From Escherichia coli (GTDB taxonomy: Bacteria; Pseudomonadota; Gammaproteobacteria; Enterobacterales; Enterobacteriaceae), in NCBI RefSeq assembly GCF_001677475.2, contig NZ_CP015229.1: DNA of 64,000 bases; one strand, given 5' to 3'. Made by a program: the position numbers and the translations under genes. Position 1 is the stretch's first letter. Every line of letters starts with the position of its first letter. Below are positions 1 to 64,000 of the stretch, piece by piece. The notes beneath the pieces are model-generated. The model was not told where the DNA came from and did not search any database. It saw only the letters and a list, made by a program, of their open reading frames with translations.

Positions 1-1
1 C

Positions 2-280
2 CGTGAATATCGCCGCCGCCAGAAACAACTGAAATCTGCAACTAAAGCAGCCATTAAGGCGCAGAAACAAATGGACGCGCTGGAAGTTGCTGAACTGCTG
101 CCGCAGATAGCCGAACCAGCAGCACCAGAATCAAGGGTTGTTGGTATTTTCCGGCCTGTGGGTAACACAGTACGGGTTAAATATCGCACCCCCGATGATA
201 AATACGAACCCGCTCGTGATGAATATCTGAATCAGTCACTGGATATTCTGGAACAGAAAAGACGTAAAAAAGCCATTTAA
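2..280 (+). CDS. A: Mu-type transposase A, C-terminal fragment (5' part outside window)
   Basis: Frame open from window edge; ends ...LDILEQKRRKKAI, matching my recollection of the MuA C-terminal RRKKAI tail; sits directly upstream of B. Confidence 0.75.
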   Translation, partial: REYRRRQKQLKSATKAAIKAQKQMDALEVAELLPQIAEPAAPESRVVGIFRPVGNTVRVKYRTPDDKYEPARDEYLNQSLDILEQKRRKKAI

Positions 281-318
281 TTAACGTTTAAACAAAATTT
301 AATTACGAGGTTATTTAG

Positions 319-1278
319 ATGAATATTTCCGATATTCGCGCAGGACTGCGCACGCTTGTAGACAATGGAGAAACCACGCTGACACGCATCGCCAGTGAAT
401 CAGGCGTGGCCCTGAGCACAGTCAGTGGTTTTGTGAATGATAAATATAACGGCAACATGGAATCAGTCGGGCGCACACTGGAACGCTGGCTGGAAAACTA
501 TCACCGCGCAGAAGAACTGCCGGAACCCCCGCGTTTTGTGGAAACTGCAACAGCCCGTCAAATCTGGACAAGTATGCGTTTTGCTAATCTGACCGGAACC
601 ATTGCTGTTATCTGTGGCAATCCAGGAGTGGGTAAAAGCGAAGCAGCCCGTGAATTTTGTCGCACTAATAATAATGTCTGGATGATCACCATCGCGCCAT
701 CCCGTGCCAGTACGCTGGAATGTCTGACTGAACTTGCCGAAGAGTTGGGAATGAATAATGCACCCTGTCGCAAAGGGCCGCTTTCCCGTAATCTGCGTCG
801 CCGCCTGAAAGGGACGCAGGGACTGGTCATTGTTGACGAAGCTGATCACCTTGACACCGAAGCGCTGGAAGAGCTCCGTCTGTTACAGGAGTCCGCCTGT
901 ATTGGTCTGGTTCTGATGGGGAATCACCGTGTTTATTCAAATATGACCGCTAATGGCGACAGAACAATTGAGTTTGCCCGTCTGTTTTCCCGTATTGCAA
1001 AGCGCACAGCAATTAATAAAACCAAAGAAGACGATGTAAACGCAATTGCGGATGCCTGGCAGATTACCGGGAAAAATGAACGGGAATTATTACAGCAGAT
1101 TGCACAAACGCCTGGTGCGCTCCGCATTATGAATCAAACGCTGCGCCTTGCTGTTATGAATGCCTTCGGTAAAGGCGAACGTGTTAATGAGGATTATCTG
1201 CGTGAGGCTTACAAAGAGTTAGACCAGGACGTTGATGTTTCGATGCTGCTGGGTGTGCAAGGGGATGCTGAATCATGA
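319..1278 (+). CDS. B: Mu B-type AAA+ transposition target-DNA activator
   Basis: 319 aa, N-terminal HTH-like region, Walker A GNPGVGKS, Walker B VIVDEAD; position after A as in Mu. Confidence 0.9.
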
Positions 1279-1502
1279 TGTCACGGAATATCAAAATGGC
1301 AACGGAAGTAAAGAGCTGGTTACAGGAGCGCGGCAGCCACGTCAACGAATCCTGGCTGGGCGTGGCCCGCCCGGTGCTTGAAATCACCTGCCCACCACCG
1401 GAGCTTGTCAGGAATGCTGTCAGGATTATGGAGCGTAAATCAGGGGTTGCCCGTTCAGTCTGGACGGCCCGCCTTAATGGTTGCCAGATTATCTGGCGTT
1501 AA
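1275..1502 (+). CDS. small early protein in the position of Mu kil
   Basis: 75-aa ORF overlapping the B stop (ATGA); assignment by position only. Confidence 0.4.
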
Positions 1503-1534
1503 TAACGGCTTATTTATTTGTGAGGAATAACAAA

Positions 1535-1804
1535 ATGGCAAAAGTAATCTTTGAATTTAACCGCATGGAAGATGTTGAGTTTCAGAAAAAAGGAGGTTTC
1601 TTTGTAGGAATGAGTGTGCAACTGGAAGAACAGTCTCCTAAGGAGCAAACCGGACCGCATGACGTGATGGCAGTCATTATCAAGAGCATGGCTCCTGAAA
1701 TTATTGAAAAAGCAACCCAGGAGTTGTTGAAGTCAGCCAGAGAACTTGGGCTGGAAGCCGAAGGCGAGTTATTCCGGTATAACCCGGATGCAGCTAAATA
1801 TTAA
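1535..1804 (+). CDS. hypothetical early-region protein
   Basis: ATG at 1535 preceded by GAGGAA; 89 aa; no recognisable motif. Confidence 0.5.
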   Translation: MAKVIFEFNRMEDVEFQKKGGFFVGMSVQLEEQSPKEQTGPHDVMAVIIKSMAPEIIEKATQELLKSARELGLEAEGELFRYNPDAAKY

Positions 1805-1824
1805 TTCGCAAAGGAACGCTGACA

Positions 1825-2244
1825 ATGAAAGCCAAAATCAGAAACGAAATTCAGGCATTAATTCGGATTAAAGAGCGTAATAGCAATGGTGGAGACTTGC
1901 GCGAATTTATTTGCGCGCGCGAAGTTGAGGGATATGGCGAAAAGACTTACCTGATTGCATTCGACCATTACAGCATTTGTGCGCGTTATTGCGGGGAGGC
2001 GGTATTCCGCGCCATTACGTTTGGCAATGCCTTCAATGTGGATTTATGGGAATACGTCATGGACCGCGAATACATCAGCGCGTCAGACCCGGACGCACGG
2101 GAGCAGTGGAAGAACATCTGGCGCGATTACCGGCAAATGGCGAAAGGCTGGACGCAGGGGACGTATTCTTCCCTTGCCCTGAAAGCGGTTCAGCTATCTG
2201 TGCGGCATATGCTGTCGGCACGATTCGAACTCCCGGTGCACTGA
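1825..2244 (+). CDS. hypothetical early-region protein
   Basis: 139-aa ORF with AAGGAA-type RBS; fits the tight + strand gene string. Confidence 0.55.
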   Translation: MKAKIRNEIQALIRIKERNSNGGDLREFICAREVEGYGEKTYLIAFDHYSICARYCGEAVFRAITFGNAFNVDLWEYVMDREYISASDPDAREQWKNIWRDYRQMAKGWTQGTYSSLALKAVQLSVRHMLSARFELPVH

Positions 2245-2260
2245 TAAGGAGGGCATCATC

Positions 2261-2548
2261 ATGATAATCCCTCGCAAAAGATGGTCACGTGAAGACCGGG
2301 AATTTATCGAAGCCAGTGTCGGGAAAATGACAGTTGAAGAAATGGCGAAAAAACTGAACGTTGCCACAAGCGCCCTGCGGGCACATGCCAGAAGGTACGG
2401 AATATCGTTGTGTGTATACAAAATCAGTGAGCACGACAAATATTTGTGTCGAGAACTTTATAAAGAAGGGGTGGCTATTCATGTCATTGCCCAAAAGATG
2501 GAATTAAGCAATCGGGCTGTATCCAGCGTTGTATACAGTGAATATTAA
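2261..2548 (+). CDS. small HTH-like early protein
   Basis: 95 aa with two HTH-like segments (TVEEMAKKLNVATSALRAH; IHVIAQKMELSNRAVSS). Confidence 0.5.
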   Translation: MIIPRKRWSREDREFIEASVGKMTVEEMAKKLNVATSALRAHARRYGISLCVYKISEHDKYLCRELYKEGVAIHVIAQKMELSNRAVSSVVYSEY

Positions 2549-2568
2549 TTAACAGGAGCTTTATTTAT

Positions 2569-3093
2569 ATGGCTAAACCAGCAAAACGAATCAGGAATGC
2601 CGCAGCAGCTTATGTTCCTCAATCCCGCGATGCCGTGGTGTGTGATATTCGCTGGATTGGTGACCTGCAACGCGAAGCGGTACGACTTGAAACGGAAATG
2701 AATGACGCTATTGCTGAAATTACGGAGAAATACGCCTCACGGATTGCGCCGCTTAAAACCCGTATTGAAACCCTTTCAAAAGGCGTTCAGGGGTGGTGTG
2801 AAGCGAACCGTGACGAACTGACGAACGGCGGCAAGGTGAAGACGGCCAACCTGGTAACCGGTGATGTGTCATGGCGTCAGCGCCCACCATCAGTAAGTAT
2901 TCGCGGTGTGGATGCGGTGATGGAAACGCTGGAGCGTCTTGGCCTGCAACGCTTTATTCGCACGAAACAGGAAATCAACAAGGAAGCGATTTTACTGGAA
3001 CCGAAAGCGGTCGCAGGTGTTGCCGGAATTACAGTTAAATCAGGCATTGAAGATTTTTCTATTATTCCGTTTGAACAGGAAGCCGGTATTTAA
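2569..3093 (+). CDS. gam: Gam host-nuclease inhibitor (Ku-like DNA-end binding)
   Basis: 174 aa, near-identical over long stretches to my recollection of Mu Gam (MAKPAKRI...GDLQREA..RLETEMNDAIAEITEK...IIPFEQEAGI). Confidence 0.92.
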   Translation: MAKPAKRIRNAAAAYVPQSRDAVVCDIRWIGDLQREAVRLETEMNDAIAEITEKYASRIAPLKTRIETLSKGVQGWCEANRDELTNGGKVKTANLVTGDVSWRQRPPSVSIRGVDAVMETLERLGLQRFIRTKQEINKEAILLEPKAVAGVAGITVKSGIEDFSIIPFEQEAGI

Positions 3094-3191
3094 TACCACC
3101 ACGAATATTTAATTAGTTCACTTTCTTTTAATTATGGCGCGATGCGTCAGGGGATTGCTCGCGCCTGAATCTGATATACGGGATATAAAAA

Positions 3192-3734
3192 ATGATTAAT
3201 ACAAAAGTTCTGAGCGGCGTCAGCACATTATTACAGGTTTACGGGCGTCTGACCTGCGGCGTACTGGCTGAAAAAATGAAGATGCCACCTTCCTCAATGG
3301 TGTATTTCCTGCGTGATGCGGTTGATGCCGGAGTTCTCACTGAATGCAACGGATTTTATGACGTTCCGCGCCCTCGTCCGACGCCGCCAGTAATACGAAA
3401 CGCAACAACGGAGCACCCCGATGTTGATGATGCTCAATGGTGCGCGTTCCGCCGCTCTTTGCCCTGGCTGGAAGGCAATGCCATTCCGGCACTGGCAAAA
3501 GAATTTGCGACAGGCGTACTGACCTGCGAGTCGGTTTACATCGTTGCTGAAGTGGATGACGATATGTGCAAACAGGGAATGCCCCGTTTTGTGATGGCTT
3601 ATATCGATATCCGGCTGGGTCGTTTTATTTGTGGCTCCAGTGGCTGGAATATCACCGACCACATCCTGCGCTATCTCATTCTTGATTATTCACCAGCTCC
3701 GGCAGCAACACAGGAAGTCAGTGAACATGATTAA
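3192..3734 (+). CDS. hypothetical early-region protein, N-terminal winged-helix-like
   Basis: 180-aa ORF; N-terminus resembles MarR/wHTH; otherwise unrecognised. Confidence 0.5.
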   Translation: MINTKVLSGVSTLLQVYGRLTCGVLAEKMKMPPSSMVYFLRDAVDAGVLTECNGFYDVPRPRPTPPVIRNATTEHPDVDDAQWCAFRRSLPWLEGNAIPALAKEFATGVLTCESVYIVAEVDDDMCKQGMPRFVMAYIDIRLGRFICGSSGWNITDHILRYLILDYSPAPAATQEVSEHD

Positions 3735-3909
3735 GTCAACTGGCTTTGTCCTGCTGGTTGGCACCTGCGGGAATGATGCCTGCGATGCCATTCCGGTAAC
3801 GGAAAAAATCTGGCCCACAGAGCAGGCATGTATGCAGGTGATGGAGCGCATACAAAAACGTTATCCCAGTGAAATCTTTTATTGCGAAGAGGTATTACGA
3901 AATGAATAA
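3727..3909 (+). CDS. small hypothetical protein with N-terminal hydrophobic/lipobox-like segment
   Basis: ATG at 3727 overlaps the previous stop; MIKSTGFVLLVGTCG... then Cys-containing 45 aa. Confidence 0.4.
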   Translation: MIKSTGFVLLVGTCGNDACDAIPVTEKIWPTEQACMQVMERIQKRYPSEIFYCEEVLRNE

Positions 3910-4228
3910 ACCAGAGAATAAAGAAATGAAATTCACACCAGTTGATATTGATGGCGTCATGGCTAATTTAAAGATGCTGGAACGTATGCACGATATCGTT
4001 AAATATGGTATTGAGCATGACCTCACCGCCAGAGAAGTCCGGAGCATTATTAACCGTGAAATGAACCAGGTGGAAGCTGCCGTGGCGCTACAAAATGAAG
4101 CAGCCCGCGAGGAATACATTCGTCGCAGGCTGGGACTATCAAATAAAGATATTCTTACGGATGCTCAGATGGCTGAGGCTTTTGATATTCATCAGAATCT
4201 TGGTCTAACAAACGGATGGTATCAGTGA
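3902..4228 (+). CDS. hypothetical early-region protein
   Basis: ATG at 3902 after GAGGTA; 108 aa; the 3' end overlaps a convergent minus-strand ORF. Confidence 0.5.
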   Translation: MNKPENKEMKFTPVDIDGVMANLKMLERMHDIVKYGIEHDLTAREVRSIINREMNQVEAAVALQNEAAREEYIRRRLGLSNKDILTDAQMAEAFDIHQNLGLTNGWYQ

Positions 4229-4421
4229 TTAGCTGTGATATTTGCAGAATGGGATTATTCGTTGTTCTCAATGCCGGAGCCTCTGCCGCTCCGCTTGCTG
4301 CGGCTTCGAGGATCGTTTTGCCTTCCTCTGCGGTAATCAGCCCCTTTCTGACAAGGAGTATCAGCAACCTTGAAGCAATGACATACCCTGCAACATCATA
4401 AGGCTGTTCACTGTTTTTCAT
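4155..4421 (-). CDS. reverse-oriented small ORF (moron-like) inside the early operon
   Basis: ATG at 4421 preceded by AGAGGAAA RBS; 88 aa (MKNSEQPYDV...); the only credible minus-strand gene in the Mu-like part. Confidence 0.5.
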   Translation of the reverse strand: MKNSEQPYDVAGYVIASRLLILLVRKGLITAEEGKTILEAAASGAAEAPALRTTNNPILQISQLITDTIRLLDQDSDEYQKPQPSEHP

Positions 4422-4494
4422 AAAAAGTTTCCTCTGTTTAGTGAGTGGATTCTGGCGGTGTTGCCGCACCGCCCCCTTTTCTGGAGGTACGATA

Positions 4495-5046
4495 ATGAAT
4501 CGCACATCCCTGATTAAATTAATTCATGTCGCCCGTCGTGATCTACAACTCGACGATGACACTTACCGCGCCTTTCTGGTGCAGTGCACAGGCAAGACCA
4601 GCTGCCGCGAGCTGTCCGTTGCACAACTGGAACGTGTGCTCGATGCCATGAAAGAGTGCGGTTTTAAAAAGCAGAAAAAACATCCCCGCCGTCGCTTTAA
4701 GGGGCATGTCACACCGCGCGAGAAGATTTATAAAATCTGGCAGCAGATGTTTCAGGATGGCTTTATCGCTGATGGCAGCGATGTCGCGCTGGACAAATAC
4801 GTTGCACGCCTGACGGCCAGACGTAATGGCGGTCAGGGGGTTTCCACGCTGGCCTGGTGTCACGGGGAATCGTTGCAGGTTGTGCTCGAAACGCTCAAGC
4901 AGTGGCACATGCGCTGCATCCGGGAAGCCTTTGCCCGACATGGTGTGCCGTTACCTGCAAGCCCATCCGGGCGGGAACTACGCGGATATGATGCACTGAC
5001 CAGTGCATATGCCCGCGCACGAAACAGCGGGAGAATTGCTGTATGA
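4495..5046 (+). CDS. gemA: GemA-like regulatory protein (DUF1018 family)
   Basis: MNRTSLIKLIHVARRDLQLDDDTYRAFL... typical GemA N-terminus; sits just before mor as in Mu. Confidence 0.8.
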   Translation: MNRTSLIKLIHVARRDLQLDDDTYRAFLVQCTGKTSCRELSVAQLERVLDAMKECGFKKQKKHPRRRFKGHVTPREKIYKIWQQMFQDGFIADGSDVALDKYVARLTARRNGGQGVSTLAWCHGESLQVVLETLKQWHMRCIREAFARHGVPLPASPSGRELRGYDALTSAYARARNSGRIAV

Positions 5047-5492
5047 AACAGATGAAAGAGCAGGATTTATTCGAAGACCTTCGGGACGACAGCGTTCTGG
5101 AATATCTTCATGATTACCAGGAAAACACCGCTTATCCGGCGTTACTTTCTGAACTGAACGCACTGCTGCGTAAAGAGCTGGCCCGGATTGGCGCAGACCC
5201 TGCTCATTCCCTTGAGCTGGTTGTGGCGATTTGTCGCCATATCGGCGGGATGCAGGTTTATGTTCCGAGGGGGAATATTCTGGAGAATCTTGTCCGGGAT
5301 ATGCGTATCTGGCGTGATTTTAACGGTCATAATATTCCTGAACTGGTTCAGCGTTACGGGGTGACGTATAAAACCGTCTACAAGGCCATCAAACGGATGC
5401 GACGTCTGGAGCGCAATAAATACCAGCCGGATTTGTTTTACCCCTCCCCGAACCTGCCTCACCCCGTTCGTCGTCCACCACGACGCCCTTAA
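5043..5492 (+). CDS. mor: Mor middle-operon transcription activator (Mor/C family)
   Basis: Strong similarity to recalled Mu Mor (DPAHSLE.VVAIC.H.GG.QVY.PRG...IW.DFNG.N..EL..RYGVT..TVYKAI.RMRRL); 149 aa. Confidence 0.88.
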   Translation: MKQMKEQDLFEDLRDDSVLEYLHDYQENTAYPALLSELNALLRKELARIGADPAHSLELVVAICRHIGGMQVYVPRGNILENLVRDMRIWRDFNGHNIPELVQRYGVTYKTVYKAIKRMRRLERNKYQPDLFYPSPNLPHPVRRPPRRP

Positions 5493-5496
5493 TCAA

Positions 5497-5522
5497 TGAA
5501 GCCGGTAAATCCGGCTTTTTTT
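5497..5522 (+). terminator. intrinsic terminator after mor
   Basis: TGAAGCCGG-TAAAT-CCGGCTTTTTTT; the identical 26-mer recurs at 13232-13257. Confidence 0.75.
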
Positions 5523-5577
5523 ATGCCTCCGGCACCATGAAGCAGACCACGTTTAAATCTGCTTCACAGGTGCTTTT

Positions 5578-6174
5578 ATGGAAAATCAAAAATTCTCCCC
5601 GGCCTTTGAACATGCGCTGAATTTCATTCTGCGTCCCGATATCGAAGGCGTCTATGCCAATGACCCCACTGACCGTGGCGGTGAAACCAAATACGGCATT
5701 TCTGACCGCCGCGACGGTGTGACTGACGGCAAAACCGATGTCAACGGCGACGGCAAACCGGATACCCGCATCAGGGATTTAACCCGCGAACAGGTTGCTC
5801 AGATTTACTGGCGCGATTACTGGCTGCCTGCCGGATGTGACCAGTGGCCTGATGGCGTGGCGATGTTTGTGTTCGATGCGGCGGTTCAGCATGGCGTTAA
5901 AAAAGCTATCAGGATTTTGCAGGAAGCCGCGGATGTGGATGCTGACGGCATCATCGGCCCCCGTACCCGTAAGGCCGTGAGCCTGTCCACCCCGGACTGG
6001 CTGCTGGCCCGCTGCATTGTCCGTCGTTCCCGCTTTTATGCCGACATCATCAAGTCCAAACCCGCCCAGGGCAAATACCTGAACGGCTGGTTTAACCGCA
6101 TGGAAAAGCTGACCGACGCCTGTCTGGAAATCATCGATACCCCTCCAGGCATCATGTCCGCCACGCGGGGGTGA
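5578..6174 (+). CDS. endolysin, GH108-type N-terminus with C-terminal peptidoglycan-binding domain
   Basis: F..AL.F.L..EGVYANDPTDRGGETKYGI motif of glycoside hydrolase 108; C-terminal DADGIIGPRT PG-binding-like repeat. Confidence 0.8.
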   Translation: MENQKFSPAFEHALNFILRPDIEGVYANDPTDRGGETKYGISDRRDGVTDGKTDVNGDGKPDTRIRDLTREQVAQIYWRDYWLPAGCDQWPDGVAMFVFDAAVQHGVKKAIRILQEAADVDADGIIGPRTRKAVSLSTPDWLLARCIVRRSRFYADIIKSKPAQGKYLNGWFNRMEKLTDACLEIIDTPPGIMSATRG

Positions 6175-6175
6175 T

Positions 6176-6427
6176 ATGGGCAAAGGCTGGGATGCCTCTC
6201 TGAAAGCCGGGCGGCGCGACCGCCTGCGTCAGGAGGTTCTGCACCGCATGGCCGGAGGTCCGCCCCCGAAACCGCTGGACTATACCGGCCATGACGGCAC
6301 ACACGCCAGCTACTACATGCGTGGCTGGAACTCCGTGGATACACGGGACATTTTCTGGCAGTGCCAGAAGTACAGGGAAAAATTCAATGTGGAAAAAGGT
6401 TATGAACAAAATTTTAAAACTGTGTGA
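6176..6427 (+). CDS. hypothetical protein in the lysis block
   Basis: 83-aa ORF starting 2 nt after the endolysin stop. Confidence 0.45.
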   Translation: MGKGWDASLKAGRRDRLRQEVLHRMAGGPPPKPLDYTGHDGTHASYYMRGWNSVDTRDIFWQCQKYREKFNVEKGYEQNFKTV

Positions 6428-6812
6428 CTGGCTGATTTGTTCCCGACTGATGAGAACCCCATGGCCGCTGGCCGGACTGACGCTCTGTATGTTCATCATC
6501 AGCATGTTATGTGGCTGGCGATCGTTCGTGTTGATGTTGTTGTCCTTTGCCGGGGTGGTGTTGTTTTCATACAGCGCAAGCCTCGGGAATGTGCCATTTC
6601 GCCTGCTGCCTGAGGTCCGTTACCGGGCTTTTGGTCGCCACATCATCGTGTGGTCATGGGTGGTCTGGGCGCTGGGATATTTCTGCTGCGTCTTCAGCAC
6701 GCTGATGATGATGTCACCGGCACACCCGGTGTTCTGGCTGTGTGGTGGCGGTTGCGGCGCTCTGCTCTGTCTTCAGCGTTATCTGTATGGAGGTTTCCCG
6801 TGGATCCGTTAA
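6387..6812 (+). CDS. multi-pass membrane protein (holin/antiholin candidate); start uncertain (6387 or 6402)
   Basis: About 140 aa with 3-4 hydrophobic spans, in the lysis region. Confidence 0.5.
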   Translation: MWKKVMNKILKLCDWLICSRLMRTPWPLAGLTLCMFIISMLCGWRSFVLMLLSFAGVVLFSYSASLGNVPFRLLPEVRYRAFGRHIIVWSWVVWALGYFCCVFSTLMMMSPAHPVFWLCGGGCGALLCLQRYLYGGFPWIR

Positions 6813-7408
6813 CCCTTTCAGGCATCGCCTCCGTTCTGCTGAAAGCCGGGCCGGGGCTGATTCGTTCCGTCGGGCGCTGGTTTGGTGGCGGTACATCTGC
6901 CGCCGCTGACTCGGTGGCCGGTATGGTGGAAAGCGTCCGGGAAAGCCTGCCGGTGGCTGAACAGCAGCGCGTTCTGGAACAGAAGATGGCGATGTTACCA
7001 CCGGAACAACAGATACAACTGGAAACCCTGAAAATTCAGCTGCAACAACTGGAGGTGGAGCGGCAGAAGCTGGTGCTGGCTGACCAGCAGGCCGCACACC
7101 ACGAACAGCAGGAAACCATCCGCAATGGTGACAACGCCACGGACAGCTATGTGCGCCAGACGCGCCCGCTGCTGGCCCGCCTTTCCTGTTACAGCGGTCT
7201 GGCCTATGTGCTGTTGCTCTCCTGCGGCCAGATTGCCGGAGCCGTTGCCGGTGCCAGAGGTATCACGCTGCATATGCCAACACCGGACTGGGATATCACG
7301 CTGATGTTGCTTACCCCTGCGCTGGGCTATCTCGGCGTGCGAACCCTTGACGGCTTTGCCCGTTACAGCAAATCAAGCCGTCACAAAATGTCTGCGGGGC
7401 TGAAATGA
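6800..7408 (+). CDS. membrane protein with coiled-coil and C-terminal TM spans (holin-family candidate)
   Basis: GTG at 6800 with GGAGG 7 nt upstream; Q/E-rich coiled coil then 2-3 TM segments. Confidence 0.55.
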   Translation: MDPLTLSGIASVLLKAGPGLIRSVGRWFGGGTSAAADSVAGMVESVRESLPVAEQQRVLEQKMAMLPPEQQIQLETLKIQLQQLEVERQKLVLADQQAAHHEQQETIRNGDNATDSYVRQTRPLLARLSCYSGLAYVLLLSCGQIAGAVAGARGITLHMPTPDWDITLMLLTPALGYLGVRTLDGFARYSKSSRHKMSAGLK

Positions 7409-7632
7409 CCGATGAAATCGACCGCATCAGTGAAGTGGTTCTGAACGAGCGTCAGTGCGTCGTTAAAGCCTGGCAGACGCGGACAAAAGAAGCGCCCCAC
7501 AGTCGGGGCTTCTGCAATGACTGCGGGAACGTTATTCCGGCACAGCGCCTTGCGGCGCTGCCGGATGTGGTGACCTGTATTGACTGCCAGCAGATGCGTG
7601 AGCGCAGGAGGAAGACATGTCCTGGGAAGTGA
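7405..7632 (+). CDS. TraR/DksA-type C4 zinc-finger protein
   Basis: CNDCG...19 aa...CIDCQ motif in 75 aa. Confidence 0.8.
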   Translation: MTDEIDRISEVVLNERQCVVKAWQTRTKEAPHSRGFCNDCGNVIPAQRLAALPDVVTCIDCQQMRERRRKTCPGK

Positions 7633-7922
7633 TCCGGGCCAACTGGCCCATTTTATGGGCGCTGTTGATGACAGCGATAAATTTGCTTCAGCTGATTCTG
7701 GCAAAGACTTACGTCAAACGCGAAGAGTTTGATTCGCTGCGTTCCCGTGTGTCGGTGATGGAAGGTCTGGTGAATCAGCTCCCCGACCGCAATGAATTTC
7801 ACCGCCTGCAACTGGATATCAGCAACCTGCGGGGCGAAATCCGGGAACTGGGGCCATCCATACGCCAGGTTTCCCGCATCAGTGATTTGTTATTAGAGAA
7901 CGAGTTAAAGGTAAAAAATTAA
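7617..7922 (+). CDS. N-terminal TM + coiled-coil protein (DUF2730-like, Mu gp25 position)
   Basis: WPILWALLMTAINLLQLILA TM segment followed by a heptad-rich region. Confidence 0.6.
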   Translation: MSWEVIRANWPILWALLMTAINLLQLILAKTYVKREEFDSLRSRVSVMEGLVNQLPDRNEFHRLQLDISNLRGEIRELGPSIRQVSRISDLLLENELKVKN

Positions 7923-8215
7923 TGGCGATGAAAGAGATCCTCACTGAAGACCGTCGTCTGGTGTTGCTGCGTTCCCTGCTGGACTGTGGCGACAGCGCGA
8001 ATGAATCCGTGTTGCAGACCTGCCTTCAGGCTTATGGTCATAAGGTATCCCGTGATGTGGTGCGCACCCAGCTTGCATGGCTTCGCGAGCAGGGGTTGGT
8101 TCGTCTGTCTGATGTGGGCGGCTGTTACGTGGCTGAAATCACCGGCAGCGGCGAGGATGTGGCAAACGGCCTGTCCAGCGTTCCGGGCGTTAAAAAACCC
8201 CGTGCGAGGGGCTGA
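7922..8215 (+). CDS. small winged-helix-like protein (Mu gp26 position)
   Basis: 97-aa ORF, start overlaps the previous stop (TAATG). Confidence 0.55.
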   Translation: MAMKEILTEDRRLVLLRSLLDCGDSANESVLQTCLQAYGHKVSRDVVRTQLAWLREQGLVRLSDVGGCYVAEITGSGEDVANGLSSVPGVKKPRARG

Positions 8216-8217
8216 GC

Positions 8218-8517
8218 ATGGCCCGAAAACTGAAGCCGTTAAGTCGCGGAGAACGGGCCGTCGTGCGGCAACTGGCGTACTGCCTTGTGCTGGCAGATAT
8301 TGAGCAAAACGCCATTGTCCGTGCATACGAACAACAGACCGGAAAGCCCTGGAGCCCGGATGCACCGGACAGCCCCATGAAACGCTTTCTGCGGTCATCA
8401 CCGGCATGTGCGCGGCTGTGGAAGCTGCTGGGTAAGGATATCCGGTCCGTTCGCGAAGAAATATACGCCGGTCTGAAAACACCGGGAACTGAAGACGGGG
8501 GCCGTCGTGAACCGTAA
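8218..8517 (+). CDS. hypothetical protein
   Basis: 99-aa ORF in the + strand string upstream of terminase. Confidence 0.5.
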   Translation: MARKLKPLSRGERAVVRQLAYCLVLADIEQNAIVRAYEQQTGKPWSPDAPDSPMKRFLRSSPACARLWKLLGKDIRSVREEIYAGLKTPGTEDGGRREP

Positions 8518-8654
8518 AAAGAATCCGATAAGTAAAGCGTCCCGTGATGAACTCCGCCGTCTGGCGCACAACCTGACATGGCGGGAAATCCAGAGCGGCG
8601 CGCTGAAATCTGCATACGAAAGTTTACAGCGTAGTGAGCAACAGGAGGGCAAAC

Positions 8655-9236
8655 ATGGAAAATGAACAACGCCCCACCCGTGGCCGTCTTTCCAAAGTGG
8701 ATTTACTCCCGGACAGCATCCGGGAGCAGTTGCATCAGATGCTGCGGGAAAAGCGGCACACGCAGGAAGAAATCCGCGAAGCCATCAACGCCCTGATTGA
8801 CGAACACAACCTGCCGGAAGAGATGCAGTTAAGCCGGACGGGTTTAAACCGTTATGCCAGCCGCATGGAAAAAGTCGGGGCCAAAATCCGCGCCTCCCGC
8901 GAAATGGCCGAAGTCTGGGCGGCAAAGCTGGGTTCCGCGCCAACATCAGACGTCGGCAGGCTGCTGATGGAGTTTGTAAAAACGCTGGCCTTTGAAACGT
9001 CCATGTCGATGGCAGAAGACGACAAACCTGTAGCACCAAAGGCGCTGGGGCAACTGGCGCTGGTTGCCCAGCGTCTGGAAGCGGCAGCCATGACCAGCCA
9101 TAAACGCGAGAAAGCGATCCGCGATGCGTTTGCACAGGAGATGGCTGAGAAAACCGAAGAGCTGGTCAGAACGGGTGGTCTGTCAGGCGGTGCGGCTGAC
9201 ACCATCAAACGAGACATTCTGGGGATTAGCGCATGA
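8655..9236 (+). CDS. terminase small subunit (Mu gp27/DUF3486-like)
   Basis: ATG at 8655 after AGGAGGG; RGRLSKVDLLPDSIREQL... N-terminus; directly precedes the large terminase. Confidence 0.7.
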   Translation: MENEQRPTRGRLSKVDLLPDSIREQLHQMLREKRHTQEEIREAINALIDEHNLPEEMQLSRTGLNRYASRMEKVGAKIRASREMAEVWAAKLGSAPTSDVGRLLMEFVKTLAFETSMSMAEDDKPVAPKALGQLALVAQRLEAAAMTSHKREKAIRDAFAQEMAEKTEELVRTGGLSGGAADTIKRDILGISA

Positions 9237-10768
9237 CACAGATGAACACGTTCAGTGAATCCGATGTTCTGCTGCCGTATCAGAAACGCTGGGTGGCGGA
9301 TGATTCAAAACTGAAAATCGCCGAGAAATCACGCCGTACCGGGTTAACCTGGGCGGAAGCGGCAGATGCAGCACTGACCGCATCACTGAAGAAGGAAAAC
9401 GGCGGGCGCGATCACTTTTATATCGGTTCGAATAAGGAGATGGCCCGCGAATTTATCGACGCCGTAGCGATGTGGGCGAAAGCGTTTAATGCGGCAGCGG
9501 AAGAAATCCGCGAGGAAGTGATCACCGACGAAGACATGGACATTCTGACGTTCGTCGTGTACTTCGCCAGCGGTTTTAAGGTCAAGGCGCTGTCCAGCAA
9601 TCCGGGCAACATTCGCGGGATGCAGGGGAATGTCACCATCGACGAAGCGGCGTTTCATGAAAAACTGGATGAGGTACTCAAGGCGGTCACACCACTGACC
9701 ACGTGGGGCGGTAAGGTTCGCCTTATCTCCACCCATGACGGCGTGGACAACCCGTTTAACCAGCTGATTCAGGAGAGCCGCGCAGGCAAAAAAGATTACC
9801 GTATTCACACCATCACGCTGGATGACGCCTGCAGTGACGGGCTGTACCGGCGTATCTGTCAGGTACGCGGCATGGAGTGGTCACCGGAGGCCGAGGCGGA
9901 ATGGAAAGAAGGCCTGCTGCGAAATACCGCCACCCGCGAAGACGCCCTGGAGGAATATTACTGCGTCCCGAAAAACGGCGGCGGCACGTATATCCCCCGC
10001 TCAATGCGTGAACGTGCAGCCCGTGGCACCGGAAAAGTGTTGCGCTTTACCGGCACACCGGAATTTAACGCACTGACGGAAAGCCAGCGCCGGGCAGATA
10101 TCCGGGAATGGCTGGAAACGGTGGTGCGCCCTGAACTGGAAAAACTCCCACAGAACCTGCGCCACTGTCTGGGGGAAGACTTTGCGCGTTCGGGTGACCT
10201 GACTGTGCTGGCCCCGGTGACGGTGAACGACGACACCACCCGCGAGGTGCCGTTCCTGGTTGAGCTTGCCAATGTGCCGTTTAAACAGCAGGAGCAGGTA
10301 CTGTTCTGGCTTTGCGATCGTCTGCCCCGTCGTGACGGCATCAAAATGGATGCGCGGGGGAATGGTCAGTATCTGGCAGAACAGGCGGCGGAGCGGTACG
10401 GCGACGAGGTGGAACAGGTGATGCTGTCCGTGGCGTTTTACCGTGAAAACATGCCCCGTTTCCGTGCGGCGTTTGAAGATGATGAGCTGATCCTTCCGAA
10501 GCATGAAGACGTGATCAATGACCTCGGGGCCATTCAGTTACTGCGTGGCGTTCCCGGCATTGATGATTCACGAACCAGAGGCAGCGACGGTCACAAACGT
10601 CACGGCGACGCCGCTGTGGCCATTTTCCTGGGCTTCCTTGCCAGTAAAGATGACTGCCACCGTTACGAACTGCACCGTCTGAACCGCCCGGCGAAACCGG
10701 AAGAACGCAACGCGCGCCGCCAGCTGAAGCTGACGCGCGGCCTGAAAAATGAGGGAGGTTTACTGTGA
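9233..10768 (+). CDS. terminase large subunit (Mu gp28-like)
   Basis: 511 aa; Mu-type TerL position and length; ATPase then nuclease-like halves. Confidence 0.8.
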   Translation: MTQMNTFSESDVLLPYQKRWVADDSKLKIAEKSRRTGLTWAEAADAALTASLKKENGGRDHFYIGSNKEMAREFIDAVAMWAKAFNAAAEEIREEVITDEDMDILTFVVYFASGFKVKALSSNPGNIRGMQGNVTIDEAAFHEKLDEVLKAVTPLTTWGGKVRLISTHDGVDNPFNQLIQESRAGKKDYRIHTITLDDACSDGLYRRICQVRGMEWSPEAEAEWKEGLLRNTATREDALEEYYCVPKNGGGTYIPRSMRERAARGTGKVLRFTGTPEFNALTESQRRADIREWLETVVRPELEKLPQNLRHCLGEDFARSGDLTVLAPVTVNDDTTREVPFLVELANVPFKQQEQVLFWLCDRLPRRDGIKMDARGNGQYLAEQAAERYGDEVEQVMLSVAFYRENMPRFRAAFEDDELILPKHEDVINDLGAIQLLRGVPGIDDSRTRGSDGHKRHGDAAVAIFLGFLASKDDCHRYELHRLNRPAKPEERNARRQLKLTRGLKNEGGLL

Positions 10769-12336
10769 ACCAGAAACAACAGGCCGGGGCCGCACGCCGT
10801 CTGCTGAACCCGGCAACCGGTGAGGAAGACACGCTGAAAAAAGAGGCGCTCAACGAAGCACAGGCCCGTCCGCGTCAGGCTGGCGTGCGTCCGGCCTCGC
10901 CGGGCATCAGCATCGCCTCCGGGCTGAATCCCGGCAGGCTGGCAGGCATTCTGCGCAATGCCGCCAACGGTATCACGCGTGATTTTTTTATCCTTGCCGA
11001 AGAGATGGAAGAACGCGATTTGCATTACGCCTCGGTGCTGCGCACCCGCAAGCTGACGGTGGCGGGTATTGAACCGGTGGTGGTGGCTGCCAGTGATGAC
11101 GATGCCGACGTACAGCTGGCGGATGCCATACGTGCGCTGATGGAAGCCCCGCAAATCCCCGAGCTGATGTTTGATTTGCTCGACGGGCTGGGAAAAGGCG
11201 TGGCGGTCTGTGAAATTTTGTGGAACACCCGCAACAACCACTGGGTGCCCCGTGATTATGAGTGGGTTGATCCCCGTTTTCTGAAAGCCGAAAAGCCCAC
11301 TCTGCGCCGGTTCCGCCTGCTGACTGACGATGAACCGGTGGATGGCGTACCGCTGACACCGGGAAAATTCATTGTTCACCAGCCGCGTCTGAAATCCGGT
11401 CTGCCGCTGCGTAACGGTCTGGCCCGTCTGGTGGCTGTGATGTATATGCTGAAATCCTTTACCGTGCGTGACTGGTGGGCATTTGCGGAAAAATTCGGCA
11501 TTCCGGTTACGGTGGGGAAATACGGTCCCAACGCCACGGAGGAGCAAATCCGCGTGCTGATTGATGCGATTGCCTCCATTGCCTCAGATGCCGGGTGTGC
11601 CATTCCGCAGTCCATGCAACTGGAGATGCAGGAAACCGCCAGCCGGAATAACGGCGGCGCGCTGTTCCGTGAAATGGCTGAATGGTGCGATGCGCAAATC
11701 AGTAAAGCCGTACTGGGGCAGACCATGACCACAGATAATGGCAGTTCGCGTTCACAGGCGGACGTGCACAATCAGGTGCGCATGGACATTGTGCGCTGGG
11801 ACGCGCGACAGCTGGCTAACACGCTGAATGAATATCTGGTGCGTCCCTACATCGAGGCCAACTACGGGCCACAGGCGCACTATCCCCGTGTTGTTCTGCG
11901 TATCAGTGAAGCCGAAGATCTGAAGGCGCTGACTGATGCTCTGGTGCCACTGATTGACCGGGGGATGCGGGTTCAGGAATCGGAGCTGCGGGATCGGTTC
12001 GGCCTGGCGGAACCGGACGAAGGGGCTGATGTTCTGCATCCGGTGTCTGCCGGAATGTCAGGTGATATGGCGATGAACCACGAGCGCGTCGCCCTGAACC
12101 GGGAACACCCCGACGAACTGGCACAGATGGTGGATGATGCCCTGCGTGACTGGCAGAAAACCGGCGAGGCGTTCACAAACCCGGTGCTGACACTGGCGCA
12201 GGAATGCGACAGTTTTGATGACTTTCTGAAACGCCTGCCTGAGCTTCAGGAAACGCTGAACGCGGACGACTTTGCCCTGCAACTGGCGGAGGTGTGCTTT
12301 AAGGCCCGTGCGCTGGGAGACACTGGTCATGCGTGA
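10765..12336 (+). CDS. portal protein (Mu gp29/H, DUF935-like)
   Basis: 523 aa immediately after TerL; acidic C-terminus. Confidence 0.8.
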   Translation: MNQKQQAGAARRLLNPATGEEDTLKKEALNEAQARPRQAGVRPASPGISIASGLNPGRLAGILRNAANGITRDFFILAEEMEERDLHYASVLRTRKLTVAGIEPVVVAASDDDADVQLADAIRALMEAPQIPELMFDLLDGLGKGVAVCEILWNTRNNHWVPRDYEWVDPRFLKAEKPTLRRFRLLTDDEPVDGVPLTPGKFIVHQPRLKSGLPLRNGLARLVAVMYMLKSFTVRDWWAFAEKFGIPVTVGKYGPNATEEQIRVLIDAIASIASDAGCAIPQSMQLEMQETASRNNGGALFREMAEWCDAQISKAVLGQTMTTDNGSSRSQADVHNQVRMDIVRWDARQLANTLNEYLVRPYIEANYGPQAHYPRVVLRISEAEDLKALTDALVPLIDRGMRVQESELRDRFGLAEPDEGADVLHPVSAGMSGDMAMNHERVALNREHPDELAQMVDDALRDWQKTGEAFTNPVLTLAQECDSFDDFLKRLPELQETLNADDFALQLAEVCFKARALGDTGHA

Positions 12337-13093
12337 AACCCTCATCCCGAAAGAGGCGCTGGCGTGGCTGAAGGCGAAGAAGCTGCGCCCCGGTTTTGAT
12401 TACCGGGATGTGTGGCGGGAAGAACACCGGAACAGCTTCACCGTGGCAAAAATGCTGCAACTGGATTTGTTGTCGGATGTGAAATCCCTTGTGGAAGACG
12501 CCCTGCAAAGCGGGCAGACGTTCAGCGAGTTCCGGGAGATGCTGCAACCGCTGCTGATAAAACGCGGATGGTGGGGCGTACAGGAGATGGATGATCCGCT
12601 GACGGGCGAAAGGCGCACCGTGCAACTGGGCAGCGACCGCCGCCTCCGCACGATTTTTGACACCAACATGCGCACCGCCCGCGCGGCGGGCCAGTGGGAA
12701 CGCATTCAGCGGACAAAGCGGGCCATGCCGTATCTGATTTATGAGCTGGGGCCATCCCGCGAGCACCGGGCGGAGCATGTGAAATGGGCGCGTCTGTGTC
12801 TGCCTGTAGACCACCCGTTCTGGCAGACGCATTTCGCCCCTAACGGCTGGGGCTGCAAATGCACCATCCGTCAGGTCAGCCGTGGTGAGTATGCGCAACT
12901 GGCGGCACAGGGCACCATTCACACCGAAGCGCCGGAAATCAGGACTGTCCGCTGGGTGAACAAACGTACGGGCGAAGAGGAAGAGGTGCCGGAAGGGATT
13001 GATCCGGGCTGGAACTACAATCCCGGTATAAACCGTGAGCAGGAGCTGGCGCGCCAGCTGGCGACAAAACAGGCCCGTTTTGACAGTGAGTAA
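12329..13093 (+). CDS. Mu F-like head morphogenesis protein (gp30)
   Basis: ATG at 12329 overlapping the portal stop; WGCKC motif typical of the Mu F/SPP1 gp7 family. Confidence 0.75.
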   Translation: MRETLIPKEALAWLKAKKLRPGFDYRDVWREEHRNSFTVAKMLQLDLLSDVKSLVEDALQSGQTFSEFREMLQPLLIKRGWWGVQEMDDPLTGERRTVQLGSDRRLRTIFDTNMRTARAAGQWERIQRTKRAMPYLIYELGPSREHRAEHVKWARLCLPVDHPFWQTHFAPNGWGCKCTIRQVSRGEYAQLAAQGTIHTEAPEIRTVRWVNKRTGEEEEVPEGIDPGWNYNPGINREQELARQLATKQARFDSE

Positions 13094-13168
13094 CCCTCCC
13101 GCCGTAAATCCCCCTGAAACGCATCAGAAACGCGTTTTTTATTCTGATGGCGTGAATGTGCATTCTGA

Positions 13169-13235
13169 CGTTTTTGAAGATGCTGTGGCGTTTTTGAAGG
13201 GGTTTTGAAGGGGGTATTTCCCCGTTTTCAGTGAA
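13169..13235 (+). repeat. short direct repeats GTTTT(T)GAAG x3-4 in the F-I intergenic region
   Basis: cgtttttgaag (13169), cgtttttgaagg (13189), ggttttgaaggg (13201), cgttttcagtgaag (13222). Confidence 0.6.
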
Positions 13236-13257
13236 GCCGGTAAATCCGGCTTTTTTT
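13232..13257 (+). terminator. intrinsic terminator, exact copy of the post-mor terminator
   Basis: TGAAGCCGGTAAATCCGGCTTTTTTT, identical to 5497-5522. Confidence 0.7.
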
Positions 13258-13306
13258 CTGCCTTCCGCATACTGACCGTCGGTAACCCCAGACGACGGAG
13301 ACTGAC

Positions 13307-14263
13307 ATGCAACCGGAACTGCTGGCGCTGTGTTTTTCCCTGCCAGAACCCATCCCTGAGCTGACACCTGCTCAACTGCCGGAATGGCTCGAACTTGTCC
13401 CTGCGGGTGAGTTCACCGGGCGCGATGGCCGGACGTGGATTAACCGCAATCCGCATGAGGTGGTTGCCCGTTCGTCCGGCATCAAAATTCCGGTGGATAT
13501 TGAACACGCCACCGAAATTAAAGGCCCGCGTGGTGAAGATGCTCCGGCGTATGGCTGGGTGGAAGAACTGCGGGTGACGGACAGCAGCACCATTGAAGGG
13601 CGTGTTGTCTGGAGCGAGTCCGCCCGCTGGATGCTGAGCGAGCGCCGCTACCGCTATTACAGCCCGGCGTTTTTCTTTGACGCGGAAGGCGTAGTGACGC
13701 GCCTGTCCAGCGTCGGGCTGACCAACAAACCTAACCTGGATTTTCCTGCACTGAATACGGAGAAAAACCTGATGACAGTACCTGTGCAAATCACCGGCCT
13801 GCTTGGGCTGGCTGAATCTGCCACGGTGGACGATACCGTGGCCGCCATTAAACAACTTCAGGAGAACGAACAGGTGGCGCTGAACCGCGCACAGACACCT
13901 GATCTGACGAAGTTTGTGCCGGTGGAAACCCACAATCTGGCCCTGAACCGTGCCGAAACCGCAGAACAACGCCTTCAGCAACTTGAAGAGAAGGAAGCAG
14001 AAGCGCTTGTGGATGCGGCCATCGAAGCCGGAAAAGTGGCCCCGGCAAACCGTGACATGTTCCTTGCCACCTGCCGCACGGAAGAAGGCCGCAAACAGTT
14101 TGCGGAGTACACCAGAGGCGCACAGCCGCTGGTGAACAACGACAAGCCCAGCCAGGGCAAGGATAAACCCGCGCAGACACTGACCGACACCGAACTGGCG
14201 ATGTGCCGCAGCATGGGTATTACCGGGGAAGAGTTCCTCGCCGCTAAACCGAAACAGGAGTAA
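13307..14263 (+). CDS. head maturation protease/scaffold (Mu I, gp32-like)
   Basis: 318 aa; N-terminal protease-like half and C-terminal coiled-coil scaffold-like half; precedes the major capsid gene. Confidence 0.75.
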   Translation: MQPELLALCFSLPEPIPELTPAQLPEWLELVPAGEFTGRDGRTWINRNPHEVVARSSGIKIPVDIEHATEIKGPRGEDAPAYGWVEELRVTDSSTIEGRVVWSESARWMLSERRYRYYSPAFFFDAEGVVTRLSSVGLTNKPNLDFPALNTEKNLMTVPVQITGLLGLAESATVDDTVAAIKQLQENEQVALNRAQTPDLTKFVPVETHNLALNRAETAEQRLQQLEEKEAEALVDAAIEAGKVAPANRDMFLATCRTEEGRKQFAEYTRGAQPLVNNDKPSQGKDKPAQTLTDTELAMCRSMGITGEEFLAAKPKQE

Positions 14264-14270
14264 GTAACAC

Positions 14271-15176
14271 ATGTCACAGACTATCAGTTCTGAAATCCTT
14301 CATGCACTGACCACCTGCCTGAGCGCCGCCTTTACCCGTGGACTGAGTGGTGTCGAACCGCAGTGGAATCGTATTGCTTCTGAGGTGCCGAGTTCGTCCG
14401 CCTCCAACACCTACGGCTGGATGAAAGATTTACCGGACATCAAAGAATGGGTCGGTGAGCGTCAGCTGGCAACGCTGGACGGTTATGGTTACACCATCAC
14501 CAACAAACTCTGGGAAAGTTCCATTCGCGTTAAGCGCGAACACATTGAAGATGACCAGATAGGTCAGTACAGCATTACCGCCGAACGCTATGGCCGTATG
14601 ACTGCTGTGTTCCCGGACAAGCTGTGTTACGCCCTGTTGTGTGCCGGGTTTAACACCCTGTGCTTTGACGGCCAGAACTTCTTTGATGAAGACCACCCGC
14701 TGGGCGACGGCACCTACAGCAACGTTGTCGGTACACCAGGAACGGACCAGGGCGAACCGTGGTTTCTGATTGATGAGTCGCAGGTGCTGAAACCCATCAT
14801 CTGGCAGACGCGACGCGCCTTTAAATTTGAAGCCCTGGACGATCTGAACAGCGAGCACACCTTCAAGAACCACGAGTTCCTGTACGGCGTGGACGGTCGC
14901 TGTAATGCGGGCTTCGGCTTCTGGCAGACCGCCGTCGGTTCCCGTGCAGCACTGACGGTGGAGAACTACAAAAAAGCCAATGAGTTGCTGCGGGGCATGA
15001 AGGGCACCAACGGTGAGCCGCTGGGCATCCGCCCGACCACCCTTGTGGTGGGGCCGAAAAACCGTGCGGACGCGAAGCTCATTATTGACGCCATGCTGGT
15101 TAACGGCGGCGATTCCAACATCTGGTACAAGGATGTGGAGATCGTGGACAGCCCGTACATCACCACCCCGGCATAA
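14271..15176 (+). CDS. major capsid protein (Mu T, gp34-like)
   Basis: 301 aa following protease/scaffold; followed by strong hairpins. Confidence 0.8.
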   Translation: MSQTISSEILHALTTCLSAAFTRGLSGVEPQWNRIASEVPSSSASNTYGWMKDLPDIKEWVGERQLATLDGYGYTITNKLWESSIRVKREHIEDDQIGQYSITAERYGRMTAVFPDKLCYALLCAGFNTLCFDGQNFFDEDHPLGDGTYSNVVGTPGTDQGEPWFLIDESQVLKPIIWQTRRAFKFEALDDLNSEHTFKNHEFLYGVDGRCNAGFGFWQTAVGSRAALTVENYKKANELLRGMKGTNGEPLGIRPTTLVVGPKNRADAKLIIDAMLVNGGDSNIWYKDVEIVDSPYITTPA

Positions 15177-15201
15177 CCCGTCATCCGTAATCTGTAACCC
15201 G

Positions 15202-15250
15202 CAGTTAAAAGGCGCTGCGAATGCCCTTTTAACTGCCTTTTAAAAGGCAG
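15202..15250 (+). terminator. two overlapping hairpins after the capsid gene (terminator/attenuator)
   Basis: CAGTTAAAAGG...CCCTTTTAACTG and perfect palindrome CTGCCTTTTAAAAGGCAG. Confidence 0.5.
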
Positions 15251-15254
15251 AGTC

Positions 15255-15566
15255 ATGAGTGAAAAAGCAGGAACCAAAGGCGCGAAAGCCGCAAAGAACA
15301 GCGCTGCACAGGAAAACCCGGCACCGCTGGCAGACGTTATTGTGGCTGACGGTCAGGCGAATGAACCACGTCCGGCTGAAGACCCGGTTGCTGTACAGGG
15401 TGACGCCCCTGTCCGGCTGAACGTCCGGGCCGTGTCTGAAAACGGGTTCTGGCGCTGTGGCCGTTTCTGGTCACATGCCGGTGAGAATGTGGCGGTGATC
15501 GCTGCGGTTGCCACCCGCCTGATGGCAGAGCCGAATCTGATTGTCCGGGAAGCGGAGAAAGGCTGA
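15255..15566 (+). CDS. hypothetical head-associated protein (Mu gp35 position)
   Basis: 103-aa ORF, A/E-rich N-terminus. Confidence 0.55.
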   Translation: MSEKAGTKGAKAAKNSAAQENPAPLADVIVADGQANEPRPAEDPVAVQGDAPVRLNVRAVSENGFWRCGRFWSHAGENVAVIAAVATRLMAEPNLIVREAEKG

Positions 15567-16003
15567 TGGGGTACATCACGCAGGAAGACCTGTTACGCGC
15601 GGACGGCAATCTTGTCTGGAACATGGCGATTAACCGGGAAACCAACGGGCTGGACGAGGACAAAATCCGTCAGGCCATCAGTGATGCCGAAGCGGAAATT
15701 GATTCGTTTCTGTCCCGCCGCTACCAGCTGCCGCTGGGAGTGACGGAAATCCCGCGCCCGCTGCAACGCGTGGCAGTATCGCTGGCGTTTTACTGGTTGT
15801 CAGAGCGTGACAATCAAATCACTGAGCTGATCCAGAAACGCTACGACGACGCCATTAAAACCCTGCGTGAGATGGCGAACGGCACCCGTGACCTGGGTCT
15901 GCCGACGTATGCCACCCCGGCAGAAACCGACCACGGGAAGATCATTGTAGTGGGTGCCAATGCCCGGCTGTTCACCCGTAACAACCTGAAAGGGGTGCTG
16001 TGA
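15566..16003 (+). CDS. head-tail connector/head completion protein (DUF1320-like, Mu gp36 position)
   Basis: 145 aa; ATGA start overlap; position. Confidence 0.6.
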   Translation: MGYITQEDLLRADGNLVWNMAINRETNGLDEDKIRQAISDAEAEIDSFLSRRYQLPLGVTEIPRPLQRVAVSLAFYWLSERDNQITELIQKRYDDAIKTLREMANGTRDLGLPTYATPAETDHGKIIVVGANARLFTRNNLKGVL

Positions 16004-16545
16004 TGGGGATTTCTGTACAGGTCAGCGGTGACCAGCGTCTGGAGGATATCCGCCGCGCCGTTGAAAAGCTGGCAGATGGTTCATTGCAGGCAGAGCTGCT
16101 GGAAAGCATCGGTGCGGTGGTGGAATCACAGACCCGCCGCCGCATCATCGATGAGAAAACCAGTCCGGGTGGCGAACGCTGGCCGGACTGGTCTGACGGG
16201 TACAAAAAGACCCGCCACGGCAACCAGAGTCTGCTGCGCGGTGAAGGCCATCTGCTGGAGAGTATCCAGTACATCGTGGAAAACCGTGTGGTGCGTATCG
16301 GTTCACCGCTGGATTATGCCCGCATCATGAATGACGGCTTTTCCGGCAGTGTGCCGGTCAGCGCCCACAAACGGCTTATCTCGCAGTGTTTCGGGCGGGC
16401 GCTGAAATATCCGGTCTGGCAGACCGTCGGCGCACATAACCGCATGATGAACATTCCACAACGTGAATTTCTGGGGCTGTCTTCTGCCAACCAGCAGGAG
16501 CTGCAACAGGTTATCAGTCATTTCTGGAAGGAGGTTCTGCCATGA
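16000..16545 (+). CDS. phage virion morphogenesis (tail completion) family protein
   Basis: 181 aa; pattern ...LLRGEGHLLESI...V.IGSPL.YARIMNDGF typical of that family. Confidence 0.65.
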   Translation: MMGISVQVSGDQRLEDIRRAVEKLADGSLQAELLESIGAVVESQTRRRIIDEKTSPGGERWPDWSDGYKKTRHGNQSLLRGEGHLLESIQYIVENRVVRIGSPLDYARIMNDGFSGSVPVSAHKRLISQCFGRALKYPVWQTVGAHNRMMNIPQREFLGLSSANQQELQQVISHFWKEVLP

Positions 16546-17153
16546 CAGAACAACGCCCTGAACTGCGCACACCGGGGAGCACCGTTGCGGCCGCAGAGCG
16601 CATTGTGGCCTGGCTGAAAACAGCACTTCAGGGGAAAACCCCTGACCGGGCCGACGTGGTGGAGCGTCACATCGGCCAGTTCAACAGCCCGGAAGAAGTG
16701 AAGCGCTATCTGTCCGGTCGTACCGGCTGTATCCGGGTAGCTGCCCTGCGTGTCCGGGATATCAACCCGCGCGGCGGGCTGTCCGGTCTGGTCACCTGGG
16801 TGGCTTACATCATGGCAACGGATTCGTGGGGGTATTCCCGCGACGTGCGCTGTGAAGTGCTGGCCGAAAAGGTGATCAAACGCCTGCTGTCGTCGGATGC
16901 CACAGCGGGCATGGGGGCTGAACGCATGGCCGCTGATGTGCGGGCAGACAACATTTACTCCGCCAGCCTCGACGGGCTGGGTGTCACCATGTGGGCGGTG
17001 ACGTGGGAGCAGGAATTTCAGCTGGATGAAGAGATTGATCTCGCCGCGCTCCCGGACTTCCTGCGCCTCGGAGCGACGCTGCGCAGCGGTGAACATACTG
17101 AGATTAACGACGTGATCCATGTACGGGGTGACGATGGAACAGAAACTGATTAA
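16542..17153 (+). CDS. Mu gp38-position protein (DUF1834-like)
   Basis: 203-aa ORF, overlapping start/stop with neighbours. Confidence 0.55.
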   Translation: MTEQRPELRTPGSTVAAAERIVAWLKTALQGKTPDRADVVERHIGQFNSPEEVKRYLSGRTGCIRVAALRVRDINPRGGLSGLVTWVAYIMATDSWGYSRDVRCEVLAEKVIKRLLSSDATAGMGAERMAADVRADNIYSASLDGLGVTMWAVTWEQEFQLDEEIDLAALPDFLRLGATLRSGEHTEINDVIHVRGDDGTETD

Positions 17154-17337
17154 GCCAGCGCGGGAAAACGTCCGTGTCCGTAAACCGGATGGCGCGCATT
17201 TATCCCCGGAAGGGGAACGTCTCGACGTCGGGGCGTACTGGCGACGTCGTGAAGCCGAGGGGGATGTGGTGATTGCTGATGTTCCGGCAGAAACATCCCT
17301 CCCTGAAACCAAAAATCAGAAACGAAAGAGGAAGTAA
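17134..17337 (+). CDS. small protein (DUF2635-like)
   Basis: MEQKLIKPARENVRVRKPDG...; 67 aa immediately before the sheath gene. Confidence 0.5.
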   Translation: MEQKLIKPARENVRVRKPDGAHLSPEGERLDVGAYWRRREAEGDVVIADVPAETSLPETKNQKRKRK

Positions 17338-17341
17338 ATCT

Positions 17342-18817
17342 ATGTCGCTGGGTTCAATTCCTGATGATATCCGCGTCCCGCTCGTCGTGATCGATATTGA
17401 CAATTCACAGGCGCTGGACAGTGCATCCGCGCAAAGCCGAAAAATTCTGGTCATGGGCCATGCGGTATCGTCCGGCAGCGCAGACGCCCTGTCACTGACC
17501 CGCATCACCAGTGACAGCCAGGCAGAGCAGCTTTATGGCAAAGGGTCTATGCTGGCTGAAATGCTCAAAATACTGCGTCGTGCCAACACGTACACGGAAA
17601 CCTGGGCAATGCCGGTTGCCGCACCTGTTGGCGCTGCCGCAAAAGCCACGCTGACCGTGCTGGGGACAGCAACAGAGGCCGGAACGGTGGCACTACTGAT
17701 TAACGGTGTCTCCGTTCAGGTGGGCGTGAGCGCCGGGGATACCAAAGAAAACATTGCAAAAGCCATTGCTGATGCGGTGACGAAAAAGCCTGCCACGCAG
17801 GTGGCCGCTGCGGTGAAGGATGATGCCACGGATACCGTGGAGCTGACCGTGAACTGGCACGGCGTCACCGGCAACGGTGCCGACGTTCGCCTGAACTACT
17901 ACACCGGTGAAGCCTTCCCGGCAGGTGTGAAGGTGACCGCAACCGCGTTTACCGGCGGCACCGGGACACCGGAAATGGCAGACGCCGTTGCGGCCATCGG
18001 CCCGGAGTGGTTTACCGATATCATCGCCCCGTTCACCGACACGCAAAGCCTGAACACCCTGCGTGATGAACTGCTGAACCGCTGGGGGCCGCTCAGGATG
18101 ATGGAAGCGCAGCTATGGACGGCGTTTCGTGGCACGCACGGCGAGACAGGCACGTTTGGTGAAACCCGCAATGACTGGCTGATTAGCTGTATCGGCACCA
18201 ACCTGTCACCGCATCCGGCGTGGATGTGGGCCGCGTCATACGGCGCAACGGCAGCGTATCACCTTGCCATTGACCCGGCGCGTCCGCTTCAGACGCTGGT
18301 CCTGACCGGCATTCTGCCGCCTGCGCGTAATGTTCGCTGGGATATGCCGGAACGTAACCTGCTGCTGCATGACGGCATTGCCACGCACATGGTGGACGCC
18401 GGGGATAACGTCTGCATAGAGCGTGAAATCACCATGTACCGGGTTAATCAGTACGGTGATGCGGATGTGTCGTACCTGGATGTGCAGTCGCCCGCCACGC
18501 TGGGCCGTATCCGTTACATCATCAAAAACCGTTTCTCGAACCGTTATCCGCGCCACAAGCTGGCGGATGATGACGTGCTGGACTCGCTGGATGCGGGGCA
18601 GCCGGTGATGACGCCGAAGCTGTGCACCGCAGAGCTGCTGGATATCTGCCAGACCGAACTTATCCCGGCAGGCCTTGTGGAGAACTTCAGCGATTACAGG
18701 GACACGCTTCAGGTGACACGCGACAGCAGCGATAAAAACCGCCTGAACTTTATCTGCCACCCGAATCTGGTGAACCAGCTGCGTGTGCTGGCAGGCCTGA
18801 TTCAGTTCAGAGTTTAA
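17342..18817 (+). CDS. contractile tail sheath protein (Mu L, gp39-like)
   Basis: ATG at 17342; 491 aa; MSLGSIPDDIRVPLV..IDIDNSQA N-terminus; followed by the tube gene. Confidence 0.85.
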   Translation: MSLGSIPDDIRVPLVVIDIDNSQALDSASAQSRKILVMGHAVSSGSADALSLTRITSDSQAEQLYGKGSMLAEMLKILRRANTYTETWAMPVAAPVGAAAKATLTVLGTATEAGTVALLINGVSVQVGVSAGDTKENIAKAIADAVTKKPATQVAAAVKDDATDTVELTVNWHGVTGNGADVRLNYYTGEAFPAGVKVTATAFTGGTGTPEMADAVAAIGPEWFTDIIAPFTDTQSLNTLRDELLNRWGPLRMMEAQLWTAFRGTHGETGTFGETRNDWLISCIGTNLSPHPAWMWAASYGATAAYHLAIDPARPLQTLVLTGILPPARNVRWDMPERNLLLHDGIATHMVDAGDNVCIEREITMYRVNQYGDADVSYLDVQSPATLGRIRYIIKNRFSNRYPRHKLADDDVLDSLDAGQPVMTPKLCTAELLDICQTELIPAGLVENFSDYRDTLQVTRDSSDKNRLNFICHPNLVNQLRVLAGLIQFRV

Positions 18818-18826
18818 GGGGGCCGC

Positions 18827-19183
18827 ATGGCAAAAATTCTTGGCATGGCGACCATTCGCGTGAATGGCCGCGAAATTAAAACCGAGGGGAAATCCACGCT
18901 GAATCCAGGCGGCTTCAGTCGCACCCAGCATATGGGCGGCGGCAAGGTCTGGGGCATCTCCAGCAAGATGGCCTCGCCGTCCATCAAAGTGACCATTGCG
19001 GCGGCTGCGGATATGGACGTGATTGAAATCAGCAGCTGGGAAGACGTCACGGTGATGTTCTACGGCGACAACGGCCTGAACTACATGATGACGGGGTCCG
19101 CCACGGATAACCCGGCGGAGCTGGACGAGGATTCCGGCACCATCAGTGCAAACTTTATCGGTGAAAAATGCGTGAAGGTGTGA
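18827..19183 (+). CDS. tail tube protein (Mu M, gp40-like)
   Basis: 118 aa directly after the sheath gene. Confidence 0.8.
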   Translation: MAKILGMATIRVNGREIKTEGKSTLNPGGFSRTQHMGGGKVWGISSKMASPSIKVTIAAAADMDVIEISSWEDVTVMFYGDNGLNYMMTGSATDNPAELDEDSGTISANFIGEKCVKV

Positions 19184-19184
19184 C

Positions 19185-19580
19185 ATGGCCGCGATGGAAT
19201 TTGAACTGAAACACGGGCTTCTGACCGGCAAAGGCACGGCAGATGAAACCCTGCATAAAACCGTGAAGCTGCGCGAACTGACTGCCAGTGATGTGATTGA
19301 TGCGCAACTGGCCGCAGAACGCGTCGTCATGGGCGGGAACGGAAAGGCGGTGGCCTACTGCTCTGAAGTGCTGATGGGGCTGGAGATGATGCGCCGTCAG
19401 GTTGCGGCCATCGGCAGTATTCCCGGCCCGCTGGACATGAAACAGTTGCGAATGCTCCACCCCGCAGACCTTGAGCTTATCAGCACGAAAGCTGCTGCGC
19501 TGGATGACATGCTTGAGGAGGTGGCAACGCGGGGGCGAACTGATGCCGCTGGCGGCGGCACTGATGAACCTGCTGGTTAA
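19185..19580 (+). CDS. tail assembly chaperone (Mu gp41-like)
   Basis: 131 aa between tube and tape measure. Confidence 0.7.
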   Translation: MAAMEFELKHGLLTGKGTADETLHKTVKLRELTASDVIDAQLAAERVVMGGNGKAVAYCSEVLMGLEMMRRQVAAIGSIPGPLDMKQLRMLHPADLELISTKAAALDDMLEEVATRGRTDAAGGGTDEPAG

Positions 19581-19680
19581 CCTGTCTTCGAGATTCAGCA
19601 TTCAGTACCTGGAACAGCTGCCCCTGCGGCAGCTGTTCCGCCTGATAAAGCAACTGGAGAAACAGCATGGCAACAGGTAA
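19471..19680 (+). CDS. overlapping +1/-2 frame ORF, probable frameshift extension of the tail chaperone
   Basis: No convincing own start; protein-like only after the G-run at 19530-19538 (GELMPLAAALMNLL...); ends at the tape-measure start. Confidence 0.5.
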   Translation: MSLSARKLLRWMTCLRRWQRGGELMPLAAALMNLLVNLSSRFSIQYLEQLPLRQLFRLIKQLEKQHGNR

Positions 19681-21514
19681 CCGTCTCAGCACGGAAATCA
19701 TGATCAACCTTGCCGGGAACCTGACCGCCAAAGCCCGGCAGTACGGCGCAAATATGTCGCAGTTCGCCCGGAACCATCAGAAGGCTATGAGCCTTGTCAA
19801 AGCCACAACGGAGGCCGCAGGACGCGGCCTTGATACGCTTGGTAACCGCTACACGGCAATGATAGCCGGGCTTGGCAGTAGTCTTACCATCAAACAGGTT
19901 GCCGATTTTGATGCGCAGATGCGCCGGATGGGTACGGATGCCCAGTTAACCACTGAACAGGTAAAGACGCTTCACGACAAAATCAGGGATGTATCGAACC
20001 AGAAAGATATTCGTATTGATGCTTCTGCGCTTGGTCAGGGGGCCAGCGAACTTCTGGGGAAAACCGGTGATTATCAGTATGTGGTGGACAACCTCCGCAA
20101 CATGGGGTTGATGATGCAGGCGTTCGGTGTTGACGGACAGGTTGCAGCCGGGCTGATGGCCCAGTTCTGGGAAAAAAACGTCCGGGGTGCTGAGGCGGTC
20201 AATAACATGATGGACAGGCTGTATTCGCAGTTCGCAGTGGGGTCTGTTAGCGTTGCCGATGTTGCCCGCGCTGCCCCGAAACTGTTTTCCATCATTCAGG
20301 ATCAGGGACCGGAAGCCATTGCCCAGATGGGGGCATTTGCTCAGGTGTTCGCCAAAAACAAAGGCAGCATTGATGAGACGGTAACCAGTATTCAGGCCAT
20401 GTATGCTTCCCTGTCGGACAAAAAGAACATCGAGTTCCTGAAAAAAAACGGCATTGACGTTTTTGTCAAAGGCACAAAAGACATCAAAAAGCCCTATGAG
20501 CTGATGATGGAAATCCTTAAACGGGCCAAATACGATCCGCTGAAACTTCAGGATGTGTTTGATCTGACCGGAATGCAGGGGATTAAGGCGCTGCTTAACC
20601 CTGAAAACCGGCAACTGATGGAACAAATGATTTACGGCACGATTGAGCTGGGTTCCACGCAAAAGGCCGCACAGACCAATGCCGAAGGCTTTAATGCCGC
20701 AATACAGTCACTGAATAACGAATGGCAACGTTTTGCTGAAGGACAACTGGCAAAACCCGTTCAGGAGCTGGCGGATGCGCTCAACAGCGTGGACCAGCAT
20801 ACCGTCCAGAACTGGTTGCAGGTCGGTAAATATATGGCGATTGCTGTGGGCGGCATTATCGCCATCAGAAAAACGTACCAGTTAGGTAAAACCCTCCACG
20901 ACATCATGAATCCCAAAGGGAAAGGCAAAGGAATACCCGGTGCCATTACTGACGTTTTTGGTTCCGGCGTGATACCTGTTTATGTGGTCAATATGGGCAG
21001 CTTTGGTCCGGGTAAGGACGGTGGTCTGCCGGATCTCCCTGACCTCCCGGAGTTACCGGAAAACTCCGGCGGTTCAGGTAACGGTCGGGGACGTTTTATA
21101 GGGAAAATCCTCGGTCCTGTGCTGGGGGCAATGGCTGTAAAAGAGCGTCTGGAAACACTATACGCCCTGCCGGATGAAACAGACTCACTCACGAAATCTG
21201 TGGCTGCTGACCCCAGCGCCAGCCCGTGGGAGCGCGAGTTCGCGCAACAAAGTCAGGACAACCAGAAAGCGCTCGAGTCCGTCTGGCGTAAGGTAACGGA
21301 CTGGTTCAGTTCGCTGGGTGACAAGAACATTGCTGACCCGCGACCGTGGGCAGGTATGCAGGGCACACAGAATTATCCTTTCCTTCCGCAGCAGTTGCAG
21401 GGGGAAATCCGTGTGGTGGTGGAAGGTGACGCCCGCGTGAAAAGTGTCAGAGTGGATCAACCCGGCGTCAGACTCAGTGCGCAGGCTGGCGTCACCAGCG
21501 TGGAGCAAGGGTAA
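19667..21514 (+). CDS. tail tape measure protein (Mu Y, gp42-like)
   Basis: 615 aa, helical, hydrophobic central segment, after chaperone pair. Confidence 0.85.
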   Translation: MATGNRLSTEIMINLAGNLTAKARQYGANMSQFARNHQKAMSLVKATTEAAGRGLDTLGNRYTAMIAGLGSSLTIKQVADFDAQMRRMGTDAQLTTEQVKTLHDKIRDVSNQKDIRIDASALGQGASELLGKTGDYQYVVDNLRNMGLMMQAFGVDGQVAAGLMAQFWEKNVRGAEAVNNMMDRLYSQFAVGSVSVADVARAAPKLFSIIQDQGPEAIAQMGAFAQVFAKNKGSIDETVTSIQAMYASLSDKKNIEFLKKNGIDVFVKGTKDIKKPYELMMEILKRAKYDPLKLQDVFDLTGMQGIKALLNPENRQLMEQMIYGTIELGSTQKAAQTNAEGFNAAIQSLNNEWQRFAEGQLAKPVQELADALNSVDQHTVQNWLQVGKYMAIAVGGIIAIRKTYQLGKTLHDIMNPKGKGKGIPGAITDVFGSGVIPVYVVNMGSFGPGKDGGLPDLPDLPELPENSGGSGNGRGRFIGKILGPVLGAMAVKERLETLYALPDETDSLTKSVAADPSASPWEREFAQQSQDNQKALESVWRKVTDWFSSLGDKNIADPRPWAGMQGTQNYPFLPQQLQGEIRVVVEGDARVKSVRVDQPGVRLSAQAGVTSVEQG

Positions 21515-22788
21515 TGACAACAAGCAACGGCAAATGGGACGGGCTGCGCGACGCTTCGTTTCGTGGCGTCCCCTTCTTTCTGGTGGATACGGAAGGCACC
21601 GGTGGCCGTCGTGCCATTCCCCGTGCGTATCCCCGGCGTGAAACCGCCTGGACGGATGATAACGGGGCCGTTCCGGGGCAACAGCAGATTAACGCAAAGC
21701 TGTTGGGTAAAAACTTCCAGGATGATTTAAACGCCCTTTTAGATGCACTCAATACCCCCGGCCCCGGTGAGCTTATCCACCCGTGGTTCGGAATACAGAC
21801 CGTACAGGTTGGCAAGGTCACCCATCGCCTCAGCACGGAGGAAGATGGCATTGCATATGTCACCTTTGAAGTGTTTGAGGCAGGCGAGCGCCTGTTCCCG
21901 TCTGCGGCGGATAACACGCAGCAGGAGGTGCTGACGGGTATTGATGCGGTAAAAGCGGCTATTGATGCTGGCGACTGGTTCGGTGTACCTGACGGGCTGG
22001 GTGACATGGCCGACAGCTTTCTGGCCGATATGGAAAACCTTGTGGCTAACCTGCCCACGTTACCGGCAGCACTGAATCAGTGGATGGACAGGCTGAACCA
22101 TTTTAAGGAGATGGCCGGAACCATCATTGCCACGCCGGGGCGTCTGGTCAGTGAGCTGTCCTCGTTCATTAACGGCGTGGTTGATCTGGTGACGGAAGCA
22201 CCCGAAGCACTGGCGGTTTACACGACATTACGCAACCAGTGGGCCGGAGAACGCTCCCGACAGGTTGCCACCGGCGCACTGCCGGAAGATATCACAGTGA
22301 AGCCAGGCAGCGTGGCAGACGGCGAACCTGGCTTTGCTATCGGGCTGTCACCGGATTATCAGCCTGTATCTGACAGCCTGCAAAAGAACATTGACGACTT
22401 CCGCCTGGTGGTTGTGCTGGAAACTCTGCTGGGACAGGCAAATGCCGTGGCCTCGATGACGTTCGATACCAGTGATGCGGCATTATCTGCCGGTGACGTG
22501 CTGGCGGCTGAACTGCATGAGCAGGCGGTGGCAGCAGTGGAAAATAACCAGCGGGCATTGTGGCGAACGCTGCGCGATTTACGGCAGGCCGTGATTACGG
22601 ATGCCCGCGAGCGTGCCGCCCGTCTGCCGGAAACCCGGCAGGTGACGCTGACCACAACCACATCTGCCGCATTGCTGGCATGGCGCGAGCATGGGGATAC
22701 AAGCCGACGGGATGAAATCGTGCAGCGTAACCGCCTGCGCCATCCATCATTCATTCTGCCGACGCAACCTGTGGAGATCACCGACTGA
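21514..22788 (+). CDS. DNA circularization protein N (gp43-like)
   Basis: 424 aa; N-terminus NGKWDGLRDASFRGVPFFL typical of Mu N family. Confidence 0.75.
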   Translation: MTTSNGKWDGLRDASFRGVPFFLVDTEGTGGRRAIPRAYPRRETAWTDDNGAVPGQQQINAKLLGKNFQDDLNALLDALNTPGPGELIHPWFGIQTVQVGKVTHRLSTEEDGIAYVTFEVFEAGERLFPSAADNTQQEVLTGIDAVKAAIDAGDWFGVPDGLGDMADSFLADMENLVANLPTLPAALNQWMDRLNHFKEMAGTIIATPGRLVSELSSFINGVVDLVTEAPEALAVYTTLRNQWAGERSRQVATGALPEDITVKPGSVADGEPGFAIGLSPDYQPVSDSLQKNIDDFRLVVVLETLLGQANAVASMTFDTSDAALSAGDVLAAELHEQAVAAVENNQRALWRTLRDLRQAVITDARERAARLPETRQVTLTTTTSAALLAWREHGDTSRRDEIVQRNRLRHPSFILPTQPVEITD

Positions 22789-23858
22789 TGGGATCCGTGA
22801 TTCTTACCGTTGACGGTAAACTGTGGGAAGGCTGGACGGAAATGTCCGTCAGCCGTTCCCTGAAGGCGATTGCCGGTGAGTTTGATCTCAGTGTGACAAC
22901 ACGCTGGTCAGCGGCGGCACCGCGCGTGATTCGTGAGGGGCAACCCTGTACGGTCAGGCTGGGTGCGGATACCGTGCTGACGGGGTATATCGATGATTTT
23001 ATTCCCAGCTATGACGCGGACAATGTGGAAATTCGTGTCATGGGGCGCGACAAAACCGGCGACCTGGTGGACTGCTCTGTGGTGCATTCGTCCGGGAAAT
23101 GGAAAGGCGTGCGGCTTGAACAGGTGGCGGCGGATGTCTGCCGCCCGTTCGGAATAACCGTCATCACGGAAACCCCGACCGGGGAGGCGTTTGCGTCCGT
23201 TGTTCTGGAACAGGGTGAAACGGGTTTTGAACTGCTCGACCGGCTGGCAAAACAGCGCGGTGTTCTGCTGACGTCTGACGGAGCGGGTAACCTGATTATC
23301 ACCCGCGCTTCTTCCGTTCGCGCGGGCGTGTCACTGGTGCTGGGAAAAAATATCCTCGCCGCCCGTGGGCGCTTCAGCTGGCGGGAGCGTAACAGTCAGT
23401 ACATCATCAAGGGCACCACCAGTGCCGGTGGCAAACTGTGGGACAGCCAGCCTGCCCCGATGGTGGGCGGTCGCCAGTACATCACCGAAGACCCGGAAAT
23501 TAACCGTTACCGCCCGCGCATTCTGGTCAATGAAGACAGTCTGACCGTGGGCGGTGCCAGCATTCGCGGGGAATGGTACAAAGCCCGGATGCTGGGAGAG
23601 GCCCGCACGACGGAAATCACGGTGGCAGGCTGGCGCGAACAGGGCGACAGCGGTCCGCTGTGGCAGACCAACCGCCTTGTCGATATCGACGACAGCATTC
23701 AGAACCTGAAAACCACCTGGCTGATATCCGGGGTGACCTGGACGGATGGTGCACAGGGGCGGATGACGGTTCTGGCGCTGGTTCCGCCTGAATCACTGGA
23801 TATGCCGGAAATGAAAGCGAAGACGAAGAAAACAAAGGCGGTGGCCACATGGGATTAA
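22788..23858 (+). CDS. baseplate hub/tail protein P (gp44-like, phage late control D family)
   Basis: 356 aa, position after N. Confidence 0.7.
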   Translation: MGSVILTVDGKLWEGWTEMSVSRSLKAIAGEFDLSVTTRWSAAAPRVIREGQPCTVRLGADTVLTGYIDDFIPSYDADNVEIRVMGRDKTGDLVDCSVVHSSGKWKGVRLEQVAADVCRPFGITVITETPTGEAFASVVLEQGETGFELLDRLAKQRGVLLTSDGAGNLIITRASSVRAGVSLVLGKNILAARGRFSWRERNSQYIIKGTTSAGGKLWDSQPAPMVGGRQYITEDPEINRYRPRILVNEDSLTVGGASIRGEWYKARMLGEARTTEITVAGWREQGDSGPLWQTNRLVDIDDSIQNLKTTWLISGVTWTDGAQGRMTVLALVPPESLDMPEMKAKTKKTKAVATWD

Positions 23859-24385
23859 ACGCCATTGCCCGCCGTCTGCGACTGATGGTTGACCGTGCCA
23901 TTGTCCGCATGGTGTCTGACAGTCTGGAGCGGCAGAACCTGCAAATCCAGACGCTGGCAGATGCCACCGACGACGACGTGGAACGCTTCCAGAACTACGG
24001 TTTTACATCCGTGCCGCCGGAAGGTTCTGAAGCCATAGTGCTGGCCGTTAGCGGGCGGCGTGACGGGCTGGTTGCCATCGCGGTGGAGGACAAGCGATGT
24101 CGCCCGAAAGGGCTGTCCCCCGGCGACGTCCGGCTGTATCACCAGGACGGCAAATCACATATCACGTTAAGGAAAGGCGGAATTATTGAAATCACAGGGG
24201 AACAATTAAACGTTTCAGGGAAAACGGTAAATCTCACCGCCGACGAATTACTGGCTATAAATGCAGGAAATATGAAATTCGTCGGTCCCTGTGAGTTTAC
24301 TGAAGATGTCAGAATCAACGGCAAATCTTTCAGCGAACACATTCATAAGGACGGCGACAATGAGAATACATCACCGCCCGTATGA
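23849..24385 (+). CDS. baseplate assembly protein V / spike (gp45-like)
   Basis: 178 aa, OB-fold-like N-terminus (LQIQTLADATDDDVERFQNYGFTS). Confidence 0.7.
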   Translation: MGLNAIARRLRLMVDRAIVRMVSDSLERQNLQIQTLADATDDDVERFQNYGFTSVPPEGSEAIVLAVSGRRDGLVAIAVEDKRCRPKGLSPGDVRLYHQDGKSHITLRKGGIIEITGEQLNVSGKTVNLTADELLAINAGNMKFVGPCEFTEDVRINGKSFSEHIHKDGDNENTSPPV

Positions 24386-24834
24386 CGACAGGAATCCGCT
24401 GGAATAACATGCTCTCACGGGGTGACATCACCGTCACCCATAACGGCCTCTCACTGGATGAGGGGCTGGTCACTCAGGTTCTTATCTGCCTTTTCACCGA
24501 TGCCCGTGCTGATGACGATGATGTCATTCCTGATGGTTCCGGCGACCCGCGCGGATGGCCGGGCGACACGTACAGCGATTTTTCGTGGGGTTCCCGCCTG
24601 TGGCTGCTTGAGCGCGAAAAACTGACGGAAGATGTCCGCCTGCGCGTGGAAGACTACGCGCGGTTGTCCATGCAACCGCTGCTGCGGGCCGGTTACGCCC
24701 GTAACGCCACCGTCACGGCCAGAATCATCGTCCCTGACCGTATTGCCTTTCAGGTGGTGTTAACCCGCCCGGACAAAACCACGCTCACAATTGAAATCAC
24801 CCGCCGATGGGAGGCCACCATTAATGCCGTATGA
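24382..24834 (+). CDS. baseplate protein gp46-like
   Basis: 150 aa; LFTDARADDDD...GDPRGWWGD-like motif of the GP46 family. Confidence 0.7.
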   Translation: MTTGIRWNNMLSRGDITVTHNGLSLDEGLVTQVLICLFTDARADDDDVIPDGSGDPRGWPGDTYSDFSWGSRLWLLEREKLTEDVRLRVEDYARLSMQPLLRAGYARNATVTARIIVPDRIAFQVVLTRPDKTTLTIEITRRWEATINAV

Positions 24835-25900
24835 AATCCCCACGCTGGGCAAACTGATTGCCGACGGCGAAAAAGATATTGCGTATGAACTCGGCCTGCA
24901 AAAGCTGCCGCCTGTCAGTGTTGAGCAGGCACTGAACGTGTCATTCAGCAGTCAGGTCCGGGATTTATACGACCATCAGAGCTGGATTAAGGACCAGATA
25001 ATTCCGTCCACCGCGTCTGATGATGAAACCATTATCAAAACAGCAACGTATGAAGGGGTTATCCGCAAGCAGGCCACCTTTGCCAGCGGGCCGGTGACCT
25101 TCACCAGTCAGTCCCCCATTCCGGCAGAAACCCGGATGCAGTACGACACGAATCAGGTGTATCAGGTACTCACATCCGGCGAGGTACAGAACGGCGAGGT
25201 CACTGTCATCGTGCAGGCTGAAGAAGCCGGTGTTGCGGGCAATCTTGCTGCCGGTGCCGTGCTGACCCTGCTGTCCCCGTTGCCCGGAACGGGCAGCACA
25301 GGCGCGGTGACTGAAAGTGGCATCACCGGTGGCGCAGATATCGAATCCATCGCAGAGCTGCTGGACCGTCTGCTGTATGTGCGCCGTAATCCCCCGGTAG
25401 GTGGTGCGCTGCATGACTACGTGATATGGGCGCGTGAAGTGCCGGGCGTCAGCCGTGCGTGGGCGTGGGATGCGTGGCACGGCCCCGGCACGGTCGGGCT
25501 GGCATGGCTTTATGATGACCGTGAAGACATTATCCCCACACGGGACGACCTGAAGACCATGGAGCAGTATCTGTTCTGCCACAAACACCCGGCCACCGGC
25601 GTGATGGTGGGCAAACCGGGCGGCATCGAGGTCTGGCCGGTACAGGTCAGGCTGAAGAAAATCGACCTGTCCATCCGTCTGACACCGGACAGCCAGGCGA
25701 ACAGGAACGCCGTCCGGGCAAACCTGACCGCATTACAGAAAACGCTGGCCCCCGGTCAGATGCTGCCGGTGTCCTCGCTGCGCACGGCCATCGGTATGAC
25801 GTCCGGTATCACGGATTACTTTCTTAACATCGGGGAAGACACCACCAGTGATGTGGATGAGCTTATCACCATCGGGGAGGTGACATGGCTCACAGCGTGA
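24824..25900 (+). CDS. baseplate J-like protein (gp47-like)
   Basis: ATG at 24824 overlapping the previous stop; 358 aa. Confidence 0.75.
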   Translation: MPYEIPTLGKLIADGEKDIAYELGLQKLPPVSVEQALNVSFSSQVRDLYDHQSWIKDQIIPSTASDDETIIKTATYEGVIRKQATFASGPVTFTSQSPIPAETRMQYDTNQVYQVLTSGEVQNGEVTVIVQAEEAGVAGNLAAGAVLTLLSPLPGTGSTGAVTESGITGGADIESIAELLDRLLYVRRNPPVGGALHDYVIWAREVPGVSRAWAWDAWHGPGTVGLAWLYDDREDIIPTRDDLKTMEQYLFCHKHPATGVMVGKPGGIEVWPVQVRLKKIDLSIRLTPDSQANRNAVRANLTALQKTLAPGQMLPVSSLRTAIGMTSGITDYFLNIGEDTTSDVDELITIGEVTWLTA

Positions 25901-26469
25901 CGGAATGGCTGACCGCACTGCAACAGGTCATGCCACGGGGTAAGGCATGGCCTCGTGATAACGACGCGGATTTAAACCGCTTTTTAAGGGCACTGGCAGA
26001 GCGTTTAACCCGCGTTGAATACGATGCCTCGCGCCTGCATGTGGAGATGCGACCGGAAACCACGCTCCAGCTGCTGCCGGAGTGGGAGCAATATCTGGCG
26101 CTGCCGGAATGCGGAATTGCCGCCACCACAACGGAAGCCCGCCGCCGGGCCGTTGTGGAGAAATACCGCCGCAAAGGCGGGCTGGCAACCTGGCAGATTG
26201 AAGCCGCTGCGGCGGCGCTGGGCTTCACCATTAAGGTGACGGCCGTTCTGCCGCACCACTGCCTGCGTGACTGCATGTACCCGCTGCATCCGGCACGGTA
26301 TCGCTGGCTGCTGAAAGTGGAAGTCCCGGACAACGATGCCGGGCGGTTTACCTGTATTGATGACGTCATGACGCCATTAATCAGCGAACGTACCCGCGAG
26401 CTGGAATGCCTGCTGAAGCATTACCGGCTGGCGGGTACGGAATATGAATATTATTACACCGGAGAATAA
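25885..26469 (+). CDS. tail protein gp48-like (DUF2313)
   Basis: 194 aa; LLP.G.AWPR....L...L...A.E motif. Confidence 0.7.
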   Translation: MAHSVTEWLTALQQVMPRGKAWPRDNDADLNRFLRALAERLTRVEYDASRLHVEMRPETTLQLLPEWEQYLALPECGIAATTTEARRRAVVEKYRRKGGLATWQIEAAAAALGFTIKVTAVLPHHCLRDCMYPLHPARYRWLLKVEVPDNDAGRFTCIDDVMTPLISERTRELECLLKHYRLAGTEYEYYYTGE

Positions 26470-26472
26470 TTT

Positions 26473-27468
26473 ATGTTTCACGTGGACAATAATACGGGTG
26501 TGCCTGTTATGCCGCCTGTTGCGGCTGAATTAAGCAAAACAACGCTTTATTTCACCGAAGGCGGGAACGGTATTCCACCCACTTATCCAGGACCAGACTG
26601 GTTTAATATTATTCAGTCTGAATTACTGAAAATTCTCGAAGAAGCCGGAATAACGCCGGATAAAGCAGATACCGGTCAGATAATGGCAGCCCTGAAAAAA
26701 CAGTTTATTACGAACAGTGGTTCAGCCGGAGCTATTGCCGGATTAACCGGTGAGAATAATACGTTCCCGTATTTTACCGGCGAAGACACAATGGCATTAA
26801 CGCCGCTCAGTGCGTTTGTGCGCAGTATTCTTGGAAAAAACAGCGGCAGTGAGTTTATTAAAGCAATTGGCCTGTCACCGGACACCCTTTTATCATCAGG
26901 GCGAATAACAGCATTAAGCGGTGGCTCACAGGGAGCAACCGGACTTCAGATGTACGAAGCGTATAACAACGGCTATCCCATTCCATACGGCAATGTGCTG
27001 CATCTGAAGGGGGGGACAGCGTCAGGTGAAGGCGAATTACTGATTGGCTGGAGTGGCACAAGTGGTGCACATGCCCCGGTTTACATCCGCTCAAGACGAG
27101 ACAATGACGAGGCGGAATGGTCTGAATGGGCACAGGTTTTTACCTCAAAAGACAGTTTCAACGCAGCAACTGCTACAAAACTCCAGACAGCCCGCAAGAT
27201 TAATAATGTGGCATTTGATGGCACCAGCGATATCACCATCAGCAGTACCGATTCTGGTGCTGTGCGTGATTTCAGATACACCAGCGAAGTGTTTCACAAT
27301 CCCGGAGGTAACGAAATCACCTGGACGTTTCGCGCGCCCTCAGGTTGCGTTTTGTCAGGTATTTACGTTCAGGAAACGGGAAGAAGTTCTTCGGATAACA
27401 TCGGCGGCGTGTATTACAAACAAACTCAGGTTTATATCAATGGCTCATGGCGCACCGTATCCGGTTAA
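26473..27468 (+). CDS. tail fibre protein (short, S-like)
   Basis: 331 aa; conserved fibre N-terminus (TEGGNGIPPTYPGPDWFNIIQSEL) and fibre repeat KLQTARKINNVAFDGTSDITI. Confidence 0.8.
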   Translation: MFHVDNNTGVPVMPPVAAELSKTTLYFTEGGNGIPPTYPGPDWFNIIQSELLKILEEAGITPDKADTGQIMAALKKQFITNSGSAGAIAGLTGENNTFPYFTGEDTMALTPLSAFVRSILGKNSGSEFIKAIGLSPDTLLSSGRITALSGGSQGATGLQMYEAYNNGYPIPYGNVLHLKGGTASGEGELLIGWSGTSGAHAPVYIRSRRDNDEAEWSEWAQVFTSKDSFNAATATKLQTARKINNVAFDGTSDITISSTDSGAVRDFRYTSEVFHNPGGNEITWTFRAPSGCVLSGIYVQETGRSSSDNIGGVYYKQTQVYINGSWRTVSG

Positions 27469-27482
27469 TTAAGGAGAAAATA

Positions 27483-28013
27483 ATGGAACTCAGAAACGTC
27501 ACGCGTTATTACCCGGAAGAAATGCCTTATGGTGAAAACATTCAGTATTTCCGCAGTGAAGACGGACAGGATTTTTATGAATCACTGGATAAATTCACGA
27601 AGAAATACAAATTGTGTATTCACCCTGACACAGGCGTGATTTTTTCGATGGCGGAAGATGTGTCCCGTCTTTATCCGGCTGGTTTCACTATTGTGGAAGT
27701 GGACGAACTGCCGGAGGGTTTTGGCATTGAAGCCTGCTGGTATTACCTGGATGGCGAAGTGCTGCCGGTTCCGGTTGATTATTCGCAACTGGCAGAAAAG
27801 CAACGCCAGCGTCTTCTGGCTGAAGCCAGGGACATCACCTCCGACTGGCGAACCGAGCTGGATCTGGGCACCATCAGCGACGATGACAAAGCCCGTCTTA
27901 CGCAGTGGATGGCATATATCAAAGCGGTGAAGGCGCTGGATTTAAGCACCGTTACTGATGAAGCCTCCTTTAATGCCATCAACTGGCCGGAGCGTCCCGA
28001 TGCCGCAGCTTAA
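27483..28013 (+). CDS. tail fibre assembly chaperone (U-like)
   Basis: ATG at 27483 after AAGGAG; 176 aa directly after the fibre gene. Confidence 0.7.
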   Translation: MELRNVTRYYPEEMPYGENIQYFRSEDGQDFYESLDKFTKKYKLCIHPDTGVIFSMAEDVSRLYPAGFTIVEVDELPEGFGIEACWYYLDGEVLPVPVDYSQLAEKQRQRLLAEARDITSDWRTELDLGTISDDDKARLTQWMAYIKAVKALDLSTVTDEASFNAINWPERPDAAA

Positions 28014-30249
28014 AGGTGTGATTAAAACGCCCACGGGAGAAGCGCTGGGCGGCGCAACCATTACTCTGACCTCCCTGCACAACCGTGCAGGGATCCTGAA
28101 AGGTGTTTTCAGCCACGTAACCACACAGAGCGGGGAGTACGACTTTTCCGTTCAGCCGGGTGTGTACAGCGTTCGCCTGACACAAAGCGAACAGCGCCTT
28201 TCAGAAATCGGTGTCATTCGTGTTTATGAAGATTCACAGGACGGTTCACTGAATGATTTTCTGGGTGCAACCGATATTGACCTGCGCCCGGAAGCCCTGA
28301 AGAAATTCGAAGAACTGGCGCAACAGGCGCAGCAAAGCGCGGAAGAAGCCGGAGAGCACGCGGACGCGGCTGAACAGGCCCGCCAGGATACAGAAACCCT
28401 CGCCGGGGAAATACGGCAGGATGCAGAAGAAATTGCAGGCAATGTGCAGAAAGCTGAAGAGCTTGCCTCTGAAACCAGTCAGAATGCAGCCCGCGCAGAG
28501 CAGGCCGTTAAGGATGCCGACACGATAGTCCGGAAAGCGGTCGATAAACTTGCTGATGCTGCAACGCTGACCGGCGAGGCAAAAGCCAGTGCCAAAGCTG
28601 CCGCACAAAGCGAACAGAATGCGGAAAATCACGCTGATAATGCAGCACAAAGCGCACAGCAGACCGCACAGGATGTGCAGGCAACGGTAACAGCCCGCAG
28701 TGATGCGGAACGTTTTGCGGGTGAGGCAGAAAACAGCGCACAGTCATCAGGCACAGCGCGGGACGAATCAGTCGATGCCGCCGAACGCGCCCGCCTTTAT
28801 CATAATGCCGCATCATCAGCTGCAACCAGCGCGGAAAATGCAGCAAATGCTGCACTCGGGCATGAAAACAGCGCCGCCGAATACGCCCGACAGGCTAAAG
28901 CCAGCCAGGATGCAGGTGCAGACAATGCGCAGGAAGCGAAACAGTACAGGGATGAGGCGCAGCAGATAGTTGATGACCTGAATGCAACAAATGCCTCCAC
29001 GACAGAAAAAGGTCTGGTGCAACTGTGTAGTGATACGGACAACGACAGCGAGGAACTGGCTGCCACGCCAAAGGCTGTCAAAACCGTCATGGACGAGACG
29101 AAAACAAAAGCGCCACTGGACAGCCCGGCCTTCACCGGCACCCCAACCACCCCAACCCCACCGGATGATGCCGCCGGTCTGGAAGCAGCGAACGCAGCGT
29201 TTGTGCGCAAACTGCTTGCTGCGCTGGTTGGCTCATCGCCGGAAGTTCTGGACACCCTGAACGAGCTGGCAGCGGCGCTGGGCAATGACCCGAACTTTGC
29301 GACGACAATCACAAACGCGCTGGCAGGCAAACAACCGCTTAATGACGTCTTAACGGCAATCAGCGCACTGACGCAACGGGCAGATAATCTTCTGTACTTC
29401 AATACAGACGGGAATGCCTCACTGTCTCTGCTGTCAGAGAAGGGCCGCGCATTGCTGGCGCATGACACGGCTGAAGCCATGCGCACGGAGCTTGAGCTGA
29501 GCACGGCTGCGACGATGGAACCCCAGAGTGATATCCGTGACCGCACACCGGGCAGGCTGGCCCTGTCCGGGATGTATGGGTTTGGACAGGCATTCACCAG
29601 CGCCGAAGCTCTGTCATTTAACGGACAGGCTGATTTCGTTATATGGCTGCAGACAGTCACCCCGGGGCGTTATGCGGTCAGTATTGCGGACTCCTCCACG
29701 CTGCTGGTGGGCACCACGAAATTTAACGGTATCATTGATGTGATGTGGTCACCCTCTGATAACGATGGTTCAGACTCAGCGCGTAAATTCAAAACGCTGC
29801 TGTACTACAACCAGTATTACGAGGATGAGCACAGCATACATTGTATGCGTTATCGCTACAGTGGTAACAGCTGGAATGCAACATCAAGCCTTATTGTGTA
29901 TGACGGCAACTCCCTGGCATATCTGATGTCCTCAACCGCCGGTAATGGTCCGTTCTCATATTACCAATACCCGGCCGTCGGTGTGCCGATTATGGCGGTA
30001 TATCAGGGAGAAAGTTTTGGTGAAAATGCTTCTCTGGGACTCGGTGATACTGTGCCGGGTTCCCGTCTTGGTCCTCTGGCCATGAGTGCACAGGTTAGTG
30101 ATACAGGGACATACGCATCCTCACCGCAGGTTGTGATTGGCGGTGCCGGTGAATACAACTTCCCCGGTCGTTACACGGCGCTTTCGGGCCTGGGTAACAA
30201 TTATGGTACTCAGCGTGGCTTTATCGGTCTTTTTGTACGCATTGAGTAA
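28000..30249 (+). CDS. second, long tail fibre (prophage side-tail-fibre type)
   Basis: 749 aa; N-terminus MPQLKGVIKTPTGEALGG.TITL typical of StfR/StfE-type fibres, long A/E/Q coiled coil, fibre repeat (TTEKGLVQLCSDTDNDSEELAATPKAVK). Confidence 0.8.
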   Translation: MPQLKGVIKTPTGEALGGATITLTSLHNRAGILKGVFSHVTTQSGEYDFSVQPGVYSVRLTQSEQRLSEIGVIRVYEDSQDGSLNDFLGATDIDLRPEALKKFEELAQQAQQSAEEAGEHADAAEQARQDTETLAGEIRQDAEEIAGNVQKAEELASETSQNAARAEQAVKDADTIVRKAVDKLADAATLTGEAKASAKAAAQSEQNAENHADNAAQSAQQTAQDVQATVTARSDAERFAGEAENSAQSSGTARDESVDAAERARLYHNAASSAATSAENAANAALGHENSAAEYARQAKASQDAGADNAQEAKQYRDEAQQIVDDLNATNASTTEKGLVQLCSDTDNDSEELAATPKAVKTVMDETKTKAPLDSPAFTGTPTTPTPPDDAAGLEAANAAFVRKLLAALVGSSPEVLDTLNELAAALGNDPNFATTITNALAGKQPLNDVLTAISALTQRADNLLYFNTDGNASLSLLSEKGRALLAHDTAEAMRTELELSTAATMEPQSDIRDRTPGRLALSGMYGFGQAFTSAEALSFNGQADFVIWLQTVTPGRYAVSIADSSTLLVGTTKFNGIIDVMWSPSDNDGSDSARKFKTLLYYNQYYEDEHSIHCMRYRYSGNSWNATSSLIVYDGNSLAYLMSSTAGNGPFSYYQYPAVGVPIMAVYQGESFGENASLGLGDTVPGSRLGPLAMSAQVSDTGTYASSPQVVIGGAGEYNFPGRYTALSGLGNNYGTQRGFIGLFVRIE

Positions 30250-30263
30250 TGAGGAAATCAGGC

Positions 30264-30839
30264 ATGAAAATCAGAGCGGTGAAAGGTATCAGAAACGCAC
30301 ATTATCTTGAAAATGGTGCGGTTGACTGCGAGGTGTTATTTGAAGGTGAAACGGAGTTCGCCCTGTATACTGCCATACAGGATGATATGGCCCCGACAGG
30401 CCAGCACATCTGGCAGGAGCTGCAAAGCGGGAAATGGGGCGAAATCGCCCCGTTCACCGTCACGCCGGAACTTATTGCAGCGGCAAAGGATGCCAAAAGG
30501 CGGGAAATTGAGGCATGGCGCGACAGTCAGGAAAACGTTGAGTTTATTTTCACGTTTGATGGCCGTCGTTTTGATGGCGGAAAAACCTCGCAGTCACGCC
30601 TTGCCCCCGTGGTTGCAGCAGCGCAGGCCGGACTGCTTCCGGAGGGATTTTTCTGGACTGATGCGGATAATAACAACGTCGTACTGACCAGGGAGAAACT
30701 TATTGCGCTGAACGATGCCATGATGGTGGCCATGGTGGCGGAGGGCTTTAAAATCCACGAACGCCAGCGCGAGATGAAAGAGCAACTTTCCCTGCTGTCC
30801 ACACTGAGCGATATAAGAGCGTTAACGCCCGGTTATTAA
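30264..30839 (+). CDS. tail fibre assembly protein (Tfa-like)
   Basis: ATG at 30264 after GAGGAA; 191 aa with Tfa-type N-terminus. Confidence 0.75.
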   Translation: MKIRAVKGIRNAHYLENGAVDCEVLFEGETEFALYTAIQDDMAPTGQHIWQELQSGKWGEIAPFTVTPELIAAAKDAKRREIEAWRDSQENVEFIFTFDGRRFDGGKTSQSRLAPVVAAAQAGLLPEGFFWTDADNNNVVLTREKLIALNDAMMVAMVAEGFKIHERQREMKEQLSLLSTLSDIRALTPGY

Positions 30840-30863
30840 GTCATCATTTTGTATAGTTTATAA

Positions 30864-30887
30864 CGATCGATACAATCGTATCGATCG
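30864..30887. promoter_or_regulatory. 10-bp inverted repeat carrying two GATC sites upstream of com-mom
   Basis: CGATCGATAC-aatc-GTATCGATCG; GATC at 30865 and 30883; Mu mom is known to be Dam/OxyR-controlled through upstream GATCs. Confidence 0.5.
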
Positions 30888-30961
30888 TCAGTTTGCATCA
30901 TCTGTGATTAAATACCCTGGCCCTCAGGGCTATCGTATCTGGTTAATACACAGGTGGGATC

Positions 30962-31147
30962 ATGGATGCTGTTCGTTGTAAAAACTGCAATAAATTGCTG
31001 TTTAAAGGAAGTTTTAAGCATATAGAAATCAAATGCCCTCGTTGTAAACGTTACATTGTCATGTCGAGTGCCCGGGAGCATCCCACGGAGCTGTATTGTG
31101 GGAAAAGAGAAGAAATCACGCATCCTTACAAAACCCTGCGTTATTGA
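30962..31147 (+). CDS. com: Com zinc-finger translational activator of mom
   Basis: 61 aa, C..C...17 aa...C..C (CKNCNKLLF...IKCPRCKRY), overlaps mom start as in Mu. Confidence 0.9.
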
Positions 31148-31793
31148 GTATGAAGGCCGTATTGTCGGCTATGGTTCAAGGGAACTGCGCGTTGAAACCA
31201 TATCCTGCTGGCTGGCCCGCACAATCATTCAGACAAAGCACTATTCCCGCCGTTTTGTGAATAACTCCTGGTTGCATCTGGGGGTATTCAGCGGACGTGA
31301 TCTGGTTGGCGTTCTCCAGTGGGGATACGCCCTTAATCCCAACTCAGGGCGTCGGGTCGTGCTGGAAACGGATAACCGGGGCTATATGGAACTGAACCGC
31401 ATGTGGTTACACGACGACATGCCCCGCAACTCTGAATCACGGGCTATCAGCTACGCACTGAAAACCATCAGGTTACTGTATCCATCAGTGGAGTGGGTTC
31501 AGTCCTTTGCAGACGAACGCTGCGGACGTGCAGGTGTTGTGTATCAGGCATCTAATTTTGATTTTATTGGTAGCCATGAAAGCACGTTCTACGAGCTGGA
31601 CGGCGAGTGGTATCACGAGATAACGATGAACGCGATTAAGCGTGGAGGACAACGAGGCGAGTATTTGCGGGCTAATAAGGAGCGGGCGGTGGTACACAAA
31701 TTTAATCAGTATCGCTACATCAGATTCCTGAACAAGCGCGCAAAAAAGCGACTAAATACTAAGCTATTCAGGATTCAGCCATACCCGAAGTGA
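31098..31793 (+). CDS. mom: Mom DNA-modification protein
   Basis: GTG at 31098 with GGAG 7 nt upstream gives 231 aa (length I recall for Mu Mom); sequence [46 protein letters not shown]. Confidence 0.85.
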
Positions 31794-31810
31794 TCCCACG
31801 TAATGAATAA

Positions 31811-31837
31811 AAAAGCAGCGGCCAATGCCGCTGTTTT
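31811..31837 (+). terminator. intrinsic terminator after mom
   Basis: CAGCGGC-CAAT-GCCGCTG followed by TTTT. Confidence 0.75.
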
Positions 31838-32227
<390 letters not shown>

Positions 32228-32356
32228 TTACCCGATTCTACGAGTTGTCATTTGTTACCGGTCAGTCTACACATTTCAGATGCTGCGTTAAAAAACCCAA
32301 GTACTTCAAGTAGCACATCGTCATCAACACCCAGCCCCAAGATACGGTGATAAAAT

Positions 32357-33391
32357 TCAAGCCTTAAGAGGCTTTGTGTATGTTCGTGTAATCCATCCAG
32401 TAATAAACTCGTCCCCTGATTTAACCTGCACGAAAAGCCATTGGCGATCTTTTTTATCTAAAACAGCCACTATAGTATTTTTGCCAATGCATTCAATCAC
32501 CTCACTATTTATAGAAGGACTGACGTGTAATCTTACGTTCTCACCAGTTATAAAACGAAAACCATTGAGATCTTCCCAACTAATTTCTTTGTTTTCTTTA
32601 ATTAATTGTTGTTTTGATATTGGTTTATCCTCAAACAGAGATATAAAATATGATTCTGCCTTGTGTATTCCCAGCAAGGTTTTCTCTTTTCCGTAATCAA
32701 TAAAAGCACCAAACACAACTTGAGAAAATATAACCATTAGTAACCATTGCAGTGGATAAGGAAGCTCTTTAAATGAATCAACAAACTTTGAGCTAGGTTT
32801 ATTTAATCCTTTATTTTGAACATTACTTTTGGTGTGTGATGTTTCAGTAGCACCTTCAGCATAAGCCTGCGCAATAGATGAAATCCCCTGCTCTATTATT
32901 TGATGTAATGAAGCATTTCTTGTTCTAGCATAGTGATCTAGTACTTTCTTTATGTCTTGGCTTACATCTGTTTTATAACTTGCACTTTGTTGTAATTCTT
33001 TAAGTATCGCTTGCATGTTATTTAAACCAGCTTGCTTATTAAGCACCTCAAGCTGTTTTCGTAATGGCATAGCTATTTCGGCCTGTTTCCTTAGCATTTG
33101 AATATATCTATTTGCGTCATGAGGGAAAAGAGCCTGAGTCTGTTTCTGTAAAATCGCGATATGTTCACGATACTTGCTGCCTATTCCAGCCAAGTTCGGC
33201 ATACTAGCCAATTGTTTTCGAAGAGAGTTACTAATTACAGCTTGTCTATTCAATCTTGTCATATTTTGAAAAGAATGTTTTTCTATTCCTAATTGTTTTT
33301 GCAAGATCGCTACGTGATCTTTGTATGATGGAATGAGCACTGACTGTTTATACAGTAACTTCAACTCATTAGAATTAGTAATTTTTGTCAT
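32357..33391 (-). CDS. repeat-containing protein with one TM segment and C-terminal SH3b-like domain
   Basis: ATG at 33391 (the track start 33424 is TTG); five L(Q/R)KQ repeats, TM LQWLLMVIFSQVVFGAFIDYG, C-terminus ...RLHVSPSINSEVI..IGKNTIVAVLDKKDRQWLFVQVKSGDEFITGWI; AT-rich. Confidence 0.6.
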   Translation of the reverse strand: MTKITNSNELKLLYKQSVLIPSYKDHVAILQKQLGIEKHSFQNMTRLNRQAVISNSLRKQLASMPNLAGIGSKYREHIAILQKQTQALFPHDANRYIQMLRKQAEIAMPLRKQLEVLNKQAGLNNMQAILKELQQSASYKTDVSQDIKKVLDHYARTRNASLHQIIEQGISSIAQAYAEGATETSHTKSNVQNKGLNKPSSKFVDSFKELPYPLQWLLMVIFSQVVFGAFIDYGKEKTLLGIHKAESYFISLFEDKPISKQQLIKENKEISWEDLNGFRFITGENVRLHVSPSINSEVIECIGKNTIVAVLDKKDRQWLFVQVKSGDEFITGWITRTYTKPLKA

Positions 33392-33465
33392 ATTATTCCA
33401 TTTATATAATAGAATATTACGCAACCAATGTTTTATTGATTGCGTTAATCTTTAACACAGAAAGA

Positions 33466-33942
33466 TCATTTGCCTCGTTTAATACATCCATCCATTTTGG
33501 CTTGTTGATACAACTTACTTAGCCCAGAAAGAGGGAATGTAGCAATTTTTTCATTATCAACATAAGCATCAATCATATTAGCATTTGAATCTGCTGCATC
33601 TTGCCAAAAGGCATACCACCAAGAATCTCCAACCATTGATCCAAGATTGCTAAAAGGATATTGCTCACCATCTATAGTTAATACTATTTTATTCTTGTCA
33701 GCATTATACTCTTTTTTATTATTCGACGAACTTAGCAACAAGCCTAAACTACCTGCACTATCTGGTGAACCATACATGAATCCCATATCACATAAAAAAC
33801 TTATCTTATCACCATTATGATTATGGATTGTATATTCTCTCCCCCCTCTCTCTTCAATTACATTCCATTGTAGAGGATCAATTTTTGCAAATGTTCCTGC
33901 TGAAACTAACGATACAAATAATAAAAACCATCTCATATTCAT
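33466..33942 (-). CDS. secreted/periplasmic protein of unknown function
   Basis: Signal peptide MNMRWFLLFVSLVSAGTFA-KI; 158 aa; AT-rich. Confidence 0.6.
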   Translation of the reverse strand: MNMRWFLLFVSLVSAGTFAKIDPLQWNVIEERGGREYTIHNHNGDKISFLCDMGFMYGSPDSAGSLGLLLSSSNNKKEYNADKNKIVLTIDGEQYPFSNLGSMVGDSWWYAFWQDAADSNANMIDAYVDNEKIATFPLSGLSKLYQQAKMDGCIKRGK

Positions 33943-33964
33943 TCTTTTCGCTTCTTATCTGTAA

Positions 33965-34315
33965 TTATTCTGCAATATCATTTGCCCATTGCACGGCAGC
34001 AAAATGAGTACCCAAACCACTCAGGAAAGCAATTACCCCCAAAACAATACTTGCTGCTGTTGATTCAAACAAAGTACCAATACTATAGCCAATAGCTCCC
34101 CATACTAAGCTAAATACAATCATCAATGGTATTGCCAGAAATTTTATTCTTAAACTAAAAATCAGTCCAAGAAAAGAACCGCCAAAGGCCCACCATGATT
34201 TAGACATTAAACCTATCAGTATTGACAGAATTCCTATTTCAATAAAGAGAATATTAGATTGCTCTTCATTGAATTTCGCATTTGTTACACCTTTACGAAC
34301 ATGTTCAGATGACAT
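33965..34315 (-). CDS. small 4-TM inner-membrane protein
   Basis: 116 aa with four hydrophobic spans; first gene of the minus-strand AT-rich cassette divergent from immI. Confidence 0.6.
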   Translation of the reverse strand: MSSEHVRKGVTNAKFNEEQSNILFIEIGILSILIGLMSKSWWAFGGSFLGLIFSLRIKFLAIPLMIVFSLVWGAIGYSIGTLFESTAASIVLGVIAFLSGLGTHFAAVQWANDIAE

Positions 34316-34461
34316 GATTAACTATCTCCTGCCACAGATAAAACGCCTTAAAATAACATTTTGTAGCATAAAGTTTCACCATGCAATGGTCAAAATCTTT
34401 GACCCATATCAATTAAACTCATACATTTTAGTTACCAGGGAAATAATTTACATGGTTACAA

Positions 34462-34478
34462 GTTGCTCTAATTATTTT
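34462..34478 (+). promoter_or_regulatory. C1 repressor operator (Op51-like)
   Basis: GTTGCTCTAATTATTTT, 14/17 to the P1 consensus ATTGCTCTAATAAATTT; upstream of immI. Confidence 0.6.
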
Positions 34479-34604
34479 ATTTTTTTAGCTTCATATGCTA
34501 CATTAACTTGCTTGCGTGCTAATGCATTTTCGGTTTATCCTAAACAGGCATCTTAGTAAAATGGATGCCGGGATTGGAACCCCGGATAATGCAAAAGGCG
34601 ACAC

Positions 34605-34627
34605 AGACGCCAAAAGCGTCTTTTTTT
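34605..34627 (+). terminator. strong intrinsic terminator upstream of c4
   Basis: AGACGC-CAAAA-GCGTCT + T7. Confidence 0.7.
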
Positions 34628-34676
34628 GTGTCATGCCATCGCACAGCCATACGTAGCACATAGCTCCGAGATCAAT

Positions 34677-34756
34677 GGTAGTGCTGGCTGGGCTGCCGAA
34701 AGGCAGGCCGGTTCCCTTTTGCGCCGGTAGTTCCAACCCAGTCAGTGCTACCGCCA
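34677..34756 (+). ncRNA. c4: c4 antisense immunity RNA (tRNA-like, RNase P substrate type)
   Basis: 11-bp terminal helix GGTAGTGCTGG/TCAGTGCTACC followed by GCCA; loop GTTCCAACCC complementary to ATTGGAAC at 34573-34580 and 34762-34769 (just upstream of the icd RBS). Confidence 0.65.
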
Positions 34757-34812
34757 TTGAGATTGGAACCTCACGCGGTAGCTCCTTAAATTAGCAAAAG
34801 GAGGCTGCCATT

Positions 34813-35034
34813 GTGGCTACTATCCCTACCCCTACTCATCCTGAATTTATCTGGCGCTTTTACTCCTGCCAAAAACACCACTATCACTTCGTTATCGCAG
34901 CAACAGAAGACGAAGCACGCTCTCAATTGCCTGATGGCCCCTGCATTTTTACTGCCCGTTTTTCAACTAACTCGCGCAATTCACTTAGTTACTGGAACCT
35001 CCCCTTCTCTGCCGACGTTCAGGGGGGTTTATGA
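34813..35034 (+). CDS. icd: Icd cell-division inhibitor / ant translational coupler
   Basis: 73 aa (P1 Icd length as I recall), GTG start after AAAGGAGG, stop overlaps ant start (ATGA). Confidence 0.75.
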   Translation: MATIPTPTHPEFIWRFYSCQKHHYHFVIAATEDEARSQLPDGPCIFTARFSTNSRNSLSYWNLPFSADVQGGL

Positions 35035-36074
35035 AAAAACCTCTCGTCACCCGGAATGAAATAGCCGAAGCGATCGCCCTGCATACTGCCTGTATGCCGA
35101 CACGGGAGATCCCCGGCGCAATTGCCAACTATTTCATGATAACCAAGCGTTTTTATACCCGGATAGATAAGGCTGTGATCAACAGGCTACTGATAGCCGA
35201 GATCAGGGATTATTTGATTGAACAAGGACGTCTACGTTACGCAACAGTGGCAGCAGAAATGAGAAAGGAGGCACATAGAATGACCGGTAATAATTTGAAT
35301 GTTGAAAAACCAGCACCTGTTGCTTCAGCTACGCCAGCACCAGCCGTGAATGTCATCCCCAACACCGGAGACACAATCGACAGCCAAACATTGTTGAAGA
35401 TGGTCAATGAGGCACGCAAGTTATGTGGAGAACCATTGGTTAGAAACAATAAATTCATCGAAAAAATACTCGACGAATTAGAAGGTGAGGACGGTTACAC
35501 AAAAAGTGCAACCGTGCCGCCAGGTGGCGGTACGCCTATGGTTGTCATAACCATGACCTACAAACAAGCCCTGCGAGTTGCCGCGCGCGAGTCAAAAGCG
35601 GTCCGCCGTTCGCTGATCGACAAACTGGAAGAATTGCAGCAGGCAAACTCCCCTGCCCCATCGATCCCCCAAACATTACCAGAAGCTCTACGCCTGGCTG
35701 CCGAGTTGGCAGAACAGAAAATGCAGTTGGAACAACAGCTGGTGGCCGCAGCCCCTAAAGTCGATTTTGCCGACCGGGTATCAGTGGCCAATGGAATCCT
35801 GATCGGGAACTTTGCAAAGGTCGTTGGACTTAAGCAAAACGCCCTTTTCTCATGGTTGCGCCAGAGCGGCATTCTCATGGCTTTTGGTGAGCGCAAAAAC
35901 GTACCGCGCCAGCAATACATTAATGCCGGGTATTTCACGGTGAAAGAAGTGGTGCTGGATGATGAAAATGGCTACCAGATACGGCTGACGCCCCAATTAA
36001 CGGGTAAAGGCCAGCAGTGGTTAACTCGCAAGCTACTTGATGCTGGTTTGTTAAAACCAGTAGCAATAGGTTAA
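35031..36074 (+). CDS. ant1: antirepressor Ant1 (Ant2 from an internal in-frame start)
   Basis: 347 aa; C-terminal KilA-C/ANT domain shared with KilA; immI position. Confidence 0.8.
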   Translation: MKKPLVTRNEIAEAIALHTACMPTREIPGAIANYFMITKRFYTRIDKAVINRLLIAEIRDYLIEQGRLRYATVAAEMRKEAHRMTGNNLNVEKPAPVASATPAPAVNVIPNTGDTIDSQTLLKMVNEARKLCGEPLVRNNKFIEKILDELEGEDGYTKSATVPPGGGTPMVVITMTYKQALRVAARESKAVRRSLIDKLEELQQANSPAPSIPQTLPEALRLAAELAEQKMQLEQQLVAAAPKVDFADRVSVANGILIGNFAKVVGLKQNALFSWLRQSGILMAFGERKNVPRQQYINAGYFTVKEVVLDDENGYQIRLTPQLTGKGQQWLTRKLLDAGLLKPVAIG

Positions 36075-36086
36075 TAAAAGAAAAAA

Positions 36087-36110
36087 ACCTGCCAGCAAAC
36101 TGGCAGGTTT
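36087..36110 (+). terminator. intrinsic terminator after ant
   Basis: ACCTGCCAG-CAAA-CTGGCAGGT + TT. Confidence 0.75.
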
Positions 36111-36152
36111 CTGAGCAGATCGTCCAACCCGATCTGGATCGAGTTAGAAAAA

Positions 36153-36169
36153 TTTGCTCTAATAAATTT
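36153..36169 (+). promoter_or_regulatory. C1 operator (Op53-like) controlling kilA-repL
   Basis: TTTGCTCTAATAAATTT, 16/17 to consensus, about 70 bp upstream of kilA. Confidence 0.8.
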
Positions 36170-36238
36170 CGTTTTATAAGTGCAAATAATCACCATTTCG
36201 AGCTGGTGATTGAAGGTTGATGCAAATTTGGAGAAAAA

Positions 36239-37039
36239 ATGCAACAAACATTCAATGCGGATATGAATATATCAAACCTTCATCAAAATGTCGATCCTTC
36301 AACCACTCTGCCCGTTATTTGTGGTGTTGAAATTACGACCGACCGCGCTGGCCGTTACAACCTTAATGCTCTACACAGAGCGAGCGGACTCGGTGCCCAT
36401 AAAGCGCCAGCTCAATGGCTAAGAACGCTGTCAGCCAAACAGCTCATCGAAGAGCTTGAAAAAGAAACTATGCAGAATTGCATAGTTTCGTTCGAAGGCC
36501 GTGGCGGCGGCACGTTTGCCCATGAATTGCTCGCTGTGGAGTACGCAGGCTGGATTTCTCCCGCGTTTCGGCTGAAGGTAAACCAGACATTTATCGACTA
36601 TCGAGCCGGAAGATTACAACCTGCTATTCCGCAGAGTCTCCCTGAAGCTCTCCGTTTGGCTGCCGACCTGGCAGAGCAAAAGCAACGGCTGGAGCAAAAA
36701 ATGCTTATGGATGCACCTAAAGTCGAATTCGCCGAACGCGTTGCTACCGCCAGCGGGGTTCTAATCGGCAACTATGCCAAAGTGCTCGGCCTGGGCCAAA
36801 ACTATCTCTTCACCTGGTTGCGTGATAACGGAATTCTGATCGCAACCGGTGAACGCAGGAACGTCCCCAAACAAGAATACATATCCCATGGGTATTTCAC
36901 CCTTAAAGAAACCGTGATCGATACAAGCAATGGAAGCAGGATTTCTTTCACGACTCGTATAACCGGCAAAGGTCAGCAGTGGCTGATGAAGCGATTGCTT
37001 GATGCTGGTGTGCTGGTACCTGTCGCGGCAACGCGCTAA
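36239..37039 (+). CDS. kilA: KilA (KilA-N + KilA-C domains)
   Basis: 266 aa; KilA-N motif (RYNLNALHRASG...KAP.QWLR); position before repL. Confidence 0.85.
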   Translation: MQQTFNADMNISNLHQNVDPSTTLPVICGVEITTDRAGRYNLNALHRASGLGAHKAPAQWLRTLSAKQLIEELEKETMQNCIVSFEGRGGGTFAHELLAVEYAGWISPAFRLKVNQTFIDYRAGRLQPAIPQSLPEALRLAADLAEQKQRLEQKMLMDAPKVEFAERVATASGVLIGNYAKVLGLGQNYLFTWLRDNGILIATGERRNVPKQEYISHGYFTLKETVIDTSNGSRISFTTRITGKGQQWLMKRLLDAGVLVPVAATR

Positions 37040-37068
37040 CAGACGTAGTAAGAACCACCAGCATTGTA

Positions 37069-37914
37069 ATGCTGGCTAAAGTCACTTTCCTGAGCTGTAT
37101 AACGATGAGCGATTTTACTTTTTCTGGCTATGAATTGGCCTGCTTTGTAACACACTCCGGTCTATCCCGTAGCGCCGGGCATATCCTGTCGCAATGTGCA
37201 AATCTCGCGGCAACAACCAGTGAATACTTCATTCACAAGCCTCACCGCCTGATCGCGGCAGAAACTGGTTATAGCCAATCAACCGTCGTTCGTGCATTCC
37301 GTGAAGCTGTAAACAAAGGAATCCTGTCGGTAGAGATTGTTATCGGCGATCACCGTGAACGCCGCGCTAACCTGTACCGGTTTACACCATCCTTTTTAGC
37401 CTTTGCTCAACAAGCCAAAAATGCGCTAATTGAAAGCAAATTAAAGATCTCTTCAGCCGCAACCAAGGTTAAAGCTGTTCTCGCTAACACATTGGCTTTA
37501 TTTGATTTTTTATCCACACCCCCATGTCAAAATGATACCCCCTCCCCCTGTCAGGATGACGTGGCAATAAAGAATAAGAAGTCACAAATTAAAAAAACAA
37601 AAAGATCAGTTTCCGGCGGTACCGGAACGACCAGCCTCAAAAAACTGACTTCATGGATCGCTGAGGCAAAAGCAAAGGCTGACAATCTGCGGTTATCCAA
37701 AAAACGCGCTCAAAAACATGAGTTCAAGCAGAAAGTAGAGGCGGCAGCGCGGAAATATGCTTACCTGAAGAACAAGCGTTCTCCTGATATTGGCGGGATA
37801 TCAAACTTCGATAATCTGCCGCATTGCATGACGGTAAACGAAGCTCTTAATGAGGTTTTAGCCAAAAATAAAGATAACGAACAATGGGGTATACCGGCAG
37901 GATTCAGAGGTTAA
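37069..37914 (+). CDS. repL: RepL lytic replication initiator (oriL lies inside the gene in P1)
   Basis: 281 aa (P1 RepL length as I recall); HTH-like GYSQSTVVRAFREAVNKGIL; downstream of kilA. Confidence 0.8.
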   Translation: MLAKVTFLSCITMSDFTFSGYELACFVTHSGLSRSAGHILSQCANLAATTSEYFIHKPHRLIAAETGYSQSTVVRAFREAVNKGILSVEIVIGDHRERRANLYRFTPSFLAFAQQAKNALIESKLKISSAATKVKAVLANTLALFDFLSTPPCQNDTPSPCQDDVAIKNKKSQIKKTKRSVSGGTGTTSLKKLTSWIAEAKAKADNLRLSKKRAQKHEFKQKVEAAARKYAYLKNKRSPDIGGISNFDNLPHCMTVNEALNEVLAKNKDNEQWGIPAGFRG

Positions 37915-37917
37915 TGA

Positions 37918-37934
37918 ATTGCTCTAATTAGAAC
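37918..37934 (+). promoter_or_regulatory. partial C1-operator-like site just after repL
   Basis: ATTGCTCTAATTAGAAC: first 11 nt perfect, 12/17 overall. Confidence 0.35.
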
Positions 37935-38082
37935 TATACATACTTTCAACACTTCTAGTTTGCCATGAGGCAAACTCATAGGCGTCTTGGTAAGAGGACA
38001 CAGTTGCCAAAACTGGACGTCCCATTATTGCAATTAATAAACAACTAACGGACAATTCTACCTAACAATAAGTGGAGTTAAC

Positions 38083-38787
38083 ATGTTGAACCGAAGAACA
38101 TTTAATGTATTCTGCGATGAATCCTGTCACCTACTAAATGATCATAATAAAGTCATGGTATTGGGTGCGCTTTGGTGTCCAGGCACTATCACAAAAAAAA
38201 TTGCTAGAGACATCAAGGAATTAAAATTAAAACACAATCTAAAACCTGATTTCGAAATCAAGTGGACTAAAGTATCTGCGTCCAAAGTTGAATTTTACTT
38301 AGATGTCGTAGATTACTTCTTCAGCAACCCAGCATTGCGCTTTAGAGGTGTTGTTGTTCCTGATAAAGAGCAACTGGACCATGCTCGATTCCATCAAGAT
38401 CATAATACTTTCTATTATAAGATGTTTTTTTATGTCTTAAAAAACATAATAGAAAGTAACAACACATACAATATCTACCTAGATATAAAAGATACTTTAG
38501 GTATTGAAAAAATTGAGAAATTAAGAGGGGTTCTTCACAATGATCGCTATGATTACAATCATGAGTCGATAAACAGAATTCAACATATACGATCTCATGA
38601 AGTGCAACAATTGCAGCTAACGGATCTTTTCATTGGTGCGTTAGGCTACGTTCATCGAGGAATGAATAGCAACGCGGGAAAAATCCAAGTCATAAACAGG
38701 ATAAAATCACATACAAACAGGGAGTTACTAAAAAGCACTCTTCCAACAGAAAGTAAATTTAATATTTTCGTGTGGGAGGCTCGCTGA
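38083..38787 (+). CDS. DUF3800-family protein
   Basis: N-terminal signature FNVFCDESCH (DUF3800 xxxYxDESG-type motif), 234 aa, AT-rich; slot of P1 rlfA. Confidence 0.65.
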   Translation: MLNRRTFNVFCDESCHLLNDHNKVMVLGALWCPGTITKKIARDIKELKLKHNLKPDFEIKWTKVSASKVEFYLDVVDYFFSNPALRFRGVVVPDKEQLDHARFHQDHNTFYYKMFFYVLKNIIESNNTYNIYLDIKDTLGIEKIEKLRGVLHNDRYDYNHESINRIQHIRSHEVQQLQLTDLFIGALGYVHRGMNSNAGKIQVINRIKSHTNRELLKSTLPTESKFNIFVWEAR

Positions 38788-39251
38788 TGCTTCAAATGCC
38801 AGATTTATTGTACTTCAATGGAAGTTGGCAAGAGTATATAGACGATGTATATGATGTTGTCAGAGAAGATATTTTAATCTCTAATATAACGTTTAAGGGT
38901 CTCCCTGTTCGATTACGTTATTCACCGGAATATGATGGGAAAGAGTTCGGATTTTGGCATTTAGTATCAGAGGGAAAAATAGAAGAAGAACGTATACCCG
39001 ATCTTGAACGGTGCAAACGAATTCGCTGGATCGCGCATATGATAAGGAATTATAACCATTGCGATATATCATGTTGGTCTGAAAGACGAGGACCAACTGA
39101 AGAGTGGGTAATCTGGAATGAGTATGAAAACTACGTTGTTGTGCTATCCGCACGTAGAGACTATTGGCTTCTCAAAACAGCCTATGTTGTAACCTATGAC
39201 AGTAAAATCAGAACACTCAAACAAAGCAGAAAAAGAGCACTTGGGACATAA
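38787..39251 (+). CDS. uncharacterised partner protein, translationally coupled to the DUF3800 gene
   Basis: ATG at 38787 overlaps the upstream stop (TGATG), GGGAGG RBS; 154 aa; slot of P1 rlfB. Confidence 0.6.
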   Translation: MLQMPDLLYFNGSWQEYIDDVYDVVREDILISNITFKGLPVRLRYSPEYDGKEFGFWHLVSEGKIEEERIPDLERCKRIRWIAHMIRNYNHCDISCWSERRGPTEEWVIWNEYENYVVVLSARRDYWLLKTAYVVTYDSKIRTLKQSRKRALGT

Positions 39252-39416
39252 AAAGCTGAACCCGACACATATTACTATGTATCGGGTTCGATCGCTCTTT
39301 CTACACATGGTAGATGAGTAAGGCAAATCTAACCGATCTACTTTAGCTTTTCAATAGCTAGCTATAACTTTCCGCACATATTCTTCTGATAATTACGGGA
39401 GAGCGGTTGGGTTTTC

Positions 39417-39713
39417 TCATGCTTTTCTGCGCAGAGAAGCACACTTATTCAGCAATAATAAATGCAATTCTTTGTTATCACTAAGTATTTCTACACACCA
39501 ATATCGTAACGTGTTCACTTCAAGTGTAGCCAGCACCTTATGTCGAAAAGCCCCCTCCCCTACACATAACGATGCCTGACATTCTGCTAAGGCACATAAC
39601 CATGTATTGGCATCATAGAGAATCCAATAATGCTCATCTGAAATAGTTATGCATCCAATTATTTCGAATCTTCTTTCTATCGTCTCAGGAGAGTATGAAA
39701 AATCAATTTCCAT
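39417..39713 (-). CDS. hypothetical 98-aa protein (pmgF slot)
   Basis: AT-rich ORF convergent with the DUF3800 pair; Cys/Trp-rich. Confidence 0.45.
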   Translation of the reverse strand: MEIDFSYSPETIERRFEIIGCITISDEHYWILYDANTWLCALAECQASLCVGEGAFRHKVLATLEVNTLRYWCVEILSDNKELHLLLLNKCASLRRKA

Positions 39714-39753
39714 AACATGCTCAAAATCTATCTATACCGGCATAATTTAAGCA

Positions 39754-39780
39754 CAAAAAAGCTCCCGTAGGAGCTTTAAA
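39754..39780 (-). terminator. intrinsic terminator ending the minus-strand late operon
   Basis: On the minus strand AAAGCTCC-TACG-GGAGCTTT + TTTTT. Confidence 0.7.
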
Positions 39781-39796
39781 ATACAAGGGATGACTT

Positions 39797-40306
39797 TTAA
39801 TCCCACTCAATCCAGTTGTAGACGATACGAAGTGACGGGCGCACAGCAGCATTCACATCTTCGGTACTAAAGTCGATTGCATCACTGTAGATTTTGCAGT
39901 CCAACATTTCAATTGTTGTAGCAGCTTTTGTCACGGCGTTAACCCCGGAAGATTTGGATTCAGGGGTCGCAGCCATCGTGATATCAACATAGTCCTTCGC
40001 CGCAATGCGATCTTTAATGAACTGAAGAATATCGCCTTCGATAGTCTCCACGCACTGGACCTGGATTTCCCCGGAGTTACGGATTGGACCGTGCTGGTTG
40101 AACTTCACACCATTCGGGCCATAGTCCTCCACATCCTCGCGGGTCATTTCAGGGATTTGCGACGTGCGAACCAGTACGCTGATATCTTCATGGCCTGCAA
40201 AAGTGAGCTGGAATTCAGAAGATACCAGTCGTTCGCCTTTGGCCGCGTTGGCAGTATAGCGGCCCTTAATAAATTTACGGTTTCCCTTAGTGTTATTGTG
40301 CCCCAT
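39797..40306 (-). CDS. T4 gp19/gp54-like tube/baseplate-tube initiator protein (bplB slot)
   Basis: 169 aa; C-terminus ...LRIVYNWIEWD resembles the tail-tube family ending (...LALDYWE in T4 gp19). Confidence 0.55.
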   Translation of the reverse strand: MGHNNTKGNRKFIKGRYTANAAKGERLVSSEFQLTFAGHEDISVLVRTSQIPEMTREDVEDYGPNGVKFNQHGPIRNSGEIQVQCVETIEGDILQFIKDRIAAKDYVDITMAATPESKSSGVNAVTKAATTIEMLDCKIYSDAIDFSTEDVNAAVRPSLRIVYNWIEWD

Positions 40307-40317
40307 ATAAAATCCTT

Positions 40318-40899
40318 TTACTGGAACGCCCGAACAATATCGGAGCTGTTATATATCGAAGAACCGGTCAACTGGAGGTTGACGGTGTTTTTCAGGAAAT
40401 ATCCATTACTGTCCCTTGGCGCATCGAGATCAAAACTTAAGTCCTGGATGGCGACATCGGTGATGTTGATCCGGCGACCAATGTTTAGCGTCACGCGCTC
40501 CGGGATTCGACCACCAACATTGGCCGCTTTTAGTTCCGGGCTAATCATGGCTGTCAACGCGGCGATAGCGCCTGAAACTTCAATGAATGGATTGTTCAAA
40601 GCAATGAAAGTTACAGGCAGCGTGAACGTCGGCGGAGTCCCCCCTTCCCAAACCATTAAGCTATTCCAACGGGCAACCGACGTTGTTTCAGTACCTACTT
40701 GCACAAAACCACCCAGAGCACCAGAAACAGATCCCATGGACATACCGGTAAACGGCGCTTCCCAATTCTGGGCCATGTTCATTGCCGCTCCCTGGCTGAT
40801 ATATCCGGTAACCTGGTACTGAGAGTTCGTTAAAGTAACTTTCAGATATGGCGATACACCGTCAGCCTGGCTGTAAACCCCATAAGCTATAGGAGCCAT
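40318..40899 (-). CDS. structural protein (pmgG slot)
   Basis: 193-aa ORF in the late operon. Confidence 0.5.
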   Translation of the reverse strand: MAPIAYGVYSQADGVSPYLKVTLTNSQYQVTGYISQGAAMNMAQNWEAPFTGMSMGSVSGALGGFVQVGTETTSVARWNSLMVWEGGTPPTFTLPVTFIALNNPFIEVSGAIAALTAMISPELKAANVGGRIPERVTLNIGRRINITDVAIQDLSFDLDAPRDSNGYFLKNTVNLQLTGSSIYNSSDIVRAFQ

Positions 40900-40934
40900 T
40901 CAAGTTAAAGGCCGGAGTTCTCCGGCCTCCTCCT

Positions 40935-41750
40935 TTAGCCAAGGCGCTTACGGCGCAGTTTCATTGACTTTTTGCGGGCAAGTTTTGCCGCGCCGGTCTG
41001 GGCTTTTCGACGAGCTTTTTTCAGCGCCGATTTTTGAGCCGCAGTCAGACGTTTTTTACGCAGGCGTTTACGGATGAGTTTGATCTCACCGTTACGAACA
41101 ACCTTCTTAAATGCTTCAGTCAGCATTTCATCAGAAGTGCCAGCAACAACAAACGCCGCTTCCAGTTCGTCGCGGTCGTCGCTATCTAAACCAGCGATAG
41201 AGGCACCAACATCAGCAGCTGCGTCGTCGTCCTCATCGTCAGCCAGTGCTTCGATCAGGTCATCATCTACACCGCATGCTGCGAGGAAGTCAGCAACATT
41301 TGCCCATGCTTCGTTATAGGCATCGTCCTGTTCTTCTGTAACTTCGGAGTCGTCGTCGTCAGAGATACCAGCGATAGCTTGAACGAAACCATCAAGGGAG
41401 TCGAAAGTCAGATCACCGCTATCAGCCCAGGCGAAAACGGCGTCGGCCGCATCACTCAACGCATTCTGCATAGCACTTCGATTTGCAGCTTCCAGAATCA
41501 TCTGGTGCGCCTGTTCGACGGTCCATTCTTTACCGTCTTTCCCTTCCAGAATTTGCTCAGGAGCCGGGTCAGATGGAACGTTATCGTTAGTCTGTGCCGC
41601 CGGTTCCGGATTATTATTAATAACAGGATCTGTTAGCGGTTCGGCGCTTGCTCGGGCAGACTCCATCAGCTGCACAGGATCAGAGTTCAAAGCGAAACGG
41701 GACAGTCCATTCCCCAAAAATGCCCCGGATTGAAAAAAGTTTTTGCTCAT
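40935..41750 (-). CDS. acidic protein with highly basic C-terminal tail (P1 gene 21 slot)
   Basis: 271 aa; D/E-rich core, C-terminus RKRLRKKRLTAAQKSALKKARRKAQ...RRKRLG. Confidence 0.55.
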   Translation of the reverse strand: MSKNFFQSGAFLGNGLSRFALNSDPVQLMESARASAEPLTDPVINNNPEPAAQTNDNVPSDPAPEQILEGKDGKEWTVEQAHQMILEAANRSAMQNALSDAADAVFAWADSGDLTFDSLDGFVQAIAGISDDDDSEVTEEQDDAYNEAWANVADFLAACGVDDDLIEALADDEDDDAAADVGASIAGLDSDDRDELEAAFVVAGTSDEMLTEAFKKVVRNGEIKLIRKRLRKKRLTAAQKSALKKARRKAQTGAAKLARKKSMKLRRKRLG

Positions 41751-41759
41751 TGTATTCCC

Positions 41760-43349
41760 TTACTTAATAAGCAGCGGTACGCCCTGGATACGACGGGCTA
41801 CGCCAGTCGGGCAGCAGGCCCAGACTACTTCCCATTTATCGAATTCCGCCTGCGTAACTTTCAGCACATACGGTTCTGTACCGTCAGCATCAGGATCACG
41901 AGGAGCCACCAGAGCGCCGGAGGCGACAAAGCGATCTAAAAGTTTGGTCATCCCTTTAGTCAGTCCAGACTCAGTAATGCCGTCCGGGTTATGCTTCATC
42001 TGTCGGGCTAACTGGACAAAGAAACGGCTGATTGCGTTCATCAGGGATGGTACGTGCTGGAAATGCAGATAGTTGTCCTGCGTGCAACAAGTTAAAGCAT
42101 CATCGATGATCATCTGGCCCGAAGTACCTACAGATACTTTATTGAGTCGGCCCTTGACCATAGCTTCTTCGTCCGGGGTGTCTTCAGGATACAGCGGCTG
42201 AAGTGATGCACGAGCAATGACGGCACGTTCTTCACCAGCCGGTGAGTAATGCCAACCGCCGACATCGGAGTTTTTCTTAACGCCACGAGCTTTCGCCGCA
42301 TACGCCGCGCCAGACAGACCGAAGACCACACGGGATTGGGTCCATTTGTCTTTGCAGGAGAACGGGAAGTGATAGACAGAACAGCTTACATAATCGGTAC
42401 CAAGTAAACCGGTATCCTCAACAGCTGGTAGTGCTTCTGCGTACGTTAATGTCGGTTTGACATCAAAGAAGCCATCAATCAGGCGATCTGCACAGATTTT
42501 ACCTAATGCGGTGATAGCCGCATTGTCATAGCAGCCCAGGCCAAGAACAGCGGTGTACATGTACGGCGCATTGTTCAGCACTTTCACCGCACGCAGGTAC
42601 GCAGCGGTTGAGATTTTCGACTGATCACCGTTGGTACCACCAGTGAACGCCAACGATTTTTTATTTGTTACTTTCGCCGTCGAAATCAGCTCTTCATTAA
42701 CAACCGCGCGCAGATATTTAGAACGGGCTTCCAGAGCCGTAGGCAGATAACACAAGCGGCCCATGTCATCTTTCGCTTCTTCCGCCAAAGACACAGTGTG
42801 TGTCTCCAGGGTCGTTACCACGCCGAGCGAAGTCGTCTGGGTCAGTTTCAGGAGGAAGCGTTCATTACCTGCGCTGTCCGCTGTTGCCGTTTCGATGGTT
42901 AACTCACGGGTAGGTGAAATACACGGATCACCATCATCAACGTAGATAGCAAAGGCTTCGCCGCTATCAAGTTCAATTTCAGAACCGTATGGCAACGCAC
43001 TGTAAGCCGGTTCGCCTGATTCATCGAACATAATAACCGGGAACTTCGCATCATCCGGAACAGCACGGACAACATAACCAGACGTTTGCTGAATAGCTTC
43101 GTATACATGGCGAATTGGTTCGAACTGTGAGCCGGAAGACGGCTTCAGCGGTTCGCCGAGAACATCTTCGTAATTGGACTCAGTAACCGCAAGAACAGTA
43201 AACGGCTTGCCACGCGCAAATACGCCAATACCAGCCCACAAGCTGCTATTTAATGCAACACCGGTAGATAACGTCGCATCTGCATTGATCGGGCTAACCG
43301 CGACGCCGGATGCATTACCTAATGACTGTTGAATTGAATATTGAGACAT
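41760..43349 (-). CDS. contractile tail sheath protein (P1 gene 22 slot)
   Basis: 529 aa (~58 kDa), sheath-like; adjacent to the major head gene as in P1. Confidence 0.65.
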   Translation of the reverse strand: MSQYSIQQSLGNASGVAVSPINADATLSTGVALNSSLWAGIGVFARGKPFTVLAVTESNYEDVLGEPLKPSSGSQFEPIRHVYEAIQQTSGYVVRAVPDDAKFPVIMFDESGEPAYSALPYGSEIELDSGEAFAIYVDDGDPCISPTRELTIETATADSAGNERFLLKLTQTTSLGVVTTLETHTVSLAEEAKDDMGRLCYLPTALEARSKYLRAVVNEELISTAKVTNKKSLAFTGGTNGDQSKISTAAYLRAVKVLNNAPYMYTAVLGLGCYDNAAITALGKICADRLIDGFFDVKPTLTYAEALPAVEDTGLLGTDYVSCSVYHFPFSCKDKWTQSRVVFGLSGAAYAAKARGVKKNSDVGGWHYSPAGEERAVIARASLQPLYPEDTPDEEAMVKGRLNKVSVGTSGQMIIDDALTCCTQDNYLHFQHVPSLMNAISRFFVQLARQMKHNPDGITESGLTKGMTKLLDRFVASGALVAPRDPDADGTEPYVLKVTQAEFDKWEVVWACCPTGVARRIQGVPLLIK

Positions 43350-43409
43350 AACTTTCCCTGTTATGCGCCCCGCACGGGGGCGCTATGTTAAACGGAGAAC
43401 TTCCCCTGA

Positions 43410-45137
43410 TTACTCAGAGTCACCGGCATCAATCGTGTCGCCGCTTATGAAGTTAAGCCCGCCTTTTTTGGCCATTGTCAGCGTTACACGAGTGAAGTAA
43501 TCAGCGCCGTTGCGTGGGTGCATATCGTTGATAGCCGAACCCCACAGCGTGGTACGGTTGACCAGCGCCGGAGTGGTCGGATGCTGGAACGGGATGGCCG
43601 GGACAGCATCACCAGTCACGAAGCCTGCTTTACCCGGATTTTCATCACGGACGTAGCACAGCACATCCATCGAGCTGAACTGAATGTTCTCTGTCGTTAA
43701 GTTCTTACAAATACCAGCAGGTACTTCGTACACTTTCACGTTACCGAACAGGGTACCGATGTAGTGAACATACGGAGTCTGGATATAGTCTTCGGCTGGC
43801 TGGAAGAAATCCTTCGGCAACTGTTTGAAGAAAGATGCTGCATCAGCACCAGCAAACATCCCCATCGCACCAGAAGATTTAACGCGCTCAATAATGTCGC
43901 GATATACAGTCTGGAATTTGCCACGAATGATGGTTGCCCATACATCAAAGGACTGGTTAACCGGCAGAGCGATGTCAAAGGTGTCGGTCGCAAGAGTGCG
44001 CCAGATCATGATGCGAAGACGCAGCATATCCTGTTCATGAGACAGGTATTCCTTCAGGGTGCGGAACTGTAGGGAACCCAGGTCCAGACCAAATTCACGC
44101 TGTGCTTCATACGCCGCCTGTACCGTGTGCTCAGCCGCGATAACGAACTGGCTTGGGAACAGGGTGTATTTCTTCATTTCGTGGTTGATCAGCGGGATCA
44201 GCTCAGGAGCGGCTTCAATATTGATTTCCGTCTCAATTGCGATCTCAGTGCCTTTATCCGGCGCTTTGGAGAACGACAGGGCAATCTGACCAATGTTGTA
44301 GTTCAGAGAGCAAGTAACAGTGATTTGCTCACCAGCAGCATTAGTAAACGAGTGAAGTAGGCTGCCGGAACCGTTATCAACAACAGACTTAATACGGTTA
44401 ACGTAGATGTTAGTGCGACCTTTTCGGATTGGTACATTCTGGCCTTCGAAGTCTTCCATCTTGAAGGTTGCGGTTTTGCTGGTGCCATCGGAGCTTGCCA
44501 CCAGCACATAGCGGCGGCGTAACTGGCTGTACACACCGACGGATTGCATGTCCAGAACATCACCAGCAGCATAAGAACCAAAAGAGGAACCTGCCACGTT
44601 AAAGACTTCATAGATGTCGGACTGGTCACGCGTAACCGGAATGAAGGTACACGCATCAGCGGTAGCTGCCCCCAACTGAACAGGCAGGATCATCGCGAGG
44701 AATAAAGGCAGACGCATAACACCGTCAGAAACGCTCATCATCTCTGCTGCGACGGATTCCAGCATCGCTTTATTAGTGGCATCCATGCTATTGCGGGTGG
44801 ACTCAATCAGGCAGTTTTCCAGCGTCTGGTGGCAGGAGGCCAGAATTTCCGGACGCGGCATAGATTTATGTGCTGCGGCGTAGTCAGCCAGTGCACTTGC
44901 CCACGCTGTAGCGATTTGAGCGGTGGCATTATCAGAGATACCCGCAAAAATCGGGTCTTTGCGTGCAGCTTCAAGGATAGATGCGGCACGCGCGGCATCA
45001 TCTTTGATGAATTGGTTATCAGTACCGAACTGTGCTGCACTTGCCCAGCCAAGAACGGCTTTAGAGCGTTTTGCGATATCTGCAATACGATTCTGGTATT
45101 CGCGTAAGTTACTCAAGTTACTCTTCCTTAAACACAA
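43410..45137 (-). CDS. major head protein precursor (P1 gene 23 slot); start uncertain (TTG at 45137 or TTG at 45116 after AAGGAAG)
   Basis: About 570 aa ORF immediately downstream of parS/parB as in P1. Confidence 0.65.
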   Translation of the reverse strand: MCLRKSNLSNLREYQNRIADIAKRSKAVLGWASAAQFGTDNQFIKDDAARAASILEAARKDPIFAGISDNATAQIATAWASALADYAAAHKSMPRPEILASCHQTLENCLIESTRNSMDATNKAMLESVAAEMMSVSDGVMRLPLFLAMILPVQLGAATADACTFIPVTRDQSDIYEVFNVAGSSFGSYAAGDVLDMQSVGVYSQLRRRYVLVASSDGTSKTATFKMEDFEGQNVPIRKGRTNIYVNRIKSVVDNGSGSLLHSFTNAAGEQITVTCSLNYNIGQIALSFSKAPDKGTEIAIETEINIEAAPELIPLINHEMKKYTLFPSQFVIAAEHTVQAAYEAQREFGLDLGSLQFRTLKEYLSHEQDMLRLRIMIWRTLATDTFDIALPVNQSFDVWATIIRGKFQTVYRDIIERVKSSGAMGMFAGADAASFFKQLPKDFFQPAEDYIQTPYVHYIGTLFGNVKVYEVPAGICKNLTTENIQFSSMDVLCYVRDENPGKAGFVTGDAVPAIPFQHPTTPALVNRTTLWGSAINDMHPRNGADYFTRVTLTMAKKGGLNFISGDTIDAGDSE

Positions 45138-45251
45138 GGCACTTGTGTGAATCCCTTTTCGGAAGAGATTTTATTGAAAGTCACTTGTTGACTTTCTCGC
45201 GAAAAGTAATTTTTTAAATTTTTTATGCGGGGAAGTGGACGGTGAAAGCAG

Positions 45252-45334
45252 GCGTTAAATCGTGGGAATTTCAGTCTGAAATTTTTCTAAAAAATATATT
45301 TAAATCATAATGTTATCAATGAAATTGGCGCAGG
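45252..45334 (-). promoter_or_regulatory. parS: parS partition site (box A heptamers + box B hexamers around an AT-rich IHF-type core)
   Basis: Minus-strand reading: GCGCCA-ATTTCAT...AT-rich...ATTTCAG-ACTGAAATTCCCAC-GATTTAAC; same layout as P1 parS but different B boxes. Confidence 0.6.
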
Positions 45335-45381
45335 ACATTTTAGGCAGGGGAGGAGGCTAAAACCACCTCCCACCAGCGGGA

Positions 45382-46347
45382 TTATTCCCCAGCAGACATT
45401 TTCCCAATGATTTTTTTTATTGCTTCGTCAATTTCAGTTTGCACTTCAGACGGGAGTCTGGAGAACTCGTAGGCGACTACCCGTTTTTTCGGATCGGACT
45501 TCTTTCTGGCGTATTGACGACGGTCAGAGAAGTCTCGCAGCTTCTCAATCACCACAGATTTAACCGGCGCGGGCTTCAGGCTTTTGCTTTCCGCTTTGAA
45601 GATAGCCAGTATCTTCGATTTATCCTCTTTCGCGCCCTCAGTCTCTGCAATTCGTTCGCGCACCGTATCAACCAGCTCTTCAATCGGCACGCTTTTAGCG
45701 TTAGCATCCTCGGCGATCTGGAGCAGTAACTGGTAATCTGGCAGGGCGAGATCGCTGGCAACAGGGAAGACAGCAATCATCTCATCCGGCACCGCGGCAG
45801 CCTGGAAAGCTCGCGTCACTTTAGCCTTTGAGATGTTCTCAGCTCGGGCGATCTCTTCTTTGGTCATATTCTTACCGTACATAACCTCGAAGCGTTTACC
45901 CAGCTCGCGCAGAGTGTGTTCGCGGGCTGTCTGGATATCAATGGCCAGCTGGCGGGCATCTGCCAGGCTGATCTCATCTTTCGTCACCAGAATCTCAAAT
46001 TTCGTTTCATTGAAGATACACGCAGCGCGGCGACGTGATCCGTCCAATACCTCAATGCGCTCCCCAACCATACGACCGATAGCCGGGAAGAACTGTTGCA
46101 ATTTAATGGTGCGGGAAATATCGCTTACCGACTCAGGGGTGAGCAGAGACTGATCGCGGCCGTTAACTGCCGGGTCAACGAACGTGCGCGACTCAATCTC
46201 ACCACTCAGCACAACGGTAAGCAAAAATTTAGCCTGGCGGCCAGATTTTAGGGTAAAGGTTTTGGTGCCTTCACTGCCTTCAAGCATGCGAGCAAACTCG
46301 GAGCTATTCTTGCCCAGCACTCGTCCACGGGAAACTATTTTTTTCAT
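45382..46347 (-). CDS. parB: ParB centromere-binding protein
   Basis: 321 aa, ParB N-terminal motif (EVLDGSRRR) and HTH; overlaps the parA stop. Confidence 0.9.
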   Translation of the reverse strand: MKKIVSRGRVLGKNSSEFARMLEGSEGTKTFTLKSGRQAKFLLTVVLSGEIESRTFVDPAVNGRDQSLLTPESVSDISRTIKLQQFFPAIGRMVGERIEVLDGSRRRAACIFNETKFEILVTKDEISLADARQLAIDIQTAREHTLRELGKRFEVMYGKNMTKEEIARAENISKAKVTRAFQAAAVPDEMIAVFPVASDLALPDYQLLLQIAEDANAKSVPIEELVDTVRERIAETEGAKEDKSKILAIFKAESKSLKPAPVKSVVIEKLRDFSDRRQYARKKSDPKKRVVAYEFSRLPSEVQTEIDEAIKKIIGKMSAGE

Positions 46348-47555
46348 GCCGCCTCACCCCTAACAAACTCAATTCGATCAAACACAGCCTTAGTGAAACG
46401 CTCGGCCTCGGTTCGTGCCTTCTTCAGCGCCTCTGCACTGCCTGGATACGATTGCGGGTTGGCACTGATTACGGTGTCGAAAGACTCGCCGCATCGCTCA
46501 AAGCCATCCAGACGAGGCAGAGAAGAGTCCAGAATGTTGCTGGCGTAAACCTCACGCGCAAGGCTGTGTGATGTCTCGTGATCGCGCTTGCCGGTCATCT
46601 TCGACATAAAACCAATGCTGGCGCTCAAACGCGGTTCTACGCCTTCCTCCTCCAGTTGCTCCAGCATTTCTGGCAGACGGGTGAGATATTTCAGTGTTGA
46701 GTGGAAGTCAACCTGGGCTGGTGGGGTAGGGGTAAGCAGCAAATCGCTGGCCGCCAGACCGTTGAGCAGGAACGGATCCAGGTGTGGACCGGTATCAATA
46801 AAGATAAAGTCATAATCATCCGCAACACGATCAATGATATTGCGTCGAAGGATTTCGTACTGATTTTGTCCGGGAAGATGCTCTTCAACCAGCTCTTTCC
46901 ATTGGCTGGCAACAAAGCCATCGTCGATAGAGGCTGGAATCACGTCTACGCCAGGAACGATGGTCGGACGAATCACCTCTTTGCGTAGCGTCTCCGCGTC
47001 CAGGTCGTTCAGCATCGCCTGCGCGGCGGTTTCCAGGATGGAACCAATACTGTGAGTATGGTCGAGGAACATTGTGCTGGATGCCTGAGGGTCAAGGTCA
47101 ATTACCAGAATGCGCAGATCGTGACGCAGTAAATCCTGATGCACACGCAGAGCGTGCGCCAACGTAACTGTGGAAACCGTTTTGGATACGCCACCCTTCA
47201 GGTTTACGACAAAAATAACGTAAGGCGATTTGTGAATGTCGCGATATTTGGGGATCTTACGGTGGGCATAGATATCAATGACGTTCTGGATGGTCAGCGC
47301 GTACTGTTCAACGTTACCGACCTGTTTCTTGTTGAACTGGTACCCATCATCTTCCATCTCTTTGATGGCCTGCTCCACAATGCGGCGGCTCAGCTTCGGC
47401 AACTTTGCCACAGCGTTACGAGTGAACGTCTGATAATACTCGGTCTGATTGAACTCTTTGCGCTGATCTTCAATATCCTGACTCATGGCCTTAAGTAATG
47501 CGCTTGCACGAAGAGCTATGGTGCCAACACCGCCGTAATCGCGTTTCATCATCAT
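46344..47555 (-). CDS. parA: ParA type Ia partition ATPase
   Basis: 403 aa, deviant Walker A KGGVSKT, N-terminal HTH extension. Confidence 0.92.
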   Translation of the reverse strand: MMMKRDYGGVGTIALRASALLKAMSQDIEDQRKEFNQTEYYQTFTRNAVAKLPKLSRRIVEQAIKEMEDDGYQFNKKQVGNVEQYALTIQNVIDIYAHRKIPKYRDIHKSPYVIFVVNLKGGVSKTVSTVTLAHALRVHQDLLRHDLRILVIDLDPQASSTMFLDHTHSIGSILETAAQAMLNDLDAETLRKEVIRPTIVPGVDVIPASIDDGFVASQWKELVEEHLPGQNQYEILRRNIIDRVADDYDFIFIDTGPHLDPFLLNGLAASDLLLTPTPPAQVDFHSTLKYLTRLPEMLEQLEEEGVEPRLSASIGFMSKMTGKRDHETSHSLAREVYASNILDSSLPRLDGFERCGESFDTVISANPQSYPGSAEALKKARTEAERFTKAVFDRIEFVRGEAA

Positions 47556-47598
47556 CTCCTTATCATTTCGTATGAGTGAATTGTACGTTTGATTCTGC

Positions 47599-47641
47599 TA
47601 CGTGCAACTTTTTTTGATTCGTGCGTCAATTATTGCACGTA
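47599..47641. promoter_or_regulatory. par promoter/operator inverted repeat
   Basis: TACGTGCAA...25 bp...TTGCACGTA just upstream of parA. Confidence 0.5.
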
Positions 47642-47664
47642 AAGAAATGGCGATGAGGCTATTA

Positions 47665-47949
47665 GATGTGTGCTGGAGGGATGATGCAGGACCAGAATGT
47701 GCGATAGAGGGAAGTCGCATTGAATTATGTGCTGTGGAGGGATCGCTGGTATCAAATATGTGTGCTGGAGGGAAAGGCAGAGAATTACATGTGCACTGGA
47801 GGGAAAAACGGATGGACAGATGTGTGCTGGAGGGAAAGTCTGGGCAAACTGCGGGGCGTCCCCCTCCAGCGCACATCAAAAACAGGAAATTGGACAAGCC
47901 TTCCCGTCAGCACACATTTTTTTAATGCAGCTTCCCTCCAGCACACACT
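47665..47949. repeat. incA: incA: nine 19-bp RepA iterons (6 in one orientation, 3 inverted)
   Basis: GATGTGTGCTGGAGGGAAA-type repeats at 47665, 47696, 47726, 47757, 47788, 47819 and inverted at 47859, 47900, 47931. Confidence 0.9.
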
Positions 47950-48809
47950 TATTCGGGAAGTTTCAGCTTTGGATTGCGAGAATGGACGATTACAAAACTT
48001 TCCCGGCCTTTCTTCTCAATTGAACAGTCGAGATAGCCGATTGTTTTAAGCTGTTCTATCGCTTTCTTAATGATACGGTTTTGCTCGCCAACAGCTGACT
48101 GCAAAGCCAAGCGCTCACGGATTCGCGCGAACGATAGGGGCAACGGGTTCTGCGGAAGGCTTTCGATGAAAGTGTAAATGGCTTGTGCAGCTTCTTTCTT
48201 CGGAAGGGCACGCAAGGCGTGGTGTTGCAACAGAACGCGATAATCAAGCTGGAACAGCTCCCACAGCTTCGAATCAGCCTCCAGCTCTATCAGATCAAGG
48301 TCAGCATCAAAACGCCCGACCTTCAGCAGACCAGTCTGATAGCCGCCTTTAGCATCTTTTCCGCGCTTAAAGGCGATACCCTTGTTACGCAAGCGACCAA
48401 GTGATTCATGAATGGTTAAACGCAGTTTCGCATCCAGACGTTTTGAGGGGAAACCACAGGCTTTAGCGAATTCCTGAAACGATAACTGGATGGTGTTTGA
48501 GGACAAGCCGTATTTGCTGAACGCGTAGATGACACCGATCCACGTTTTGAAATCAGTATCCATATCGAGTCGAGGACCAGTGATTTTAATATCATCGTAA
48601 CCCTCGGCTTTAGCTATCTCCAGCTGGGAAAACGCTTTGGTGGCATCAATCTCTTTACTTTCTCCTTTGCTCTTTGATGGCTTCGGCACGAATACCCCCA
48701 AGCGCATCAACGCTACAGGCTGCACAGTGTTGTTTGAATTAACTGTTAGTTCTTTTGCCTTACTTTCAATGTCTGCGTAAAGAATATCGGAGATAAATGA
48801 TTGATTCAT
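47949..48809 (-). CDS. repA: RepA plasmid replication initiator
   Basis: 286 aa, flanked by P1-type iterons on both sides. Confidence 0.93.
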   Translation of the reverse strand: MNQSFISDILYADIESKAKELTVNSNNTVQPVALMRLGVFVPKPSKSKGESKEIDATKAFSQLEIAKAEGYDDIKITGPRLDMDTDFKTWIGVIYAFSKYGLSSNTIQLSFQEFAKACGFPSKRLDAKLRLTIHESLGRLRNKGIAFKRGKDAKGGYQTGLLKVGRFDADLDLIELEADSKLWELFQLDYRVLLQHHALRALPKKEAAQAIYTFIESLPQNPLPLSFARIRERLALQSAVGEQNRIIKKAIEQLKTIGYLDCSIEKKGRESFVIVHSRNPKLKLPE

Positions 48810-48865
48810 ATTACTTTTTCCGAATTATGTGGATAGTTTTTATTAGTGGTGATAACTACCCAGGC

Positions 48866-48969
48866 TTTCCCGTCAGCACACATCCTATATCCCGCCAGCA
48901 CACATTAGCAACCCGTCAGCACACATTTTTATCCCTCCAGCACACATCGTTTTCCCTCCAGCACACATC
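48866..48969. repeat. incC: incC: five 19-bp RepA iterons of oriR
   Basis: ...CCC(G/T)(T/C)CAGCACACAT(C/T) at 48866, 48888, 48909, 48930, 48951. Confidence 0.9.
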
Positions 48970-49007
48970 GCGATACACTTCTAAGCCAGACGTGACGCGG
49001 CCTGCAA

Positions 49008-49086
49008 CGATCAGGGATCTATATGGATCTAATTGGGATCTGTATGGACCTAATTATTGGATCTACCCAGTGGATAATGTGGATAA
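49008..49086. promoter_or_regulatory. oriR: oriR core: five GATC-containing heptamer repeats and two DnaA boxes
   Basis: GATC at 49008, 49015, 49025, 49036, 49059; AGTGGATAA (49068) and TGTGGATAA (49078) = TTATCCAC(T/A) on the other strand. Confidence 0.85.
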
Positions 49087-49088
49087 GT

Positions 49089-49113
49089 GAAAAACCGGCC
49101 AACATAGCCGGTT
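49089..49113 (-). terminator. intrinsic terminator of the minus-strand PAAR-to-49127 operon
   Basis: Minus strand: AACCGGC-TATGTTG-GCCGGTT + TTTT. Confidence 0.65.
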
Positions 49114-49126
49114 GGAAGGAAGGGTA

Positions 49127-49519
49127 TTATTCTACGCTTTCGATAAGAAGACCATGTTCATAACATTTAAGCTCATCGCCTTCGTACAGGAATTGGTATC
49201 CAATACCACCATTTTCATGGACATTAGGGAATAACTCATAACTCACTGAAGAGCAAATCACACCAATGCAACGATCAACGCCTTCTCGTTCTTCAGTGCT
49301 GAAAAAATCCTCTTCGGTAAGAACATGAGTACATTGCTCATCAGCATAGGTCGGAAATACATGCTCGATGCAATCCGGGTGTTTTAAACCAAGCTGATCG
49401 GCAAGCTCGAAAGCATGACGGTATTGTTCAGATCCTGGCTTGCCAACAGTGATGTGCTCAATTTTGTAGATTGAAGTCGCTTTGTTGATAGTTTGCTTTA
49501 CTGTTACTTTATCAGACAT
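49127..49519 (-). CDS. hypothetical protein (upfA slot)
   Basis: 130-aa ORF with good RBS spacing. Confidence 0.55.
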   Translation of the reverse strand: MSDKVTVKQTINKATSIYKIEHITVGKPGSEQYRHAFELADQLGLKHPDCIEHVFPTYADEQCTHVLTEEDFFSTEEREGVDRCIGVICSSVSYELFPNVHENGGIGYQFLYEGDELKCYEHGLLIESVE

Positions 49520-49530
49520 AAAAATCCCTT

Positions 49531-49782
49531 TTAGTTACCGCTGATAGCGCGGTTGTAATCATTAACGTTGCGATTCTTCCTGTTAATCCCCATCAGCATC
49601 GTTTCTGTATCGAGGATATACGCTGGCAGATCATCAAAATATTCACTGCTAAACTCTGGCATTCTGCACATAAATGCACTTTTGGGGGCAGGGTGGTTAA
49701 CCTTTGTCGGCGTCGGCGTTAAATTCGCTGATCGACTCCCGGAGCAACCGCTGAGTGTCAGCAGGAATGCGCTGGCGAACAT
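49531..49782 (-). CDS. outer-membrane lipoprotein, o-spanin-like (P1 mlp slot)
   Basis: Lipobox LTLSG-C after a hydrophobic leader; start inside, and out of frame with, the upstream Rz-like gene. Confidence 0.6.
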   Translation of the reverse strand: MFASAFLLTLSGCSGSRSANLTPTPTKVNHPAPKSAFMCRMPEFSSEYFDDLPAYILDTETMLMGINRKNRNVNDYNRAISGN

Positions 49783-50119
49783 TACCCGCCGCAACCAGTT
49801 GTTTCTGAACTTCAGCTTTTCGTTCCATTTGCCTGTCAGCATATTTGGCTTGTTCTGATTCATTTTTCACTTCCTGGCTGTGAAAATGTTGCTCTGCTTT
49901 GTTCATCGTCTCAATGGTCTGGTTAAGATCCATTATTGACTTATCACGTTCCTTAACAGCCTGATCAAGACTGCCAATTTTCTCCATGGCTTGCTTTAGC
50001 TGATGACGTTCCCATGCAAACCCAGCACCAACAAGTGCGCAAATCAGAACAAGAACACCAGTAGCAGCAAGTTTCTCCTTCAAAGACAAAGCTGTTTTTA
50101 ACGTAGAAAAGAATGACAT
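49697..50119 (-). CDS. N-terminal TM + periplasmic coiled-coil protein, i-spanin (Rz)-like (P1 ppfA slot)
   Basis: ATG at 50119 after AGGAGG; TM GVLVLICALVGAGFAW; coiled coil; C-terminal RIPADTQRLLRE resembles the P2 LysB motif PLPDDVVRL. Confidence 0.6.
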   Translation of the reverse strand: MSFFSTLKTALSLKEKLAATGVLVLICALVGAGFAWERHQLKQAMEKIGSLDQAVKERDKSIMDLNQTIETMNKAEQHFHSQEVKNESEQAKYADRQMERKAEVQKQLVAAGNVRQRIPADTQRLLRESISEFNADADKG

Positions 50120-50158
50120 GTCTTCCTCCTGAAGAAAAATTATCAATGAAGTCCTTTG

Positions 50159-50946
50159 TTACTGTGCCGCTTTGTTTAATTCATCAAGAACAGAATCAGG
50201 AACCAAAGCGGCGACTGCGCTGGCTGTGCTGGTCTTATTTGCTGATGCTTCCGCAAGCGCGGTACCAATAGCATGGCCATAAGCAGTTATGGCTATGCTG
50301 GCGCTTTCCTTCGCCCGTTCATACTGCTGTTGCAATGCAACAGTGGGCGCTGTTGTTTGGTTGAAAACTCCCCCAAACTGTTCAGTTGCTACTTTCAGAG
50401 CTTCAATTTGCTTTTCTGTTAGTGCTGGTGGGGGAATGGCAGTGCCGCCGCCTGAACCAGTGCCTGACGAGCTTTCAGAGCCAGTGTTAAGGGTCTGGTT
50501 AATCTCCCCATAGCAGCGACTAAACTTGATGTATTAAGCGCGTTTACAGCGTCCTCAAGCGATTTAGTAATAGTCACATCACCAATGGCAATAGAGATTG
50601 GCAGTTCTGAAACTTCTCGCTCATTAGCACGGCAGTAAACATCCCAACCAATATCGAGTTGAAGCAGCATTGACAGATCTGCATAACCAGCCAACAGGTC
50701 CGCGTGCTTAGTTGCCAGTTCTCCAATGTTCGTTAAGCCGGTTGTGGTTGTTCTGATCGTTGAAACATAGCTGGTAATAGTGTCAGGATAGACAATTGTA
50801 TCCAAAATTAATCCGGTCAATTCTTCTGCAAGCTGTTTTGCCGTGTTAGCACTGCTTCGTGCCGATGTTATGGCACCTGGTGTTTTCATCCCACCGGCTG
50901 CGGCCAATTTTTTATATGCGGATAATTGGTAGTCTTTTTCCAGCAT
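50159..50946 (-). pseudogene. upfB-slot gene split by a -1 frame change at a G4 run
   Basis: The ORF 50419-50946 stops after junk-like residues. The -1 frame from 50508 to 50159 is open, protein-like (EINQTLNTGSESSSGTGSGGG...DELNKAAQ) and has no start codon. Confidence 0.6.
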
Positions 50947-50954
50947 GATATCTC

Positions 50955-51239
50955 CTAACTTACCTGAACCAGGCCGTCACCTGACGCTACGGTAGAGCCG
51001 CATGAAACAGGGTCACCAACGCATACGATCCCTTTACCATTGACGGTAAACCATGCCCTGGTTGATATAGCTTGCCCACCGTGCGTACTGTTTCCATCGG
51101 TATGCTGTGCATATTGCTTACCATCAACTAACACTTCGACTCCGTTGACTTTAAGTAGTGGTTCACTCTCTACAGGAGGCCTGGATGGGAATCCTCCGTG
51201 CCCCGAACAAATGCTGTCTTTTGTTGCAATACTTGCCAC
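50955..51239 (-). CDS. PAAR-like small beta-rich protein (upfC slot)
   Basis: 94 aa; CSGHGG..., THGG, VGDPVSCG motifs resembling PAAR/spike-tip proteins. Confidence 0.5.
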   Translation of the reverse strand: MASIATKDSICSGHGGFPSRPPVESEPLLKVNGVEVLVDGKQYAQHTDGNSTHGGQAISTRAWFTVNGKGIVCVGDPVSCGSTVASGDGLVQVS

Positions 51240-51319
51240 GTAATCACCAATTATTTGCTCTGGTTTTCGTTATTTTAACCTATGTTACTTGTGGTCTACA
51301 TAGCGTTCACTATTGCATA

Positions 51320-51336
51320 ATTGCTCTAATGAATAT
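51320..51336 (+). promoter_or_regulatory. C1 operator upstream of the uhr-hrdC-dmt operon
   Basis: ATTGCTCTAATGAATAT, 15/17 to consensus. Confidence 0.7.
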
Positions 51337-51407
51337 TGTTTTTTATGTAGTATTTTCGGTACCATTCAGCCATCGCCCTTCAATGGGCATTTGTTTGGAG
51401 TCGTCAG

Positions 51408-51692
51408 ATGCAGATGGAGCTAATAAGCCGCAAGGAGTTCGATAGCCGTGTAACCAGCGGTGAACTCGACAACTTGCAGGCTATCAAGGTGAAAGAAGGC
51501 TTTTGCCTCATTGGGAATCAGAGCGGAACAAATCGCGTTTTTATGCTTCGCCGTACGGATTTGAAGCCATTTGTCTGGAAGAACGAAATTGGTCCCAGCT
51601 CATACGCTCAAACGAGGGGGTGCCACAACTTGGCCTTTTTCTACAAAGACGAGCTTTCTGTGGTTGATATTCAAGGGTTACAACATGTTTAA
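51408..51692 (+). CDS. hypothetical protein (uhr slot)
   Basis: 94-aa ORF whose stop overlaps the hrdC start. Confidence 0.5.
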
Positions 51693-52590
51693 GCACTGGA
51701 AAAACATTACTATTTATAAACTTTCTCGTGAGGCGGATCTGACCGACTTAGAAGATAAAAAGAAAATGATCCTTTTCACGCCATGCGGTAGTCAGGATAT
51801 GGCCAAGTTCGGTTTTGTATCGCCATTTGGTGATAATTCCGAAGTTATCGCTATGCATGGAAATGGTTTTATCCTTGTTGAAGCAAAGCGCGAAACAAAA
51901 ATTCTTCCCCCGCCGGTTATCCAGCGAGCTATTCAAGAAAAAATTGAAAAACTTGAGCAAGAACAAGCGCGTAAACTGAAGAAAACAGAGAAGGATTCCC
52001 TGAAAGACGAAGTTCTGCATTCTCTTCTGCCACGGGCTTTTTCAAAGTTTTCTGTTATCCAGGCGATCTACGATGGTTCAACTAAACGTATCTATATCAA
52101 TGCCAGCGCGCGGCAGGCAGAGGATATGCTCGCACTTATGCGTAAGTCTCTGGGTTCTCTTCCTGTTGTTCCCCTAAGTGTTGAAAATCCCATTGAATTA
52201 ACGCTGACCGACTGGGTACGTGATGGTAGTGCTCCACAGGGATTTCAAATGGGGGATGCGGCAGAACTTAAGGCAGTGCTTGAGGATGGCGGTATTGCCC
52301 GAGTGAAAAAGCAGGATTTGGGAAGCGATGAAATTTCCACACACCTGGAAGCTGGCAAGCTCGTCACTAAGTTGGCACTCGACTGGCAGAACCGCATTAA
52401 ATTTACACTGGACCATAACTTCAGCCTTACCAGCGTCAAATTTGCGGATGAATTGCTTGAGCAGAACTCTGATATTGATAGTGAAGATGTTGCGCAGCGA
52501 CTGGACGCAGATTTCTTCCTGTTGACCAGTGAAATTTCGTGCCTGGTTGATGCTCTGGTAAATGCCCTTGGCGGAGAGGCTAAGCAGTGA
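51685..52590 (+). CDS. hrdC: RdgC-homolog recombination-associated protein
   Basis: 301 aa; long identical runs to E. coli RdgC ([62 protein letters not shown]). Confidence 0.9.
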
Positions 52591-55500
52591 AAGAGCTGTG
52601 CTATGGATCTGTTTGCAGTGGAATTGAAGCCGCGAGTATTGCCTGGGAACCGTTGGGTATGCGTCCGGCGTGGTTTGCTGAAATCGAGCCTTTTCCATCT
52701 GCCGTTCTTGCGCTCCGCTGGCCCCATGTCGCCAACCTTGGCGACATGACAAAACTTGCCAAAAAAGTCTTGGCTGGGGAAATCGAATCCCCTGACGTGC
52801 TCGTCGGGGGAACACCATGTTTTACCGCGGGGCATATGGTTCTTTGTAAAAATGGTTATAAACCAATAGAAGATGTTTGCCCTGGCGATTACGTAGTCAG
52901 TCATCTCGGGCGGTTACAACAAGTAAAAAGAGTTGGTTCAAAAATAGCTAATACGGGGTTACTTAATGCCGTTGGGCAGCCTTTAGGTATAAGAACAACC
53001 AATGACCATCCCTTCCTGGCTGTTCGGTGGAAAGCCCAAAACACCCGGAAAAATGGCACATATTTTAAGAGAGAGTTGTTGTCTGAACCGGAATGGCGAG
53101 CAGCATGTGATATGCCGGGATATCAATGGTGCGCTCTAACTAATTTCAATATTGCATCTCCAGATATTTGTTCTCGGTTCTTGTCTGAAGAACAGGCTAT
53201 GTATCTTGCGGGCGCTTATGTTGGCGATGGATATATTAGGAGATGGAGAGGTAAATCTAAGAAGGCGGTTGTTTTTGGCATAAATTGCCAGAAATTGAGA
53301 AAGTTTCATTGCCGCATACCAGAAAACATATTTTCCGTGGCAAGCGAAATCCGAGGGAGCATCAAAGTAACCTTGAATGATACGTGTTATGCCAATTGGC
53401 TTAATGAACATTTTGGCGAGTTAAGCCATGCTAAGCGTATCCCTGCATGGGTGATGTCGCATCCATTGCGTCATGTGTTTTTACAAGGCTATCTTGATAC
53501 TGATGGGACACCAAGTGGTAAAGCGGGATTTAGAATTAATAGTGTTAGTCCTGCGCTTGCTTGGGGCGTTGCGGGGTTGTCACAGACTTGTGGTTATGTT
53601 TCTTCGGTCAGCTTTATTGAAGTTGAGCCCAAAAAAGTGATCGAGGATCGCGTGGTAAATCAACGGAATTATTATCAGGTAACAATCTGCCCGCAGAAAT
53701 TGTCACGTAAATCAAGATTGGCTCATGGAATGCTTTTACGAACAGTCAAAGAGTTTAAATCGGTAGGCCTAGATACTGTATACAACATAGAAGTCGAAGG
53801 TGATCATTCCTATATCCTCAATGGTGCGGTGGTCCATAACTGTCAGGCATTCAGTATCGCGGGCTTACGTGGTGGGCTTGATGATGAACGCGGCGCGCTA
53901 ACTTTGAAGTATGTGGAGCTTGCAAATGCAATTGACGACAAACGGTCTGAGTCCTTCCTCAAACCGACAGTTATCGTCTGGGAAAATGTCCCAGGAGTCC
54001 TGTCATCGGCAGATAACGCCTTCGGATGTTTCCTTGCCGGATTGGCTGGAGAAGATGCGCCATTTGAACCAGGTGATCGACCTGAATCAGGAAAAAGTAA
54101 CGCGTTCTGGCGGTGGGATGGCAAAACCGGTTGCCATGCTCCAAAGTGGCCGCAGTGTGGTTGTATTTATGGACCGCAGCGAAAGGTGGCCTGGAGAATC
54201 CTTGATGCCCAATACTTCGGAGTGGCACAACGACGCCGACGCGTGTTTGTTGTCGCAAGTGCTCGAACAGACCTCGATCCCGCAACGGTACTTTTTGAGT
54301 TCGAAGGCGTGCGCCGGAATATTGCGCCGAGCCGAAAAAAGAAGGAAATCGCTTCCGCCATTATTGCAAATGGCGCTGCAATCAGTGGCGAAAGCCTAAA
54401 TCCATGCCTACACGCTGACATGCCACCCGGTATGAAATCGACGAAAGCCGTAAACGCTTTCAGGATGGCGGCATTTGGGGAATATATTGACGATGAAACC
54501 GCATCGACAGTAAAGGCAAGAGATTTTAAAGATGCCACTGACCTTGCCGTTTTTAGCAGCACAGGAGCAGGTTTTTGGTCAGAAGGGCATGGTACATTGC
54601 GGGCACGTGAGCAAGAAAGCCATGAGCATCTTGTTACATTGGCTTTTCCTGAGCGTATGAGCGGTACACAACATGCTGCAACTAAGAATACTTCACCATC
54701 TCTAATGGCTAAAAATCCAACAGCTGTTTGCTATGAAGTAAGAAACGCAGAAGTAGCTGTCCGCCGTCTTACCCCTGTCGAATGTGAAAGGCTGCAAGGT
54801 TTTCCTGATGGGCATACGTTGATCCCGACGGAAAAGCGTAAAAAAGTTAATTCAGATGAACTGGCATATCTTCGCAATCACTATCCAGATTTAAGCGAAG
54901 AAGAGGCCGCGATGCTTGCAGCTGACGGACCGCGTTACAAAGCGATCGGCAATAGTATGGCAATACCAGTAATGCGCTGGATTGGCGATCGGATTACTAA
55001 GGCCGTATGTCGGCAGAAAGAAGGAAGTGAAACAAAAGAGCGAAAAGTTAAACCAGCGGCAGAATTCGAACGGTCCATATTCAAATGGGCTGGTGGAAAA
55101 TTTGGTGTTCTGGAACAAATCTTTCGCTATTTGCCAGAAGGGAAGCGCCTGATTGAACCTTTCGTTGGTGGCGGAGCTGTCTTCATGAATGCCGGATACC
55201 AGGAAAATCTGCTAAATGATGTGAATGCTGACCTGATTAACTTTTACAAGACTCTGCAACGCGAGGCGCATTCACTTATCACTCTGGCACATCGTTTCTT
55301 CCAGGACTACAACACACAGGAAGGATACCTGGCAGTACGGAATGCGTTTAACAAACAAGTCTATGATGATTTACATCGCGCAGCGGCGTTTTTGTTCCTG
55401 AACCGACATTGTTTTAACGGATTGACGCGTTACAACCAGGCCGGTGAGTTCAATGTCGGTTACGGGAAGTATAAAACTCCGTATTTCCCATTACAGGAGA

Positions 55501-55844
55501 TGGAAGCCTTCCTCGGTGCGGAAGGGCGGTCTGAGTTTGTATGCGGTGATTTTGCAGCGGTGATTGAAGCTGCCGGAGAAGGAGATGTCATCTTTTGCGA
55601 TCCGCCGTATGAACCGCTTCCAAATACAGAGGGATTCACGAACTATTCCGGTCATGACTTTAAGTTTGAAGAGCAAAAACGCCTGGTGTCTCTGTTGACG
55701 GATGCTCATCGTCGAGGTGCAAAGGTTCTCATTACTAACAGTGGCGCGCCAAACATCAGAGAGCTTTATCATGACAGTGGCTTCAGAGTGGAACCTCTTT
55801 TTGCCAGACGTTCTGTGTCTTGTAAGGGGACACTCGAGGTGTAG
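52587..55844 (+). CDS. dmt: Dmt: C5-cytosine MTase (N-terminal, intein-interrupted) fused to Dam-type N6-adenine MTase (C-terminal)
   Basis: Motif I SVCSGIE; motif IV split GGTP|C..intein..HN|CQAFSIAG; motif VI VWENVPG; C-terminal half FKWAGGK...EPFVGGGAV...DPPY. Confidence 0.9.
52818..53840 (+). mobile_element. 341-aa class-1 intein with LAGLIDADG homing-endonuclease domain
   Basis: Starts CFTAGHMV (block A), TTNDHPF (block B), [11 protein letters not shown] and [10 protein letters not shown] (LAGLIDADG x2), ends [21 protein letters not shown] followed by +1 Cys. Confidence 0.88.
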
Positions 55845-55863
55845 CTCATGACGTTTTGGGTAT

Positions 55864-55891
55864 ATTGCTCTAATAAATTTATTAGTGTAAT
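55864..55891. promoter_or_regulatory. overlapping inverted C1 operator pair (Op72a/b-like) on the ban-operon promoter
   Basis: ATTGCTCTAATAAATTT 17/17 (55864-55880) and, on the minus strand, ATTACACTAATAAATTT 15/17 (55875-55891); -35 TTGCTC (55866), 17 bp, -10 TAATAT (55889). Confidence 0.85.
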
Positions 55892-55894
55892 ATC

Positions 55895-56080
55895 GCCTCA
55901 ATGAATCGTGATTTATAGAGCGATTTAGCTGTTAGCCGCGACAGGCGCGGCGGTAAGCATGGCTGGGCCTAGTCCTCCCAGACAAACCACCGAGTTGCCA
56001 GGTTGACCATGCGCCTAAGTGGCAACGCCGAAGTGCGTTACGAGCTTCCAGTTTGCCCATCTTCGGGTGGGCGTTTTTTT
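55895..56080 (+). ncRNA. structured leader/sRNA ending in an intrinsic terminator
   Basis: Hairpins 55935-55951, 55963-55981, 55994-56026, then GCCCAT-CTTCGG-GTGGGC + T7 (56055-56080); no credible ORF. Confidence 0.55.
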
Positions 56081-56261
56081 CAGGGTTTTCGTCATAGTTA
56101 GCGACTTTGCGGCGGTTTAGAAACTGACCATTAAAGTAAATGCAAACGATGATCTGATGATGGTAGCGGCCTAAGAAGCCAGATGCCACGGGGTATGAGT
56201 CGTCCCCCGTCAAAAAATCGACCGCAGAGTGTCCCCGTCTGTGTATTAGGGAACGGGGAGG

Positions 56262-56342
56262 CACAACAGGTAAGGGCGCTGGTGTGATTAACCAGATGAA
56301 CGAGAAGGGGCCATCTGTTGGTCAGCGTCCTTTCCTGTTGCG
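56262..56342 (+). ncRNA. structured repeat module A (long terminal helix)
   Basis: CACAACAGGTAAGGGCGCT...AGCGTCCTTTCCTGTTGCG closing helix; internal hairpins TGGT-gtgatta-ACCA and CAGATG...CATCTG. Confidence 0.5.
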
Positions 56343-56545
56343 TTTTCTTTTCAGCGTAACAGCGGTGCTTAACAGCACTTTGGGTACAGTTCCACGAATT
56401 TACGGGTATATCCCGTCATGCTGAAGGCGCTAATCACGCTGGAAGCCAGGGTTGTGCATCCCCTGTTACCGAATTGCAGCCAGGGCGCGGTGCGCCGAAA
56501 AGCATACGGAGGTGGAAGCCCTCGCCGGAGACGTACCCGGCAAGT

Positions 56546-56621
56546 GATGGTGTAGCTCAGCGGTTAGAGCGGTTGACTGTTAATCAACGGGTCGATGGTT
56601 CAAATCCATCCACCATCGCCA
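56546..56621 (+). tRNA. trnA: tRNA-Asn (GTT)
   Basis: Manual cloverleaf: acceptor GATGGTG/CACCATC, D arm GCTC/GAGC, anticodon arm GTTGA-CTGTTAA-TCAAC, T arm GATGG-TTCAAAT-CCATC, encoded CCA. Confidence 0.9.
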
Positions 56622-56623
56622 AT

Positions 56624-56699
56624 GCCGGTTTAGCTCAGTTGGTAGAGCGCCTGCCTTGTAAGCAGGATGTCAGCGGTTCGAGTCCGTTAATCGGCACCA
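56624..56699 (+). tRNA. trnT: tRNA-Thr (TGT)
   Basis: Acceptor GCCGGTT/AATCGGC, anticodon arm CCTGC-CTTGTAA-GCAGG, T arm AGCGG-TTCGAGT-CCGTT, encoded CCA. Confidence 0.9.
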
Positions 56700-56700
56700 G

Positions 56701-56810
56701 CACAACAGGTAAGGGTATTTTGCGACGTCGGAGATCGCCGAGCTTGGCAGAGGGTTCGAATCCCTACGAAGTACCCTTACCGTTGTGATGAATGCGCAGG
56801 CTGATGCGCG
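56701..56810 (+). ncRNA. structured repeat module B (terminal helix with bulged A + perfect T-arm + trailing hairpin)
   Basis: CACAAC(A)GGTAAGGGTA...TACCCTTACCGTTGTG; internal AGGG-TTCGAAT-CCCT; trailing GCGCA-ggctga-TGCGC; starts 2 nt after tRNA-Thr. Confidence 0.55.
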
Positions 56811-56915
56811 AAAGACATTGCAGCTATTGCGGAAAAGAGCTGTTCGGCGGGGCAATTAAACGCCCGTGAGAGTCTGAAATAACCGCAAGCCGGAGATCAG
56901 CACCGGTCATCACAA

Positions 56916-56983
56916 CACAACAGGTAAGGGCATTCTCCCTTATGGGGCTTGGCTTAAATGCATCGAGTGCTCTTACCGTTGTG
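56916..56983 (+). ncRNA. structured repeat module C
   Basis: CACAAC(A)GGTAAGGGCATTC...GAGTGCTCTTACCGTTGTG closing helix with the same bulged A. Confidence 0.5.
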
Positions 56984-57119
56984 ATGAAGTGCAGCTCTTT
57001 GAAGCAACCAGAAGATAAGCATCTGGCTTCACAACATAAACCGCAGGAACGACCAATAAACGGTAGTCCGTATGGAGAACACCCCGTTGAGGAAGAGGCC
57101 TGGCCGGAACCGTAACCGG

Positions 57120-57240
57120 CACTACAACGTTGAGAACACTGGCGTAACGGGGTCATATCCCAATCTACGAATAAATGTTGCGTTGCAGCGTGACAACCAG
57201 TGTTCTCAACATTGTGGTGAATGCACAGGCTGATGTGCCG
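57120..57240 (+). ncRNA. structured repeat module D
   Basis: ACAACGTTGAGAACACTGG...CCAGTGTTCTCAACATTGTGG helix; internal GGG-TCATAT-CCC AATCTAC; trailing GCACA-ggctga-TGTGC (compensatory relative to B). Confidence 0.5.
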
Positions 57241-57396
57241 CAACTACAGTAGTGCGCGCTTTGCGGGGCTTGCTACAACCCTGTGTCGGAGTTCAGCACC
57301 GACCATCACAGTTTGATTCTCTGGCATGAGCATAACGCTGAAATAAGTCCAGTCTGGTGCGGCCCGATCACCCGCCGTTAGCTCCACGAAACGGAG

Positions 57397-57496
57397 CACG
57401 TAACAGGTAAGAGCATTCTCCTGTAACGGGTTCATATCCCAATCTACAGGTCCACCAGGAATGCTCTTTCCGTTGCGGTGAATGCGGCTAAGCGCA
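57397..57496 (+). ncRNA. structured repeat module E
   Basis: CACGTAAC(A)GGTAAGAGCATTC...GAATGCTCTTTCCGTTGCGGTG helix; internal CCTGTA-ac GGG-TTCATAT-CCC aatc-TACAGG; trailing TGCG-gctaag-CGCA. Confidence 0.5.
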
Positions 57497-57626
57497 CGCG
57501 GGGAAATGGTTATATCTGTCCATTATTTCTCCTTATTTCCCCGTCCACGGTGGATAACCAGCCAAAGGACACCGGGAGGCACCCGGCACCGCAACCTTAT
57601 TTCCCAACCAGTAATGAGGTTAATAA

Positions 57627-58052
57627 ATGCTCGGTATTCTCAAAAAGAAATTCCGCAAAGCGGCTGGCGGAGTCAAGAAGATGGAAAACCGTGATGCGGT
57701 GGAAGCGACTGTCTGGGGCGCATATTCCATTGCATACTCTGACGGCACCTGCGATGCGAAAGAAATTGCAGTATTGGAAAAAACCATTGCAGCACTTCCT
57801 GCCTTTGCGCCGTTCTCCGGTGAAATTGCCCAGATGAGCGCCAATATTCGCGCTCAATATGAAGCCTCGCCGCGCCGAGCGAATGCCCAGGCTTTACGTG
57901 AACTGGCTGACGTGTCTGGAACTAATGATGCGGTAGATGTTCTGTGCCTATGCATTGATATTGCTGACCAGGATGGCATTGGGGCAGAAGAGCAGGAGCA
58001 ATTGAAGAAAATTGCCCAGGCTCTTCAATTGCCACTGGAACAGTATATCTGA
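57627..58052 (+). CDS. tciA: TerB-domain protein TciA
   Basis: 141 aa; TerB-like features (AY.IA.SDG..D..E...L...I; DGI...E...L..IA..L). Confidence 0.7.
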   Translation: MLGILKKKFRKAAGGVKKMENRDAVEATVWGAYSIAYSDGTCDAKEIAVLEKTIAALPAFAPFSGEIAQMSANIRAQYEASPRRANAQALRELADVSGTNDAVDVLCLCIDIADQDGIGAEEQEQLKKIAQALQLPLEQYI

Positions 58053-58216
58053 TGGTTATAAAAGCACGTCTAATTCTGGCTTTGGTTTTTCTCGTGCTAT
58101 CTGTGCTGGTGGATTTCACCAGCACAATCCTGTCGGTTTTATCCGACGGGGCGTTGGTAGCAGTAGCTGTAACATTGGTATGGCCGATATTTAAACCAGC
58201 CTCGAAGGATCAGTGA
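58052..58216 (+). CDS. small 2-TM membrane protein (tciB slot; below the ORF-track cutoff)
   Basis: Hand translation: MVIKARLILALVFLVLSVLVDFTSTILSVLSDGALVAVAVTLVWPIFKPASKDQ; start overlaps the tciA stop. Confidence 0.5.
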   Translation: MVIKARLILALVFLVLSVLVDFTSTILSVLSDGALVAVAVTLVWPIFKPASKDQ

Positions 58217-58323
58217 TGAGCTTCTGGGATTTTGCAGATAAGTATCCAATTGTTCTCATTATCATTGTTGCCATAGTTGTAGGCGGTATTGTTAGCGCCA
58301 TTGAAGCACTTAGGAAACAGTAA
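58216..58323 (+). CDS. small 1-TM membrane protein (tciC slot; below the ORF-track cutoff)
   Basis: Hand translation: MSFWDFADKYPIVLIIIVAIVVGGIVSAIEALRKQ; TGATG overlap with the previous ORF. Confidence 0.5.
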   Translation: MSFWDFADKYPIVLIIIVAIVVGGIVSAIEALRKQ

Positions 58324-58326
58324 TCC

Positions 58327-58402
58327 GGCCCTTTAGCTCAGTGGTTAGAGCTGGCGACTCATAATCGCACGGTCACCGGTTCAAGTCCGGTAGGGGCCAC
58401 CA
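58327..58402 (+). tRNA. trnI: tRNA with CAT anticodon, Ile2 (lysidine) type
   Basis: Cloverleaf with acceptor GGCCCTT/AGGGGCC, loop CTCATAA, T arm ACCGG-TTCAAGT-CCGGT, CCA; closely resembles E. coli ileX as I recall it. Confidence 0.85.
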
Positions 58403-58687
58403 TATTTGGTTGTAACACGGCGTCTGGCACATGCGTCGTTAGCGGTCTGGTAACGTTAAAGGGGTTACCTTTTCCCCTAGCTCAGGCAACAAACCAGGTA
58501 GCCGAAATGTGCAAGTCACCGTTGGAGGGATAGCGGATACAGGGACTCACCATCCTGGCGATTCGGTGTGACAGCCGGGAAGAGTCCGGCGCATTAATCC
58601 TGATTTTCTGGTGATGACTCATATCGTTAGGAGTGATTTGAGTATGCCGATTATATCTGACATTCAGCACGCCTGGGTGGAGTGCTA

Positions 58688-60052
58688 ATGTCTGCATCCC
58701 CTCTTGAATCCATGCCAAATTCCCTTAGTGCAGAACAAGCTGTACTTGGTGGCTTAATGCTTGATAACTGCCGCTGGGATGAAGTTGCAGATCGTATAGT
58801 TGCTGATGATTTTTATACCAGTGCTCATCGTGAAATTTTCAGTGAGATGGAGAGGTTATTAAGTCATGGCAAACCGATTGATTTGATAACACTTGCTGAA
58901 GCACTTGAACAGAACGGTAAATTAGAACGCGCCGGTGGTTTTGCGTACCTTGCGGAGATGTCAAAGAACACGCCCAGCGCGGCAAATATTTGTGCTTATG
59001 CGGATATCGTTCGTGAACGCGCGGTTGTTCGTGAAATGATTTCCGTCGCAAATGAAATAGCTGAAGCTGGATATGCGCAGGATGGCAGGGGCAGCAATGA
59101 ATTGCTGGATATGGCCGAGCGCCGCGTTTTTGAAATAGCTGAAAAACGACAAAAGAGCGGTAGTGGTCCAAAAGATATCGCCAGCATTCTCGATGCAACG
59201 GTATCTCGCATAGAAGAGTTGTTTCAGCGACCGCATGATGGTGTAACGGGGCTTGATACCGGATTTACCGATCTCAATAAGAAGACGGCAGGACTTCAGG
59301 CGTCCGATCTCATTATTGTCGCCGCCCGCCCATCGATGGGGAAGACTACGTTTGCGATGAATCTCGTCGAAAATGCCGCAGTCCGTAACGATAAGCCCGT
59401 ATTGGTTTTTAGCCTTGAGATGCCGAGCCACCAGCTGATGATGCGCTCACTGGCTTCTCTTGCACGCGTTGATCAGACTCGTATTCGAACAGGGCAACTT
59501 AACGACGAGGATTGGGCGCGGGTTTCTGGCGCAATGGGGATTCTGTTGGACAAGCAGAATATTTTTATTGATGACTCAAGCGCCCTGACACCTACAGAGC
59601 TTCGTTCCCGCGCTCGTCGTGTTTATAAAGAAAATGGTGGTTTGAGCATGATTATGATCGACTACCTGCAACTTATGCGCGTCCCCGAGCTGCAAGATAA
59701 CCGAACGCTGGAAATTGCCGAGATTTCTCGCTCACTGAAGGCTTTGGCGAAGGAATTACAAGTACCGGTGGTGGCATTGTCACAACTTAATCGATCGCTT
59801 GAACAGCGTGCGGACAAACGACCGGTAAATTCAGATTTACGTGAATCAGGAGCAATTGAGCAGGACGCAGACCTGATCATGTTTCTGTATCGTGACGAAG
59901 TTTATCACCCGGATAGCGAAATGAAGGGCATTGCCGAGGTAATTATCGGTAAGCAACGAAATGGCCCAATTGGCACGGTGAGATTGGCTTTTAACGGCCA
60001 ATACTCACGGTTTGATAACTATGCCGGTGCTGACTGGCAAGAGGATTATTAA
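58688..60052 (+). CDS. ban: Ban, DnaB-family replicative helicase
   Basis: About 454 aa from ATG 58688; DnaB N-terminal domain (AEQAVLGGLMLDN), Walker A ARPSMGKT, Walker B MIMIDYLQL. Confidence 0.93.
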   Translation: MSASPLESMPNSLSAEQAVLGGLMLDNCRWDEVADRIVADDFYTSAHREIFSEMERLLSHGKPIDLITLAEALEQNGKLERAGGFAYLAEMSKNTPSAANICAYADIVRERAVVREMISVANEIAEAGYAQDGRGSNELLDMAERRVFEIAEKRQKSGSGPKDIASILDATVSRIEELFQRPHDGVTGLDTGFTDLNKKTAGLQASDLIIVAARPSMGKTTFAMNLVENAAVRNDKPVLVFSLEMPSHQLMMRSLASLARVDQTRIRTGQLNDEDWARVSGAMGILLDKQNIFIDDSSALTPTELRSRARRVYKENGGLSMIMIDYLQLMRVPELQDNRTLEIAEISRSLKALAKELQVPVVALSQLNRSLEQRADKRPVNSDLRESGAIEQDADLIMFLYRDEVYHPDSEMKGIAEVIIGKQRNGPIGTVRLAFNGQYSRFDNYAGADWQEDY

Positions 60053-61050
60053 TGCAATGGAATGAGGAAAAGCCGATGAACATCCTGATCATTGGGCGAA
60101 AATTTGAAGCTATCAGTGATGTGAAAACATATACGGAAATGTGGGCTTATAACCTGGCCTGCGCCTTTAGTGAGGCAGGGGTAACATTGCAATACCATCG
60201 TCCATATTCCCCCAGCGTCGAAAGCCCGGAGGATTATGTTGAAGCTGTGTTGACCGCTGCGACCTCGTGTTCTGCGAAAGCCATTTTAGCGCCAGGATTG
60301 CGGTATTTTACTACGGTGCCCAGGGAAATAGGCGTGCAACTGCGTCGTCGATTCACTGGATGGGTAGCCCAGGTATACGACGGTTCTATGCTGGATTCGG
60401 CACCAGTCGATATTACTTTTACTGTCCGCGATGATACCTGGCGGTACCTGGATAATCCCGGCAGGTTAGAGCGTCATAATCGCTTTAACAAACATGTTGG
60501 ATGGGCAGCGAATCAGGATCTGTTCCATCTGGAAACCAAAACAGACGATGTTCTGCGTATTTTTGTAGACCACGCTGCATTTGATGTTAGTGGTTTTGAT
60601 CACTCCTTAAGTATCCTTATGAACCTTCAGCGTCTGACCGTTCCGTATGAGGCCAGAACGTTGACTGATGACGGATTGGTTACCATTGATCCGGGGAATA
60701 TTTCGGTAATTCCATACAGACGGACGCCGGTGCCAGCAACCGAATTTGCAGCTGAATTGCGTAAGAGTGACGTTTTTATCGTTACGCATCCCGAAAGCCT
60801 TGGATTAACTGTTCTTGAGGCGGCAATGTGCGGGGCGTTGGTATTAACGCCTCCCGATTGCCTTCCGCCAGATCGCCTGGCTTTGGTGAACCATATGGTT
60901 ATCAAGTCGCGGATTGATTGGGATGAGGTTATTGCTCGCGTTGATCGCGTGAAAAATGCTGAAAAGGTCCAGTGTCACACCTGGTCGGCAATTGCGGAAA
61001 AGATGCTTGAGACGTTTATCACGCAGAAACCGTCGTGCGGTAACGGATAA
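60052..61050 (+). CDS. protein downstream of ban (dbn slot), C-terminal half glycosyltransferase-like
   Basis: 332 aa; ...DVFIVTHPESLGLTVLEAAMCGALVLTP resembles the GT-B family E-x7-E region. Confidence 0.45.
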   Translation: MQWNEEKPMNILIIGRKFEAISDVKTYTEMWAYNLACAFSEAGVTLQYHRPYSPSVESPEDYVEAVLTAATSCSAKAILAPGLRYFTTVPREIGVQLRRRFTGWVAQVYDGSMLDSAPVDITFTVRDDTWRYLDNPGRLERHNRFNKHVGWAANQDLFHLETKTDDVLRIFVDHAAFDVSGFDHSLSILMNLQRLTVPYEARTLTDDGLVTIDPGNISVIPYRRTPVPATEFAAELRKSDVFIVTHPESLGLTVLEAAMCGALVLTPPDCLPPDRLALVNHMVIKSRIDWDEVIARVDRVKNAEKVQCHTWSAIAEKMLETFITQKPSCGNG

Positions 61051-61071
61051 AAATTGAACCCATTATAAAAG

Positions 61072-61094
61072 AAAAGCCCGATCGCCGGGCTTTT
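61072..61094. terminator. bidirectional terminator between convergent operons
   Basis: AAAAGCCCG-ATC-GCCGGGCTTTT. Confidence 0.75.
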
Positions 61095-61095
61095 C

Positions 61096-63999
<2,904 letters not shown>

Positions 64000-64000
64000 A

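Follow-up and report, generated by a model that had tools for sequence, protein, structure and literature searches.

Phage P1 is among the most heavily used phages in genetics, and its annotation gives 1.7 kb of DNA upstream of tciA as two hypothetical proteins, Plp and Upl. The question is what this DNA encodes. An initial annotation of the window (the whole 64,000-nucleotide stretch of DNA analysed here) had read it as five repeated, structured RNA modules, A-E, interspersed with tRNA genes. The repeats are real: A-E are RNA hairpin cassettes and part of a widespread, unannotated array of phage non-coding RNAs. An RNA operon is the most likely identity of the P1 DNA that carries the annotation of two small genes.

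The limits of the array are wider than first given, reaching from about 56083 upstream to about 57595 downstream (Table 1). In P1 a tmRNA-like RNA comes first and is followed by the cassettes, here called LH cassettes, alternating with tRNAs and tRNA-like RNAs. Directly 5' of the tmRNA-like core is a region for which NC_005856 has the annotation 'dicF-like region', and tciA (57627) lies directly downstream of the last tRNA-like unit. A terminator scan of positions 55800-58500 gave one + strand intrinsic terminator, ending at 56080, and none after that position. The only tRNAs called were tRNA-Asn, tRNA-Thr and tRNA-Met, and the CCA end of tRNA-Thr is followed after 2 nt by the start of cassette B. 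The array region was non-essential in a CRISPRi screen (PMC10695390), which fits the expectation for an accessory RNA locus.

Table 1. Features of the array and its surroundings in the window (tRL, tRNA-like unit; P1 coordinates of the core 3' structures were read by hand)
Feature	Position	Strand	Description
dicF-like region, intrinsic terminator at its end	55988..56080	+	stem 56051-56073 plus T-run
Core, 5' segment	56083..56120	+	conserved blocks GTTTTCGTC / GCGAC / TTTGCGG
Core, A-rich resume context, then tag frame	56121..56174	+	AAAGTAAAT
Core, tag frame	GCA 56142 to TAA 56174	+	10 codons, ANDDLMMVAA*
Core, 3' half	56154..56260	+	H5-like stem around stop codon
Core, H-type pseudoknot	S1 56188-56193 with 56205-56210; S2 56199-56202 with 56219-56222	+	
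Core, 3' hairpin	56233-56258	+	loop CTGTGTATTAGGGA; analogue of the family's GGTGTGATTAATAA-loop hairpin
LH cassette A	56262..56342	+	closing helix CACAACAGGTAAGGGCGCTG / CAGCGTCCTTTCCTGTTGCG
Spacer, small hairpins	56343..56545	+	includes ACGGGTATATCCCGT at about 56392-56406
tRNA-Asn	56546-56621	+	
tRNA-Thr	56624-56699	+	
LH cassette B	56701..56787	+	tRNA-like cargo: D-arm-like hairpin GCGA...TCGC, T-arm AGGGTTCGAATCCCT
tRL-1	56782..56916	+	acceptor-like helix GTTGTGATG / CATCACAAC, variable centre
tRL-1, D-arm-like hairpin	56794-56809	+	GCGCA-GGCTGA-TGCGC
tRL-1, T-arm-like hairpin	56889-56905	+	
LH cassette C	56916..56983	+	cargo CCCTTATGGGG + CTTGGCTTAAATGCA
tRL-2, short	56978..57035	+	only T-arm-like hairpin CCAGA-AGATAAGCA-TCTGG and CTTCACAAC junction
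LH cassette D	57120..57219	+	variant 23-bp closing helix; cargo GGGGTCATATCCCAATCTAC plus second hairpin
tRL-3	57214..57309	+	acceptor-like helix GTGGTG / CATCAC
tRL-3, D-arm-like hairpin	57223-57238	+	GCACA-GGCTGA-TGTGC
tRL-3, T-arm-like hairpin	about 57285-57303	+	
LH cassette E	57397..57479	+	cargo GGGTTCATATCCCAATCTAC
tRL-4, STnc100-like RNA	57472..57595	+	outer helix GTTGCGGTG / CACCGCAAC

All sequence features listed in the initial annotation were found where it had placed them. Its claim of one closing helix common to the five modules holds for A, B, C and E, which are closed by CACAAC(A)GGTAAGRG... / ...CYCTTWCCGTTGYG helices; the helix of D is a different inverted repeat (23 nt, 91% complementary), analogous to the CACAACAGG helix but no sequence copy of it. 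Folding, which had been proposed as a check, recovered the terminal helices of A-E in the minimum free energy structures, and none of 200 shuffles folded as well. The energies were -37.9 kcal/mol for A (z -4.7), -40.3 kcal/mol for B (z -6.0 to -6.1) and -47.9 kcal/mol for D (z -8.0 to -8.3), with z-scores of -5.8 for C and -4.3 for E. The same folds bear out the bulged A of B, C and E and its pairing by an extra T in A; this base is column 7 of the family alignment. All five modules are 6-10 kcal/mol more stable on the + strand than on the - strand.

The interiors of the cassettes ("cargo") differ. That of A includes the hairpin CTGG-TGTGATTAA-CCAG, similar to a conserved loop of the tmRNA-like core. 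Cassette B does contain the reported T-arm, and its cargo is without anticodon arm and without CCA. The motif reported in D, in E and at a third site is present as GGGKTCATATCCCAATCTAC in the two cassettes (a repeat family with 96% identity) and as GGGTATATCCC at about 56394. Cassette E is preceded by a hairpin, CCGTTAGCTCCACGAAACGG, which is kept upstream of LH cassettes in other phages too. That the modules are themselves tRNAs is rejected: there was no match to the tRNA model (RF00005) on them at E<=10, and ARAGORN relaxed to 80% left them uncalled except for a dubious tRNA-Tyr overlapping tRNA-Thr and module B.

The LH cassettes are structured at the RNA level, related as one family, exchanged as modules and set among tRNAs and tRNA-like RNAs. 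The family is common to temperate and virulent enterobacterial phages, including unrelated ones; its spread, and the combination of conserved stems with exchangeable but conserved cargos, had been overlooked initially. The collected loci gave 51 distinct closing helices and 51 distinct interiors (25-458 nt). The closing stem has 19-23 bp and consists of an outer CACAAC/GUUGUG, the bulged A and an inner GGUAAGAGCAUU/AGUGCUCUUUCC, in which a U.G pair is conserved. Of the cells of the family alignment, 96.2% are paired, a percentage inflated by the choice of arms by complementarity, and 7 of the 19 helix pairs have changed on both sides. The covariation score of the alignment was reached by none of 500 shuffles, and its 59 wobble (G.U) cells would be C.A mismatches if read on the other strand. 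The covarying helices, the G.U pairs and the greater stability of the + strand, which is the tRNA strand, agree with the earlier reading of the modules as structured RNAs. Rfam model scans gave no counterpart of the LH cassettes, and none of the GenBank/RefSeq matches listed carries an RNA annotation.

Stems are conserved and cargos are swapped between cassettes. Cargo C is invariant in more than 120 viral contigs and cargo D/E was found in more than 120, both inside differently compensated stems; the Suspvirus copy of cargo C is enclosed by a different closing helix. Homologous recombination between phages takes place at the repeated stem sequences and leads to exchange, deletion and duplication of cassettes. 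Compared with the window, the P1 reference, P7, D6, SJ46 and Ro157c2YLVW carry indels that end in repeated arms or motifs. SJ46 has a D/E hybrid cassette with mismatched arms, and individual helices are thus dispensable.

The context of the cassettes is that of tRNA genes and early transcripts. The collected loci contain 189 tRNAs, every one of them on the strand of the array, and 39 of 135 cassettes start 2 nt past the end of an upstream tRNA; tRNA-like units follow the cassettes. In E. coli O157 typing phage 10 (phiV10-type) the first 3 nt of tRNA-Arg are also part of an LH 3' arm. The modules of lambdoid phages are located in the pL leader, and some cassettes are found in short self-contained units with a promoter and a terminator of their own.

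The GGCTGA hairpins described as following modules B and D are present and their stems differ by compensatory changes; they do not belong to the modules but are the D-arm-like arms of separate, cloverleaf-like, tRNA-like units. Phage D6 has a third compensated stem, TCGCA/TGCGA. These units lack G3:U70 and a conserved CCA, and tRL-1 shares 98% identity with pL-leader DNA from lambdoid phages. The last unit, tRL-4, is a probable relative of STnc100 that the initial annotation had missed: it matched the Rfam model (RF02076) over model positions 31-147 only, with 39.2 bits (E 1.5e-6; gathering score 47). Its homologues in P7, D6 and Ro157c2YLVW scored 43.0, 39.6 and 38.0 bits against the same threshold. 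The outer GUUGUG/CACAAC has two possible pairings, one inside an LH cassette and one that spans a tRNA-like unit, and the fold in vivo is therefore ambiguous.

The RNA at 56083-56260 is an apparently undescribed tmRNA-like, tag-encoding RNA. The blocks in its 5' segment are complementary to a stretch of E. coli tmRNA that runs from nt ~64 to ~106-108 and takes in the 3' strand of PK1, the A-rich region upstream of the tag, the resume codon and the codons with which the tag begins. Across 73 variants the predicted duplex with ssrA 51-125 has a mean of -36.5 kcal/mol, compared with -18 to -23 kcal/mol for non-overlapping ssrA windows and -21.5 kcal/mol for the variants' own downstream sequence. 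For the P1 core alone, 9 of 300 shuffles reached the observed energy, and a BLAST comparison was not significant. The tag frame was found in 128 copies with 17 peptide variants. Each of the 31 distinct nucleotide versions runs for 10 codons to a stop codon (TAA, TAG or TGA), all four Ala codons are used at the last Ala, and no tag variant seen ends in LAA. In the structural alignment of the H5-like stem and the pseudoknot, 96.4% of the cells are paired (33-54% in slid controls), 9 of 13 pairs have changed on both sides, and the stems of the 3' hairpin covary.

The model scores of the core are below threshold, 24.1 bits for tmRNA_permuted (gathering 47) and 13.5 bits for beta_tmRNA (gathering 84). 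A tRNA-like domain (G3:U70, T-arm, 3' CCA) was not found in it; ARAGORN made no call at default or 90% thresholds, and at 80% called a tmRNA with an implausible tRNA-like domain. Core copies with their own promoter begin at the antisense segment. The core matches 684 phage records (Felix O1-, Vi01-, T1-, N4-like and P1), with an RNA annotation on none of the matches listed. This element, directly 5' of module A, was missed by the initial annotation.

Among the functions first suggested for the modules, that of RNase III/RNase P processing cassettes is the one favoured here. The LH stems may be stems of the RNase III type that both process and insulate, and by which cargo RNAs are presented or released in an early non-coding RNA operon; this is the preferred reading, about as likely as not. 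The cassettes would be spacers and carriers in a long untranslated early RNA, in P1 the ban operon leader. Host RNase III would cut the stems near the bulged-A junction, a site suggested by analogy with the pre-16S stem. The cut would separate neighbouring tRNAs or tRNA-like units, which RNase P and 3' trimming would finish, and would free the cargo hairpins as small stable RNAs. The closing helices have the length of an RNase III substrate (19-23 pairs, compared with about 20 bp or more of largely regular duplex). In addition, the 8-mer CAGUGCUC occurs both in the LH 3' arm CAGUGCUCUUUCC and in the pre-16S processing stem of E. coli, on its 3' strand. RNase III cuts pre-16S RNA at +33, which is 6 nt downstream of CAGUGCUC; this likeness consists of one 8-mer plus helix context and could be due to chance, with a probability of roughly a few per cent. 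RNase III has no need of a conserved stem sequence, of the U.G pair or of the frequent U.U mismatch, which indicates a more specific partner. Since the cargos are conserved, the interiors are not neutral loops, and 'processing stem' is therefore not the whole function.

A more doubtful possibility is that the array is the tail of an RNA by which the phage reprograms trans-translation of its host, with the core as the active part. The core would dock by its 5' antisense blocks onto host tmRNA nt ~64-108 and offer its own resume context and 10-codon frame. Stalled ribosomes rescued by host Ala-tmRNA/SmpB would then append a phage-specified tag that never ends in LAA; alternatively, host tagging would simply be blocked. 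The LH cassettes and tRNA-like units would serve as accessory RNAs from the same transcript, processed from the core RNA or stabilising it. If true, the tmRNA message would be replaced in trans in Felix O1-, Vi01-, T1-, N4- and P1-like phages, for which we know of no described precedent. It is an old observation that some phages depend on host tmRNA. The link, if it holds, bears on this dependence and on phage-host conflict over translation, and shows phage interference with, or redirection of, ribosome rescue and proteolytic tagging.

Rather unlikely, but overlapping with the processing stems without mutual exclusion, is a role of the cassettes as scaffolds for cargo display. The cargo, a small structured RNA (for example the CUUGGCUUAAAUGCA loop, the GGGNUCAUAWCCCAAUCYA fold or a mimic of a T-arm), would act by binding or titrating a factor of the host or of a rival phage, such as a tRNA-processing or -modifying enzyme, a defence nuclease or SmpB/tmRNA, and the stem would only stabilise and present it. 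Such a role is consistent with cargos that are kept across unrelated phages while stems change by compensation, and with the compensatory changes that homologous interiors have of their own (loci L111 and L063). Several cargos have T-arm-like hairpins, the adjoining core appears to be aimed at host tmRNA, and near-identical phages can have completely different interiors, as expected of conflict-driven cassettes. On the other hand, no Rfam family was matched, the region is dispensable on laboratory hosts and some interiors may be decayed tRNA genes.

It is improbable that the cassettes are anti-termination or anti-Rho elements that let RNA polymerase reach tciA and ban across an untranslated stretch of more than 1.5 kb. 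The LH 3' arm contains a boxA-like UGCUCUUU or UGCUCUUA and, 12-14 nt further on, a small hairpin, arranged as in nut or rrn sites. The 8-mer UGCUCUUU matches the boxA core of rrnH exactly, P1 cassette C carries the lambda-type GCUCUUA, and in 20 of 36 rows CUCUUU is retained through a U.U mismatch, with the loss of a base pair. The pL leader of lambdoid phages is also the site of nutL, and the P1 array is long, untranslated and free of + strand terminators in the interval scanned. However, NusB/S10 bind single-stranded boxA (UGCUCUUUA / CGCUCUUA), whereas in most LH 3' arms the sequence and its hairpin are present with the boxA-like part base-paired in the stable helix of the stem. Moreover, A, B and D have no good boxA, cassettes are also found in the short units with promoter and terminator, and five copies would be redundant.

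Still less probable is a feature of the DNA only, with MITE-like termini or mosaic boundaries that serve recombination, or decaying tRNA genes, and with RNA structures that have no function. Indel breakpoints among P1 relatives do lie in the repeats, some interiors resemble tRNA remnants with D and T arms, and the hybrid cassette of SJ46 is tolerated. The strand asymmetry, with its 59 G.U cells and the advantage of 6-10 kcal/mol for the + strand, argues against this reading, and the class of MITEs or DNA inverted repeats was rejected on these grounds. Stems covary around conserved cargo motifs and loop sequences, the orientation is always that of the tRNAs, and a non-systematic reading of junctions showed no target-site duplication or flanking direct repeat.

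Two further suggestions of the initial annotation, Y RNAs of the YrlA type (ligands of Ro/Rsr) and tRNA mimics as decoys for anticodon nucleases, are very unlikely. The long bulged terminal helix and T-arm of cassette B recall a Y RNA-like layout, and the modules lie within a tRNA operon. The only match to the YrlA model (RF02553; 25.6 bits, gathering 69) is at 56566-56683, that is, on tRNA-Asn plus tRNA-Thr, with none on modules A-E at E<=10. The consensus structure read from the model alignment has a T-arm, a closed acceptor-like stem and a D-arm, in that order; cassette B has a D-like arm and then a T-arm, as in a tRNA, and no such stem. No module has the anticodon arm needed for recognition by anticodon nucleases. 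The classical host of P1, E. coli K-12, is not known to carry Rsr, and we know of no Ro/Rsr context for P1 hosts.

That plp and upl are minus-strand protein-coding genes, as annotated in P1, is hardly credible: ORFs of 139 and 63 aa are present and Upl matches PHROG families, made from the same annotated P1-like ORFs, but neither has a Pfam family, indels at the repeats alter ORF length and sequence (of plp even between 99%-identical phages, through cassette gain and loss), the repeats fall in different minus-strand frames (ENALTC twice, YPYLLC once, as first reported) and conservation tracks base pairing on the other strand.

The LH family ties together phage tRNA clusters, lambdoid early leaders, the prophage sRNA STnc100 and a tmRNA-like RNA, which to our knowledge had not been connected before. 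Its members are testable candidates for how phages process long untranslated RNAs.

Compared with known systems, the core resembles tmRNA (SsrA, standard and permuted forms; RF00023 / RF04321) in the critical U-5 and A-4 of its resume context, in a tag of the form A-N-D/E-...-A-A/V-A (ANDENYALAA in tmRNA) and in a stop codon within an H5-like stem-loop with an H-type pseudoknot after it. It differs in having a 5' segment antisense to host tmRNA and in its sub-threshold scores. Unit tRL-4 has the same outer helix as the STnc100 model, and its ends, GUUGYGGUGAAUGCG... / ...hairpin-CACCRCAAC, recur in the other tRNA-like units. STnc100 is carried by prophages and, together with PasD, has been treated as a base-pairing sRNA with a seed region (10.64898/2026.05.13.724894). 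The P1 unit differs from it in being embedded in an array and folding as a cloverleaf-like RNA, with scores below threshold. The likeness to YrlA is limited to the bulged terminal helix and the tRNA-like arms of cassette B.

The T4 species 1 and 2 RNAs (rnaC, rnaD) are small stable RNAs encoded, as the modules are, among phage tRNA genes. They have paired ends, which we take to be CCA-type, and rnaC has a canonical T-arm. By eye there is no convincing sequence similarity to the modules, and rnaC and rnaD are single genes while LH cassettes are repeated. The stems of pre-16S/23S RNA, the T7 early region and the lambda N-leader are, like the LH stems, long (about 20 bp), imperfect helices formed by sequences that flank a stable RNA in a polycistronic transcript. 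The LH stems differ from these RNase III stems in that they enclose small, exchangeable cargos rather than rRNA, and in that they are repeated with near-identical primary sequence, including the conserved bulged A and U.G pair.

All the features listed in the initial annotation for the five plus-strand modules A-E are present in the sequence. The modules fold as long terminal helices (z-scores -4.7, -6.0, -5.8, -8.0 and -4.3, respectively), none of 200 shuffles folded as well, and in 5/5 modules the + strand RNA is more stable than its complement by 6-10 kcal/mol. The closing helix once ascribed to all five, CACAAC(A)GGTAAGRG... / ...CYCTTWCCGTTGYG, is common to A, B, C and E, whereas D is closed by a different 23-nt inverted repeat. 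The hairpins reported after B and D exist, but they belong, as D-arm-like arms, to the tRNA-like units, cloverleaf-like RNAs situated between the modules. The modules themselves are here called long-helix (LH) cassettes, each a closing stem around an exchangeable interior, the cargo.

Positions of the array and of other elements discussed, in window coordinates
Feature	Position	Remark
C4 antisense RNA and adjoining isrK match	34548-34758	P1 immI region
dmt	52587-55844	followed by the C1 operator pair of the ban operon
dicF-like region	55988-56080	ends in a strong intrinsic terminator
tmRNA-like core	56083-56260	adjoins module A on its 5' side
Resume context and resume codon of core	56135-56144	
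Tag frame of core	56142-56174	
Module A	56262-56342	+ strand
tRNA-Asn	56546-56621	
tRNA-Thr	56624-56699	
Module B	56701-56787	+ strand
Segment shared with lambdoid phages	56781-56917	98% identical
Junction hexamers	56782-56787, 56911-56921	and equivalents
Extra bases relative to P1 reference	56793-56965	~174 bases
Module C	56916-56983	+ strand
Invariant loop of cargo C	56950-56964	single-stranded
Module D	57120-57219	+ strand
Stretch replaced in P7 and D6	57236-57461	
Module E	57397-57479	+ strand
Last tRNA-like unit	57472-57595	
tciA	57627	start
tRNA with CAT anticodon	58327	
Conserved non-coding element	58403-58600	~190 nt

The window is DNA of a P1-like phage, and phage JL22 is 99.4% identical to it. 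The P1 reference record has a 'dicF-like region' annotated, as well as plp and upl on the minus strand. Indels between P1-family genomes end within repeats. The P1 reference (NC_005856) lacks the stretch from the cassette-B hairpin through cassette C, via recombination between CTTACCGTTGTGATGAA repeats, and SJ46 (L006, ~1640-1790) has a D/E hybrid cassette from recombination inside the 25-nt GTAACGGGKTCATATCCCAATCTAC repeat. An additional tRNA-Tyr is located between tRNA-Asn and tRNA-Thr in Ro157c2YLVW (L005, 1377-1463). P7 and D6 (L007/L008, ~1900-1986 / 2107-2193) carry an additional tRNA-Ser(UGA) in the stretch that takes the place of window 57236-57461, flanked by a T-arm-like hairpin with a CACAAC junction and by an LH-like cassette. 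At 1085 aa the dmt product is longer than its 754-aa counterpart in the P1 reference; the ~330 additional residues start at Cys, end in ...VVHNC and resemble an intein, carrying a homing-endonuclease insert, that interrupts the methyltransferase. The dicF-like region has its terminator immediately 5' of the core, so transcription of the P1 array would depend on read-through of Pban transcripts or on a promoter that has escaped recognition. No sigma-70-like promoter was found in the scanned interval 55800-58500. The array region was dispensable for plating in a CRISPRi screen (PMC10695390), as expected of an accessory locus.

Homologues of the array are found well outside the P1 family. In the lambdoid phages mEp460 and Stx2a_1447 the shared segment is part of the leader that runs from cI/pL to the first early-left gene. 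Analogous modules with long helices but quite different interiors lie on either side of it. Parts of the system also occur in T1-like swi2, the Ackermannviridae (Magnus, Vi01) and E. coli O157 typing phage 10 (phiV10-type). In typing phage 10 a tRNA-Arg lies directly 3' of the LH cassette, where mEp460 has a tRNA-like unit. The same two lambdoid phages have the C4 and isrK pair beside their antirepressor gene, and the start of their pL leader is homologous to the conserved non-coding element 3' of the CAT-anticodon tRNA. This element contains long invariant blocks, e.g. AACCAGGTAGCCGNAATGTGCAAGTC and GGCGATTCGGT, and has no match in Rfam; its homologue in the phiV10-type typing phage precedes the LH cassette and tRNA-Arg.

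A scan with the 5' anchor and its best downstream partner, covering the window, P1 relatives and IMG/VR loci, gave 135 array-strand cassettes, among which 51 different helices and 51 different interiors (25-458 nt) were distinguished. When 36 distinct stems were aligned, 96.2% of cells paired against 36-62% in slid controls, a percentage that is inflated since the arms were chosen by complementarity; the compensatory variety is unaffected by this choice. Changes on both sides were seen in 7/19 stem pairs, with a covariation score reached by 0/500 shuffles. The stems have conserved oddities, namely a bulged A, a U.G pair (28/36 rows) and a U.U mismatch (20/36 rows), and 59 wobble cells would be C.A mismatches if read on the other strand. 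In 39 cases the cassette starts 2 nt past a tRNA end, and the tRNAs in the collected loci are all on the array strand (189/189).

The interiors are conserved and have moved between stems, which makes the stems a common chassis and the interiors the functional units themselves. The interior of cassette C (CCCTTATGGGG and CTTGGCTTAAATGCA) was found in >120 viral contigs, its Suspvirus copy enclosed by a different closing helix. The motif shared by D and E, GGGNTCATAWCCCAATCYA, is likewise present in >120 contigs with many compensated closing helices (ACAAAACAGAGAAGAGCA..., CACAACAGAAAAGGGCA..., CAACACACAAGAGCA...), and in lambdoid phages it lies directly 5' of the ribosome-binding site of the first pL gene. 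Cassette B combines a D-like arm and a perfect T-arm without an anticodon arm, and the hairpin of cassette A resembles a conserved loop of the upstream core. The 8 nt TAAATGCA within the invariant loop of cargo C recur in the core, at its resume context and resume codon; this could be mimicry or chance. In an IMG/VR contig (2778261692_000003, L115) the cassette after the core has an interior with CCTGACGAG-tccatgaggga-CGAAAC, in which CCTGACGAG and CGAAAC may correspond to the conserved core motifs of a hammerhead ribozyme.

The tRNA-like units have an acceptor-like helix (GUUGUGRUGA / UCAYCACAAC), a D-like hairpin (loop GGCUGA), a variable centre and a T-like hairpin (loop AGAUCAGCA) with three compensated stems, and their predicted folds are cloverleaves. 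The last unit matches Rfam STnc100 just under threshold; in a 2026 preprint STnc100 is presented as a prophage-encoded sRNA related to PasD (10.64898/2026.05.13.724894). The junction hexamers GTTGTG/CACAAC have two ways to pair: inside one LH cassette, or around the tRNA-like unit in between, where they form a 9-10 bp helix GTTGTGATGA / TCATCACAAC. Adjacent units would therefore share these bases, by competition or by stacking. The hexamers do not agree with an integron attC core site. In the Ackermannviridae an unannotated ~130-nt tRNA-like RNA is found 3' of the core (Vi01, L138, ~1225-1355; Magnus, L010, ~2130-2265), with an acceptor-like helix GCCGTTA / AAACGGC, a T-arm GGGTTCGACTCCC and an encoded U-CCA end.

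The LH stems are 19-23 bp long and lie between tRNAs or tRNA-like units, abutting tRNA ends. The sequence CAGUGCUC is common to their 3' arm, CAGUGCUCUUUCC, and to the 3' strand of the processing stem of E. coli pre-16S rRNA, where it stands 6 nt before the textbook +33 RNase III cut. Because of the stem length, the position next to tRNAs and the sequence shared with the pre-16S stem, we tentatively favour the view that LH stems would serve for RNase III-type processing and for insulation, and would in addition release or present the cargos. Display of the cargos as such, which overlaps with that reading, is somewhat unlikely. A boxA-type role in anti-termination is possible but improbable: the 3' arm has UGCUCUUU in common with rrn boxA, but the boxA-like motif is buried in the helix. 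A purely DNA-level feature is slightly less probable still and fits poorly with the + strand stability, the stem covariation and the wobble cells. The modules were also proposed to be YrlA-type Y RNAs or decoys for anticodon nucleases, which fits the data poorly and is very improbable. On the modules an Rfam search (gathering threshold and E<=10) gave only spurious miRNA-precursor hairpin matches and the sub-threshold STnc100; Y RNA membership was rejected on this search, and tRNA identity on Rfam and ARAGORN, relaxed thresholds included. That plp and upl are protein-coding genes fits the data poorly and is hardly credible, and the initial view of the modules as non-coding stands.

The core is common to otherwise unrelated phages. 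Its tag frame in the window reads GCA AAC GAT GAT CTG ATG ATG GTA GCG GCC TAA and is preceded by AAAGTAAAT. It encodes ANDDLMMVAA; the Felix O1-like counterpart is ANDNVFLAVA. A set of 128 core copies encoded 17 different peptides, which fit the pattern A-N-[DE]-[DEN]-x-x-[LM]-x-[AV]-A before a stop, except that one ends in P. The frame has 10 codons in 31/31 distinct nucleotide versions, the last Ala is encoded by GCC, GCG, GCT or GCA, and all three stop codons (TAA, TAG, TGA) occur. Such a pattern is what marks a decoded tmRNA tag of the ANDENYALAA kind. The Rfam permuted-tmRNA model covers the same stretch and scores 24 bits there, below its gathering score of 47. An H5-like stem encloses the stop codon, and 3' of it comes an H-type pseudoknot. 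This structure was specified by hand, as RNAalifold was uninformative owing to the pseudoknot and the register of the alignment; it pairs 96.4% of cells, and 9/13 pairs have changes on both sides. Pseudoknot stem 2 is fully compensated in 4/4 pairs in the P1 type. Further 3' is a hairpin with a conserved loop, GGTGTGATTAATAA, on four different stems.

The core is matched by 684 GenBank phage records (Felix O1-like, Suspvirus, Vi01-like, T1-like, N4-like Bp4 and P1), and a scan of species-representative genomes gave 3 loci only. The features beneath it among the matches listed are 'none' or 'hypothetical protein', and no RNA feature was seen there among the listed matches in RefSeq E. coli genomes. 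Some copies have their own sigma-70 promoter, and in a Pantoea contig the core, an LH cassette, a tRNA-like unit, a hairpin and a terminator form a self-contained unit.

A tRNA-like domain with G3:U70 and CCA was not found for the core with ARAGORN or by eye in the LH stems and tRNA-like units. The 'permuted tmRNA' returned by ARAGORN at relaxed thresholds has the correct tag but takes implausible flanks as the tRNA-like domain, an assignment we reject. The conserved wobble within the LH cassette is U(5').G(3'), and the CCA of '..CCACAAC' is not conserved, P1 having AUCACAAC. Inside-out pairing of the upstream LH 3' arm with the downstream LH 5' arm around the core would yield G3.U70, but was rejected because copies with their own promoter lack the upstream LH arm.

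The best BLAST matches of E. coli ssrA to the cores are on the opposite strand. The best-conserved 5' blocks of the core, (GA)UAGUUUUCGUC / GCGAC / UUUGCGG-UUUUUA, show complementarity to ssrA nt 68-106, a part that runs from the 3' strand of PK1 through the A-rich upstream region and the resume codon to codon five. The mean duplex energy of 73 variants with ssrA 51-125 was -36.5 kcal/mol, compared with -18 to -23 for non-overlapping ssrA windows and -21.5 kcal/mol for the core's own downstream sequence. The Felix O1 and Suspvirus lineages retain UAGUUUUCGU and also GCGUCUAUUUUGC, which spans the A-rich stretch lost in the other lineages, and their optimal ssrA site is again nt 76-107. The phage tag frames have GAU GAU, GAA GAA or GAU AAU where the host has GAC GAA AAC, and the core RNA therefore does not pair with itself. 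The observed energy was reached by 0/300, 0/300 and 0/250 shuffles in three lineages and by 5-21 of 250-300 in the others. With the P1 window alone the ssrA search was not significant (E 3.4, tied with chance matches), so the claim of complementarity rests on the family and not on P1 alone. The 5' segment of the core is likely, by a modest measure and with moderate statistics, to be antisense to host tmRNA. That the core reprograms host tmRNA in trans is a possibility we regard as rather doubtful.

No Rfam family was found for the LH cassettes or the core, no RNA feature lies under the GenBank and RefSeq matches listed, and the literature searched does not mention the tag peptides. The tmRNA database papers name only the tmRNAs of mycobacteriophages and Bacillus phage G, and no enterobacterial phage tmRNA. 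Among known systems, STnc100/PasD is a relative of one unit, the last of the tRNA-like RNAs, and tmRNA is a relative of the core by resemblance only. The LH cassettes group with known kinds of element, the stable RNAs of phage tRNA clusters and RNase III-type stems.
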